Shown here piece by piece: positions 1 to 44,978 of a stretch of DNA of 44,978 nt. The notes under the pieces were generated by a model. The model searched no databases, had not been told where the DNA came from, and saw nothing but the letters and a program-made list of their open reading frames with translations. The position numbers and the translations under genes are program-made. This stretch comes from a virus. Its lineage: Duplodnaviria; Caudoviricetes. The stretch spans positions 1 through 44,978 of IMG/VR virus record IMGVR_UViG_3300002092_000072. One strand, given 5' to 3'. Position 1 is the stretch's first letter, and the number at the start of each line of letters is the position of its first letter.

Positions 1-19
1 CACAAACAAAGGAGTAAAA

Positions 20-130
20 ATGCTGCCACCAGTAGGTTCAGGTAGTACGTCAGTATCGTTAAATGATGTAGCGTTAGAAAGTATCCGTCAAGTTATCCGT
101 GAAGAACTAGGAGCAAAGAACAATGGCTAA
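20..130 (+). CDS. small hypothetical protein (36 aa, MLPPVGSGST...), not in ORF track
   Basis: GGAG at 11-14 before ATG 20; open to TAA 128-130; overlaps next start. Confidence 0.6.
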   Translation: MLPPVGSGSTSVSLNDVALESIRQVIREELGAKNNG

Positions 131-413
131 AAAGATTACACAACAGATGAAGGTTAATTTAGAGAAGAATACGCTTACCGAAAAAGGTGGAGCATGGCTT
201 CTATCTATTACTATCTTTGAGGAAGGTACTAGCGTCTCTGTATATAACGCTGATACTGCGTGGAGTAACCCATCTGCCGCTAAGCGATGGATTAAGAAGG
301 TAGTAACAGAACAGACCCCACGTAAGAGTATTAAACTTACTATTGAGCGCACCGATGCCAATAGCAAACCTGTGCTTATCGTGGGTGATATGACCTATAA
401 GGTAGAACGCTAA
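123..413 (+). CDS. hypothetical protein (96 aa)
   Basis: ORF with upstream AGGAG; coupled to both neighbours. Confidence 0.75.
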   Translation: MAKKITQQMKVNLEKNTLTEKGGAWLLSITIFEEGTSVSVYNADTAWSNPSAAKRWIKKVVTEQTPRKSIKLTIERTDANSKPVLIVGDMTYKVER

Positions 414-526
414 TGAGCGAGATACCTGATTGGCACGTAGATAACCCTAACTTTTCTCCATTTGAGGAAGAAGAGATAGAAGAGATAGAAGAAGAGAGTT
501 CTGACGAAGAGTTCTTTGAGGAATAA
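413..526 (+). CDS. very acidic 37-aa protein (MSEIPDWHVDNPNFSPFEEEEIEEIEEESSDEEFFEE), not in ORF track
   Basis: TAATG stop/start overlap at 411-415; open to TAA 524-526. Confidence 0.6.
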   Translation: MSEIPDWHVDNPNFSPFEEEEIEEIEEESSDEEFFEE

Positions 527-546
527 GAGAGAGAGAGAGAGAGAGA
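527..546. repeat. (GA)10 dinucleotide tract
   Basis: Read directly, immediately after the stop of the acidic ORF. Confidence 0.9.
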
Positions 547-662
547 TAGATTTAACTGCGAAGTAGAAGAGAGTTAAAGCGTCTCTAGCCTTTCTCTCGC
601 TAAGGGCGGTCATGATGGTGGCTTTCACTTTCTACACCTAGCCGTACCTGCTCTCTAATACG

Positions 663-699
663 AGAAATGCCCCCTAGTGAATAACTAGAGGGCATTTCT
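663..699. terminator. likely bidirectional intrinsic terminator
   Basis: AGAAATGCCC-C-CTAGT / ACTAG-A-GGGCATTTCT inverted repeat between convergent transcription units. Confidence 0.8.
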
Positions 700-707
700 A
701 TTTCTAT

Positions 708-2729
708 TTATGGTTTAGGTACTTCACAGAAATCCGTAGAGCAATACTTTTCACCGATAGCGTCTGCTGCCATTCCTGCATATACGTCCGTAAAGTCAAT
801 AGGCAAGAGTTTATATTTATATTCTTCATATTCTTTTGCAGTTATCTGTGTATATGGCATTTGTGGGTAAGTCTCGTTCCCCATAGGTAAGAAGGAAACG
901 GTTTTGAGTTGCCCATCAAACATATGTAGCACCGTACCAACTGCATCTCGTTCCTCTGGTTGGAAAGAGATCGTTACTGATACGGAATTATCTGACCAAT
1001 GCCTCTGCGCCATAGCAGCAAGAGAGGTCTTTTCATATATAGAAACATCTTTTTCCGAACGGAGAGCCATAGACTCTATTGGGAAGAAGACAACTGAAGT
1101 TGTATCAGGAGATTCTGAAGCAGCTTCTACTGTGTACCCGCTTGCCTTAAAGAGAGGCAACATAGGGTCTTCATTAGCAAATCTAATAGCACGAAGGAAG
1201 TGCTTACCCCCTGGAGTCCAATGAACCCCTGGAGACTCTCCCGCTAGGATAGAGACAGTTCCACTAGGCTTAACGGTGGTTGTCTTAATAGACTCACGGA
1301 TACCAAGCCACTCTGAATACTTCTTATCGTAAGAGAAAACCTTTTCGTACCCTTTATCCATCCACTCGCGAAGAGTTGGTAGCCCTACCCGATCAGCAAA
1401 ATTAGCAATACCAGAGATAGAAGTTCCGATACGGCGATTGCGTTGCATGATGGCGTTTGTCTCTTCCCAGTGAGTAGGCAAGAGAGTTACGGTCTTAGCG
1501 TAGAGATAAGCAAACTTGAGAGTTCTATTAAAGTCCTCAAGAGAGTCGTGTCGGTTTAGATAAGTCTCTACTAACGTACAGCACTCAAAAGACTCTAGAG
1601 ATTGTTCAGCGCACGGGTTATATCCAGAGGCTCTCCAGTCTTTATTATTGATTGGGTCAATTAAGCGACCGTACTTTCTAGTTACATCCATCCAGATGAC
1701 CCCTGGCTCACCGTTTCTGGCTATGCCATCAATGATTCCTGAGAAGTCATCCCCAACCCTAACCTCAACAGAGTTGTTAGACATCCAAGCCCACCCAGGA
1801 TTGGCGGGGTCATAAGAGTTCCGCTCTGGGTAGACTGAGCCGTTTTTAAGATTAAGAAAGTCTTGGTCATCTAAACGACCCATCAAAAGTTCTGCGCTGC
1901 GGCGAACATTGCCAGAGACTACGCATACTCCGATGAGATTCCCAATATCTGCTATATCTTTGCGGGTAAGTTTTTCTCCCGCGCGGTTATTAAATATAGA
2001 ACGTACATAGTTATGTAGTTTAATTAACGGATCGGGGCCTGCGGCGGTTCCGCCAAAGGTTTTAATCGGAACACCTGCTGGACGGATTCTTGAGTATTCA
2101 AAGCGCGGGCTCTTCGTATCTGGCTTAAGGTAGGAGTTGATGAGCGCGCTGGTTGATTCAACCCAACCTTCTCTGGTGTCTGGGATGACATATTCATCTC
2201 CTTCTTGTGGTAAGTAAATAGTAAAGTCTTTATCTGCTCCCTTGTCGTCAAACCCAACCCCGACGCCCAACATAGAGGCTTCCATAAGGAAAGCAAAAGG
2301 CTTGGCAGGGTCAATCTTGGACATGGCGCTGGTAGAGACAAAAGAGCAGTTCTGAAGGGCTGCTGAGTTTCTCTGTTCATTTACTAATGGAGTACCCATA
2401 ACCCATAGACCTCGGCCTGGGGGTGTCCATTTAAGATTAAAGAGTCGGTCATAGGCTTCTTTAGCCGAAGCCTGAGCTTTGGCATCGTTCCAAGGTAGGC
2501 GGCTAGATTTACAATGGTCTTTCTGAAGAGAGTACATACCATTGATGACTCGCTCACATACTTCTACCCAAGTCTCTTTAGTTCCATCTTCCTTTAAGCG
2601 GGAGTAGGTTCTTAGGAAGGTAATCTCCCCAACCGCGTTACCGCCAGCATCCGTGTAGCCCCAAGGCACCTTTTTATTCTTGTACCCTGATACAAAGTCG
2701 TCTGCCAGATGGAAAGACAAAGCCATCAT
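708..2729 (-). CDS. nrdJ: class II (adenosylcobalamin-dependent) ribonucleotide reductase
   Basis: RTYSR, PPGRGLW, LQNC, GNVRRSA, NPCAEQ, TTVKPSGTVS and C-terminal CSTDFC motifs. Confidence 0.95.
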   Translation of the reverse strand: MMALSFHLADDFVSGYKNKKVPWGYTDAGGNAVGEITFLRTYSRLKEDGTKETWVEVCERVINGMYSLQKDHCKSSRLPWNDAKAQASAKEAYDRLFNLKWTPPGRGLWVMGTPLVNEQRNSAALQNCSFVSTSAMSKIDPAKPFAFLMEASMLGVGVGFDDKGADKDFTIYLPQEGDEYVIPDTREGWVESTSALINSYLKPDTKSPRFEYSRIRPAGVPIKTFGGTAAGPDPLIKLHNYVRSIFNNRAGEKLTRKDIADIGNLIGVCVVSGNVRRSAELLMGRLDDQDFLNLKNGSVYPERNSYDPANPGWAWMSNNSVEVRVGDDFSGIIDGIARNGEPGVIWMDVTRKYGRLIDPINNKDWRASGYNPCAEQSLESFECCTLVETYLNRHDSLEDFNRTLKFAYLYAKTVTLLPTHWEETNAIMQRNRRIGTSISGIANFADRVGLPTLREWMDKGYEKVFSYDKKYSEWLGIRESIKTTTVKPSGTVSILAGESPGVHWTPGGKHFLRAIRFANEDPMLPLFKASGYTVEAASESPDTTSVVFFPIESMALRSEKDVSIYEKTSLAAMAQRHWSDNSVSVTISFQPEERDAVGTVLHMFDGQLKTVSFLPMGNETYPQMPYTQITAKEYEEYKYKLLPIDFTDVYAGMAADAIGEKYCSTDFCEVPKP

Positions 2730-2784
2730 TACCCCGTTCTATTTTTAGTTGAGTTTATATTCTATTTACAAAATTGCGTCAGTT

Positions 2785-2811
2785 CACAGAGAAGGTAGTT
2801 CCACCCCTGTG
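2785..2811 (-). terminator. GC-rich hairpin after the 478-aa gene (possible terminator without U tail)
   Basis: CACAGGGGUGG-AACUA-CCUUCUCUGUG pairs using G-U only on the minus strand. Confidence 0.45.
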
Positions 2812-2828
2812 CTAGAGCCTCTTATATA

Positions 2829-4265
2829 TTAAGAGTTTTCTGTTAAATCCTTGATTATCTTGGTGGTCTGTACCTCGTTCAACCCTTCGTTGGGGAGTTC
2901 TTTAAGTACGTTTGCCTTGTCCCCGAAGATAGAACTTAGCACACCTGAAGAGCCCTGTCGCTCCACAGTCATGCGAATAAACTCACGTGAGTCGTCTAAC
3001 TCTTTAACCGTTTTAATCAACTTAAAGAGTCTATCCATCTCTTGAGAGACGTTTGGATCAGCGTATCCACCATTCAATTCTTCAGCGAAACGCATAAAAG
3101 CGACCCTTTGACCCTGCATTTCTATCACAGCATTGAGTAGCCCCTTGAGTTGTTCTTTGGTCTTAACCTCTACTGGTAACTTAAAAGCGCATAAGTTATC
3201 TGGCTTAAAAGCAGGACAGTTGGATGCTACAAAACATGTATTGCAGTTGCGAAGACTGGTCTGTTGAGACTGGACAACTGGCACATCTTTTATGGTTCCA
3301 TCTTGGTCAATTTCGGTAGTTGTGTTGTATCCAAAGACAGGTAAGTTGCCCATTTCTTCTGGACTTCTTGCCTCAAGTTTGCGCACTTGAGGGGGCCTCT
3401 TATCAATATCGGAGGGGGTGCTTTCCCCACTTTGCTCCACATCCATCCCATCGTTGTTAATATATAAGAAGTCATCATTCATACCATTTAACCTCGCTTC
3501 ATACTGTTGGTAAGACCATACCGCTAGACGGCACACTTCCTTTGGATCATCTTCTAGGATCAAATCTACATCTATACCAGCCGCCGTATAAACATGGCGA
3601 TAACGAGATCGTGCTTGATCTTTCATGCGCTTGGGGTAGCGCATAAGTTTAGTGCCATCCCATACAATCGTTTCACCGTTCATCATGGGGCTAAGCCAAG
3701 ACATAGTGCTAGCAGTCTCCGCAGGAACTGACCGCAGGTTATCTGGTTTGGCTGACCCTAGAATATGAAACCTAGTACCTTGACGAGCTAGTGTGCGGGC
3801 TACGGCGGCCATCTGGGTTTCGCTCTCTAACGAATCACCAGGTAAACCTATATCTAAGTACCGCTCTGCCATGGTATTTAAACCTTTAAACCCTGTAGTG
3901 GGGTTCCAGATAGGTAGGAACTTACCTGGTGGAACCTCCGCCCAGCAGGTTCTCCTCTGGTTATCCACATAGGTTTGGTCTTCTACATCTATCTCACTAA
4001 AGGTAGTTAAGCGGCCCATATTCTCCGCAACAAACAACTCATACATCTCGCTGAACTCAGCCAAGTCAAGGTCGTGGTCTTTGGGCAGGCCAGGATGCAC
4101 ATGAATCTGAAAGTGCGGGTCAAAATGGTTCTCTAATAGATACCCTTTTTTAGGCAACCCGCGGCGCAATAAACGGTAGTAACTAAAGCCTACGTGAGAT
4201 GCCCCAGTAGTTTCTAATAAGGTGCGGTTGCTAGGAACCTCTGCGCCTAGGTAGATGATATTCAT
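2829..4265 (-). CDS. two-domain protein: degenerate TGT/DpdA-like barrel plus C-terminal Cys-cluster/helical domain
   Basis: FSYY..., FLPIWN, RFHILG...STMSW pattern resembles phage TGT-like proteins; CNTCFVASNC...C then helical region. CDS is secure, fold is inference. Confidence 0.5.
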   Translation of the reverse strand: MNIIYLGAEVPSNRTLLETTGASHVGFSYYRLLRRGLPKKGYLLENHFDPHFQIHVHPGLPKDHDLDLAEFSEMYELFVAENMGRLTTFSEIDVEDQTYVDNQRRTCWAEVPPGKFLPIWNPTTGFKGLNTMAERYLDIGLPGDSLESETQMAAVARTLARQGTRFHILGSAKPDNLRSVPAETASTMSWLSPMMNGETIVWDGTKLMRYPKRMKDQARSRYRHVYTAAGIDVDLILEDDPKEVCRLAVWSYQQYEARLNGMNDDFLYINNDGMDVEQSGESTPSDIDKRPPQVRKLEARSPEEMGNLPVFGYNTTTEIDQDGTIKDVPVVQSQQTSLRNCNTCFVASNCPAFKPDNLCAFKLPVEVKTKEQLKGLLNAVIEMQGQRVAFMRFAEELNGGYADPNVSQEMDRLFKLIKTVKELDDSREFIRMTVERQGSSGVLSSIFGDKANVLKELPNEGLNEVQTTKIIKDLTENS

Positions 4266-4720
4266 TGTAGACGAGAATCCTCCGTCAAAGACTCTTGCTG
4301 ATAGGTGATCTCATCAACAATATCATTCCAAGGCTTAACGCCTTGCCTGCTATCTGGACGGAACTTCTCTGTAATATAAAGCGGGTGAAGGAACACTAGA
4401 GTAGTTATTCCAGCATTTAATAACTTAGCCGCAAGTTCTGGGTCAGCAGTAACTACCATATCTACCTGCCATTGACCTCTGCAGTACTCTACCTGCCGCC
4501 ATGAAGGGTCTTCGGTAGCAGAAGGTATGTTAGGGTCAATCAAGTCATCTAGAAGGTTAATCTTATTCTCTTTAAGCCAACGATCATCGCGGGCTTTATC
4601 GTTACATAGGATTAAAACACGACCCTTTTCTTTCAGGGTGCGGTACAGGGAAACTCCTTGGGGGATAGGCGCGTTTAACTGGTTACGCAAAACACTATCA
4701 ATAAACATTAACGTTGCCAC
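4262..4720 (-). CDS. HAD-superfamily-like protein with degenerate motif I
   Basis: N-terminal LMFIDSVL (cf. DxDGVL), WLKEN segment as in PNK-phosphatase-like HADs; ATGA-coupled to next gene. Confidence 0.55.
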   Translation of the reverse strand: MATLMFIDSVLRNQLNAPIPQGVSLYRTLKEKGRVLILCNDKARDDRWLKENKINLLDDLIDPNIPSATEDPSWRQVEYCRGQWQVDMVVTADPELAAKLLNAGITTLVFLHPLYITEKFRPDSRQGVKPWNDIVDEITYQQESLTEDSRLQ

Positions 4721-4743
4721 GAATCACATTCTCCAACTACTAG

Positions 4744-4833
4744 TTAAAAAACAGTTATATCTAATACCTCATCTATGCGATCATCTATGCTGTACACAGG
4801 CTCATGGTCACATACACCACAGTCTTTGCACAT
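4744..4833 (-). CDS. 29-aa Cys-rich peptide (MCKDCGVCDHEPVYSIDDRIDEVLDITVF), not in ORF track
   Basis: TAATG overlap with NTase stop; fills the intergenic gap. Confidence 0.55.
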   Translation of the reverse strand: MCKDCGVCDHEPVYSIDDRIDEVLDITVF

Positions 4834-5765
4834 TATTTACGACCACCTAGCGCTCTTCTTACTAGGGTATTAACATCAGGAAGTTCCATGCCGTATGTCT
4901 GCGACTCAAAACTCTTACGCCCTTTAACAGATATGTCTTTTAACTTGCGTAGAGCCTGAACAGTACCAGCTTGTTTGCCTGCTTGCCAGCGATAATTGCC
5001 AATGTCGGAATATCCTCCACCATACTGACTAAAGGCGGTAGTTCTACCTTTATGAATTTCATCAAACAACGCGCTACCTTGTTCAACGGCTAACTTTAGA
5101 GTAGCTTCAGCATTGCGACGAGCATTATCGGTAGTTGATTGACTAATAGCATTTAACGCAGCAGAGTATCTAGATAAAATATCTGTAACCATTGAAGTAT
5201 CTCTTGATACACGTTGATCCCACAATTTGTTATGCGCGGGGGCCTTAACCTCTGGAGATACTGTCCAATCATCTGTAGTCAATGAGTAGGCAGAATAAGG
5301 TTTTATAGAGCGAATGTCTGAAGCAATATTTACATAAAAAGTAAGCTCGTATGTATCTAAGAAGTTTTTAGTCAACGGGTGTAAATCATTGCGGAAGTCC
5401 TCATTAAACATATCTGCAATTTGTTTATCGCTCAACGCTTTATATTCTGGATTAGACTGACGGAACAAAAGGTAATTAACACCTATAAGGCAGTCCAGGT
5501 CAGCTGGATGACGAGCAGCTGTCCACTGGTAGCTCACACCAGAACCAGCTAGCCAAATTGTTAAGTAGTTCTCAGGACTATAATAATGAGTACGTAAATG
5601 CTCTAATAGAATACGCAGAATAGAAGAACGAACAGAAGGAATCAACTTTCCATCGCGGAAAAGACGAGGATCAAGACCCGCCCCAGGTGAACTGAAATAC
5701 GAAGTATCGGAAGGCTCTACTTCTACAGGTGTTGCCTGTGCAACTAGCGCTGAGAAGAAATCCAT
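4833..5765 (-). CDS. DNA polymerase beta-superfamily nucleotidyltransferase
   Basis: WLAGSGVSY...ADLDCLI (GS...DxD) and third acidic residue in YELTFYV. Confidence 0.8.
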   Translation of the reverse strand: MDFFSALVAQATPVEVEPSDTSYFSSPGAGLDPRLFRDGKLIPSVRSSILRILLEHLRTHYYSPENYLTIWLAGSGVSYQWTAARHPADLDCLIGVNYLLFRQSNPEYKALSDKQIADMFNEDFRNDLHPLTKNFLDTYELTFYVNIASDIRSIKPYSAYSLTTDDWTVSPEVKAPAHNKLWDQRVSRDTSMVTDILSRYSAALNAISQSTTDNARRNAEATLKLAVEQGSALFDEIHKGRTTAFSQYGGGYSDIGNYRWQAGKQAGTVQALRKLKDISVKGRKSFESQTYGMELPDVNTLVRRALGGRK

Positions 5766-5772
5766 TTAGTTA

Positions 5773-5979
5773 TTATAGTTCTTTTTCGCGCGGTTCCCTG
5801 TAGATAACATCATAACGCTTCATCTTTTCTTCAGCAGTGTCAAGGAATGGCTTAGTCATAAAGCCACATGCTTGATGCGCATTAACAAATGATTGTGCCC
5901 ATACCATTACTAACGTATCATTATCCGAAGCGTCTGCTTGAAACGATGCTGTGCAGTTGCAAGTCATTTCAATAAACAT
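5773..5979 (-). CDS. hypothetical protein with CxC...HxxC metal motif
   Basis: ORF with AGGA RBS; CNC and HQAC. Confidence 0.7.
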   Translation of the reverse strand: MFIEMTCNCTASFQADASDNDTLVMVWAQSFVNAHQACGFMTKPFLDTAEEKMKRYDVIYREPREKEL

Positions 5980-6008
5980 GGTTCCTACCCTCTAGGCTGT
6001 GTAGTTAC

Positions 6009-6014
6009 AGTATA
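6009..6014 (-). promoter_or_regulatory. -10 element TATACT heading the NTase operon
   Basis: Near-consensus hexamer in intergenic gap about 30 nt upstream of 5979. Confidence 0.5.
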
Positions 6015-6047
6015 CCTGTGGGTTACAGGAAGGAAAAGGGTCAAATA

Positions 6048-6596
6048 TTAGTTATAAAGACCCTTAGCCTCATAAGCCCTCTTCTGGTTATACATCTTAA
6101 CAGGGCAAAAGTCGCATAAATGGACTTTTATCGTAGATTTAGCCAGACCAGCTTTAGCGCGGTCTACGTCAGTACCCGCATTTAATATCTTTCGGTCAGT
6201 CTTATAGTCGGGGCATTGTCCTTTAGGACTATTATGAACTTTCCAACAAGACATTGCATCTTGGCTGTACGTATCTTTAAGGCCATAAAAGTTTGTTCCG
6301 AAGACGTCTAAGCCTTGAGCAGCACCTTTACCAAAGAAAGTCTCTCGCAGTTGTTCAACTAAAGACTCTTTAACCTTTGGTGTCATCCAGTGACCTTGTA
6401 AAACATCCATTAAAGGCGCGCCTATATGTTCTGGGCCATGTGCCTCAGCAGCAAGGGTTACAAATGGATTATCTGATTGGTCATACTTACCCTCACCTAG
6501 GTATTCACCTGTTTTGGTGTAGGGGAGTTCTTCAATAGTCTTACACGTTTTACAGACTAGAAGGTTAAATCGCTCGGTCTCAAAGTCATCTGCCAT
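6048..6596 (-). CDS. hypothetical zinc-binding protein, leaderless
   Basis: CKTC...H and C...H...C...CDFC; TGtTAGGCT 6 nt before ATG. Confidence 0.75.
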   Translation of the reverse strand: MADDFETERFNLLVCKTCKTIEELPYTKTGEYLGEGKYDQSDNPFVTLAAEAHGPEHIGAPLMDVLQGHWMTPKVKESLVEQLRETFFGKGAAQGLDVFGTNFYGLKDTYSQDAMSCWKVHNSPKGQCPDYKTDRKILNAGTDVDRAKAGLAKSTIKVHLCDFCPVKMYNQKRAYEAKGLYN

Positions 6597-6618
6597 GGCG
6601 TAAGCCTAACATATGAAG

Positions 6619-6885
6619 TTACTTTTTCTTAGGCTGAGCTTTCTTAGTAGCTGGTTTTTTTGCTTCTGGTTCTTTTTTGACAGGCTCTGGGGCGGGCTTA
6701 AGCTTACGCGGAGTAGTGATCTTCTTGGCTACTGTCTTGCTAGCATCTGATCCTACGTTATTTTTTGCAGAAGGCTTATCTTTAGAAAAATAGCCACCAG
6801 AATGGATAGTGGCATTCTCTTTAGTAATAGAATCAACGTGCTTAGGGTTAGCCTTATCAAACTTAATCATTTTTGACTCAGCCAT
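6619..6885 (-). CDS. small Lys/Pro-rich protein
   Basis: TAATG-coupled ORF; KKPATKK-type tail. Confidence 0.7.
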   Translation of the reverse strand: MAESKMIKFDKANPKHVDSITKENATIHSGGYFSKDKPSAKNNVGSDASKTVAKKITTPRKLKPAPEPVKKEPEAKKPATKKAQPKKK

Positions 6886-7208
6886 TAATTACTCCTGATT
6901 TTAATAGGCGCGGGTTTTGGTCCAGTGTCATCATCTGCTACTTTAGCTTGATTATGACGAGCTAGCTCGCCAGATTTTCTCAAATTAGTTACTTCTGTGC
7001 TGAGCTTATTGTAATCTTCATTAGAATGAGGTCCCCAGCTACTATTAGAACCTGAGCGGTCTATAACATTTACTCCTGGAGCAGCTTTTGTGGTCTTGGC
7101 GCCAACTAAAGCCAGAGAAGTAACGTTATTAGGGACTTCTCCCTTCCAACCTTTTTTATTCTGAAACCCTTTTAAACTAGAATTCCACTGGGACTCGTTA
7201 GTGTTCAT
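6885..7208 (-). CDS. small hypothetical protein
   Basis: TAATG-coupled ORF. Confidence 0.7.
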   Translation of the reverse strand: MNTNESQWNSSLKGFQNKKGWKGEVPNNVTSLALVGAKTTKAAPGVNVIDRSGSNSSWGPHSNEDYNKLSTEVTNLRKSGELARHNQAKVADDDTGPKPAPIKIRSN

Positions 7209-7411
7209 TAGAACCTTTCATTAGCCGTCTTTATATCCCCGCGATCAAACGCTGCAGAGTCTTCTGCGCGCTTAGCTTCGTGACTACCATCAAAGTCTTC
7301 TACGCTAGCGTGGCGATAAGGCTCTTCAAACTTTTGAGCGCCTTTTTGCCACACAATAGGGGCAGCAGAGTTAGGTATGCGACGAGCGTCGTGAGCGCGG
7401 TCTTCAGCCAT
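7208..7411 (-). CDS. small protein with MAEDRAxD N-terminus (copy 2)
   Basis: Starts MAEDRAHDARR; tightly packed. Confidence 0.75.
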   Translation of the reverse strand: MAEDRAHDARRIPNSAAPIVWQKGAQKFEEPYRHASVEDFDGSHEAKRAEDSAAFDRGDIKTANERF

Positions 7412-7412
7412 A

Positions 7413-7670
7413 TTAATTTACACTCTTCTCCTGCTGTGAAGCTGTAGTAGCCCCTCTTACATTTAAATTACTTTTATGCTCACGCCTATTATTTCTAGCA
7501 AGCCCTGAGGTAGCGTTAAAAGAATGTTCTACGTTAGCGCGAGAGCTCATGCTACCTGCTTTACCCTTATTCATTCCGTGGGCTGAAAAATAACGCTGTG
7601 CCATGTCGTCTTCATAAGAACCCCCAGAAGGATAAACGCGCGCTGGGTCGTTTGCTCTGTCTTCAGCCAT
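7413..7670 (-). CDS. small protein with MAEDRAxD N-terminus (copy 1)
   Basis: Starts MAEDRANDPAR; AGGA upstream. Confidence 0.75.
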   Translation of the reverse strand: MAEDRANDPARVYPSGGSYEDDMAQRYFSAHGMNKGKAGSMSSRANVEHSFNATSGLARNNRREHKSNLNVRGATTASQQEKSVN

Positions 7671-7671
7671 G

Positions 7672-7881
7672 TTAGTTTCCTAGCGGGTTTACTTTAGCGG
7701 TCTCTTCTGAGTTAATGAAACCATAGTTCATATATGGGTGTAGACCTGAGCGGTTCTTAACAACAAGTTCATCACCCTGCGCAGGTGCAACTGTTGTGTT
7801 TGGACGGCGCTTACGGTACTTGCCATCTGTTGCGCCTTCTAGAAGTGCGCTGTTCTCTGACATTGCTTTGCGAACGGTCAT
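7672..7881 (-). CDS. hypothetical protein (69 aa, likely start MTVRKAMSE)
   Basis: ATGA overlap with upstream stop and AAAGGA RBS favour 7881 over 7983. Confidence 0.7.
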   Translation of the reverse strand: MTVRKAMSENSALLEGATDGKYRKRRPNTTVAPAQGDELVVKNRSGLHPYMNYGFINSEETAKVNPLGN

Positions 7882-8111
7882 GCCATTCGTCCTTTCACTA
7901 AAGAGTGATGCTTCCTGCGCTGGCAGGAAGGACACAGTTCCTGATTCATTAATGATTGTACAGGGCCCATAGACATGCCACAAGACTTACAAGACTTATC
8001 CCCATTATAAATGGTTCTAGATAGGTCTTTTTGAGTCTCAAGGCTGACGTCTGTATCCCCCGCCATACCATCGCCTGTGCTGTCGGTATATAAACCTGGG
8101 TCGTTTTTCAC
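7878..8111 (-). CDS. small zinc-finger protein
   Basis: CKSC...CPSC; GTGA coupling. Confidence 0.7.
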   Translation of the reverse strand: MKNDPGLYTDSTGDGMAGDTDVSLETQKDLSRTIYNGDKSCKSCGMSMGPVQSLMNQELCPSCQRRKHHSLVKGRMA

Positions 8112-8275
8112 TTGTTATCGCTTCCAGTAGTATCTCGGTAATCTGGTTTAAAGTAATTTAAAAGTTGGCTACTGGTATCAGCAATAATTTTTTCTTTTGC
8201 ACCTGGGGCTAATTGGGGGTATTGGCTATAGCTGTCAGGCTTACCATCATTAAAATCTTTATTATTACGCCCCAT
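8108..8275 (-). CDS. 55-aa protein (MGRNNKDFNDGK...), not in ORF track
   Basis: TAATG overlap upstream, GTGA overlap downstream, AGGAGG upstream. Confidence 0.7.
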   Translation of the reverse strand: MGRNNKDFNDGKPDSYSQYPQLAPGAKEKIIADTSSQLLNYFKPDYRDTTGSDNK

Positions 8276-8637
8276 TAGATGGTCCCTCCTAGGCTGTTAG
8301 TGCTGCTTGATTCTTGTGTATTAGGCGTCTGGCTGAAGTCAGACTCTACACGCTGGGTAGTTGCTACTCGGCGTGGAAGATTGATTAGGTCTTCAATACC
8401 AATTTCTTTATCAGTATACCCAAACCTTGCTGGGAATAACTGGATTTGTGGTAGCGGTGGACGTACGTACTCTTGTATCTCCGCCGCTGACATACTCCAC
8501 GCAGCCAATGATTGGCTTAGTAAACGCTCTTGGTTAGAGGCAAACGGGCCAATGTATTCCTGTGGTGGATACTCTGCTTCTAGTGGTGCTGACCAAGGTC
8601 GGCGGTTGTAAACACCATCAGCAAATTTACCTGACAT
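8275..8637 (-). CDS. hypothetical protein (120 aa)
   Basis: Abuts both neighbours in an operon. Confidence 0.75.
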   Translation of the reverse strand: MSGKFADGVYNRRPWSAPLEAEYPPQEYIGPFASNQERLLSQSLAAWSMSAAEIQEYVRPPLPQIQLFPARFGYTDKEIGIEDLINLPRRVATTQRVESDFSQTPNTQESSSTNSLGGTI

Positions 8638-9177
8638 TTATTTCCACGCTGGGCGCATACGCGCCATCTGATCTACACGCCTTTTATCTAGAGACAGTGG
8701 TGATGTACTACGCATGTTAGCCTTACCGTCATTAGGCAGATGGGGAGCGGGTGCAGCCATAGCGTTCTCTACATTTCGCTTTACTTGAATAGTGTTACCT
8801 ACTCTTTTTCCCTTCATCTGACGCGCAAGACCGCGCATAGGATCAAGACCTTCTGGATAATAATAATCTTGAACATCAATACGCTCACCGCGGTGAACAC
8901 CACGTTGGTAGGTACGTTGGCCTACTCTTACTTTAAGCGCATTAAGGACTGTATCTGAGGTACTAGATGGGCGGCCTTTATCATCTCTGCGTGAACGAAT
9001 TGTTCCAAGATAACCGTCAGGATATTCTGCTTGTGGTGCGCGACCTACACCAAGACGAAGGAAGTCCAACTCACTACGCGCAACAGGAACACCTCCACCG
9101 CCATAGACGGTGTTAGTTCCATACATACCATTAGCGCCAAGGTTCTGGACGTTTTGATGTGGTGCTGGATTTGCCAT
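8638..9177 (-). CDS. hypothetical Arg/Gly-rich protein, leaderless
   Basis: TATCCT 6 nt before ATG; basic composition. Confidence 0.8.
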   Translation of the reverse strand: MANPAPHQNVQNLGANGMYGTNTVYGGGGVPVARSELDFLRLGVGRAPQAEYPDGYLGTIRSRRDDKGRPSSTSDTVLNALKVRVGQRTYQRGVHRGERIDVQDYYYPEGLDPMRGLARQMKGKRVGNTIQVKRNVENAMAAPAPHLPNDGKANMRSTSPLSLDKRRVDQMARMRPAWK

Positions 9178-9192
9178 ACCACAAGGATACGC

Positions 9193-10203
9193 CTAAGCGG
9201 TGAACTCTTGTCCCTCAAATATAGCCCAACCATCCATAATATGAATAGGTTGTAAAGTGAAGCTTTCGTCCTCGCGAATCCAGCCAATCATAATTCCTTG
9301 TTGCCAATCTTCCCAGTGTTTAACTGGTTTTCCTTGGTCATTTACCCCGCCACCATAAGAAGGAACAGCACCGTCTACGCGGCATAGACAGCCAGGGCTA
9401 GCAGACACACTTCGGATAGGGCCGTCTTGGTTTGCTACCGTCTTGTATTGAACCTCTTGTCTGTGCGCGTGTCCAAATACTGTGGATATGTGTGGATTTT
9501 TATTTACATATGAGCTCGCAGTTGAACCACCAGAACGTACCGATGTTCCATGTATAGCTTTAAGGTTCTTGGTTAGCCAGTACTCGCCAGCTGGGTATGC
9601 TCCTACGTAATCTACATTTAAATCTTCTAAGCGCAACAGGTGTGGCAAAGACATTACAGGCCAGTCCTCAGGAGCGGCGTTTGCGCGCTTAACTCCTTTA
9701 GAAGCCATGGCGTTTGCTACCACATAACGTTGCATTCTGCAGTCATGGTTACCTTCCAACAAAACAATTTTAGCATCGGGACACGTTGCTCTTTGTTTTG
9801 CAAGAAGGTTATGACCATAATTCAACGCAGGTTGAACAGTGTGGGCAAACATCTCTTCTTGAGCATACTTACCCATAGTTGGAAGGTCTAGGTAATCCCC
9901 TAAATGAACAATCTCATCAACGCCATACTTCTCTTGCATATAAGCAAGAATCTTAAAGTGAACTTCTATTGCCGCTTCATCGTGAAAAGGATCAAGGGTT
10001 CCGTCTTCATACTTACGGTATCCAATTTGAGGATCAGGAACAAAAACAACTAAACGCATTCCGTGTTTGCTTGCCTGCTTGCTTGTATCGTATGTTGCAG
10101 GATTAATAATTGTCGGGTCTGCTGGTTGTATAGGTGCCCAAGACCAGCCCTCTGGTGCTTTATTTAATGCATTATTTAATACGTCAATGATGTCTAAAGA
10201 CAT
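9193..10203 (-). CDS. calcineurin-like metallophosphoesterase
   Basis: DPQ, GDYLD, GNHD, HG and GHAH motifs. Confidence 0.92.
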   Translation of the reverse strand: MSLDIIDVLNNALNKAPEGWSWAPIQPADPTIINPATYDTSKQASKHGMRLVVFVPDPQIGYRKYEDGTLDPFHDEAAIEVHFKILAYMQEKYGVDEIVHLGDYLDLPTMGKYAQEEMFAHTVQPALNYGHNLLAKQRATCPDAKIVLLEGNHDCRMQRYVVANAMASKGVKRANAAPEDWPVMSLPHLLRLEDLNVDYVGAYPAGEYWLTKNLKAIHGTSVRSGGSTASSYVNKNPHISTVFGHAHRQEVQYKTVANQDGPIRSVSASPGCLCRVDGAVPSYGGGVNDQGKPVKHWEDWQQGIMIGWIREDESFTLQPIHIMDGWAIFEGQEFTA

Positions 10204-10448
10204 GTGCAGTAGCCCCTTAAATGTGAGCGAAAAGCTGTTATTTTAAATGGAAGTCCGATTTGATAATTTAAATCTTTATATAGTTGTGCAATTTTTATCT
10301 GGTTACTATTAGTTTTAATCTCTACAAAAGCGTCTTGTTCTTTTTTATCAAGCTGTTTAATCCAGTCTTCAACTATGCACCCTTTATTAGCGTGAGCTTG
10401 AAGGTGTTTATTTAATACATCCAGCATGATTCTCCTCGTCTTCATCAC
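10194..10448 (-). CDS. small helical protein coupled to the phosphoesterase
   Basis: Overlaps the phosphoesterase start; ends HLRGYCTC; TGcTAGGAT upstream. Confidence 0.65.
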   Translation of the reverse strand: MMKTRRIMLDVLNKHLQAHANKGCIVEDWIKQLDKKEQDAFVEIKTNSNQIKIAQLYKDLNYQIGLPFKITAFRSHLRGYCTCL

Positions 10449-10478
10449 GATGAGAAAATCCTAGCACATAAATAAGAA

Positions 10479-10502
10479 AGCCCCCGCGTAATTGCGGGGG
10501 CT
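10479..10502 (-). terminator. intrinsic terminator
   Basis: AGCCCCCGC/GCGGGGGCT stem followed by a U-rich run on the minus strand. Confidence 0.85.
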
Positions 10503-10520
10503 AGGGGCTATGTCGCCCTC

Positions 10521-10847
10521 TTAGTTGTGGTCAGACATTCCTGCTGAGAAGCTAGGTGCCTGAGCCTTCATAGCTGCTGGAAGGATACGTCCATTAGCCT
10601 GAGTAGCACCTGCTTCAGGTGACTCTGACTTCTGGAACTTAACGCGCACTCCATAACGAGCACCGCTTGTAGCCTTTACATTTGAACGTGATGGCTTAGC
10701 CATCTTAGTTGGATCTCCAGCTGCAGTGTTCTTCTTCTTAACTAGCGTACCCTTTTCAGGCATAGCAGCAGAGTGTGCTACTGGCTTTCCTGGGGCTGTA
10801 GAAGTAGGCGCAAGTGGCGCTGGGTTCTTTTTTGAGCTTGTCTTCAT
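10521..10847 (-). CDS. basic Ala/Lys/Pro-rich low-complexity protein
   Basis: AAAGGA RBS, TACAGT upstream, terminator downstream. Confidence 0.75.
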   Translation of the reverse strand: MKTSSKKNPAPLAPTSTAPGKPVAHSAAMPEKGTLVKKKNTAAGDPTKMAKPSRSNVKATSGARYGVRVKFQKSESPEAGATQANGRILPAAMKAQAPSFSAGMSDHN

Positions 10848-10907
10848 GTTTATCCTTTGGCCTAAGGGTTTAAATAACTGTACGGTATTTAAATAATAAA
10901 TACAGGA

Positions 10908-11192
10908 CTAAATGGTGATGACCGTAAGAACCATAGCTGAGATGTCTCCATCGTGGCTCTTAATGGTTGTGAAGCCTGGAACGTATGCAATATCAATACC
11001 TCTAGGCGCGGTGTAACCACGAGCTATCGCTAAGGCTTTTGTGGCTTGATTTACTGCCCCTGCGCCTACGGCACGTACCTTACAGGTACGAGTTTCATAG
11101 ATAGCGTGGGCAATGGCTGAAGCTACAGCCTGTGGGTTAGACCCAGCAGATACGCGTAGTACGTTTTCTTCTTCTTGGACGTGCTCTGTCAT
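10908..11192 (-). CDS. spoVS: SpoVS-family (Alba-like fold) protein
   Basis: LRVSAGSNPQAVASAIA...AVGAGAVNQATKALAIARGY...PGF matches the SpoVS signature. Confidence 0.92.
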   Translation of the reverse strand: MTEHVQEEENVLRVSAGSNPQAVASAIAHAIYETRTCKVRAVGAGAVNQATKALAIARGYTAPRGIDIAYVPGFTTIKSHDGDISAMVLTVITI

Positions 11193-11228
11193 GTTTTATA
11201 CCTCGGTTTACGAATTGTTGAGCCCCGT

Positions 11229-11254
11229 GGTATAAATTATGAAGGTATAAATTA
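11229..11254 (-). promoter_or_regulatory. direct repeat TAATTTATACC x2 overlapping a CATAAT -10
   Basis: GGTATAAATTA at 11229-11239 and 11244-11254 on the plus strand. Confidence 0.55.
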
Positions 11255-11479
11255 AGATAATCTGTCTAAAGGGGTTGGGGCTTTGGCATAAGTGCCACAA
11301 ATAGCGCACTCCATATCAATGAAGTACTGAGATATCTCATAGTCTTCAAATGAGGCTTTTATGTTCCAAATGCTGGACTCACAGGTAGGGCACTCGTGGC
11401 ATACCTGGTCCGCATAATCCATAGTGCCTGAGTAATCAGGCTTCAGCTGGCGGATGGGCTTCAAGTCGTAGTCTTTCAA
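11252..11479 (-). CDS. zinc-ribbon protein
   Basis: CPTC...CAIC. Confidence 0.7.
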   Translation of the reverse strand: MKDYDLKPIRQLKPDYSGTMDYADQVCHECPTCESSIWNIKASFEDYEISQYFIDMECAICGTYAKAPTPLDRLS

Positions 11480-11678
11480 GGGAGGATTTCTGTTCTTCCA
11501 TCAAGGCTTCAATCTGGGTAACCTCTTCTGGGGATAAAGTGTCTTTATTGTTTTCGTACAGCTGAACACCTATATTAAAGTTTTGTTCTAGCATAGCTAG
11601 TTGAATTTTGCGGCGTTCTGCAACAAAAGCTGCGGCTTCGCGTATTCTTTCTTCGCGTTTATCCTGTGTGTTACTCAT
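11436..11678 (-). CDS. small coiled-coil protein
   Basis: Helical heptad pattern; ATGA coupling. Confidence 0.7.
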   Translation of the reverse strand: MSNTQDKREERIREAAAFVAERRKIQLAMLEQNFNIGVQLYENNKDTLSPEEVTQIEALMEEQKSSLERLRLEAHPPAEA

Positions 11679-11821
11679 TTATTTAATGGCGCAATCTTTA
11701 TATAGCCAGTCTTCTTTTTATTCATAGATCCTGGTTTTCTAAATCCAGACCCTTTTGGCATGCCCGCAATACGAGCCTCTAAAGCAGCTTTAATCTTCAT
11801 TTGATTCTTATGTGCTCCCAT
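11675..11821 (-). CDS. 48-aa basic protein (MGAHKNQMKIKAALEARI...), not in ORF track
   Basis: TAATG and ATGA overlaps at both ends; GGAGG RBS. Confidence 0.7.
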   Translation of the reverse strand: MGAHKNQMKIKAALEARIAGMPKGSGFRKPGSMNKKKTGYIKIAPLNK

Positions 11822-11988
11822 TATTTCCCTCCCCAGCCGCCACCTTTAAAGTGGGATGGTGTTGCCGATATAATTTTAATCATACTGTTTCCGCAGCTTT
11901 CACACTCTACTCGGTGATCCTCATTAAATGTAAAGTAACGTTCTATTTGTATATCACAGGCGATACATGCAAACTCATATGTTGGCAC
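11821..11988 (-). CDS. FmdB-family zinc-ribbon protein (55 aa), not in ORF track
   Basis: MPTYEFACIAC...CESCG...FKGGGW signature; GTG start overlaps the RuvC stop. Confidence 0.85.
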   Translation of the reverse strand: MPTYEFACIACDIQIERYFTFNEDHRVECESCGNSMIKIISATPSHFKGGGWGGK

Positions 11989-12527
11989 TATTGCTCCCTA
12001 AACTTAGTGTCCTGAAGTTTATCATAAACGTCTTTCTCATAAGCTGTGTCATGCGAGCCAGACACAAGTTTAGCTAAAGAATAAGAATCAGCCGCGTTGT
12101 CATCAGTAAACTCAGCTCCCCATTTTTTATATACATGCAGAAGCATCTGGCTTTTAGAGATGCCGTTACCCTTACCTGTTACATACTTTTTTAGATTAGT
12201 GGGTGGAACTATAAGGGGGTAGATACCAAAGCTGTGAAGGGTTAGCTTTACCATCCCACCTAACTCACCCAGCATGTTAGCCATCTGTGAGCCAAAAGCG
12301 TATCCTTCCATGGCTACATCTTCTATCTTGTCAAACTTATGTAACCAGTTCATTACGTGAGCTTGTATATCAGCAAGCCTATCTATACCGCGTTTATCAG
12401 ACTTGTAGACCTCGCAGTAATAGTTGCCGTTCTGGTAAGCAGTTATAGCAAATCCACTATATGACTGGTCAATGCCCAAGTAAACAGGAAGCTCAGGCAT
12501 AACAACGCCACTATAAAAAACCTTCAT
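11988..12527 (-). CDS. RuvC-like Holliday junction resolvase
   Basis: LGIDQS, MEGY, LKKYVTGKG and DNAADS acidic tetrad. Confidence 0.88.
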   Translation of the reverse strand: MKVFYSGVVMPELPVYLGIDQSYSGFAITAYQNGNYYCEVYKSDKRGIDRLADIQAHVMNWLHKFDKIEDVAMEGYAFGSQMANMLGELGGMVKLTLHSFGIYPLIVPPTNLKKYVTGKGNGISKSQMLLHVYKKWGAEFTDDNAADSYSLAKLVSGSHDTAYEKDVYDKLQDTKFREQ

Positions 12528-13006
12528 TAATAGCCGCGAGCCTTTAGAACGGATGTTCGCCTAGTTAACTCTCTAGAGGTTAGCTGGTAGGACCTCTCAA
12601 GGTTGTCTAAGGTCGTTTTAAGTAGCTTGTGATATGCCTGTGCCTGCAGCCTGGCTCTAGATAATGTTTGCATATTAGGGTCAGTTAATACGTGAGCGCG
12701 AAGCATAATAGACTTTTCGGTAGTCTTACCCGTAGTCATGCTGAGCATAGCCGTAGCTTCTGCCATATCGTATTCATTATCAACCTCTAAAACCGCCAGC
12801 TCAGCTGCAGTTACTTGGGTGAGCATAAAGGAGTAATACTGCATATAAACGTTAGCTAAGCGCATGAGCTCTTGGTCATCTACAGAAGTAATGTCATCTG
12901 GTAATGTCGGTAAATCTATATTTAATTGACGACGGATAGGAATACCTTGTTTTTCTAGCGTTTGGATTACCGACTCACTGATACCTGTAGCTTCAATATT
13001 AATCAT
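12527..13006 (-). CDS. helical protein, possible UvsY-like recombination mediator
   Basis: Long coiled coil within the RecA/nuclease cluster; function from context only. Confidence 0.4.
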   Translation of the reverse strand: MINIEATGISESVIQTLEKQGIPIRRQLNIDLPTLPDDITSVDDQELMRLANVYMQYYSFMLTQVTAAELAVLEVDNEYDMAEATAMLSMTTGKTTEKSIMLRAHVLTDPNMQTLSRARLQAQAYHKLLKTTLDNLERSYQLTSRELTRRTSVLKARGY

Positions 13007-13842
13007 TCTAACCCCTTACATTTAGCGCAGCCATCCGCTTTTAGATTGCATGCTGGTGGAGTATTTGCTTTTATAGAATCTACAATCATCTGAGCTGCCT
13101 CAAACAAGTGACTTATACCAAAGTCTGATTTGTGTACTACAAACTCTTTATACTCTTGATTAGGCTTAGCCTCATAGATAAGAACAGCTTCTTGTGGAAT
13201 ATCGTCGTACCCTAGCAACTCCGCAAGTTTCATATAAATCTGAACTTGAGTAACGTGCTTCATGAAAGGGGTGGTTATAGCCTTCCATGTTTTATCAAAG
13301 TCATATCCGTTATCCGCCAACAGCTCTGGGCACTCATAGCGCAAGGTTCCTACGCCAACGGATTTAATCTCAAGCATAAGCGGGTCACCTAAGTTAACTA
13401 GCCAACCATCTGAGTGACCTGAGATGCGCAAAGGCTCATAGAACAAAGGCACTTCACGGTACTCCAATGGCCCGTCATGGCAGTCTGCGCCGCCCCAGAA
13501 GGCCTCTTCACACTCATGGCAGTACCACTTACCGTAAAGGGTACCCATCTCTTGAAACCACTTCTGCCACTTAGCGTGGATGGAGTGCCCCTCTTCAAAT
13601 ATAGACATTAACTTAAGACCAGCTTTACGGGTCTCGTTAGGGGTAGCGCCTAGTAGTTGAAAATAAGACGCACGGTAGCACCAATCATTACCCGCCATTT
13701 CAGAAGGGTGTAGAACATCTGTTCGCCTGCTCTTATCGCGAGGCTTGGATAGAATGTGGCGCTCTACTGAACCAAGCACACGTGTCTCTGCTTTACCCAC
13801 TTCAATAAACCTCTTTAATGTTCCGCTTGGTTTGTATTTCAT
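13003..13842 (-). CDS. Cas4-like PD-(D/E)xK exonuclease
   Basis: HPSE...C, GH.IH, GHSDG...LEIKS, QVQIY, terminal C...CAKC; TGaTAGGTT-N6-ATG favours start 13842. Confidence 0.85.
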   Translation of the reverse strand: MKYKPSGTLKRFIEVGKAETRVLGSVERHILSKPRDKSRRTDVLHPSEMAGNDWCYRASYFQLLGATPNETRKAGLKLMSIFEEGHSIHAKWQKWFQEMGTLYGKWYCHECEEAFWGGADCHDGPLEYREVPLFYEPLRISGHSDGWLVNLGDPLMLEIKSVGVGTLRYECPELLADNGYDFDKTWKAITTPFMKHVTQVQIYMKLAELLGYDDIPQEAVLIYEAKPNQEYKEFVVHKSDFGISHLFEAAQMIVDSIKANTPPACNLKADGCAKCKGLE

Positions 13843-13857
13843 CCCCATAACCTATCA

Positions 13858-14172
13858 CTAAGTTCTTGTATTAATCCACTCTTCCAATGTCAAACCCGCT
13901 TTATTTGCTTTACGTTTTAAGGCGTTACGCTCACGATGACTCATGCCGCCCCAAATTCCGTGAGTATCATCCATCTCATCTGCATAGAGCAAACACTCTT
14001 TGCGTACTGGGCACTCTGGTAAACCATCTCGCCCATAGCATACGGCTTTAGATATTTCTGCAATTGATTTATATTTTTCTTTGTCGCGAGGGGGAAACCA
14101 TAAATCTGTGGTCATTCCCTTGCATTTGGCTTTGTATCGCCAAGGCTCTGGTCCGAGATCTTCGTCGTACAA
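13858..14172 (-). CDS. whiB: WhiB-family Fe-S transcription factor
   Basis: C...WFP...C...CPVRKEC...GIWGG..ER. Confidence 0.93.
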   Translation of the reverse strand: MYDEDLGPEPWRYKAKCKGMTTDLWFPPRDKEKYKSIAEISKAVCYGRDGLPECPVRKECLLYADEMDDTHGIWGGMSHRERNALKRKANKAGLTLEEWINTRT

Positions 14173-14489
14173 GTGTGCTCCTGAAGAGTATGGCGAAGCT
14201 CTAGAAAATCATCTTCAGTTAACATGACGTAGTTTTCATCGTTAAGACTAAAGCCGAGGACGGGAGTCCTATTGTCAAGAATTGCTTCTTTAACAATCTT
14301 TTCCAGAACCGTCGCTTTGACGGTAAAGGAGGCTTTGCCAGTCCACTTATGTTCTATTAAAAGATCAGTAGACCGTACATCGCCTTTCCGACTCCAAAAC
14401 GCGCCGCTTCCAGCACTACGCTGTCCGCTAACTAATCCTGCTAATCGGTCCTCATGCTTTTTTGACTCGCGCTGACCCTTACTCTTCAC
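14112..14489 (-). CDS. Hjc-like PD-(D/E)xK endonuclease/resolvase
   Basis: HE...SGA...KGDV...LIEHK. Confidence 0.75.
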   Translation of the reverse strand: MKSKGQRESKKHEDRLAGLVSGQRSAGSGAFWSRKGDVRSTDLLIEHKWTGKASFTVKATVLEKIVKEAILDNRTPVLGFSLNDENYVMLTEDDFLELRHTLQEHTCTTKISDQSLGDTKPNARE

Positions 14490-15534
14490 TTACGTACTTT
14501 GACCCCGCTTTAATTGAGTCTAGTACATCCCGTTCAAGGGCCTCATGCAAATCAATCTCTTCCCGAATAGAGGCAAGCATAGCATCCTTGCCCATCCACT
14601 GACGTTCGGCATACCGATAGTACGCCCCAGCCCTGGTAATCACTTTGTTTAAAGCACCAATAGAAATTAATTCTTTAGCAAAATCAATGCTTCCAGCATC
14701 TAAATCTCCACCAGTACCAAAGTAAAAATCAACTAAAGCCGTAGCTCCAGGTGGGGCAGACTTATTCTTCATAACTCGGAACTTAATGGTCTGGCCTACC
14801 TTGCGCTTATCTTCACCAGTGCCTGCTTCAATCCATTCATCTCGGCGTACTTCTACTCTAGTGAAGTAGCTGTAGTTTTTACCCTTACCCCCTGGAGTAG
14901 TACGTGGATCTCCATACATAACGCCAATCTTTTCGCGCCACTGATTGATAATAATGCCAATAAATGGGCGTTCATGTTCTGTTAGGGAACGCTTAGAAGC
15001 AAGACCTACTTTACGGAAAAACTTGTTAGTTAAAAGCGCTCCTCGTCCAACGGTTGATTCATCCATGTTTTTCTCATCCTCCGTGCTAGGAACGAGGGCA
15101 GGAAGACTATCAACAATAATACAATCCACGGACTTGCTTTCCGCAATCCTAATGACCGCCTCATATGCTTCCTCCATTAAATTAGTAGAAATTACATAAA
15201 CACGAGAGGTATCTACCCCGCACATCTCTGCATAGCTAGGTACCCATTGCTCAGCAGCTACCCATACAGTTGTAAAGTCTGGGTCTTTTTTCTGGTTAGC
15301 TGCAATTGTCTTTAATGCAATAGCTGTTTTTCCTTGGCTCTCTTCACCAATAATCTCATGCCACTGGTTAGTAGGCCAACCGCCGCCAAGTGCAACGTCT
15401 AAAGACACCGAACCTGTTGTAATACGGCCCATGAAGTCGTCTCTAATTTCAGAGCCAAGAACTATTGTTCCTTCTCCCATTGCTTTGTTAAGGTCTTTTA
15501 ATACTTTAGCTAAATCGCCTGTCATAGTTGCCAT
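14479..15534 (-). CDS. recA: RecA recombinase
   Basis: TGSVSLDVALGGG, GEESQGKT, IVDS, INQWREKIGVMYGDP.TTPGG; TAATG overlap gives start 15534. Confidence 0.95.
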   Translation of the reverse strand: MATMTGDLAKVLKDLNKAMGEGTIVLGSEIRDDFMGRITTGSVSLDVALGGGWPTNQWHEIIGEESQGKTAIALKTIAANQKKDPDFTTVWVAAEQWVPSYAEMCGVDTSRVYVISTNLMEEAYEAVIRIAESKSVDCIIVDSLPALVPSTEDEKNMDESTVGRGALLTNKFFRKVGLASKRSLTEHERPFIGIIINQWREKIGVMYGDPRTTPGGKGKNYSYFTRVEVRRDEWIEAGTGEDKRKVGQTIKFRVMKNKSAPPGATALVDFYFGTGGDLDAGSIDFAKELISIGALNKVITRAGAYYRYAERQWMGKDAMLASIREEIDLHEALERDVLDSIKAGSKYVSEE

Positions 15535-15899
15535 TAAATGTGTCCAATGATTGTTGTTGGGTTCCATCCGCCTGTTTTTATCTGTACTGCTGGTGTTGCT
15601 GGTCCTGAAGCTTGACCGCCCTGTCCCACAACCCCTTTACCTGCTCCACTACCTGACTGTTGAATAGGATATCCACAGTCATAACAACGTTTTCGCGATT
15701 CAGGAGTAGCACCGCCATAGTTTCCACTACCGCACCCAGGACAACGATCTGCTTGAGGAGTTGTCTGTTGACTAGGTGGATACTGTGGCTGTTGCGGCTG
15801 TGCGTATGTCGCAGGCTGTGGTGCCACGTATCTAGGGGCTGGTGCTTGTGGTTGGTTATTTAACTTACGAGCAAACCAATCGGCGTTACTCATCTTCAT
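15534..15899 (-). CDS. Pro/Gln-rich zinc-ribbon protein
   Basis: CPGCGS...CYDCGY. Confidence 0.75.
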   Translation of the reverse strand: MKMSNADWFARKLNNQPQAPAPRYVAPQPATYAQPQQPQYPPSQQTTPQADRCPGCGSGNYGGATPESRKRCYDCGYPIQQSGSGAGKGVVGQGGQASGPATPAVQIKTGGWNPTTIIGHI

Positions 15900-16350
15900 C
15901 TCCTATGTAGAAAGTGTCCATATTAAAAGCATTTTGTTCTATCATATTTAAGTGCGTTCCTATAGAAAAAGCACCAATTAATGTAGAAAAAGCAACTGCT
16001 TTATAGACAGATGTCATGCTGTCTACGTTATTTAAAATAATCTCTTTATCTTCATCCGTTACTCCATCTAACTCTTTAACGTGCATTGCTGTCATCACCT
16101 TAGCGCTTAGATCAGCCATAGTTTCTATAAAAGGAAATATGCTTTGAAGATGTTGAAGGCGTTCTTGACTATCTTCACGCTCTTTTGCTTCGCCTTCTTC
16201 GCTAATAGGATTAAGTCCTAAACTTACAGCTAATTCGTTAGCGTTTGTGTCTGGAACAGTATCGTATAAGTACCACCTATAAACGGTAGTCATAGGAACC
16301 TCAGAGGTTACAATCTCATACTCATCCCTTTTACGCCTGAACCAACTCAT
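15886..16350 (-). CDS. hypothetical protein (154 aa)
   Basis: ATGA-coupled to the polymerase. Confidence 0.75.
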   Translation of the reverse strand: MSWFRRKRDEYEIVTSEVPMTTVYRWYLYDTVPDTNANELAVSLGLNPISEEGEAKEREDSQERLQHLQSIFPFIETMADLSAKVMTAMHVKELDGVTDEDKEIILNNVDSMTSVYKAVAFSTLIGAFSIGTHLNMIEQNAFNMDTFYIGDEDE

Positions 16351-18311
16351 TCAGCTTCGCCCCATCTCTGTACAACCGTAATATCAGCAACGAGTGGGAC
16401 ATCTAGGAAGTGTATTCCTTCCATAGCCTCACGAATAGCCTCTTGTGTTTTATCAACCAAAGCATCAGGAGTTAAAGTAACTAGTTCATCGTGAACTGTA
16501 AGGATCAACTTAGCGCCCTTTGGAATAGTGTTGTGAGCCCTAATCATAGCAAGCTTGATGATGTCCGCGGCTGAACCTTGAATACGCGTGTTGAACGCTT
16601 GACGCTCAGCACTGGCCCTAAAAGCGGGAACCTTAGAGGTGATGTCTGGTAGGAAACGCTTACGACCCATAAGGGTAGCAATGTAACCTTTATTTCGGGA
16701 GACGCCTATAACCTTAGCGCGATAGTCACTTACAGAAGGAAACTTGTCTGCAAAGTTTTGTAGAAGAGCTTTAGCCTCAGGAACTTTACAACCAATCTGG
16801 CTAGCAATCTTATCTGGACCTACGCCGTACATCATGGCTAGAACCAAAACCTTTCCCGCTTTACGGTCAACCCCCATGGTGTTACCTATAGTTGTATAAA
16901 TATCCCCAGACTCAAGGTAGTTATTTACAAGAATTGGGTCTCCTGACATAGAGGCCAGTATCCGCGGCTCAATCTGGGAGTAATCCGCTACAACTAATTT
17001 GTAACCCTCTGGAGCATAAAATAAGTTACGAATAGACTTACCTATATCACTGGCACTTGGATTAGGAATGTTCTGTAAATTTGGATTACGGCTAGAAAAA
17101 CGACCAGTTTCGGCACCCCATTGAACAAAATCACCATAGATACGGCCATTTATAAGCATACTTTCTTTAGACTCAATTTTAGATTTACCATTAGTAGTCT
17201 TAGTTATCTCTCCGCCTAAATAAGGAATCACATAGGTGCTGAGTAATTTATTTAAATCTGAGTACTTAAGAAGAGAAGTGACTAATGCGTCCGACTCACT
17301 AAACTCTTCTAGCGCTTCAGCTGATACAGAATAGTCCTTGTAAATGAGGTCTTTATCTTTCTTTTTCCCCGCCCCTGTAAGGATAGAGGGTTTAAGACCC
17401 CGACAACCTTCTTCTTTAGGTCCATATAAAAGCCATTGCTTTTCTGCATTGGAGTTAAGGTTGAATACCTGACCCGCAATTCCGTAAATTTCTGATCTGA
17501 CCTGTTCAACTTCAGCCTCCAATTTAACGCTTAACTCAACAAGATGTTCTGTATCAATAGGTGCGCCTGTAAGCTTCATGTCACAAAGAACACGAAGCAC
17601 GTCCATCTCTAAAGTCATAATTTTTTCTACATCTACTGCTTTAATCTTTGGGGCTAACACCTTCCATAAAAGAAAAGTGTACTTGGAGTCAAGGTAAGAG
17701 TACTTAGCCACTTCGTCAAAGGAGTACTCCTCAACTTTATGCCCAATACCCTTTTCCATGCTGTACCCCAACTCCCGTTGAAGACAATCATCAAGCCCTA
17801 ACTTACCTTTATTTCTATTGTCGTAGACAAAAGAACCCATCAAAGTATCAAAGTAAGGCCCTAAGGGTACTCGGTCGTAGTACTTAGTAACAGAGCATAA
17901 GTCAAAAACTAAGTTGTGACCTATTGTAAGAATGTTCTCATTAAACATTAACGGCTCTATTGCTTTAAACACCTCAGCTGGAAACAACTGTTTAGGGGCT
18001 GGACCAAAAACCTTTTCAGCTTTTTTATCGTCCCGTGAATAATCTAGCGGTCTGGCTGATAAACCAGCAGCAACTCGTTTCTCTCCTTGGCCTGTAAGGG
18101 GACGGATTAACTCTATAAAGTCTCCATTAGGATGCCCCATAGGAACCACATCTCCGCGCCCGTGAGTGGCAAAAGAAATCCACAGCACTTCATTTACCGC
18201 TGGTATACCGCGATGATCGCCAACAGTTTCTACGTCAAAAGCAAAAGCGTCTTGTTGTAGATAATAAGCGACCATCTCGGCCAGTTGTTCTTTGGTTGTA
18301 ATTATGTTCAA
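16347..18311 (-). CDS. polA: family A DNA polymerase with 3'-5' exonuclease
   Basis: DVET, GHNLVFD, TGRFSS.NPNLQNIP, DYSQIE, R...K...YG, VHDE; TTG start with AGGGG. Confidence 0.96.
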   Translation of the reverse strand: MNIITTKEQLAEMVAYYLQQDAFAFDVETVGDHRGIPAVNEVLWISFATHGRGDVVPMGHPNGDFIELIRPLTGQGEKRVAAGLSARPLDYSRDDKKAEKVFGPAPKQLFPAEVFKAIEPLMFNENILTIGHNLVFDLCSVTKYYDRVPLGPYFDTLMGSFVYDNRNKGKLGLDDCLQRELGYSMEKGIGHKVEEYSFDEVAKYSYLDSKYTFLLWKVLAPKIKAVDVEKIMTLEMDVLRVLCDMKLTGAPIDTEHLVELSVKLEAEVEQVRSEIYGIAGQVFNLNSNAEKQWLLYGPKEEGCRGLKPSILTGAGKKKDKDLIYKDYSVSAEALEEFSESDALVTSLLKYSDLNKLLSTYVIPYLGGEITKTTNGKSKIESKESMLINGRIYGDFVQWGAETGRFSSRNPNLQNIPNPSASDIGKSIRNLFYAPEGYKLVVADYSQIEPRILASMSGDPILVNNYLESGDIYTTIGNTMGVDRKAGKVLVLAMMYGVGPDKIASQIGCKVPEAKALLQNFADKFPSVSDYRAKVIGVSRNKGYIATLMGRKRFLPDITSKVPAFRASAERQAFNTRIQGSAADIIKLAMIRAHNTIPKGAKLILTVHDELVTLTPDALVDKTQEAIREAMEGIHFLDVPLVADITVVQRWGEAE

Positions 18312-18313
18312 GT

Positions 18314-18373
18314 TTTATCCCCTGTAAAGCCAGAGGGCCAGAACCAAGGGGATAAATGGACTGACCCTCCAGC
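18314..18373 (-). promoter_or_regulatory. structured RNA between ssb and polA with an anti-SD in the hairpin loop
   Basis: 13-bp stem (3 G-U pairs); loop UUUAUCCCCU complementary to AGGGGAUAAA at the polA RBS. Confidence 0.7.
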
Positions 18374-18383
18374 GACCTAGTTG

Positions 18384-19037
18384 TTAGGAAAGCGAAGCAG
18401 CAACTGCTTCAAGCTCTTCCCAAGTTGGCTCCTTGATATCCGAACGTGTGTACGGCTTAAAGGATGCTACTGCTGCTTCTGCTGTTGCCTCATCAAGACT
18501 CCAGTCTTCCTGCAAATCGCGAGGTTTAACTGGGTTAATGTGGTACGTAGTGGTCTGCATCTTACCTGAACGACTGATTGCCCAGTAGTTCTTTGTAAGA
18601 GGACCCTGCGGTGAGAAGTGTGCAGCATGTAGGGACTTAAACAAGCGGGGGCTTGCAATAAGCATTTGACGCTGTGGTCCATCAGTAGCACTAAGGTTAA
18701 CAATACTGAATGCGCGCTTTTCTTCTGGCTTGCTTTGCAGCTTTACGCACAAAGGATCATTAGCACCAAGGGAAACGTATGAACGTTTACCTTCAGTCTT
18801 TTGTTGGAGAAAGTGCTGCTTATATACAGCAAATGGTCCATCTTCATCAAGAAATTTGACTACTTGGAAGCCATCATTAAAACGAAACTCGGTTGGATAA
18901 TCTCCTGCAGGAGCAATCTCTGCTGCTGCCCAACCTGATTTTACTGCGGTTGTTGCGGACTGCGTTGGACGGTCAGCAATTGAATCAATTGCAAACTCGT
19001 CGTTTTCTGTTACATAGTTTTCTGTTGTGCTTGTCAT
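18384..19037 (-). CDS. single-stranded DNA-binding protein (gp32-like)
   Basis: VKFL...P...Y.QHF...DPLC...ISRSG...T.Y pattern; directly upstream of the polymerase. Confidence 0.7.
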   Translation of the reverse strand: MTSTTENYVTENDEFAIDSIADRPTQSATTAVKSGWAAAEIAPAGDYPTEFRFNDGFQVVKFLDEDGPFAVYKQHFLQQKTEGKRSYVSLGANDPLCVKLQSKPEEKRAFSIVNLSATDGPQRQMLIASPRLFKSLHAAHFSPQGPLTKNYWAISRSGKMQTTTYHINPVKPRDLQEDWSLDEATAEAAVASFKPYTRSDIKEPTWEELEAVAASLS

Positions 19038-19065
19038 TTTTATTTTCCTTTGATTTTATTTTATG

Positions 19066-19539
19066 TTATTTGGTTTCGGATGCTCGGAGGTTATTCCAAG
19101 CCTCGGCAATCTCATTGCTGAGCTGTCGGTGTAAGGACCATTCTATACGCTTTGTGTGAAGAAGTCCAGCCGAGTGAAATAACTCAACCGTTTTTTCTAC
19201 CATAGCGCGAGAATAAAGCCTACGGCCTTGGTGGTCCTTACCGTTGACGTCCTTACTAGAAGGTAGCCGATAAGGTGCAGCTGGAAGATAGCCCTCTTTA
19301 ATCCATGCACGGATTGTTATAAGGGGCCTACCTAAAGCCGCCGCTAACGCACCAATAGTGAACAGCTCAAGGTCACTGCCATTGGGTAATGTTCTCTTTT
19401 GCGGTTTAACGTCCCAAGCAGAATTTGGTTCTACTTCAAGGGCTTTAACCACAACAGGTTTGCGTTTGCGTTTACTGCCTGGATAGTAGGTATCTAGGTC
19501 AGCAAAAGTAGAGTCTATTAGATCATCTGTCATTGACAA
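19066..19539 (-). CDS. MerR-like HTH DNA-binding protein
   Basis: FTIGALAAALGR...TIRAWIKEGYLP...RRLYS. Confidence 0.8.
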   Translation of the reverse strand: MSMTDDLIDSTFADLDTYYPGSKRKRKPVVVKALEVEPNSAWDVKPQKRTLPNGSDLELFTIGALAAALGRPLITIRAWIKEGYLPAAPYRLPSSKDVNGKDHQGRRLYSRAMVEKTVELFHSAGLLHTKRIEWSLHRQLSNEIAEAWNNLRASETK

Positions 19540-19999
19540 TAACCTTCATTAGCTTATCAGGAAAATCTTCGGTTGCAGTAAAGTGAACGTTAAAATCATG
19601 CTCATTGGTATCGGCGCGAGTCAATCCATACTTAGGAAGAAAAGAACGTAAAGCAATAGCAGGTATTACTAATAGGGCGTCTGTGTATCGGATACATATA
19701 CGGTTATGAGAAGCTGGGTTATCGTCTACAGGATCTGTTAACCACATACGCTGCAGTTTTTGAAAGGGAAACTTAACCTCCATAGTTGAAGGCCCATTCA
19801 TCCACTTAATCTCCATACCACCAATAAAGTTGGCAAAGCCTTCTGGTTGTTTGGGGTCCCTCAAACTATTAACAAGGTAATCCATAAAGTAGTAACGAGG
19901 CGTAGGCCAAGCTTGCCAACCATACAACTCACACAGTTTATCCATGACTATCTGCTCACGGTTACTGTCGCCTTTACTTACCCAAATAGGACCACTCAT
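19523..19999 (-). CDS. putative PD-(D/E)xK-fold nuclease
   Basis: E...MDY...MEIKW...K...YTD. Confidence 0.55.
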   Translation of the reverse strand: MSGPIWVSKGDSNREQIVMDKLCELYGWQAWPTPRYYFMDYLVNSLRDPKQPEGFANFIGGMEIKWMNGPSTMEVKFPFQKLQRMWLTDPVDDNPASHNRICIRYTDALLVIPAIALRSFLPKYGLTRADTNEHDFNVHFTATEDFPDKLMKVIVNDR

Positions 20000-20400
20000 T
20001 TGTTATCTACCAAAAATGCAAATGATTCTTTAGAGGGAAACATGGTGTCAATATCTTCTTCTGTTAAATAGCCTTCATAAAAAGCCGCCATAATGGCGCC
20101 TTCATCTAAAGTAGGAACCATTTTAATGCATTGATCTTTAATACCTTTATTAATAAGAATAGCTTCTGCAAGATCCATGTCAAGGGTTTTAGATACGCGA
20201 CGTTGTTTTACTAAACGAACTTCTCCTACATGCTCATCTACAATTTGAAGGATGCGGTGGCCTTTATCATCTGGCTCTACTTCGTCTAACGCGTTTAGTA
20301 GCCGCGTTTTTAATTCTGTTTGGCGTGTACTTAGTACACCAATCTCATTTTTTAATGTTAAAAATTGACGTAAATTCTTTTTAATATCATCAAGACTCAT
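19996..20400 (-). CDS. hypothetical coiled-coil protein
   Basis: GGGGAG RBS and strong promoter upstream. Confidence 0.75.
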   Translation of the reverse strand: MSLDDIKKNLRQFLTLKNEIGVLSTRQTELKTRLLNALDEVEPDDKGHRILQIVDEHVGEVRLVKQRRVSKTLDMDLAEAILINKGIKDQCIKMVPTLDEGAIMAAFYEGYLTEEDIDTMFPSKESFAFLVDNK

Positions 20401-20424
20401 GCTGCTCCCCTAGTTAGGAGCAAT

Positions 20425-20453
20425 AATTTAGTACCCTAAAAGTTACTTGTCAA
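20425..20453 (-). promoter_or_regulatory. sigma70/SigA-type promoter
   Basis: TTGACA-N17-TAAATT. Confidence 0.8.
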
Positions 20454-20595
20454 CCTCTGATAGGTATGTCTCTAGTGCCTTAATAATGACGCTGGTGACA
20501 GTTACGCCCTCTTTAGAAGCCTTTTTTTGGACAGCAAGCCAAAGATCATCTGGGACGCGGATAGTGCGCGTAGGCGTTTTAGGGGCGTTAGGCAT
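20443..20595 (-). CDS. ribbon-helix-helix DNA-binding protein (50 aa), leaderless, not in ORF track
   Basis: TRTIRVPDDLW.AV.KKA.KEGVTVTSVI.KAL; TATAAT (20602-20607) 6 nt before ATG. Confidence 0.85.
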   Translation of the reverse strand: MPNAPKTPTRTIRVPDDLWLAVQKKASKEGVTVTSVIIKALETYLSEVDK

Positions 20596-20602
20596 CCGAT
20601 AA

Positions 20603-22192
20603 TTATACGATAGAGTTGTTGAGGAACTGCTTCAAACTGCTTACATTCATAGAAATTCCTCCTTTATCATCTATACCTTCACCGTCAATTACAGCACTTG
20701 CTAAGGCGTTCTTTTGTTGAAGCGCTTCGTATTGTCTTCTTTCAATGGAATTTCTGATGAGAAGGTCCTGAATAACCGCAGACTTAAATCTAGAGGAGGC
20801 TCGTATGATGCGCCCATTTCTTTGTGTAGCCGCCCCTGAGGACCAAGGAAGGTCATAGTTAATAAGGAGGTTACCTGCTGGTAAATCCACACCATAACCG
20901 CCAGCATCAGAGCTGATGAGCACACGAACAGAGGGGTCATTGTTAAAAGCAATTTTGTTCTCTTCTTTGGTCTTTGCGTCAATTTTACCTGAGTATAAAC
21001 GGCATTGTTCTGCCCCCAGCTCAGCCGCAATTAAATCAAGCATATCTACATAGGTAGCAAAAATAACTACTTTATTCTCTTCATCTTGTTCTAAAAACTC
21101 TTTTACGTATTGAGCTAAGTATTCAAGCTTAGGGGATCGTTTAACACCCTCCAACATACCCTCATCCACTAACCCCGCGGCATACACAGACCCTTCTCCG
21201 TTCATTAAATGAAACTTCTCCGCGCTATTACTAATCAATTTTGGATGAGAACAGAGCATCTTTAGACACCCTATCTTAGACATGATCTTTCCACGCATCT
21301 CGTCCTCTGGCCCCCCGCGAGAAGACTCTACCCCGTAGTGAGAAAGAATATTAAAGCTAGAGCCAAACAAATCCTGCGCTTCATCTAAATCAGCTATGAG
21401 GTCATTAACTATTCTTATATATAAAAGGGCAGAACGACGATCAAGGTCAATGTCAACAGGGTCTTTGTGAATAGCCTCTGGTAAATAAGGAGCTACATCT
21501 GGATCTTTTTGGGCTTTACGAACAGATGCTTCTTTCATCTTCTTGTGAAGGGTTGTAAGATTGCGGTAGTGCTGCACCCCGCCCCAAGAGTTACGAACAA
21601 TAAAAGTTTGATCAAAAAGATCAAAGCGCCCTAGAACAGTAGGGTCTACAAATTGCATAATAGAGTAAAGCTCTTCTGGCTTGCCGTTCTCAATAGGAGT
21701 GCCTGTAAGAGCAAACCTAAATGGGGTACTAGATAATTTTTTAACTTGTTTAGACCGTTTAGATTTAAACGATTTAATAGCTGTGGCCTCGTCTAGTACT
21801 ACAAATCCTCTTGGGAGGTCTTTGACGAACTCCCAGTCATTAACGATTTGCTCATAGTTAAGAATGATGTAGTTAACTTTGGAGTTTCTCCAGTCATTTG
21901 CCACTTCGTACTGGGATGCTCTTTTAACCTTGTCTCCATCAATGACCAAAGCGTTTGAAGTACCATCTGTAAATTTCTCTATCTGATTAGCCCACTGATA
22001 TTTGAGTGAGGATAAACAAATTATAAGACCTGGTTCGGTAATTTTCTGCTCATCCATTAAACGTTCTAAAGCCGCAATAGTAAGAACGGTTTTACCTAAA
22101 CCAAGGTCGTAGGCTACCAGCATTTTTTTTCGGTAGCACATGCGGTCTACAGCCTCAGGTTGGTAAGGCAATAGGGTTCCTGTAAAAGTCAC
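20603..22192 (-). CDS. SNF2-family helicase
   Basis: LLPYQ, DLGLGKT, DEATAIK, LTGTPIEN, AGGYGVDL, QRNGRI.R. Confidence 0.92.
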   Translation of the reverse strand: MTFTGTLLPYQPEAVDRMCYRKKMLVAYDLGLGKTVLTIAALERLMDEQKITEPGLIICLSSLKYQWANQIEKFTDGTSNALVIDGDKVKRASQYEVANDWRNSKVNYIILNYEQIVNDWEFVKDLPRGFVVLDEATAIKSFKSKRSKQVKKLSSTPFRFALTGTPIENGKPEELYSIMQFVDPTVLGRFDLFDQTFIVRNSWGGVQHYRNLTTLHKKMKEASVRKAQKDPDVAPYLPEAIHKDPVDIDLDRRSALLYIRIVNDLIADLDEAQDLFGSSFNILSHYGVESSRGGPEDEMRGKIMSKIGCLKMLCSHPKLISNSAEKFHLMNGEGSVYAAGLVDEGMLEGVKRSPKLEYLAQYVKEFLEQDEENKVVIFATYVDMLDLIAAELGAEQCRLYSGKIDAKTKEENKIAFNNDPSVRVLISSDAGGYGVDLPAGNLLINYDLPWSSGAATQRNGRIIRASSRFKSAVIQDLLIRNSIERRQYEALQQKNALASAVIDGEGIDDKGGISMNVSSLKQFLNNSIV

Positions 22193-22713
22193 TGCATCTC
22201 CATACGGTTTTTAACTAAAGCGCTTAAGTCTTCAATAGACCCGTGATTAGAAAAAATCTGATCTACGGGGTACCCGTCCATTTCGGTTTCAGAAACATGA
22301 CGGTTGTAAGCCACTATCCCTGGGCGTTTAACGCGCCACAGCTGTCCACCATAGTTTTTAACGGTTTCTGCTTCGTTAATAAACCTAACATCAGTAATAA
22401 CGTAATTATAGTCGTCGTCTATGGAAGAAAAAGCTTGATCAATCCAAAAAGAAGTTCCAAAAAGAGTACGGGCACCTAACCCTAAAGCCTGTAAAAGCCG
22501 TCTAACTTCAGGTTTAGCTTTGGCTATCTCCCACCCATACTCTTCAAGAGTAGAACTTAATCGGTGCCCGTTTTCAAGAATAGGATCTATCTCAACTAAA
22601 AAGTCTCGTATCTTGTCAGCAAAAGCAAGACGTTTATAACCATAATCCTTTACAAGGATATTGGCAACAGTATCTTTACCGCTTCTTGCATAACCTGTGA
22701 GACCTATGATCAT
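22189..22713 (-). CDS. deoxynucleoside monophosphate kinase
   Basis: IIGLTGYARSGKDT, AFAD, RRLLQ.LG, ITDVRF.NE, HVSE; ATGA overlap gives start 22713. Confidence 0.9.
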   Translation of the reverse strand: MIIGLTGYARSGKDTVANILVKDYGYKRLAFADKIRDFLVEIDPILENGHRLSSTLEEYGWEIAKAKPEVRRLLQALGLGARTLFGTSFWIDQAFSSIDDDYNYVITDVRFINEAETVKNYGGQLWRVKRPGIVAYNRHVSETEMDGYPVDQIFSNHGSIEDLSALVKNRMEMQ

Positions 22714-23594
22714 GGTAGTTGTATGTACTTTCCTGTTAGCCATTCATTACTAGCAACTTTAGCAGTAGAAGCAATTAAATTATATGTAGCAGCCCAAGTA
22801 TCTTGACGGTTGAGCGTCCACCAACCTGTCATAGCAGCAGTTGAATTAGACGAACCAACCATAAACTTTTGTACTCCGCTAGGTTGAAGAGTGTACCAAC
22901 GAGCATTTAAGTAAAAAGAAGTTGCAACAGTGCCATTGCTATAACGCGCAATATATGGTTTTGCGGTTGGGTCGTAAGTTTTGCCTGTTACTCCAGGATC
23001 TGGATTATCCGTAGCACCTACTGATACAACATCAGGCAAACAAGCAATAGAGTTCATAGCGGTACGGTTGCTGGCATTCCCTGTAGCAGCAATTACGGCT
23101 ACGTTATTTGTTTTAAGGATAGCCACGTCTTCTGCTGTGCCTGCGGGAACCTTACAACCTGTAAAGATTGCGCCTTGAGAAACGTTAACTGCAGTTATGT
23201 TGTACTTAACTCGGTTTGCAACAACCCAGTCAAGGGCGCTTTTTACTGCATTATTAGAGTAGATGTAAGGAACGTTAGTACCAACGATACCCACAATGCG
23301 AATAGGAATTAAACCTACGGAAGGGTTTACTTTGTTAATAATAGAAAGCATCTCTGTGCCGTGGGTAAGAACGGTGTTAGTTTGAACGCCAGTGTTAGCT
23401 GCCCCTACACCTTCCATAGTTTGCTTATTGTTAGGACAGTTAGAGTATTCAAGAATGCACACTTCAGTAACGATATTAGTAAATAACGCGGTGTTAACGC
23501 CAGAATCAATTACAGCCACGCTTTGAGTAGGCGCAGCATGTACTACAGCCATAGGTAGCAAAGAAGCTGCTACTAAAAGAATTAACTTTTTCAT
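22710..23594 (-). CDS. secreted subtilisin-like (S8) serine protease
   Basis: Signal peptide MKKLILL...VHA; VAVIDSG, HGT, ATGN, GSS. Confidence 0.85.
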   Translation of the reverse strand: MKKLILLVAASLLPMAVVHAAPTQSVAVIDSGVNTALFTNIVTEVCILEYSNCPNNKQTMEGVGAANTGVQTNTVLTHGTEMLSIINKVNPSVGLIPIRIVGIVGTNVPYIYSNNAVKSALDWVVANRVKYNITAVNVSQGAIFTGCKVPAGTAEDVAILKTNNVAVIAATGNASNRTAMNSIACLPDVVSVGATDNPDPGVTGKTYDPTAKPYIARYSNGTVATSFYLNARWYTLQPSGVQKFMVGSSNSTAAMTGWWTLNRQDTWAATYNLIASTAKVASNEWLTGKYIQLP

Positions 23595-24517
23595 ATTGCT
23601 TTATCCCCTTTAATCATATGTTTGGCATTTGCCAGTCCAGACTGTATCTCATCTAAACTCATACCGCCAACATCTTTAACGTCAAGGCTACCGTAGTAAA
23701 AAAACCACGCCTCAGAGCCAAACTCCTGACACATATGAAGTAGAGCCCTAGAAGAAGCTCTGCCTGCTTCATCGTTATCCATGGCAAAGATAATCCTATC
23801 CGCGCCGCGGATCATATTAAATTGAGCATGAGAAACAATAGCGCCGTAAGCAGCCACACCCCCTTTAATGCCAACAGAAGCTAGCCTTACTACATCTAGA
23901 GGCGACTCAACAACAATCATGTCACCGCTTTTATACTGGTTATATCCGAATAGGGTTACTGCCTTCTTAACTCCTGAAGGTACGTTCTTAAAGTAACGGC
24001 GGTCGTATCCTTTTTCTTGCCAGCCTAATAGTTTATTAGAAATAGGATCGCGAATCGGTATAATCCAGTTATTGTTACGGTTATCCCATTTGATTCCATA
24101 TATGTCGCAATCAACTATAGAAAGACCTTTAGATTTAGCAACCTCTTTAGGTACACTTAAAAAAGCGCTAAGCATGGACTCAGTTATGCGACTTGGTTCC
24201 TCAACCTTTGGTTGAGCTTCACGCGTTACGCGATTAAACTTAGCCAGCAAACCGTCAGCTGAACCTAGCCAATCAGTAGCCTTATCATAATCTGTTCCTG
24301 TTACATATGAGACTAGTGAGTAAAGGCTACCTTTCCAACCGCAAGAAAAACAGTTGTGAACTCCTGAATCAGAGTTGATATACCAAGAAGGGTTGCGGTC
24401 GTCTTTACCTGTTCGCTCTACGTGGGCGGGGCAGTGTGCTTGAATCTCATCCCCGCGGTTATTAATAACCTCTATACCAAGGCGGGAGAGAACGTCTGTC
24501 ATCTCCTCTAAAGTCAT
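23591..24517 (-). CDS. DnaG-type DNA primase
   Basis: CPAH...CFSC zinc finger; VVES.LD and DNDEAG TOPRIM motifs. Confidence 0.92.
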   Translation of the reverse strand: MTLEEMTDVLSRLGIEVINNRGDEIQAHCPAHVERTGKDDRNPSWYINSDSGVHNCFSCGWKGSLYSLVSYVTGTDYDKATDWLGSADGLLAKFNRVTREAQPKVEEPSRITESMLSAFLSVPKEVAKSKGLSIVDCDIYGIKWDNRNNNWIIPIRDPISNKLLGWQEKGYDRRYFKNVPSGVKKAVTLFGYNQYKSGDMIVVESPLDVVRLASVGIKGGVAAYGAIVSHAQFNMIRGADRIIFAMDNDEAGRASSRALLHMCQEFGSEAWFFYYGSLDVKDVGGMSLDEIQSGLANAKHMIKGDKAI

Positions 24518-25749
24518 AGCGCTAGGTCTTCCTCACTAAGTTCACGGAAAGCTCCAGTGTTCCAGTCCCATAAAAGGTTTGCTTCACTAAGACCTGAGTT
24601 ACGGCTAGCAATAACGCGGAGAGTACGAGTGTCATCTACATTCTCATCTACGCGCTGTAAACCAAAAATAACATCGGCATCTTGGTGGAAAGAAGAAGAG
24701 TAACCAATAGAGTCAGTAGTAACCTGTCCTCCGCGCATCTTCCAAGCAAGTGCTTGAGTAGATATAACAATAGGCTTCTTGATCTTCTGAGCCAGTCTTT
24801 TAAGGGAACGAGTAATATTAGTAATGGCTTGAGGAGTATTTGACTCACCAGTCTGCTCATCAATCATCAAATAAGTACCATCAATAAAGACAATATCTGG
24901 ATCCTTGCTCTGAATCTTGCTTGCTACGGCACTTACAGTCTGACCACCAGTAGAATCCACAAACCAAAACTTATCGCGCATCAAAGGAACACCTTCTGCA
25001 ACAACCTTAATAAGTCTTCCCTCTTCATCTGGAGTTAAGTTACCTGTCATAAAACGTTGGTAAGAAATGCGAGATCGCATACAGTAATAACGGTTCTTCT
25101 GTTCAGTGTTGCTCATCTCAAAGGACATAAACATAGGAACGCTGCCATTAAGGTGACAGTTAATAGCAATCTGTAAAGCCAGAGTTGATTTACCTGTCTT
25201 AGGGGGAGCAACGATTACTACTAGTTGTTCTGGCTGTAAACCTGAGGTAGAGGCGTCAATGGTAGGAAACCCAGTAGCAAGACCAAGCATGCCTGGGTTG
25301 TTCTTACGATACTCATACTCTAGAAGAACGTTAACTGCTTCTTTAGTAATTTCTAAGTCGTTAGAACGAGTTAAACCTTCTTCTTCTAAACGAACAAGTC
25401 CACGCTCCATTGCAAGTAAAGCGCCCTCATGGTCTTGTTCTTTTTCAATAGAAGTAAGAGCACTACCAATAGTTTGAATAATAGATAACTTACGACGGCT
25501 GTCTATAAGGCGGTCAATAAAGTACTCAATAGTATCTTCTACATAAAGAAGTTGATATGTAGGAAAGTTATCTGTAATGATGTCAAGGCTTGGACACTCT
25601 TGGTACTTTGAGTAATGATCGTGTATAAAACGAAAAATCTTTTTATCGTTGTTATCAGCAAACCAATCTTCGGTTACTCCGCGCTCAAGGATAAGACCGA
25701 CGCTTCGCTCTTCAAGAACTTTGCTTAGTAGTTTTGCTTCGTTGTTCAT
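24514..25749 (-). CDS. dnaB: DnaB-like replicative helicase
   Basis: TGF.TID...GLQ, APPKTGKST, SFEMS, FIDG.YLM, QDAD. Confidence 0.93.
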   Translation of the reverse strand: MNNEAKLLSKVLEERSVGLILERGVTEDWFADNNDKKIFRFIHDHYSKYQECPSLDIITDNFPTYQLLYVEDTIEYFIDRLIDSRRKLSIIQTIGSALTSIEKEQDHEGALLAMERGLVRLEEEGLTRSNDLEITKEAVNVLLEYEYRKNNPGMLGLATGFPTIDASTSGLQPEQLVVIVAPPKTGKSTLALQIAINCHLNGSVPMFMSFEMSNTEQKNRYYCMRSRISYQRFMTGNLTPDEEGRLIKVVAEGVPLMRDKFWFVDSTGGQTVSAVASKIQSKDPDIVFIDGTYLMIDEQTGESNTPQAITNITRSLKRLAQKIKKPIVISTQALAWKMRGGQVTTDSIGYSSSFHQDADVIFGLQRVDENVDDTRTLRVIASRNSGLSEANLLWDWNTGAFRELSEEDLAL

Positions 25750-26153
25750 AAGTTATTGAAGTCCAATCCCCAATGTCCGTATCTTAATATATTACTTGGT
25801 ACATCTATAACACCAATAACTTCTGGCCTATAAGGAAGTTCTGTCATCAAATGATTAATTGATTCGTACGAAGAAGAGTATCTAAACGGATTAGTTCCTA
25901 CCGTGTCAAGATAATCCATTGACTCAGATAACTGCTCGTCGTTTAAAGTGTATGAGACTAATTCTAAAGTAACACCTCGGTTAGTTGTAAAAAGATACAG
26001 AGCACTCAATATGTCGCGCCGTAATTTTTTTTCAACGCTGGGTACAGGAAAAACCTTTAAACGTTTTTTAATAGTAACTTCTACGATCATAAAGATGTCC
26101 ATCACTACTAATACCCGTTGCGGTATCTCGTTACTTATATCCCCATTACGCAC
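25746..26153 (-). CDS. hypothetical protein, possibly degenerate HAD-like fold
   Basis: Coupled ORF; alpha/beta pattern ending VIGVID. Confidence 0.6.
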   Translation of the reverse strand: MRNGDISNEIPQRVLVVMDIFMIVEVTIKKRLKVFPVPSVEKKLRRDILSALYLFTTNRGVTLELVSYTLNDEQLSESMDYLDTVGTNPFRYSSSYESINHLMTELPYRPEVIGVIDVPSNILRYGHWGLDFNNL

Positions 26154-26462
26154 TTAGTAGACCTCTATTTTTCCAAACCTTATAACAAAGTCTCTGAAAT
26201 CCTCATCAGACTCTTTGGCTTTATCAGCATCTTCTTTTGTGGCCCTACTAGAGATCTCTAAAGGGTAATTGCCATTGTTCTGTTCTATACGAGCACTAAC
26301 AAATTTAACGTGCTTACAAGTATTACGTCCTTTATACCCTGGGCATGTGCAAAACAATTTACCTGAACGATCTGTAGTTACTTCGTAAATGCTTGGCCCT
26401 GGGGTCTGTGCTTGACTTAAAAACAGCTGTACCAGACGAGTTGTAAGCACCTTCCCCCTCAC
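26154..26462 (-). CDS. SWIM zinc-finger protein
   Basis: YEV...CTCPG...CKH. Confidence 0.8.
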   Translation of the reverse strand: MRGKVLTTRLVQLFLSQAQTPGPSIYEVTTDRSGKLFCTCPGYKGRNTCKHVKFVSARIEQNNGNYPLEISSRATKEDADKAKESDEDFRDFVIRFGKIEVY

Positions 26463-27148
26463 TTCCTTAGATCTTCTGTAGCGACCATAGGCAAGTAGTA
26501 AAACGCCTCATTAGCAAAGCTCTCTGTTGCGTCTCCATAAGAGGCGGCCCAGTTCTCCAACTTAATGTTGGTGGTGACAATAGTAGGCAGGCCGTGGTTA
26601 AAGCGTGTCCTCAACAAGTGGTGGAATGTATTGCTCTGCCAACCAGAAAGACTTGTGTGTTCTTTTCCAAGATCATCTACTATAAGCACACGTATGTTGT
26701 AAGCGTCGTTCTCACAATCACCTAACATTCCTTTAAATAAGGTCTGTTGATCTAAAGAAGCTTCTCCTCCAATAATTAACCCATTAAGCGCAAGTATGTC
26801 GTTAAATGTAGCAAAGTAACAAGGACGATTAAGTACATGACTTTCTTCTACAGCAAAAGGAGATAAAGGAAACGTAGTCATAATCTCTTGAATGATAGAT
26901 ACAGAAAGAGTTGTCTTTCCGTGACCAGGCTCTCCCCAAAGAAGTAAACCTTTACCGCAATCTGATTCACCAGAGGCTTTAATAATCTCACCGTTCTTAA
27001 CACGGTTAATCCAATACTGGATCTTAACCATGTTTTTTTCTCTTACTTCTGTGCAATCGCTTAAAACCCAACCAAGACGGCCAGTAGGGATGTTAGCCAT
27101 CTTCACCCACATCTTACGAACAGGTTTTAACTCATCAACCTTGTACAT
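26459..27148 (-). CDS. DnaC/IstB-like AAA+ helicase loader
   Basis: GEPGHGKT, LIVDDLGKE, R....PTIVTTN; TAATG overlap gives start 27148. Confidence 0.9.
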   Translation of the reverse strand: MYKVDELKPVRKMWVKMANIPTGRLGWVLSDCTEVREKNMVKIQYWINRVKNGEIIKASGESDCGKGLLLWGEPGHGKTTLSVSIIQEIMTTFPLSPFAVEESHVLNRPCYFATFNDILALNGLIIGGEASLDQQTLFKGMLGDCENDAYNIRVLIVDDLGKEHTSLSGWQSNTFHHLLRTRFNHGLPTIVTTNIKLENWAASYGDATESFANEAFYYLPMVATEDLRK

Positions 27149-27972
27149 TAAAAAATATCTCCCCACTGTTTATCTGATAGCGCTTCTGCTGCTTCAAGAT
27201 CTTCTGGCGTAACCGTACTACGTTCTACCGCAATCTGTAATGCGGCATAATTTTTTATAAAGGACTTCCAGATGTTGTCTGGGTCGTCAATATGTTTTTT
27301 ATGTTCAAGGCTATCAAAAAACCGATCCATCATCTTTAACTCTAGATCTCCTGTAGTGCCGTGAGTTTTACGAGACGCACCGTAAGCGGCTTTAAATCGG
27401 GTACGAACAGTAACCCAAGGCTTAACGTGCCACATCAACGACATGCGTTCTGCAAAGTAGTACGCCGAATCATCTGTAGACCAAAGAGCAGGGTCTTTAA
27501 TGGACTTGGCCTCAATCTTCTTTTTAGCCTCTTGCTCTTTAACGTCGCGGAACTCAGCGGATTTTTTCTCGCGCATCTTGCGCAAGTACTCTGCTCGCTC
27601 CTCTGGCTCTAAGTACATGGGCGCTTCTTCGTAATCCATTTTGTTCTCCCCCATTGGTTCTCCAATGTACTCTTTCTTGCTTATATATGAATAAGCATTT
27701 AAGTTTAAATAGCTATTCTGCTGTGTCTGCTGTATCAGAAGACGGGTTTCTGGGGCCCAGAAATCAGGATCCACAAGACGGTTTACTGTCATGATCCGAT
27801 TACCAATCCGCTCCTTAGTAGAAGAGATCATGTTGTACCTTTTGAGCTCAGCTAGAGCGGTTCCTATGGCTTCTCGCCCTTCGGCAAAAACCTTAGAAAG
27901 GCTCTCAGCGCTTATAGAGGCGTCTGAGGCCCTCAGGTATACATACACTCCTAAGGCGCGGGCTGTAATCAC
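27148..27972 (-). CDS. putative replication initiator with N-terminal winged HTH
   Basis: ALGVY.YL...EGREAI..AL.EL; directly upstream of the DnaC-like loader. Confidence 0.7.
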   Translation of the reverse strand: MITARALGVYVYLRASDASISAESLSKVFAEGREAIGTALAELKRYNMISSTKERIGNRIMTVNRLVDPDFWAPETRLLIQQTQQNSYLNLNAYSYISKKEYIGEPMGENKMDYEEAPMYLEPEERAEYLRKMREKKSAEFRDVKEQEAKKKIEAKSIKDPALWSTDDSAYYFAERMSLMWHVKPWVTVRTRFKAAYGASRKTHGTTGDLELKMMDRFFDSLEHKKHIDDPDNIWKSFIKNYAALQIAVERSTVTPEDLEAAEALSDKQWGDIF

Positions 27973-28652
27973 GCCTCAAGGTCCTCTGAAGGCTTTTTAA
28001 GGGTATTCTGGAGCTCAGCCACGACCGCCTTAGAGATGGCTTTGACCAAAGACTGGATTCCAAAGTAGATGTCGTCCATCAACTCTTCCTCTGTCTCAGG
28101 CTCATCCTCCTCTAAACCATCTTCGTCCTCATCTTCTTCCTCTTCGTCATCTTCTACCGTGGGTTCTTCTTTTACCGCAGTTTCTGAGTCGGGCATATCA
28201 GACTGGTCGTTAGAGATTGGCTTAGCCTTAGTAGTGGTTACGTTATTAAGACCATCGGTTAGGTCATAACATTTAACCGCGTACTTATTGCATAGGTATG
28301 AGAGGTTGACAGATGATTCTGGATCTTCGTCATCCCATAGAAGAAACGCTGCCGCTTTAAATTCTTTCTTTAAGAACTTGCAAGCAGCTTCTAAAGGTGT
28401 GTCTGTCTCTGTAAGGCTTGATGCGGGTAGGCCATCATATTTGGCGCCCTCATTAGCAAAGACAACTATATCTTTGCCTTTATCTTTAGACCATTGCCCG
28501 ATAAATGTTTGTCCTTGACTTGGTGCCTTATCATAGGCAAGAAGAAAAGTTACATCTGGGCCGTTTGCATATACGTAGTCTTCAACAAGCGCCTCTACGT
28601 TAGGTCTGCTGGTAGTTCCTTTACCAGCGATGATTACATAATATTTGTCCAT
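27969..28652 (-). CDS. Rossmann/SLOG-like protein with long acidic tract
   Basis: VIIAGKG start; EDDEEEEDEDEDGLEEDE; AGGAGG RBS and TGcTAGATT upstream. Confidence 0.55.
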   Translation of the reverse strand: MDKYYVIIAGKGTTSRPNVEALVEDYVYANGPDVTFLLAYDKAPSQGQTFIGQWSKDKGKDIVVFANEGAKYDGLPASSLTETDTPLEAACKFLKKEFKAAAFLLWDDEDPESSVNLSYLCNKYAVKCYDLTDGLNNVTTTKAKPISNDQSDMPDSETAVKEEPTVEDDEEEEDEDEDGLEEDEPETEEELMDDIYFGIQSLVKAISKAVVAELQNTLKKPSEDLEA

Positions 28653-28694
28653 AGGACCTCCTGTTAGGGGAGCCCTAATCTAGCACAAGATTTT

Positions 28695-28967
28695 TTACTG
28701 TCTAGGTGTAACTGTTGCTGGGCGATATGTCGCAATTCTTTCCGCGCCAGTTAACAAAACTCTGCTAAAAAAAGCCCCAGCAAAGGTCCGTAAGACTAGC
28801 TCTCTTATTGGATAGCCTATAAGAAGCGCGCCACCCAAAGAGAACACTATAGAGAAAACAGCATTTATAGCTATAGGGCTAGTGAATAAGGATAAAAACT
28901 CTACCGCTTTATCCATAAGCGCAAGAAAAAAAGCCACAGCCATGCTAACAAGTAATAGTTCAAACAT
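28695..28967 (-). CDS. small membrane protein (holin-like candidate), leaderless
   Basis: Two to three hydrophobic segments; TACACT 6 nt before ATG. Confidence 0.55.
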   Translation of the reverse strand: MFELLLVSMAVAFFLALMDKAVEFLSLFTSPIAINAVFSIVFSLGGALLIGYPIRELVLRTFAGAFFSRVLLTGAERIATYRPATVTPRQ

Positions 28968-28979
28968 GGTTGAAGTGTA

Positions 28980-31523
28980 CTACGTTTTAGGTTGAGCCAA
29001 GTATATAGCAACTGTGCAACCAAGAGGCACCTGTTGCAATAATGTGATTGAGTATAAACGCGCCTGTACAGAAACTCTATTTTTATAATAATGGCTTCGT
29101 GCTGTGTTAGCGGCGTTCCCTTCCCAAACAAAATCGTAAGTAGCGCCGTTTCCACCCGCGCCATCAAAGTAAGGAAGTAAATTGCCGCTGTTCTCAAACA
29201 AAGTTTGATCTACATATAAAATATCTCCGTTATTAACTGTAGACCAATCTAGTTCAACGCTGGCGTAAGCTGCTGTAGCGGGGGCTGTATCTGTTGCATA
29301 CGGCCTTAACCATTCCGCATTAGTAATCGTAAATAGACCAGAAGAAGAGGTACTAATCAAGCTATACGCAGAGTCGTACCAGTTTATTTTTACTTGAACT
29401 GTTTCTGAAGAATTTTCAGTTTTTGCGTATGCGCTAAAGGTGTAAGAGGTATTTGGATAATATACGTTGAGTAGTTGAGCGGTTGTAGATCCGTCCCAAG
29501 ATTTAACAGCAACTGAAGACGACCCTGTGGCAGTTAATTTAAGAAGATGTCCAGATCTATAAACTGTTCCAGAGGTTAATGTGATTGCTTGATCTGTGGC
29601 TGTAACTGCAAATGAGAATGACTGGTTAGTTACCGTCGTTACTACTCTAGTACCATTATAGTTGGAAGATGTTACCCCAGACCCAGTTACTCCTGAGATA
29701 TAAACATTTGCCCCTACTTGAATAGAATGTGACTTTGTAAGAACAACTGTTGCTATATTTGTAGTTAACGAGGTGGAATAGACAGTAAAAGTTTCACTAT
29801 TTGCCTCTTGTGTTGAGGTATTAATAGAGGTAGTTGCACTTCCGCTTACTGTCCAAGGAGCGACTGTTGAATAAAAATTAGGGTTAGTTATTTCATTGAT
29901 TCTGTTTGCTCGCATGGTGATATGTAGCTGTCGCGCTTCATCAAAATCAGTAACTGTTGCAGATGCTTCAAATTGAGCGGAATCAAAGTAATGATGCTCT
30001 AAAGTGCTATACCCACCAACAGACGCAATAGCCATCCCAGGTGCGGCATAATAAGCTCCAGCGGGGGCCGCGCCCGTCACATATGGCCTGTAAGATGCAG
30101 AAAACGCTGTTGTATTATCCGACACTGCTGAGCCAGATGATGTGCTTATAAGTGTTCCAAAACGATTAAACCATTTTATTTTTGGTGTTACGTTTCTAGC
30201 AGTAAAAGACCCTTTAGAAACGTAAATGCTAAATGAATATGTTGTTCCTGCTGTTACAGGTATGCCTTTGTTAATTGGAGAGTCATCTCCACAAAATATA
30301 TTTAAAGAGGAGGTGGAGTTTGTTTTGTTATATACCGCTAAAATTCCTTTAGATTTATTTGGAAATAAAGCAGGAGAGGTTGTCTCTACCCAAGGAGCTG
30401 GTGATGGGGTTACTATTCCATACTGGCCTGTAGCAACGTTGTATCCAGAAGAAAGTTTTATATCTGCAGTTGTTTGAGCAAAGCTTACAGAATTACCTTG
30501 GTCTACTGCTGTTAAGGTGTAAGTGTTGTTATTAAATAAAGGGTATGGGAGCCCTGTAACCGTTATCTGGTTACCTACATCGTAGTTATTAGCTCCAATG
30601 TAAAACGTAGCTACATTAGAAGTCAAAGACAAAGTTGTAATGTTTTTTACAGGAAGCTGGTCATAATCAGCTGTGCCGTCTATAGAGACCCAATGGCCTG
30701 TGCTTTCTTCAAAAGAAGAGTCATTATAATCAAGCATTAAATTATGACCAACAGTAATTCCGTTTACGCTTGGATTAGGCGTTCCAGAGACAGGCACTGG
30801 GACACCCCAGCCCGTAAATGATTTTAAATAAGCAAGAAGGCCAGCTTTACTTCCCTTTTGTTTAGTAAGAACAACGCTTTCGCGTAACATAATACGGTTC
30901 TGTTGCATTCCTATAGCGGGTTCGTAATCGTAACCAAACTGATTAAGCATGGTAGGTATTAATTTACCGCTAACTTTTTCTACATCGTATTTATTAATAA
31001 GCAGCTCAGAAAGATTTTTTGTGTAATCTAACTGAAACCCAAAGTTACTTAAGAACCCATATAGAACAGGATTATCCCATTGAGATGTGGTGGGGGTATA
31101 AGGACTAGTTACTCTATAAATTTCTGGAAGATAGTTATACATATTAGAGGTAGTTCCATAGTTTTTTACAGAAAGACCCAACGTATCCGCCGCTTTAACC
31201 CAGTTGTATTGTGTAAGACTTAAAACAAATACAGAGTAATAATAGTAATTACCCTCAACAAGGCCTGTATCTGTATATATAGGGTTGGAGCTGTCTGTTT
31301 TTTTAGAGGTAAATACTTGAGTACCGTCGTAAGGGTCTATTGGAAACCCGTATTGATTACGTGTTATAACTAAGTCAGACCATTCTCCTGTAGGAGTAGT
31401 CCAGCTAAGTAGTATTTTTGCATGGTCTGAAGGCGTAGCGGTAAAAGGGGTAGCATCAAACTTAATAGGATTATCTGTGCCGTAGTAACCTACGCCATAA
31501 TAGTCAATACCGTAACGTGACAT
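28980..31523 (-). CDS. baseplate wedge/tail protein with Fn3-like and carbohydrate-binding-like domains
   Basis: YLPEIY...KGS..GL (gpI-like), NP.F...W...YTFSAY...INWY repeats; follows baseplate J. Confidence 0.75.
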   Translation of the reverse strand: MSRYGIDYYGVGYYGTDNPIKFDATPFTATPSDHAKILLSWTTPTGEWSDLVITRNQYGFPIDPYDGTQVFTSKKTDSSNPIYTDTGLVEGNYYYYSVFVLSLTQYNWVKAADTLGLSVKNYGTTSNMYNYLPEIYRVTSPYTPTTSQWDNPVLYGFLSNFGFQLDYTKNLSELLINKYDVEKVSGKLIPTMLNQFGYDYEPAIGMQQNRIMLRESVVLTKQKGSKAGLLAYLKSFTGWGVPVPVSGTPNPSVNGITVGHNLMLDYNDSSFEESTGHWVSIDGTADYDQLPVKNITTLSLTSNVATFYIGANNYDVGNQITVTGLPYPLFNNNTYTLTAVDQGNSVSFAQTTADIKLSSGYNVATGQYGIVTPSPAPWVETTSPALFPNKSKGILAVYNKTNSTSSLNIFCGDDSPINKGIPVTAGTTYSFSIYVSKGSFTARNVTPKIKWFNRFGTLISTSSGSAVSDNTTAFSASYRPYVTGAAPAGAYYAAPGMAIASVGGYSTLEHHYFDSAQFEASATVTDFDEARQLHITMRANRINEITNPNFYSTVAPWTVSGSATTSINTSTQEANSETFTVYSTSLTTNIATVVLTKSHSIQVGANVYISGVTGSGVTSSNYNGTRVVTTVTNQSFSFAVTATDQAITLTSGTVYRSGHLLKLTATGSSSVAVKSWDGSTTAQLLNVYYPNTSYTFSAYAKTENSSETVQVKINWYDSAYSLISTSSSGLFTITNAEWLRPYATDTAPATAAYASVELDWSTVNNGDILYVDQTLFENSGNLLPYFDGAGGNGATYDFVWEGNAANTARSHYYKNRVSVQARLYSITLLQQVPLGCTVAIYLAQPKT

Positions 31524-31525
31524 AG

Positions 31526-33283
31526 TTAGGAAGCAATCCCGCCTGTTACATTTACTGTCAAGTTTCCTATACCTGTGGCTGAAGGGCTTGATACAGTTCC
31601 AAGTGCATATAGGGTAGGTATTTCATTAATTGCGCAAACAATATCGTTCACTACAAGCGCTGTAACAGATCCAGCAGAAGAAACAGAGGATACATTAACA
31701 GCCAATAGTGCGTAAGAAAATGTGTTACTTGTTACGCCAGTTACAACAAATGTACCATTAAAGGTTGAATCTACGCCAGATACTGATACGGTCTGTCCTA
31801 CAGTAAGTGTGTGAGTAACTGATGTAGTTAGTGTGGCTACATTTGTAGTAAGAGCTTTATTGTTAATAATGTAAGTTTGATCTTTATCTGCTCGTACCAT
31901 TTTACTAATGTTTTTATGAGCGATTCCTTCTACGGCTGATAGGGCGTCTGTAACGTCAGATACAGCTATCGTATCGTGGAATACCACGTTATCAATATAA
32001 AATAAGTTATTGATAGCTGCGGTTGCGTTCGTTAACACTGAAGATTGTTTATATTGAGGCAATAAAGTTATGTTTACTATTAAGTATGTTCCTACATAGG
32101 TAGGAGGCTGGAAGGTAATAGTAGTGTTTGCTGGAGCTTTATCTGTAAGATAACTTAAAACTGATGGGGTTAAGTTGTTAAATACTGTTGTGGCCGTCGC
32201 ATTATCAGTTCCTACGCCAGGGTTACCTGTGGGCGCTAGATAAAGAGTTACAGAGTTATATGTATCTGCTGTAGCAATAGCTTTTGATACTCCTGTTACT
32301 TGAACCGCTAAGTAAGAGTAATCAGACAAAGAAACAGCCCTATTTACAGCACGAATACTTAAAGCAGCGTTTATTCTAATAGAATCAATAGTTTCTGCAT
32401 CGGCGCCACCAGTGGCAGCCCCATCACCAGCAATATCTATATCTTGGTTTACTACAGATAAACCAGCTGGAATGGTTCCACTAGGTACTTTATAAATATT
32501 CTTAATAAGGTTAGATGCTACGTTTCCTATAGCTCCCCCGCCTGTTCGGTAGGTAGCATAAATTTGAACGCCGCTTGGTGGTATACGTCCGCTTACCCCA
32601 TCTCCAAAAGTAATATAGGTAACGCCCTCAGAGTTTGTAAACGTTGTAAAAACAGGGTCATACCCATTAGAATCAATAAGGTACTGGACTTTATTGTAAG
32701 AAACACCACCAATTGTTATTTGAACAGTGTTGTTAATAACAGACGTTTTTCTAAGAGCGTACGATTGATTAGGATTACCATTTGCTACAGCCACTACCTC
32801 ATTAGATGTTGTAACACCTTGGGTTGCTTTTACTGTTATATGTCCTGGCGCACCTGTTGGAACTGTTACGGCGGAATCTGTTTCAAAAATTACTTGAGAA
32901 GTAGTTGAGTTTGCTACCAAAGAAGTAGCTACTTGTGTAAGAGCTGGAACAGGAATACTGGCACCTGTGGTATTTTTAAAGGTAAGAGTAACCGTAGCCG
33001 CTACAGCGTCTGTTGGTGTGTACCCAATAAGGTTAGCTAACTGAAGTACGCTTTGACGTTGAGTTGCGGTAGCTAAAAATCCTTCATTTGCCGCTCGGTC
33101 AATATAGTAATTAAGTATGTCACCCATATAAGAAAACAACTCAAGCAAAGTCATGCCAAAATCAGCGGGGTCGCGGTTGGTCCATGTAGGAGAAAAGTTA
33201 GGAATAAGGGCAGTCATATCCGCAAGGATTGCCGCATAATCCCTAGATGTGTAATCTATAGACGGAACATAGTTACTTGACAT
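31526..33283 (-). CDS. baseplate J-like wedge protein
   Basis: IDYTSRDY, DFG.TLLE, FGDG..G.IP, GGADAET...R, RAVS.SDY. Confidence 0.92.
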   Translation of the reverse strand: MSSNYVPSIDYTSRDYAAILADMTALIPNFSPTWTNRDPADFGMTLLELFSYMGDILNYYIDRAANEGFLATATQRQSVLQLANLIGYTPTDAVAATVTLTFKNTTGASIPVPALTQVATSLVANSTTSQVIFETDSAVTVPTGAPGHITVKATQGVTTSNEVVAVANGNPNQSYALRKTSVINNTVQITIGGVSYNKVQYLIDSNGYDPVFTTFTNSEGVTYITFGDGVSGRIPPSGVQIYATYRTGGGAIGNVASNLIKNIYKVPSGTIPAGLSVVNQDIDIAGDGAATGGADAETIDSIRINAALSIRAVNRAVSLSDYSYLAVQVTGVSKAIATADTYNSVTLYLAPTGNPGVGTDNATATTVFNNLTPSVLSYLTDKAPANTTITFQPPTYVGTYLIVNITLLPQYKQSSVLTNATAAINNLFYIDNVVFHDTIAVSDVTDALSAVEGIAHKNISKMVRADKDQTYIINNKALTTNVATLTTSVTHTLTVGQTVSVSGVDSTFNGTFVVTGVTSNTFSYALLAVNVSSVSSAGSVTALVVNDIVCAINEIPTLYALGTVSSPSATGIGNLTVNVTGGIAS

Positions 33284-33680
33284 TTGGTACCTCCACGATT
33301 ACTTCTCCAGAACGACTAAGAATAGCAGTTTTAACACTTACAGTTTGAGGACTTTTAGATGGGCCGTTTTTATACGTTACCGTGATATTAAGTAGTCCAT
33401 CTGAGTCTATAGAAGCATTTGTGCCTAAAAGAGTTAGATAGGGAAGCCAGTTATTAAAAGCTATCGTTGTGGCCTGTTGCACTACTGATGACGCGTTATC
33501 TGGGTTTTCAAAGTTAGAGTATCTAATGGCAGAACCAAAAGCAGGTCTCATAACCCGCTCTGTAAGAGTAGTCATGAGTACTAAGACAATTCTATCTTGA
33601 ATTACTTTTGCTTGATCCGCTGTGTTAGCTACCCTGCCCTCTGCATCAAAGGAAAAAGGTAAAGAAATAGCTAAGCTCAT
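33273..33680 (-). CDS. gp25/GPW-like baseplate protein
   Basis: ISLPF...T...ERVMRP.FGS; ATGA overlap gives start 33680. Confidence 0.9.
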   Translation of the reverse strand: MSLAISLPFSFDAEGRVANTADQAKVIQDRIVLVLMTTLTERVMRPAFGSAIRYSNFENPDNASSVVQQATTIAFNNWLPYLTLLGTNASIDSDGLLNITVTYKNGPSKSPQTVSVKTAILSRSGEVIVEVPNVK

Positions 33681-34153
33681 ATCTCTACTCCCATCCATAC
33701 AGGAAAGTTAGGGTCTCCCGCTATAAACATTACCCACACTTTTTGCCCAATATTTGGGACCGTGCGGTGGTACGTGTGTTGCGGGCTTGCGGTATCTAAG
33801 ATATCAGTGCTGTCTTGGTGCGGGTGGCTTAACGTATTACTATTACCTGCGTGAGTTAAAGTTTGTGTAGAAGAGAACGTATGAGTGTGGGAGGGTGTGC
33901 CCCCCGAGCTAGTAGAGCCAGACACAGATACTGAATGGTTGGTCAAAAGCAAAGCAACATCAGCAGCTAAATGGTCTAAGTGGTCTGGGTGGTTAGCATT
34001 AGACGTTACTGGTAAACAGGGTTTTGCCCAATAAGTTTCAGCATCACCTAAAACTTGGGGAACCTGCAGTTTAATTTTATTTGTTACATCGGGGTCGTTG
34101 TTGTCGGTGCAGACGCCCTCATAGATCCCGTAAAATCTTTTATCTTCGTTCAT
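33677..34153 (-). CDS. gp5/gpV-type spike OB-fold protein with His-rich insertion
   Basis: YEG...DN.DP...IKL.VP...WA.P and P.IGQ.VWV.F..GDP..PVWMG. Confidence 0.85.
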   Translation of the reverse strand: MNEDKRFYGIYEGVCTDNNDPDVTNKIKLQVPQVLGDAETYWAKPCLPVTSNANHPDHLDHLAADVALLLTNHSVSVSGSTSSGGTPSHTHTFSSTQTLTHAGNSNTLSHPHQDSTDILDTASPQHTYHRTVPNIGQKVWVMFIAGDPNFPVWMGVEI

Positions 34154-34154
34154 T

Positions 34155-35501
34155 TTATAGCACCTTAGGTATCTTAGTTAAAAGGCGGTTAATAGTTGGC
34201 GCTGTGCTGGTAGCGGGTTGTGTAATTGGGTTTAACGTCTTAGTGCCTGTTTTCCATGTAGGAGCGGATACCGTCCTATTATTTACAAGGGGTTTAGATC
34301 TATTTGTGGCTTGACTAAAGTTTCCTGTGTTTTGAGGTCCCGCGTTTATAGTAGTTTTATTTAAAGATGTTTTAGGAACAATATTTGTTTGTCTCACGCC
34401 TGGAATTATAGTCCTAGCAGGTTTACTACTAGGAACAATAATTTGAGATCCGTCTGTCCATTTAGTTGCATAACCTAAAGAATCTGTTCCAAGGTATAAA
34501 ATTGTTGTGTATAACTGGCTATTTCTTTCCTCTTCAATAATACGATGCTCAGTGCCTAAAATTGTCCAATAGCCTTCATAGTAGTTACCCACACCAACTA
34601 AATAAACAGGAAGATCTGGACGAAGAGATATTTGACCTACTACCTCGGCCGTAGCTCTATACGGAAACGTGTTTCTATTGTCTGCTGCCTCCGCCTCATA
34701 TGCAGCTACTGTTGGATCATCAGCTACTACGTGCGTATTAAACTTATCAAAAAACTCTGGAGCAGACTTAAATTTAGTAGTTTTGTTTCTAGACTGTTGC
34801 GTTTGTGCCATAGGGGCGTTTGTTCCCGAATCTAAACCAGAAACAGCTATAGCAGCTTTTTGTTCTCCGTCGTGGTCTAAATTTTCTCCAATTTCTGGAT
34901 AAAAAGAGTATAAAGTGGAACCGCTTGGGTTATTTGGAGACCTCATAGTTAGAGTAACGGCTTCCGCTCTTTTTTCTGTGTACTCATAAAGCATTGGTTG
35001 AAAATAAATTTCAGTGTTTTCTGTTCTTAAACTATAACCGCATTGTTTAGCAAGCCTTACGCACATTTCCCAATCCGTGTGACCTGCTTGAGATATTTGA
35101 GGGTATATACGAGGGTGAGGGACAGTAAAAGCCACAAAGTTATGTTTATCCGCTATATCTTGGATTACTGCATCAGCAGATAGGCCTTTGTAAACTGCTT
35201 GAGATTCGTTTTTCATAACATAAGAGGCGCCTACAGCAACAACTTCTGTAGTAAACGTTCCAGGATTTCTTTCTACGTTAATATGATCAACATACCCATA
35301 AAAATCTCTAGACTCATTTAAGCTACTAATAGTAAAGTGCAAAGGGGAACCAGACTCCACAGCGTCATAAGAGATGTCCCAATCCCTAAACTGCATAATA
35401 ACTACCTCATGTTGATATCTATTTTGATAAAAAGACATCTTATATACTTTTTGAGGAGGAACAGAGGTGTTAGGAAAAGTTACGGTTACATAATTAAACA
35501 T
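34155..35501 (-). CDS. baseplate hub protein (gpD/gp27-like)
   Basis: IA..H, Q...TDW...RLA...GY, G...LRP...V.L.G...G.W....EH. Confidence 0.8.
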   Translation of the reverse strand: MFNYVTVTFPNTSVPPQKVYKMSFYQNRYQHEVVIMQFRDWDISYDAVESGSPLHFTISSLNESRDFYGYVDHINVERNPGTFTTEVVAVGASYVMKNESQAVYKGLSADAVIQDIADKHNFVAFTVPHPRIYPQISQAGHTDWEMCVRLAKQCGYSLRTENTEIYFQPMLYEYTEKRAEAVTLTMRSPNNPSGSTLYSFYPEIGENLDHDGEQKAAIAVSGLDSGTNAPMAQTQQSRNKTTKFKSAPEFFDKFNTHVVADDPTVAAYEAEAADNRNTFPYRATAEVVGQISLRPDLPVYLVGVGNYYEGYWTILGTEHRIIEEERNSQLYTTILYLGTDSLGYATKWTDGSQIIVPSSKPARTIIPGVRQTNIVPKTSLNKTTINAGPQNTGNFSQATNRSKPLVNNRTVSAPTWKTGTKTLNPITQPATSTAPTINRLLTKIPKVL

Positions 35502-35775
35502 TAGGCATCCGTATAACTGTTCCTGGAGCTATGTTGGTAAAATCAGGTATTTGCGGATTAAACTCAGGTATAATCCACCAATATTCTGGATTTTTATAAT
35601 AGGTATTAGCAAGTTGATCTAAGCGCTCACCCTCAACGTAAGTGTGTTCGTGATAGGTAACCTGACCAAGCCTATTTGAGTAATAAAATACAATTGGGTT
35701 CGGGTGTGATACTGATTTAGTCGCTACAAAATCAACTACAGAATACTCGTATCTAGAGCCTTTAAATATAGTCAT
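35494..35775 (-). CDS. LysM-like / tail X baseplate protein
   Basis: GERLD.LA..YY..P..WW.I...NP......PG..I..P. Confidence 0.85.
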   Translation of the reverse strand: MTIFKGSRYEYSVVDFVATKSVSHPNPIVFYYSNRLGQVTYHEHTYVEGERLDQLANTYYKNPEYWWIIPEFNPQIPDFTNIAPGTVIRMPNV

Positions 35776-35777
35776 AG

Positions 35778-36917
35778 TTACCCATTCCTAACGCCATCAC
35801 TATTTAAAGATACACGAGAAAATGCGTTAAATTGAACTGTTACATCAGAGTGGATAGGTATCATGTCTTCTGTAAATCTATTGTGAGAAACATTAATTGT
35901 TTCAACCCATCCAATATAAGACAAACTATCTGGGTTGGGTCCAAATCTAACAGCAATTGCGGTTGGTGATAAGAAACCAAGCTCTGCTGTTTCTTGTCCT
36001 AACCCATTTAACCATTTTTGACCGCCCTGTCCAGAGCCATTAATGGTTCTGTATATATACTCAATGTCAGCCAATGTCCCGCGATGCATTAGTTCTTTAA
36101 ACTTTACATTAAACCCTTCGGAGGTATCTCCTGGATAACCGTTCCTATAAAATTGTTCAAAATTTGTTCCGCCATTGCTGTAAAGAGCTTTTGCACAAGC
36201 AAAATCATTTACTCTATCTATAGTAATAGTAAACTGCATGGCTTCCATAGCAGTAAACAGCCCATTAAGCGCTGCATATTTATCAAGGTTGCTTGGTATA
36301 ACGCTAGAGTTTCTGGTCATTGTAGTTGTAATAGATTCTGGGTTCCATAAGAATTGAAAACCCCAGTTTGTGTCAGCCTCTGTAGTTTTGTATTCAACAG
36401 TTCCAAGTGTTTTTCCACTGGCGTCCGTTACAACTTTTGCAGATAAATCTTGAGCTCCTGAGGGGTTAAGTACTCCAGACTTTTTTTGAACGTCTGCTGA
36501 TCCATAGAACCACATAATAGCTCTACGTGTGTCGTGTGAGGCAGGTATGCCCGCGTTAGTTCCTGTTCCCATATCAGGTTGTTTTAAAGGCAAGCTCATA
36601 GAATGCGGAGGAAGGTTAAATTTTACTTGCTCAGGCAAAGTATAAACAATTTTACTGTCTGCAGAAGGCACTTTACAAGTAGGAAGGTCCTGGATAGCTA
36701 AATAAGGCGTACCTGCTGGAGTGTATTTAACACCTTGATTTGGAAAATTTGACGCTCCTGCAGTAATATCACTAACTATTGTGCTTGTTTGTGAAACTCT
36801 TGTAAAAAGAATAGTGCCTGTATAACCCCTAACCCCTGTTGTGGTTATTGGTTTTCCAGTTATGGGGTTTATAATATTAGTAGCTTTTATAGCGCTTTTT
36901 CCAGAGTTTAAATCCAT
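35778..36917 (-). CDS. tail tube initiator-like baseplate protein
   Basis: FQFLWNPESI...F..DMIP...V; lies between tape measure and LysM gene. Confidence 0.65.
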   Translation of the reverse strand: MDLNSGKSAIKATNIINPITGKPITTTGVRGYTGTILFTRVSQTSTIVSDITAGASNFPNQGVKYTPAGTPYLAIQDLPTCKVPSADSKIVYTLPEQVKFNLPPHSMSLPLKQPDMGTGTNAGIPASHDTRRAIMWFYGSADVQKKSGVLNPSGAQDLSAKVVTDASGKTLGTVEYKTTEADTNWGFQFLWNPESITTTMTRNSSVIPSNLDKYAALNGLFTAMEAMQFTITIDRVNDFACAKALYSNGGTNFEQFYRNGYPGDTSEGFNVKFKELMHRGTLADIEYIYRTINGSGQGGQKWLNGLGQETAELGFLSPTAIAVRFGPNPDSLSYIGWVETINVSHNRFTEDMIPIHSDVTVQFNAFSRVSLNSDGVRNG

Positions 36918-36919
36918 TT

Positions 36920-38863
36920 TTATTTTGTTCCTATCTTCTTAACAGTATCTGCAACTACTTGTCCTGTCTTCTTTGGATCAGTTGCACCTGTAACGTTAAT
37001 AGTTATGCCCCCATAGTTATAGTTAGTTGTAGATGCTCCACCAGCAGACCCACCAAAAGCGGTAGCCCTAGCTGCAGCAAATCTAGCGGAGGCCGTTGGG
37101 TCCGTTGTAGCTGTTATGCTTGAGATAGCACTTCCCGCGCTAGTGTTGCTAGAACCGCTGGTACCGCCATCTGTAATTCCTAATTTCTTTGAAGTATTTG
37201 TCCATGCATTTGACCACACAGTTCCACCATGAGAAATGTCGTATGCAATTTTTGCATTGATAAGTGGATCATAAAGACTCTGTGGTCCTTTATATCCAAT
37301 AGCAGCATATTCTTTTAAGTATTGAGCGTTTCTAGCTTTACCCAAAGAACCGATCATATTAATTTGGAATAGACCTTCTGAATAATCTCCAGTGCTAGCG
37401 TTTGGGTTTAAGGCCCCTGGACGACCACCAGATTCTAGTTTAGCTACTTGGAAAGCAGTATTTAAAGATTCTCCCTTAAACCCAGCTGCCATAAGTGTGC
37501 TTCTTAGTTGATCATCTGTAAGAGCTTTTTTTCCTCCAGAAGCTCCATAAGAAGAAACTCCTCCGCCGCCCGCTCTAAACATCCCATTAGGAATAATTGT
37601 GCCATCTGTTTTAGGAACAAATAGTTCAGGCCCTTTTTCACCAACAACGTATGGTGTGCTTCCGCCCACTGGTCCACCAGCTGCTCGTCCACCTATTCCT
37701 TTTAATCCACTTAAGAATCCATTAGATCCTGAAAGAGCTGACGCTAAAGCACTCATAGAAGCAGCTAACCGATTCATCCCCGTACCTATGTCAGCAGCGC
37801 CAGCAGCACCACCAGCAGCCGCGGCAGAAGTTGATACAAGAACACCTGTTTGAGCCGCTGTTTGGCTAGCTATGTTTCTAGAGGCCGCTGACTGAATGCC
37901 AGCGCTAACCATTTGGTCTTTAGTAATAGACGCTAAAGGTTTTCCACCAAATTCTGCTTTAGCAAGAAGCATATTTTTAATAATAGCAAAAGTGCTTGGG
38001 TCTCCACCAACAAGGCCGTTAACCATGTTGTACAAGCCGTAACCAGGCTGTAAAGAAAATTCCATATCTTTTTTATTTAAACCTTGAGCGCCTGTAGTTT
38101 GTCTTAAGTAATTCCAGATTTTATCTACAAGCTGAGGAAGAGGCAACATGTTTCCACCAGAATCGCGGATATTAATACCGATTGTTCTAGCCAAGTTAAC
38201 TGTAGTAGGAGCGTTTAATACCCCACCAACACTAGCTGTAACCGCCTCAACACCCATTCCAGGAACAAAGTTAGAAGCTTGAGCAACCCCTTGCATGACT
38301 TGATTAAAGTTATTTGCACCAGTTAAACCAGAAGATTGAGCTTGAGCTAAAGCTCTTGTGCTATCCATTGCGTTAATTGCAGTGCCATTATTTGCAATGC
38401 TTTTCTGTAAAGAACGAACAGCGCCAGTTCTGTCTTGAAGGCTTCCTGTGTAACCGCCTTGACCATAAAAAGCAGAACGTTGAGTCAGTAGGTCTTGCAG
38501 TACAGCGGTGTTAGTTCCAGGTAAAAAGTTAGATATAGCATCCATACCAGCTAAAGCAGTAGCTCCAGCAGCAATTCGTCCGCCCCCGTTACCCCCTGCT
38601 CCGCTATTGGCTATTCTATTAGAAGCACTACCGCCTCCACCAGACCCACTTGGCGCCCCATTATCAGCAACAACATTGGCACCTCCTGAACGACCGTTAG
38701 CATTAGGGCGAGATGACTTTAATAGATCAGACATCTTTTGAAGTTGAGGAAGAACTTGGTTTTGTACAACCGTGCCTATTCCTAGGAGGTCTTGTTTAAT
38801 GTTAACAATAGACTGATGGGTATTAGACCATAGCCCCATAGACGCCTTACTATCGGCCGCCAT
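36920..38863 (-). CDS. tape measure protein with lytic transglycosylase (SLT-like) domain
   Basis: Ala/Gly-rich; RAAGGPV...VGEKGPELFVP; ESGG...N...GLFQIN...DP..NA. Confidence 0.88.
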   Translation of the reverse strand: MAADSKASMGLWSNTHQSIVNIKQDLLGIGTVVQNQVLPQLQKMSDLLKSSRPNANGRSGGANVVADNGAPSGSGGGGSASNRIANSGAGGNGGGRIAAGATALAGMDAISNFLPGTNTAVLQDLLTQRSAFYGQGGYTGSLQDRTGAVRSLQKSIANNGTAINAMDSTRALAQAQSSGLTGANNFNQVMQGVAQASNFVPGMGVEAVTASVGGVLNAPTTVNLARTIGINIRDSGGNMLPLPQLVDKIWNYLRQTTGAQGLNKKDMEFSLQPGYGLYNMVNGLVGGDPSTFAIIKNMLLAKAEFGGKPLASITKDQMVSAGIQSAASRNIASQTAAQTGVLVSTSAAAAGGAAGAADIGTGMNRLAASMSALASALSGSNGFLSGLKGIGGRAAGGPVGGSTPYVVGEKGPELFVPKTDGTIIPNGMFRAGGGGVSSYGASGGKKALTDDQLRSTLMAAGFKGESLNTAFQVAKLESGGRPGALNPNASTGDYSEGLFQINMIGSLGKARNAQYLKEYAAIGYKGPQSLYDPLINAKIAYDISHGGTVWSNAWTNTSKKLGITDGGTSGSSNTSAGSAISSITATTDPTASARFAAARATAFGGSAGGASTTNYNYGGITINVTGATDPKKTGQVVADTVKKIGTK

Positions 38864-38865
38864 AT

Positions 38866-39016
38866 CTACCTCCTACCTCGTTTAGCTCTTTCTAACCAGT
38901 TCCAGCGTTCTCTAACAGATAACTGCTTTATATCCTGTAAAGTCCATCCAGTAAAAGTTCTTGTTAAGACCTCGTACTGATCTAGCAAGTTCTCGTAATC
39001 TTTTTCTTTATATGCG
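38866..39016 (-). CDS. tail assembly chaperone C-terminal extension (probably reached by +1 frameshift)
   Basis: GWTL.DI..LS.RER..W motif; no convincing start; in +1 frame across the chaperone stop. Confidence 0.6.
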
Positions 39017-39799
39017 AAACAAATCAACAAGGCTAAGTGGAAAAGCAATTTTTTCTCCACATGCCTGACAGACCTTGTTCACCTCCCCAAGGCGTGGGCC
39101 TGGGTTACGATCTAAGACCTGTTCAATAATCTTTCCTCTATCCGCAATTCCAAGGTTAAGCACAGTACTGGCTCCCATAGAAGGTTCATCATTTACCGAA
39201 ATAACACATCCAGCTAATAACATTGTGTTGATTTCGGCTGAAGATTTATCAACATTCTCAAAAAGCTTTTTTTGTGTTACTCCTGTAGGAAGACTAACCG
39301 TTGCATAACCTTTTTTTGTTTTTACTTGCCAAGTTCTATCTGTTACGGGGTCCTTTAACTTTTTTACAGGAACGTCTGTTGTTAGGTCTATCGTTACATC
39401 CTGTTGTGTAGAGCAGTTTGCGCAGGTGATGTTGTAGTCAACTGTTTCACCAAAAGTTACACGTCGTATACCTAATAAGATTGCGTCACGATCACCAGAT
39501 AAAAGATTATCTAAATCTTCTGATGTAGCTTCTTTATTCCCAAGCTTTACAAGACCTCGTTGCAATAGAAGATTAAGAGCTTTTCCAGTAGTAGCTACTT
39601 TAGATATTGCTTCTTCATCTAACCCGTTAAGCTCTCTTACCTCTGCAGTTGTTACCAACTGACCGTTTTGTAATAAACCCCCAGGTAAAGAAATTTCTGG
39701 GCCTGAAGGTGCCTGAGTCTCAACTTTGAGATCAGGCTCCTCCATAGCTTGTTGTGCAAACTTATTGATTAGTTCCGCATCTGTTATAACTTGTGTCAC
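39008..39799 (-). CDS. tail assembly chaperone (T4 gp26-like with Zn motifs)
   Basis: LPGG...VREL.G.DEE, L..GDRD..L..IR..T.G, CxxC x2; between tube and tape measure. Confidence 0.8.
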   Translation of the reverse strand: MTQVITDAELINKFAQQAMEEPDLKVETQAPSGPEISLPGGLLQNGQLVTTAEVRELNGLDEEAISKVATTGKALNLLLQRGLVKLGNKEATSEDLDNLLSGDRDAILLGIRRVTFGETVDYNITCANCSTQQDVTIDLTTDVPVKKLKDPVTDRTWQVKTKKGYATVSLPTGVTQKKLFENVDKSSAEINTMLLAGCVISVNDEPSMGASTVLNLGIADRGKIIEQVLDRNPGPRLGEVNKVCQACGEKIAFPLSLVDLFRI

Positions 39800-39822
39800 G
39801 ATTTATTCTCCTATGTTAGTTA

Positions 39823-40497
39823 TTAAAGGGGTTTAGCAGATCCAATGCCACTACCGCCAGCAGCAGGTACGGTTGGAGTTATTACCTTTGCTTCACTTGT
39901 AGTAACAAACCCAGCTGCTAGGCCTTCATGTACTAGGGTCATGGTCTCAAACAAGATAGCTCCATTTGTAGCATCTAAGTCTGAGTAGTTTAGCGAAGTA
40001 ATAAACGCATTATAGATCTTAAACTGCATCTTAGGGCGCTCTTGTGATGGGTTTGTGTTGGGATGATCATTTACCGTTAAAGTAATGTTTACACGGAAAT
40101 TTGCTGCAGTTGTACCATTAAGACCAGTACCCGCTGCGGCTGCAAACAAACCACGCATCCATGTCAATGCCTGATCGCTACCATACATAACTCCACGAGT
40201 GAAGGTAATAGGTTGGAAGGTAGTCATTCCAGGAATCTGGTGGACAGTGGTGTTATAGCCACCTTCACGGTATTGAATAGCCTGAGTATCAATTCTCAAA
40301 CCGCTCACGTTAGTGAAGCCGCCTACCCAACCAAGAGAAGAACCAGCTGTAGTTGTACCTGAAGCATCTGCGTCTACAATTCTTTTGTCAAACGCGTCTC
40401 CAGCTGAAGATATTTCAAATGTAGCAGAGAACCTAAAACCGCGTAGCGGGTCAGTAGCAATGCTAGAGTTAAATGTGTTTAATTGTGAACTTGCCAT
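39823..40497 (-). CDS. tail tube protein (T4 gp19-like)
   Basis: DPLR.FRF, GF..VSGL, YREGG...PG....PITF.RG, E.MTLVHEG. Confidence 0.92.
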   Translation of the reverse strand: MASSQLNTFNSSIATDPLRGFRFSATFEISSAGDAFDKRIVDADASGTTTAGSSLGWVGGFTNVSGLRIDTQAIQYREGGYNTTVHQIPGMTTFQPITFTRGVMYGSDQALTWMRGLFAAAAGTGLNGTTAANFRVNITLTVNDHPNTNPSQERPKMQFKIYNAFITSLNYSDLDATNGAILFETMTLVHEGLAAGFVTTSEAKVITPTVPAAGGSGIGSAKPL

Positions 40498-40512
40498 TGT
40501 TATTTATCTCCT

Positions 40513-42033
40513 TTATGCCACAGTAACGGTGGTTCCACCGCTGTACTGACCGATGTTGATTACTACAAACTCAGTTGGACGCTGCAATGCAACACCCACC
40601 TGAATGTTTAGGTACCCGTTGTCAATAGCAGACTGCGGGTTATTATCTGCGTCACACTTTACAAAGTATGCTGCCGATGGTGTTGATCCTGTCAAACCTC
40701 CTTGAGACCAGAAGCTTGTCAAAAACGTACTTAAAGATGCATTAATTCGGTTCCATAGACGTGGGTCATTTGGCTCAAACAATGCAAAGTTGGTTAGGTC
40801 GCGTAGGGATTTTTCTAGATAAATTAATGTACGACGTACAGGTACATAACGGTCTACATAACCAGGCTTTAATGTACGAGAACCAAAGACTACAATTCCA
40901 GAACCTGGGATGTAACGGATCGCGTTTACTGGCGCAGCAGATGAGTTAAGGTTATCAAGGTCACTGTTGCTAAGTGGGGTTACAGACACTGCTCCAGCAA
41001 TACGGGTTTGTAGACCCGCTGGTGCTTTAAATACCCCACGAAAAGTATCGGTGGCGCAATAGATACCTACCACAGCTGCTCCAGCTCCAACTGTTTTTAC
41101 CGCACCTGCTGCAGAACCTACTCCAACAGTCGGGTCAGAGATTGTGATCTGTGGGTAATAAACAGCGGCATAAGATGTGGCTGTGTATGAAAGAGAAGTA
41201 GTTAGCTGATTATCTGCTGTATCATTAATACCATCAACTACAACAAATACGTCGTTTAGACGAGTTTCACCTGTTGCATAAGAAATAGCGGCGTTGATTG
41301 TATTTGCGTCTGTATACCCTGGGATGTTAAGGATAAGAGATTCGCGAATAGTATCTAGCTGTGTAAACTGAGCAGCAATAGCTGTTCCGTTTACGGCGCT
41401 TCCCTCCGTACCAGTAGAAAGTGCTTGGTTAGCAACTACAGAAGGATTTCTATTCGCTCCAGTAGCTGTGCTTGCTAAGTCTGCAGCAACAACCCACGCG
41501 TTTGCAGTATCGTTGTTAATTACATTAACTGCATATCTAGCGTTAGTGACTGTCATAGATAGATCGGTCCATTGAGCAACAATATTACCTGCTGTTGTAC
41601 CGTTGTAATAAACAACTAAGTTAAAGTAACCAGCGGTAAGAGAATTTGTAATGCTTACATTAAGGTTATTTCCCCATTTACCAGGGTTTTTAGCAGCAAT
41701 GCTCAGTGTGCTAGCTGGAGAAACTTGACGGTCGCTGAATGTACGAATCGCCGTTCCTGCAGTGTCCCCTGCTACGCGTGTTACATAGCACTGGCTTCCA
41801 CCATTTGCAAAGAACATGTAAACGCCAAGTGGAAGGTCATTAGATTGATCTGTGTTCCAAGAGCCAAATATATCTGTGTATTTGCCCCAAGATGTAACTA
41901 AAGTAGGTACGACTGGACCCCTGTCATTGGCGCCAAAAAATGCACCAACAGATGTAGAAGAAGGACCAACAATAGGTTGGATAGGGTTTAACGTTTCCTG
42001 AACGTATACCCCTGGACGTGAGTACGATGCCAT
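40513..42033 (-). CDS. tail sheath protein
   Basis: PGVYVQE, FFANGG..CYV.RV, GVFKAPAG, N.IR..PG.G, VRR, FEPND, P.EFV. Confidence 0.96.
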   Translation of the reverse strand: MASYSRPGVYVQETLNPIQPIVGPSSTSVGAFFGANDRGPVVPTLVTSWGKYTDIFGSWNTDQSNDLPLGVYMFFANGGSQCYVTRVAGDTAGTAIRTFSDRQVSPASTLSIAAKNPGKWGNNLNVSITNSLTAGYFNLVVYYNGTTAGNIVAQWTDLSMTVTNARYAVNVINNDTANAWVVAADLASTATGANRNPSVVANQALSTGTEGSAVNGTAIAAQFTQLDTIRESLILNIPGYTDANTINAAISYATGETRLNDVFVVVDGINDTADNQLTTSLSYTATSYAAVYYPQITISDPTVGVGSAAGAVKTVGAGAAVVGIYCATDTFRGVFKAPAGLQTRIAGAVSVTPLSNSDLDNLNSSAAPVNAIRYIPGSGIVVFGSRTLKPGYVDRYVPVRRTLIYLEKSLRDLTNFALFEPNDPRLWNRINASLSTFLTSFWSQGGLTGSTPSAAYFVKCDADNNPQSAIDNGYLNIQVGVALQRPTEFVVINIGQYSGGTTVTVA

Positions 42034-42051
42034 TAAATTATCTCCTTAGAT

Positions 42052-42699
42052 TTAGGCGGGATTAACAAATGATGGGACGGGTTGTAGGCTGGCTGGGATA
42101 TACGATGTAGTAGTGTTTAGACGTACGCTCTCTACTTGCTTAGTAGCAGTTGCTGCCTCTAGAGGCGTCATCTGGCTAATTACACGTACTGAGAGCACGT
42201 TTCGCAAAAGGCGGCGGTTTCCAGTTTCTCCGTCAACCGCATCTCTTTTTACAAACCCATCAAGAAACATAGTTCGGCTGCTGGTCTCAGTACCTAGTTC
42301 ATTAGGCACAAGAAGGTAACCGTACTTTGATGGAAACTTATTCATTAACTGAAACATGATTGCTCGGTCATGACGAGGGTGACGGCAGTAAGAGCTAATT
42401 TGATATACAAGATCATAGGCAACAGGAACAGTATATGTATACGAATACCCCGATACAGGAGCAATAGTTCCTTGGTAGTCTGAGTCTGTAAGGTAGCCGT
42501 AAGTCTGTCTTTCGTTTGCAGGAACAATATCAATAAGATCAATAGTAATAAATGGAAAGTCTTGAGTACGAATTTCTACATCTGGATATCCAAACCACAC
42601 TTTTACAGGGCGGGCTTGGTTGTTATCGTCGCTTACGGTAAGGCCTTGCGTATGAGTTTTAAGTGCTAAGTCCTCAGCAATAATAAATGGATTACCCAT
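42052..42699 (-). CDS. tail completion/terminator protein
   Basis: Immediately upstream of sheath; FPFITI.L...P...DL.YQI. Confidence 0.65.
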   Translation of the reverse strand: MGNPFIIAEDLALKTHTQGLTVSDDNNQARPVKVWFGYPDVEIRTQDFPFITIDLIDIVPANERQTYGYLTDSDYQGTIAPVSGYSYTYTVPVAYDLVYQISSYCRHPRHDRAIMFQLMNKFPSKYGYLLVPNELGTETSSRTMFLDGFVKRDAVDGETGNRRLLRNVLSVRVISQMTPLEAATATKQVESVRLNTTTSYIPASLQPVPSFVNPA

Positions 42700-43037
42700 C
42701 AGAGCACCCCTAACTCAGCAAGTAATTGAGGAAGTATTATGTCTTGTAAAACTTGGTTAACAATGTTAGGGGCCCTTAAAAGAAAAGGTCTAATAGCTGC
42801 ATTAGGCATAGAGTTAAGATTTCCGTACTCAAGATCGCCAATTTCATCGTCCATCTCATCAGGGTACGTTACAAAAAGGGTGTAATCTTTATCTACAGAG
42901 ACCTCAAGGTTTGCAATAAAGTTAGCAGGCCAGCCTGAGTTATAAGCTGTAGTACGAAGGTACTCTGTAAGAAGAGGAACAATATCTTCTATGGCTACAT
43001 CACAGAGTTGTTCTATATCAACGTTTGCGAGTAGCAC
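42699..43037 (-). CDS. hypothetical protein, possible neck/tail completion
   Basis: LEYG....P....RPF motif typical of HK97 gp10-like proteins. Confidence 0.55.
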   Translation of the reverse strand: MLLANVDIEQLCDVAIEDIVPLLTEYLRTTAYNSGWPANFIANLEVSVDKDYTLFVTYPDEMDDEIGDLEYGNLNSMPNAAIRPFLLRAPNIVNQVLQDIILPQLLAELGVL

Positions 43038-43167
43038 TTTTTACCACCTTAGCCGCGATATACGTTGCCACTCCTGCTTTTAGAAAAAGATGCTTATCCT
43101 TGTCGGGAAGGTTATCAACGATACCTTCTTCAAACAATCTGTACGATGGTTTATCTGTACTAGACAC
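43018..43167 (-). CDS. 49-aa protein (MSSTDKPSYRLFEEG...), not in ORF track
   Basis: AGGAG before GTG; first ORF of the tail operon. Confidence 0.65.
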   Translation of the reverse strand: MSSTDKPSYRLFEEGIVDNLPDKDKHLFLKAGVATYIAAKVVKSATRKR

Positions 43168-43237
43168 GGACGTCTCCTAAAGAGTGCAAAGTATTTCGCA
43201 GGGGTGGTACTTAGTTCCCCGCATGGGAACTACTATA

Positions 43238-43243
43238 AGGATA
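43238..43243 (-). promoter_or_regulatory. -10 element TATCCT heading the tail operon
   Basis: Just downstream of a terminator; same TATCCTT as at 9183-9189. Confidence 0.55.
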
Positions 43244-43250
43244 AAGCAAA

Positions 43251-43271
43251 AGAGCCCCTGTCAGGGGCTCT
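43251..43271 (-). terminator. intrinsic terminator
   Basis: AGAGCCCCTG/CAGGGGCTCT inverted repeat followed by a U run on the minus strand. Confidence 0.9.
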
Positions 43272-43276
43272 AATGG

Positions 43277-43519
43277 TTACTTCTTTTTAATCTTCTTAGC
43301 TAGTGCCTTATCCATCTTGGCATCTTCCTTAGCTGATGGCTTCTTTGCATCCATCTTCTTATCGGCTTTTTTAAAGGCGCCCTTTTGCTTAGGAGACATG
43401 CCCTTCATAACCTTGGCATCCTGCTTCTTATCTTTAGCACCAACACAAGTAGGGCATTTGCACTTACAACCCGCTGCTGGCTTTCCTGGCTTACAACCGC
43501 AACCACACTTAGCGCACAT
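43277..43519 (-). CDS. Cys-rich plus Lys-rich small protein
   Basis: MCAKCGCGC...CKCKCPTC then repeats of KxDxKM. Confidence 0.75.
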   Translation of the reverse strand: MCAKCGCGCKPGKPAAGCKCKCPTCVGAKDKKQDAKVMKGMSPKQKGAFKKADKKMDAKKPSAKEDAKMDKALAKKIKKK

Positions 43520-43680
43520 TATTTCTTCTTCTTTCCACGAAGCATGGCAAAGTCTTTGCCATCTAGCTCTCCATTTTTGTCCATATCAAGTTTGCTCTGC
43601 TTACCTGTCATCTTCTTTGCAGGTGCTTTTTTAGCTGACTTCTTAGCGGGCTTTTTACCGCATCCACATGTTGCACACAT
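43519..43680 (-). CDS. Lys-rich protein with MCxxCGC start and EF-hand-like loop (53 aa)
   Basis: MCATCGCG; DMDKNGELDGKDF; start 43680 follows the upstream stop. Confidence 0.75.
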   Translation of the reverse strand: MCATCGCGKKPAKKSAKKAPAKKMTGKQSKLDMDKNGELDGKDFAMLRGKKKK

Positions 43681-43681
43681 A

Positions 43682-43852
43682 TTACTTACCTTTTTTCTTA
43701 CGGGCAGCTGCAATATTGTCAACTGCGTTTGGGTATGGACGGCCAGCGGCCTTTGCCTTAGCTCGGGCTGATGCTTTTTGGCTCTTGCTTAGTTTACTAT
43801 GCTTACCCCCATCAGGGTCCCTCTTATCCCAAATAGGTTTTTCTTTAGCCAT
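43682..43852 (-). CDS. 56-aa basic protein (MAKEKPIWDK...GRPYPN.VDN), not in ORF track
   Basis: TAATG coupling, AAGGA RBS. Confidence 0.75.
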   Translation of the reverse strand: MAKEKPIWDKRDPDGGKHSKLSKSQKASARAKAKAAGRPYPNAVDNIAAARKKKGK

Positions 43853-43953
43853 TACTTATCCTTCTTTGCTTGTTTTGCGGCGCGCTTCTCTTTAAGAGTC
43901 ATTTTTGGCTCTTTTTTCTGGTTAGCGTTTCCCTTTTGTTCTTTGTTTGCCAT
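43852..43953 (-). CDS. 33-aa basic protein (MANKEQKGNANQKKEPKMTLKEKRAAKQAKKDK), not in ORF track
   Basis: AAAGGA RBS; TAATG coupling downstream. Confidence 0.65.
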   Translation of the reverse strand: MANKEQKGNANQKKEPKMTLKEKRAAKQAKKDK

Positions 43954-44074
43954 CTTTTTTATCCTTTACTTTCTTAGGTAGCTTGCCTTTGGGTGTTTCT
44001 TTCTGCCATTGGCGTGCCATCTTAGGATGAGTAGCGTACATCCAACCCTTTTGCGCTTGTGATTTAAACGGCAT
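43922..44074 (-). CDS. 50-aa basic protein (MPFKSQAQKGWMYATHP...), not in ORF track
   Basis: TAATG overlap with the upstream gene. Confidence 0.75.
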   Translation of the reverse strand: MPFKSQAQKGWMYATHPKMARQWQKETPKGKLPKKVKDKKDGKQRTKGKR

Positions 44075-44706
44075 TACTCATTACTTCCTGGGTTTCCGCC
44101 GTCAATAGAGTTCAATATAAATGGCGCAGGTACCGCAACAGGGTAGCTTGGCGGTACAGGTGGGTAGTAGGTAGGCGGTTCTCCATTTACGTATCCTGAG
44201 AACTGCGGATCATTTACAAGCTCTTCAGGCATTACCTGGATACAATCTAGAGAAAGGAGAGTAAACCCTTCAGCAACAACGCCCTTCTGCTGTGCTTGGT
44301 ATGGGCGCCAAACTTCGCCCTTCCATACAACTCTATGTCGTCCCGTATCATCTGGGCTGTTCATAATGCCAGGAACTAATCTTTCCATATCCACGGCGTT
44401 CATAGTTAAATGCAAGAAGTCAGCGTTGTAGAAACCCATTTGACTTGTCTTTGCTTGTCCCTGTGTAATAACGGCGCGGACAACGGGAACCATATATGGA
44501 CCGTCCCAAATCTTACCGCCAGTAAATGTAGGAAGAGAGTCACCAGTATCGTAAATAGGGTCTACAGAGGTGAGGGTAGAGTTAAATAGCCACCATTGAG
44601 CCATAGTACCTACGGGATTACGTAGGTCCATAGTTATGGCATTAGAGATGGCTTGGGTCTCAAAGTCTGTGGAGAACCTTCCTCCAGGGCTACACGCTCT
44701 GCTCAT
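44074..44706 (-). CDS. putative head-tail joining/neck protein
   Basis: DPIYD and terminal PEELVNDPQF; upstream of tail genes; GACAAT 7 nt before ATG 44706; function from context. Confidence 0.55.
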   Translation of the reverse strand: MSRACSPGGRFSTDFETQAISNAITMDLRNPVGTMAQWWLFNSTLTSVDPIYDTGDSLPTFTGGKIWDGPYMVPVVRAVITQGQAKTSQMGFYNADFLHLTMNAVDMERLVPGIMNSPDDTGRHRVVWKGEVWRPYQAQQKGVVAEGFTLLSLDCIQVMPEELVNDPQFSGYVNGEPPTYYPPVPPSYPVAVPAPFILNSIDGGNPGSNE

Positions 44707-44757
44707 AGAGACTATTGTCCCCCATCTTTGATACCACTTACATGATAAAGTATACCC

Positions 44758-44978
44758 ATGAACTTGGTGCAAAAATCGGTATCTAGAGGCGGAAAACTAG
44801 CCGCCCTTGTCATTCCACCAACCCTTACCTCTGGTACTGGTCAGTGCAACCCCTCTATCTTTATAGATGACGAGGGAGACATATTGGTAAATCTGCGCCA
44901 TATAAATTACACCCTTTATCATGCAGAGAAGGGCCAAAAATTTCCTAGCCCTTGGGGGCCACTTGCCTACCTTCACCC
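44758..44978 (+). CDS. N-terminus of a putative beta-propeller glycosidase-like (GH130-like) protein, truncated by window end
   Basis: MNLVQKSV...CNPSIFIDDEGDILVNLRHINY open to the end; TGaTAAAGT 6 nt before ATG. Confidence 0.6.
   Translation, partial: MNLVQKSVSRGGKLAALVIPPTLTSGTGQCNPSIFIDDEGDILVNLRHINYTLYHAEKGQKFPSPWGPLAYLH

Follow-up and report, generated by a model that had tools for sequence, protein, structure and literature searches.

The window analysed here is the whole 44,978-nt stretch of the IMG/VR virus record IMGVR_UViG_3300002092_000072. Between positions 2829 and 6014 it carries five closely packed open reading frames (ORFs), all on the minus strand, and these ORFs, together with every motif quoted for them in an earlier note on this DNA, proved to be real. 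In order of transcription, they encode a 68-aa accessory protein with a CxC ... HxxC pattern and no family in Pfam or PHROG searches (5773..5979), a 310-aa Pol-beta-superfamily nucleotidyltransferase (NTase; 4833..5765), a 29-aa accessory CxxCxxC peptide (4744..4833), a 152-aa PNKP-type HAD-like protein (4262..4720) and a 478-aa protein (2829..4265), with a 4-nt overlap between the last two genes. The 478-aa protein comprises a TGT/DpdA barrel (residues 1-262; 3480..4265, minus strand) and a tail with a zinc motif and a helical hairpin (residues 330-478; 2829..3278, minus strand). A 182-aa Cys/His-rich protein, whose Cys/His positions are conserved and which matched no Pfam or PHROG family, is encoded upstream on the minus strand (6048..6596), and nrdJ (708..2729; Pfam/PHROG search) adjoins the unit 3' of the 478-aa gene, as had been noticed before.

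A shared promoter for the NTase, HAD and 478-aa genes was supported. The -10-like hexamer TATACT that had been placed ahead of the unit was found at 6009..6014 (minus strand), and its position is conserved: 56 of 69 loci had a -10-like hexamer no more than 60 nt ahead of the 68-aa or NTase gene, compared with 171 hits in 3450 random 60-mers (~5%), the pattern having been selected after inspection of the upstream regions of these loci, which are mutually related. Such a hexamer preceded the HAD gene in 8 and the 478-aa gene in 3 of the 69 loci, and TATACT at 6009-6014 was absent from the output of a consensus promoter scan of the window. At the other end, a hairpin described as the boundary of the operon is indeed present in the spacer between the 478-aa gene and nrdJ (2730..2828, minus strand; hairpin ~2767-2826), but it is modest (z -2.4; 6 of 200 shuffles equally good) and not terminator-like, having no U tract and not being called in a terminator scan. 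Visual comparison of the folds of the relatives' spacers revealed no shared structure. The spacer begins with a -10-like TATATAA/TATCAT element and is more likely an nrdJ promoter or leader than a terminator.

Gene order was conserved across the related loci, and the block belongs, as a unit, to the conserved core of BRock-like myoviruses. Specifically, HAD relatives were found in 62 and NTase relatives in 61 of 64 related loci, and all three of the NTase, HAD and 478-aa genes were present in 61. In 56 of 69 loci, the 478-aa gene directly adjoins or overlaps the HAD gene. Relatives of the 68-aa protein were found in 40/64 loci and those of the 29-aa peptide in 4/64, with the peptide also seen by eye in five intergenic gaps. 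The description of the operon as self-contained did not hold, because the unrelated upstream genes for the 182-aa protein and a 120-aa protein were equally linked (62/64 each) and nrdJ follows without a terminator. In several loci, insertions of ~0.4-1.4 kb separate the genes of the unit. Moreover, the trio is separable: HAD or NTase relatives were undetectable in Bacillus phage BCD7 and Bacteroides phage BS162P1, both of which carry the 478-aa family, and the NTase was not found in L018/L019, where the 478-aa family is present in a record that is 72% complete.

The NTase was modelled (pLDDT 84.9) as a minimal core (~32-164) followed by a three-helix bundle (178-292). Its GS...DLD...E signature forms an intact catalytic triad, as the earlier note had it: G74-S75, D89 and D91 were invariant in 72 of 72 rows and E140 was kept in 71, the remaining row having D. 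Foldseek returned weak matches, mostly Pol-beta NTases (best E 0.02, none at E <= 0.001), and the match to CdnE was also weak (E 0.02, TM 0.22). The triad is that of minimal NTases (MNT, 1YLQ, 1NO5), and the core is consistent with theirs, if weakly, with Z scores of 6.5 for 1ylq and 5.8 for 1no5 over residues 32-164, whereas the fused bundle sets the protein apart from them. DUF6932 was matched weakly, below the Pfam cut-off, in 11 of 49 rows, and the family search gave 1483 matches. The NTase is likely active, transferring a nucleotide to a hydroxyl group of a protein or RNA. A likeness of the bundle to CNOT3/Not5, its top matches (Z 8.2-8.8), was rejected because any helical bundle could be expected to score in this range. 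The nucleotidyltransferase encoded nearby in BCD7, gp015, was rejected as a counterpart of the NTase since it belongs to a different, phrog_388/RlaP-like family.

The HAD-like protein matched the PNK phosphatase domain of GiJojo (HHalign, 65%) and a HAD-like ORF of the complete relative G001 (78%), with five controls below 2%, and its Atlas leads (0.84-0.87) were HAD families. The HAD-type sequence pattern, with FID where DxD is expected, was confirmed and the nucleophile is lost: F6 of F6-I7-D8 aligns with the nucleophile Asp. The five commonest residues in this column among 68 rows were F (46), Y (8), S (5), Q (2) and N (2), and the second Asp, D8, was kept in 60. The protein thus shares the sequence pattern of PNKP-type HAD phosphatases and differs from them in the lost nucleophile and the lack of a kinase domain; it is likely a non-catalytic binding partner. 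A 135-aa ORF at 25746-26153, considered as a relative, did not match the HAD-like profile. For the 478-aa protein, the HAD-like protein and the NTase alike, Pfam gave no family above cut-off, and PDB sequence searches with the family profiles gave nothing significant.

Structure searches bore out the suggestion that the 478-aa protein contains a TGT/DpdA-like barrel (Z 16-17). The top five VIA fold matches of the barrel were aTGT, DpdA, Cap10, QTRT2 and bTGT (Z 16.7-14.3), with aTGT at Z 16.7 and the DpdA of S. Montevideo (PDB 7UI4) at Z 16.4; the latter aligns only with residues 1-264. The protein matched phrog_887 at E 3e-45 and, in the Atlas, solely unnamed viral clusters. It shares a two-part layout and a SpoVS-side position with BCD7 gp021 (long-form, phrog_887) and BS162P1 00087/00088, which retain DSG and DSxxW and lie close to que genes, whereas the 478-aa protein has neither Asp. 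The VHPG and STMSW reported in place of DSG and DSxSW do align with the DSG and DSTTW/DSVTW of these two phages, and catalytic residues are lost. H57 and S186 occupy the two catalytic Asp positions, a mapping to D95/D256 made from the BCD7 alignment and strand position rather than by residue-level superposition. In the nucleophile column, which holds Asp in BCD7, Asp was found in 1 of 125 family rows and Ser, Ala, Thr or Gly in 103, with no consistent substitute. The acid/base column, His in this protein, had Asp in 71 of the 125 distant family rows and in 5 of 74 closer loci. Conservation is high over residues 181-260, and W190 does not vary. The accessible text of PMC10164549 states that DpdA needs Asp95 and Asp256 and that mutating either abolishes exchange.

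QueC, FolE and QueD were found in 0/5 near-complete relatives (94-100% complete; controls positive), which supports the earlier report that the window lacks 7-deazaguanine synthesis genes. Because the nucleophile is lost and the relatives lack QueC, FolE and QueD, the 478-aa protein is very likely not a working DpdA. Separately, a phage-borne precursor pathway (FolE, QueD, QueE, QueC) is not required in all DpdA phages. CCGG and TCGA are missing from the window (0 vs 133 and 0 vs 79 expected, respectively). Their loss was considered as a sign of unprotected DNA and rejected as non-discriminating, because stretches of the intact-motif DpdA phages BCD7 and BS162P1 avoid palindromes too. The window shows no one-strand desert of CTY (15-66 per kb).

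Gp36 of Streptomyces phage BRock and gp181 of GiJojo are full-length orthologues (32% identity) whose genes are preceded by those of an NTase and a HAD-like protein, and they too have Ser as the nucleophile. These proteins are annotated 'queuine tRNA-ribosyltransferase' and 'dpdA-like', enzyme labels that are probably wrong. BRock differs from the present locus in keeping the first Asp (DSG), in having one gene inserted between HAD and gp36 and in carrying 29 tRNAs; its genome has a terminal repeat of 221 bp.

Residues 331-460, the most conserved part of the protein, had been left out of the earlier reading, and they point to DNA packaging. The tail comprises a zinc motif (C341/C344/C350/C359), long helices at 370-397 and 404-425, which are confident in the model, and a conserved end; residues 429-454 are of low confidence. 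It is the best conserved stretch of the protein (0.57 vs 0.38-0.53). With its C-terminal strand-like segment, the helix-hairpin would fit the layout of small terminases, in which a strand follows an antiparallel helical hairpin. A viral fold search matched the 'terminase small subunit' of Gordonia phage Jumbo at E 4e-8. HHalign gave 96.6% (E 5e-10) for the tail against the tail of Gordonia/Rhodococcus proteins encoded directly before TerL, compared with at most 1.0% for 25 column shuffles and 1.9% for the reversed profile; the helices without the Cys motif gave 47%. The barrel against the N-domain of the same proteins gave 59.6%, and crossed pairs 0.3-0.5%. In addition, Demosthenes gp9 matched phrog_887 at E 3e-4. 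Jumbo gp6, Demosthenes gp9, Kampe gp9, GordTnk2 gp1, Mbo2 gp1, Reynauld gp14 and the split ReqiDocB7 gp1+gp2 are each encoded immediately ahead of TerL, with homologues 0-72 nt from it in 7/7 siphovirus records examined. By profile comparison, the tail was thus shown to be strongly, and the barrel weakly, homologous to proteins directly before TerL.

The Gordonia/Rhodococcus/Tsukamurella 'terminase small subunits' (phrog_6902, phrog_16015; Jumbo gp6, Demosthenes gp9, GTE7) share the Cys motif and hairpin and have a weakly matching N-domain. They differ in lying directly before TerL, in their far more eroded barrels and in the absence of HAD or NTase relatives by tblastn in these siphoviruses. 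According to the accessible text of PMC4524720, the Gordonia proteins owe this label to their position; in many records they are hypothetical proteins, and no experiment was found behind the label. In BS162P1 the tail is a separate gene. Other apparent stand-alone tails were rejected, as most of the matches were short, nearly identical proteins and probably fragments at contig ends. Intein-like inserts were found in 4 of the 150 homologues listed, at three sites (C344, C359 and T199). Inteins favour essential genes, and their presence suggests that the gene is essential.

We tentatively favour, at somewhat less than an even chance, the reading that the 478-aa protein is a small-terminase-like packaging factor with a dead DpdA barrel that binds DNA. 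The likely ancestor in this lineage is an active two-part DpdA, fused in BCD7 and split in BS162P1 (both with que genes), and after loss of the pathway the protein was likely kept for a non-catalytic job. The barrel would likely bind phage DNA without cutting out a base, the zinc-and-helical-hairpin tail is predicted to form an oligomer, and the protein may contact TerL. The NTase and HAD-like proteins are co-transcribed, lineage-specific additions, and no result points to their acting on the 478-aa protein. No small terminase was annotated in the GiJojo stretches examined. The structure-search lists of the 478-aa protein, filled by barrel matches, contained no solved small terminase, and a literature search covering mostly papers outside subscription journals found nothing linking the family to terminases or describing the trio.

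A TerS gene adjacent to TerL is usual, not universal. The 478-aa gene lies ~30 kb from TerL in the BRock-like clade (35351 vs 65222 in G001), and family genes are also far from it in GiJojo and BCD7. Within the BRock-like clade, an ORF of 80-94 aa before TerL is a rival small-terminase candidate. This helical ORF, unrelated to the tail, lies directly before TerL in 5/5 freshwater relatives and in GiJojo, that is, in 6/6 clade genomes checked. If it were the real small terminase, the 478-aa protein would be an essential non-catalytic DNA-binding factor, for example in late transcription or as a replication or recombination scaffold, a serious possibility to which we give lower odds. The 478-aa gene stands at the end of a replication/recombination arm (RuvC, SpoVS, nrdJ), and in Gordonia phages the homologue opens the rightward arm, where a regulator could sit. 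However, the homologues adjoin TerL in all seven siphovirus records, and the eight ORFs that precede TerL in BCD7 and BS162P1 included no recognisable relative of the small ORF.

The packaging reading can be widened to a class of small terminases, in myoviruses and siphoviruses, that use a DpdA/TGT barrel for DNA recognition. The BCD7-like barrel would then be an active 7-deazaguanine insertase fused to a packaging ring, so that hypermodification and genome selection would be coupled. Actinophages would have kept the reader after the death of the enzyme, with the NTase and dead HAD regulating it by nucleotidylation. Taken jointly, these proposals are unlikely to hold in full.

The earlier note had proposed that an active NTase, a dead HAD and a dead TGT form one complex for tRNA repair or tagging, protein nucleotidylation or signalling, which we consider quite improbable. 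The single promoter, the joint presence and abutting genes of the trio and the PNKP type of the HAD speak for it. So does Cap10-CdnD (PDB 9NTN; Z 15.4), among the top fold matches, since type IV CBASS provides a precedent, with an NTase in complex with a TGT-like protein: the 9NTN entry title pairs Cap10 with a Pol-beta NTase, and Cap10 and QTRT2 (Z 14.5) both have TGT folds that do not carry out the classic tRNA reaction. However, the trio is linked no more closely than its unrelated neighbours, insertions split its genes, and the 478-aa family occurs without HAD and NTase. Unlike type IV CBASS, the unit has no QueC/Cap9, and thus no QueC to supply a CBASS-type modification; no effector gene was recognised in the block, and the likeness of the NTase to CD-NTases is weak. 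The tRNA repair idea is weakened because no tRNA genes were found in the window or in G001, and the conserved tail would be left unexplained. A three-protein complex is unsupported. A barrel that retains enzyme activity of an altered kind (e.g., as a hydrolytic glycosylase, or as a DpdA supplied with host precursors) is very unlikely. The acid/base Asp of many distant rows, the invariant W190 with its conserved surroundings, the one intein at T199 and the listing of BRock gp36 as DpdA in Hutinet 2019 (PMC6884629, supplement file 7) might suggest it, but the nucleophile column, the absence of both Asp here and the loss of DpdA exchange on mutation of either speak against it.

According to the accessible text of PMC10516641, the presence of DpdA has been put forward as a marker of phage DNA modified with 7-deazaguanine. 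Members of the 478-aa family occur in no fewer than 456 IMG/VR stretches, and PHROGs, RefSeq and a published table (PMC6884629 supplement) label them as DpdA or queuine transferase; 7-deazaguanine predictions made from them mislead, because the nucleophile is almost always absent (125 aligned representatives). The NTase belongs to a large uncharacterised family with an intact active site, and cultured phages with the relevant genes include BRock, GiJojo, LuckySocke and Gordonia phages. If the packaging reading is true, a fold of base-modifying enzymes would have been recruited into the packaging machinery, the so far unexplained large 'small terminases' of Gordonia phages could be traced to their source, and BCD7 may couple modification to packaging.

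The 478-aa protein was predicted (125 alignment rows; mean pLDDT 83, mostly >92 in the barrel) to adopt the TGT-like fold that the earlier note had read from its layout. The model matched aTGT (Z 16.7), DpdA (16.4), Cap10 (15.4), QTRT2 (14.5) and bTGT (14.3), followed by the remaining barrels at Z ≤ 13.3, and Foldseek concurred in matching it to the TGT family. In DpdA, which exchanges modified guanines into DNA, Asp95 and Asp256 are described as essential (PMC10164549). The homologs of Bacillus phage BCD7 and Bacteroides phage BS162P1 keep DSG plus DSTTW/DSVTW motifs, whereas the columns of these Asp residues hold H57 and S186 in the aligned 478-aa protein. Among the 125 rows, Asp occupies the nucleophile column in one and the acid/base column in 71. 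The earlier reading of the TGT-like and HAD-like proteins as pseudo-enzymes was correct, with catalytic residues replaced in the barrel and, by Phe, at the HAD nucleophile. QueC, FolE and QueD were not found in five relatives of 94–100% completeness, while control genomes were positive. Supplement file 7 of PMC6884629 nevertheless counts both BRock gp36, a Streptomyces phage ortholog, and BCD7 gp021 as DpdA, the former as lacking the pathway genes and the latter as accompanied by them. Because PMC6884629 describes one DpdA-only phage with unmodified DNA and a second with traces of dADG, a missing pathway alone is no proof of inactivity. One supplement file of PMC10516641 contains no mention of BCD7, BRock or BS162P1. 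The 478-aa protein is very probably not an active DpdA.

Residues 331–425, in the tail, form the most conserved region (125 rows): C341, C344 and C350 are invariant, C359 is present in 124 rows, and two long helices follow. A viral fold search linked the protein (E 4e-8, TM 0.29) to the annotated 'terminase small subunit' of Gordonia phage Jumbo. The family of this subunit comprises 116 phage records, and its gene lies directly before the large terminase gene (TerL) in all seven records examined. In a profile comparison with this family, the tails scored 96.6% and the N-terminal domains 59.6%, against 0.3–1.9% for crossed, shuffled and reversed controls. In ReqiDocB7, two genes encode the Jumbo-type protein, divided at a boundary similar to that between barrel and tail in BS162P1. 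Intein-like inserts, identified from terminal motifs rather than by profile scan, occur in 4 of 150 listed representatives; of the three insertion sites, two lie in the Cys motif and the third is T199. Tail conservation, TerS-position homology and these inserts suggest that the protein is essential and that its ancestral role was non-enzymatic. DpdA-family proteins with intein-like inserts are that of locus L109:6518-8716 and P0298, P0326, P0334 and P0335; the insert of L109, an intact-type barrel, lies within the DS-TTW catalytic motif.

The protein gave 1659 matches out of 8000 scored candidates, and its family has 788 representatives at 50% identity. Confirmed IMG/VR stretches carrying the gene number 456, of which the best 80 were used. 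After two of 104 loci were left out for a cut gene, 77 distinct sequences remained, 64 of them with at least 6 kb upstream. Of these 64, 62 contain the HAD-like gene, 61 the NTase, 40 the 68-aa gene and 4 the 29-aa peptide, while unrelated upstream genes of 182, 120, 77 and 179 aa occurred in 62, 62, 59 and 59, and nrdJ came next in 55/62 loci. The whole genomic arm is colinear across the loci, so linkage of the unit genes mostly reflects shared descent. The cultured members are Streptomyces phages BRock, GiJojo, LuckySocke, Alone3 and pSt2308, to which NTase and HAD-like matches were confined (6 records each, of 50,697 searched), whereas the 478-aa family extends to BCD7 and BS162P1. BCD7 gp021 has 757 aa and is located after queD, queE, queC and folE; in BS162P1, barrel and tail are two adjoining genes near queC-like and queE-like ORFs (by eye). 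A SpoVS-family gene (10908-11192, minus strand; Pfam E 3e-27) keeps its place upstream of the DpdA-like gene in both of these phages as well and is a deep synteny marker. The 182-aa protein (6048-6596, minus strand) has conserved CxxC...H and C...H...C...CxxC sets, possibly two zinc sites, and has no Pfam or PHROG family.

The window is a 45-kb part of a myovirus-like phage record, with sheath, baseplate, polymerase, RecA, WhiB-like and RuvC-like ORFs recognized by eye. The five ORFs, their overlaps and every motif quoted earlier were all found in the sequence. TATACT at 6009-6014 is above chance: a −10-like hexamer, a pattern picked post hoc, lies ≤60 nt from the unit's first gene in 56/69 loci (distinct but mutually related NTase sequences, up to two windows tried per locus) versus 171/3450 random windows. 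The downstream hairpin is weak (z −2.4) and lacks a U tract, and part of it coincides with a TATCAT/TATAAT-like element that recurs ahead of nrdJ; it is therefore probably an nrdJ promoter or leader rather than the operon end. The spacer (2730-2828) and its equivalent in relatives contain a recurring short palindrome around TATCAT/TATAA and GGAAC...TGAAC...TAAACTA words, which may constitute a promoter with a regulator site. Additionally, CCGG and TCGA do not occur in the window (expected ~133, counting both strands, and ~79, respectively), nor do CCGG and GATC in the complete relative G001; this avoidance of restriction sites is strong and points to enzymes of the host.

The NTase motifs are intact, with GS, DxD and the third acid in essentially all of 72 sequences. 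Its model (13 rows, pLDDT 85) shows a minimal NTase core plus a three-helix bundle, with weak yet consistent matches to Pol-beta enzymes, and the MNT/aminoglycoside-transferase-like layout suggests that it may put a nucleotide on a protein or RNA hydroxyl. Because neither G001 nor the window has tRNA genes, phage tRNA maturation cannot be its general role; host tRNA is a possible substrate. The proposed self-contained NTase complex has co-transcription as its one support. As the earlier note had it, the 152-aa protein appears to be a degenerate HAD, aligning to PNKP-type HAD domains with Phe in the nucleophile place. Its gene is the one most closely attached to the 478-aa gene (gap ≤5 nt in 56/69 loci) and is retained in loci L018/L019, where the NTase was not found in a 72% complete record; therefore, if any pair binds, these two proteins are the likeliest. 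G001 has a second HAD-like ORF (C1:54721-55077; L131:14721-15077), with DLN replacing DxD.

The Gordonia 'terminase small subunit' label derives from gene position and in some cases from likeness to other such labels (PMC4524720); on this point PMC4563357 offers no more than a figure abbreviation and pac-type ends. In the clade of the window phage, the 478-aa gene lies far from TerL, and a conserved helical ORF of 80–94 aa, unrelated to the tail, directly precedes TerL in the freshwater relatives G001-G005 and in GiJojo (G001:C1:64827-65105, L124:1052-1330; GiJojo L105:24025-24309). Neither PHROG nor Pfam yielded a match for this ORF, which is unannotated in GiJojo, where an opposite-strand gene overlapping its end was called instead. 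Very short small terminases are known, and this ORF could be the true one. Considering the positional label, the distance from TerL and this ORF, a putative small-terminase-like role of the 478-aa protein in DNA packaging is the leading but tentative reading. Another non-catalytic DNA-binding role, favored by the other small-terminase candidate, is somewhat less probable. A KTSC-domain gene stands two or three genes before TerL throughout the clade (G001:C1:63994-64581, L132:3994-4581; BS162P1 00016); the domain was identified with Pfam in G001 (E 5e-10) and by eye in the other genomes. In BS162P1, a QueD-like ORF recognized by eye (L137:8805-9341; BS162P1 00017) overlaps the beginning of what is probably the TerL gene, the other que genes being far off, and is another contact of the 7-deazaguanine pathway with packaging genes. 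Our literature search found no paper on a DpdA-family/terminase link. The two-domain 478-aa protein is a new, very probably catalytically dead form of long-form DpdA, and through it DpdA is linked to the large proteins encoded in the TerS position of actinobacterial siphoviruses.
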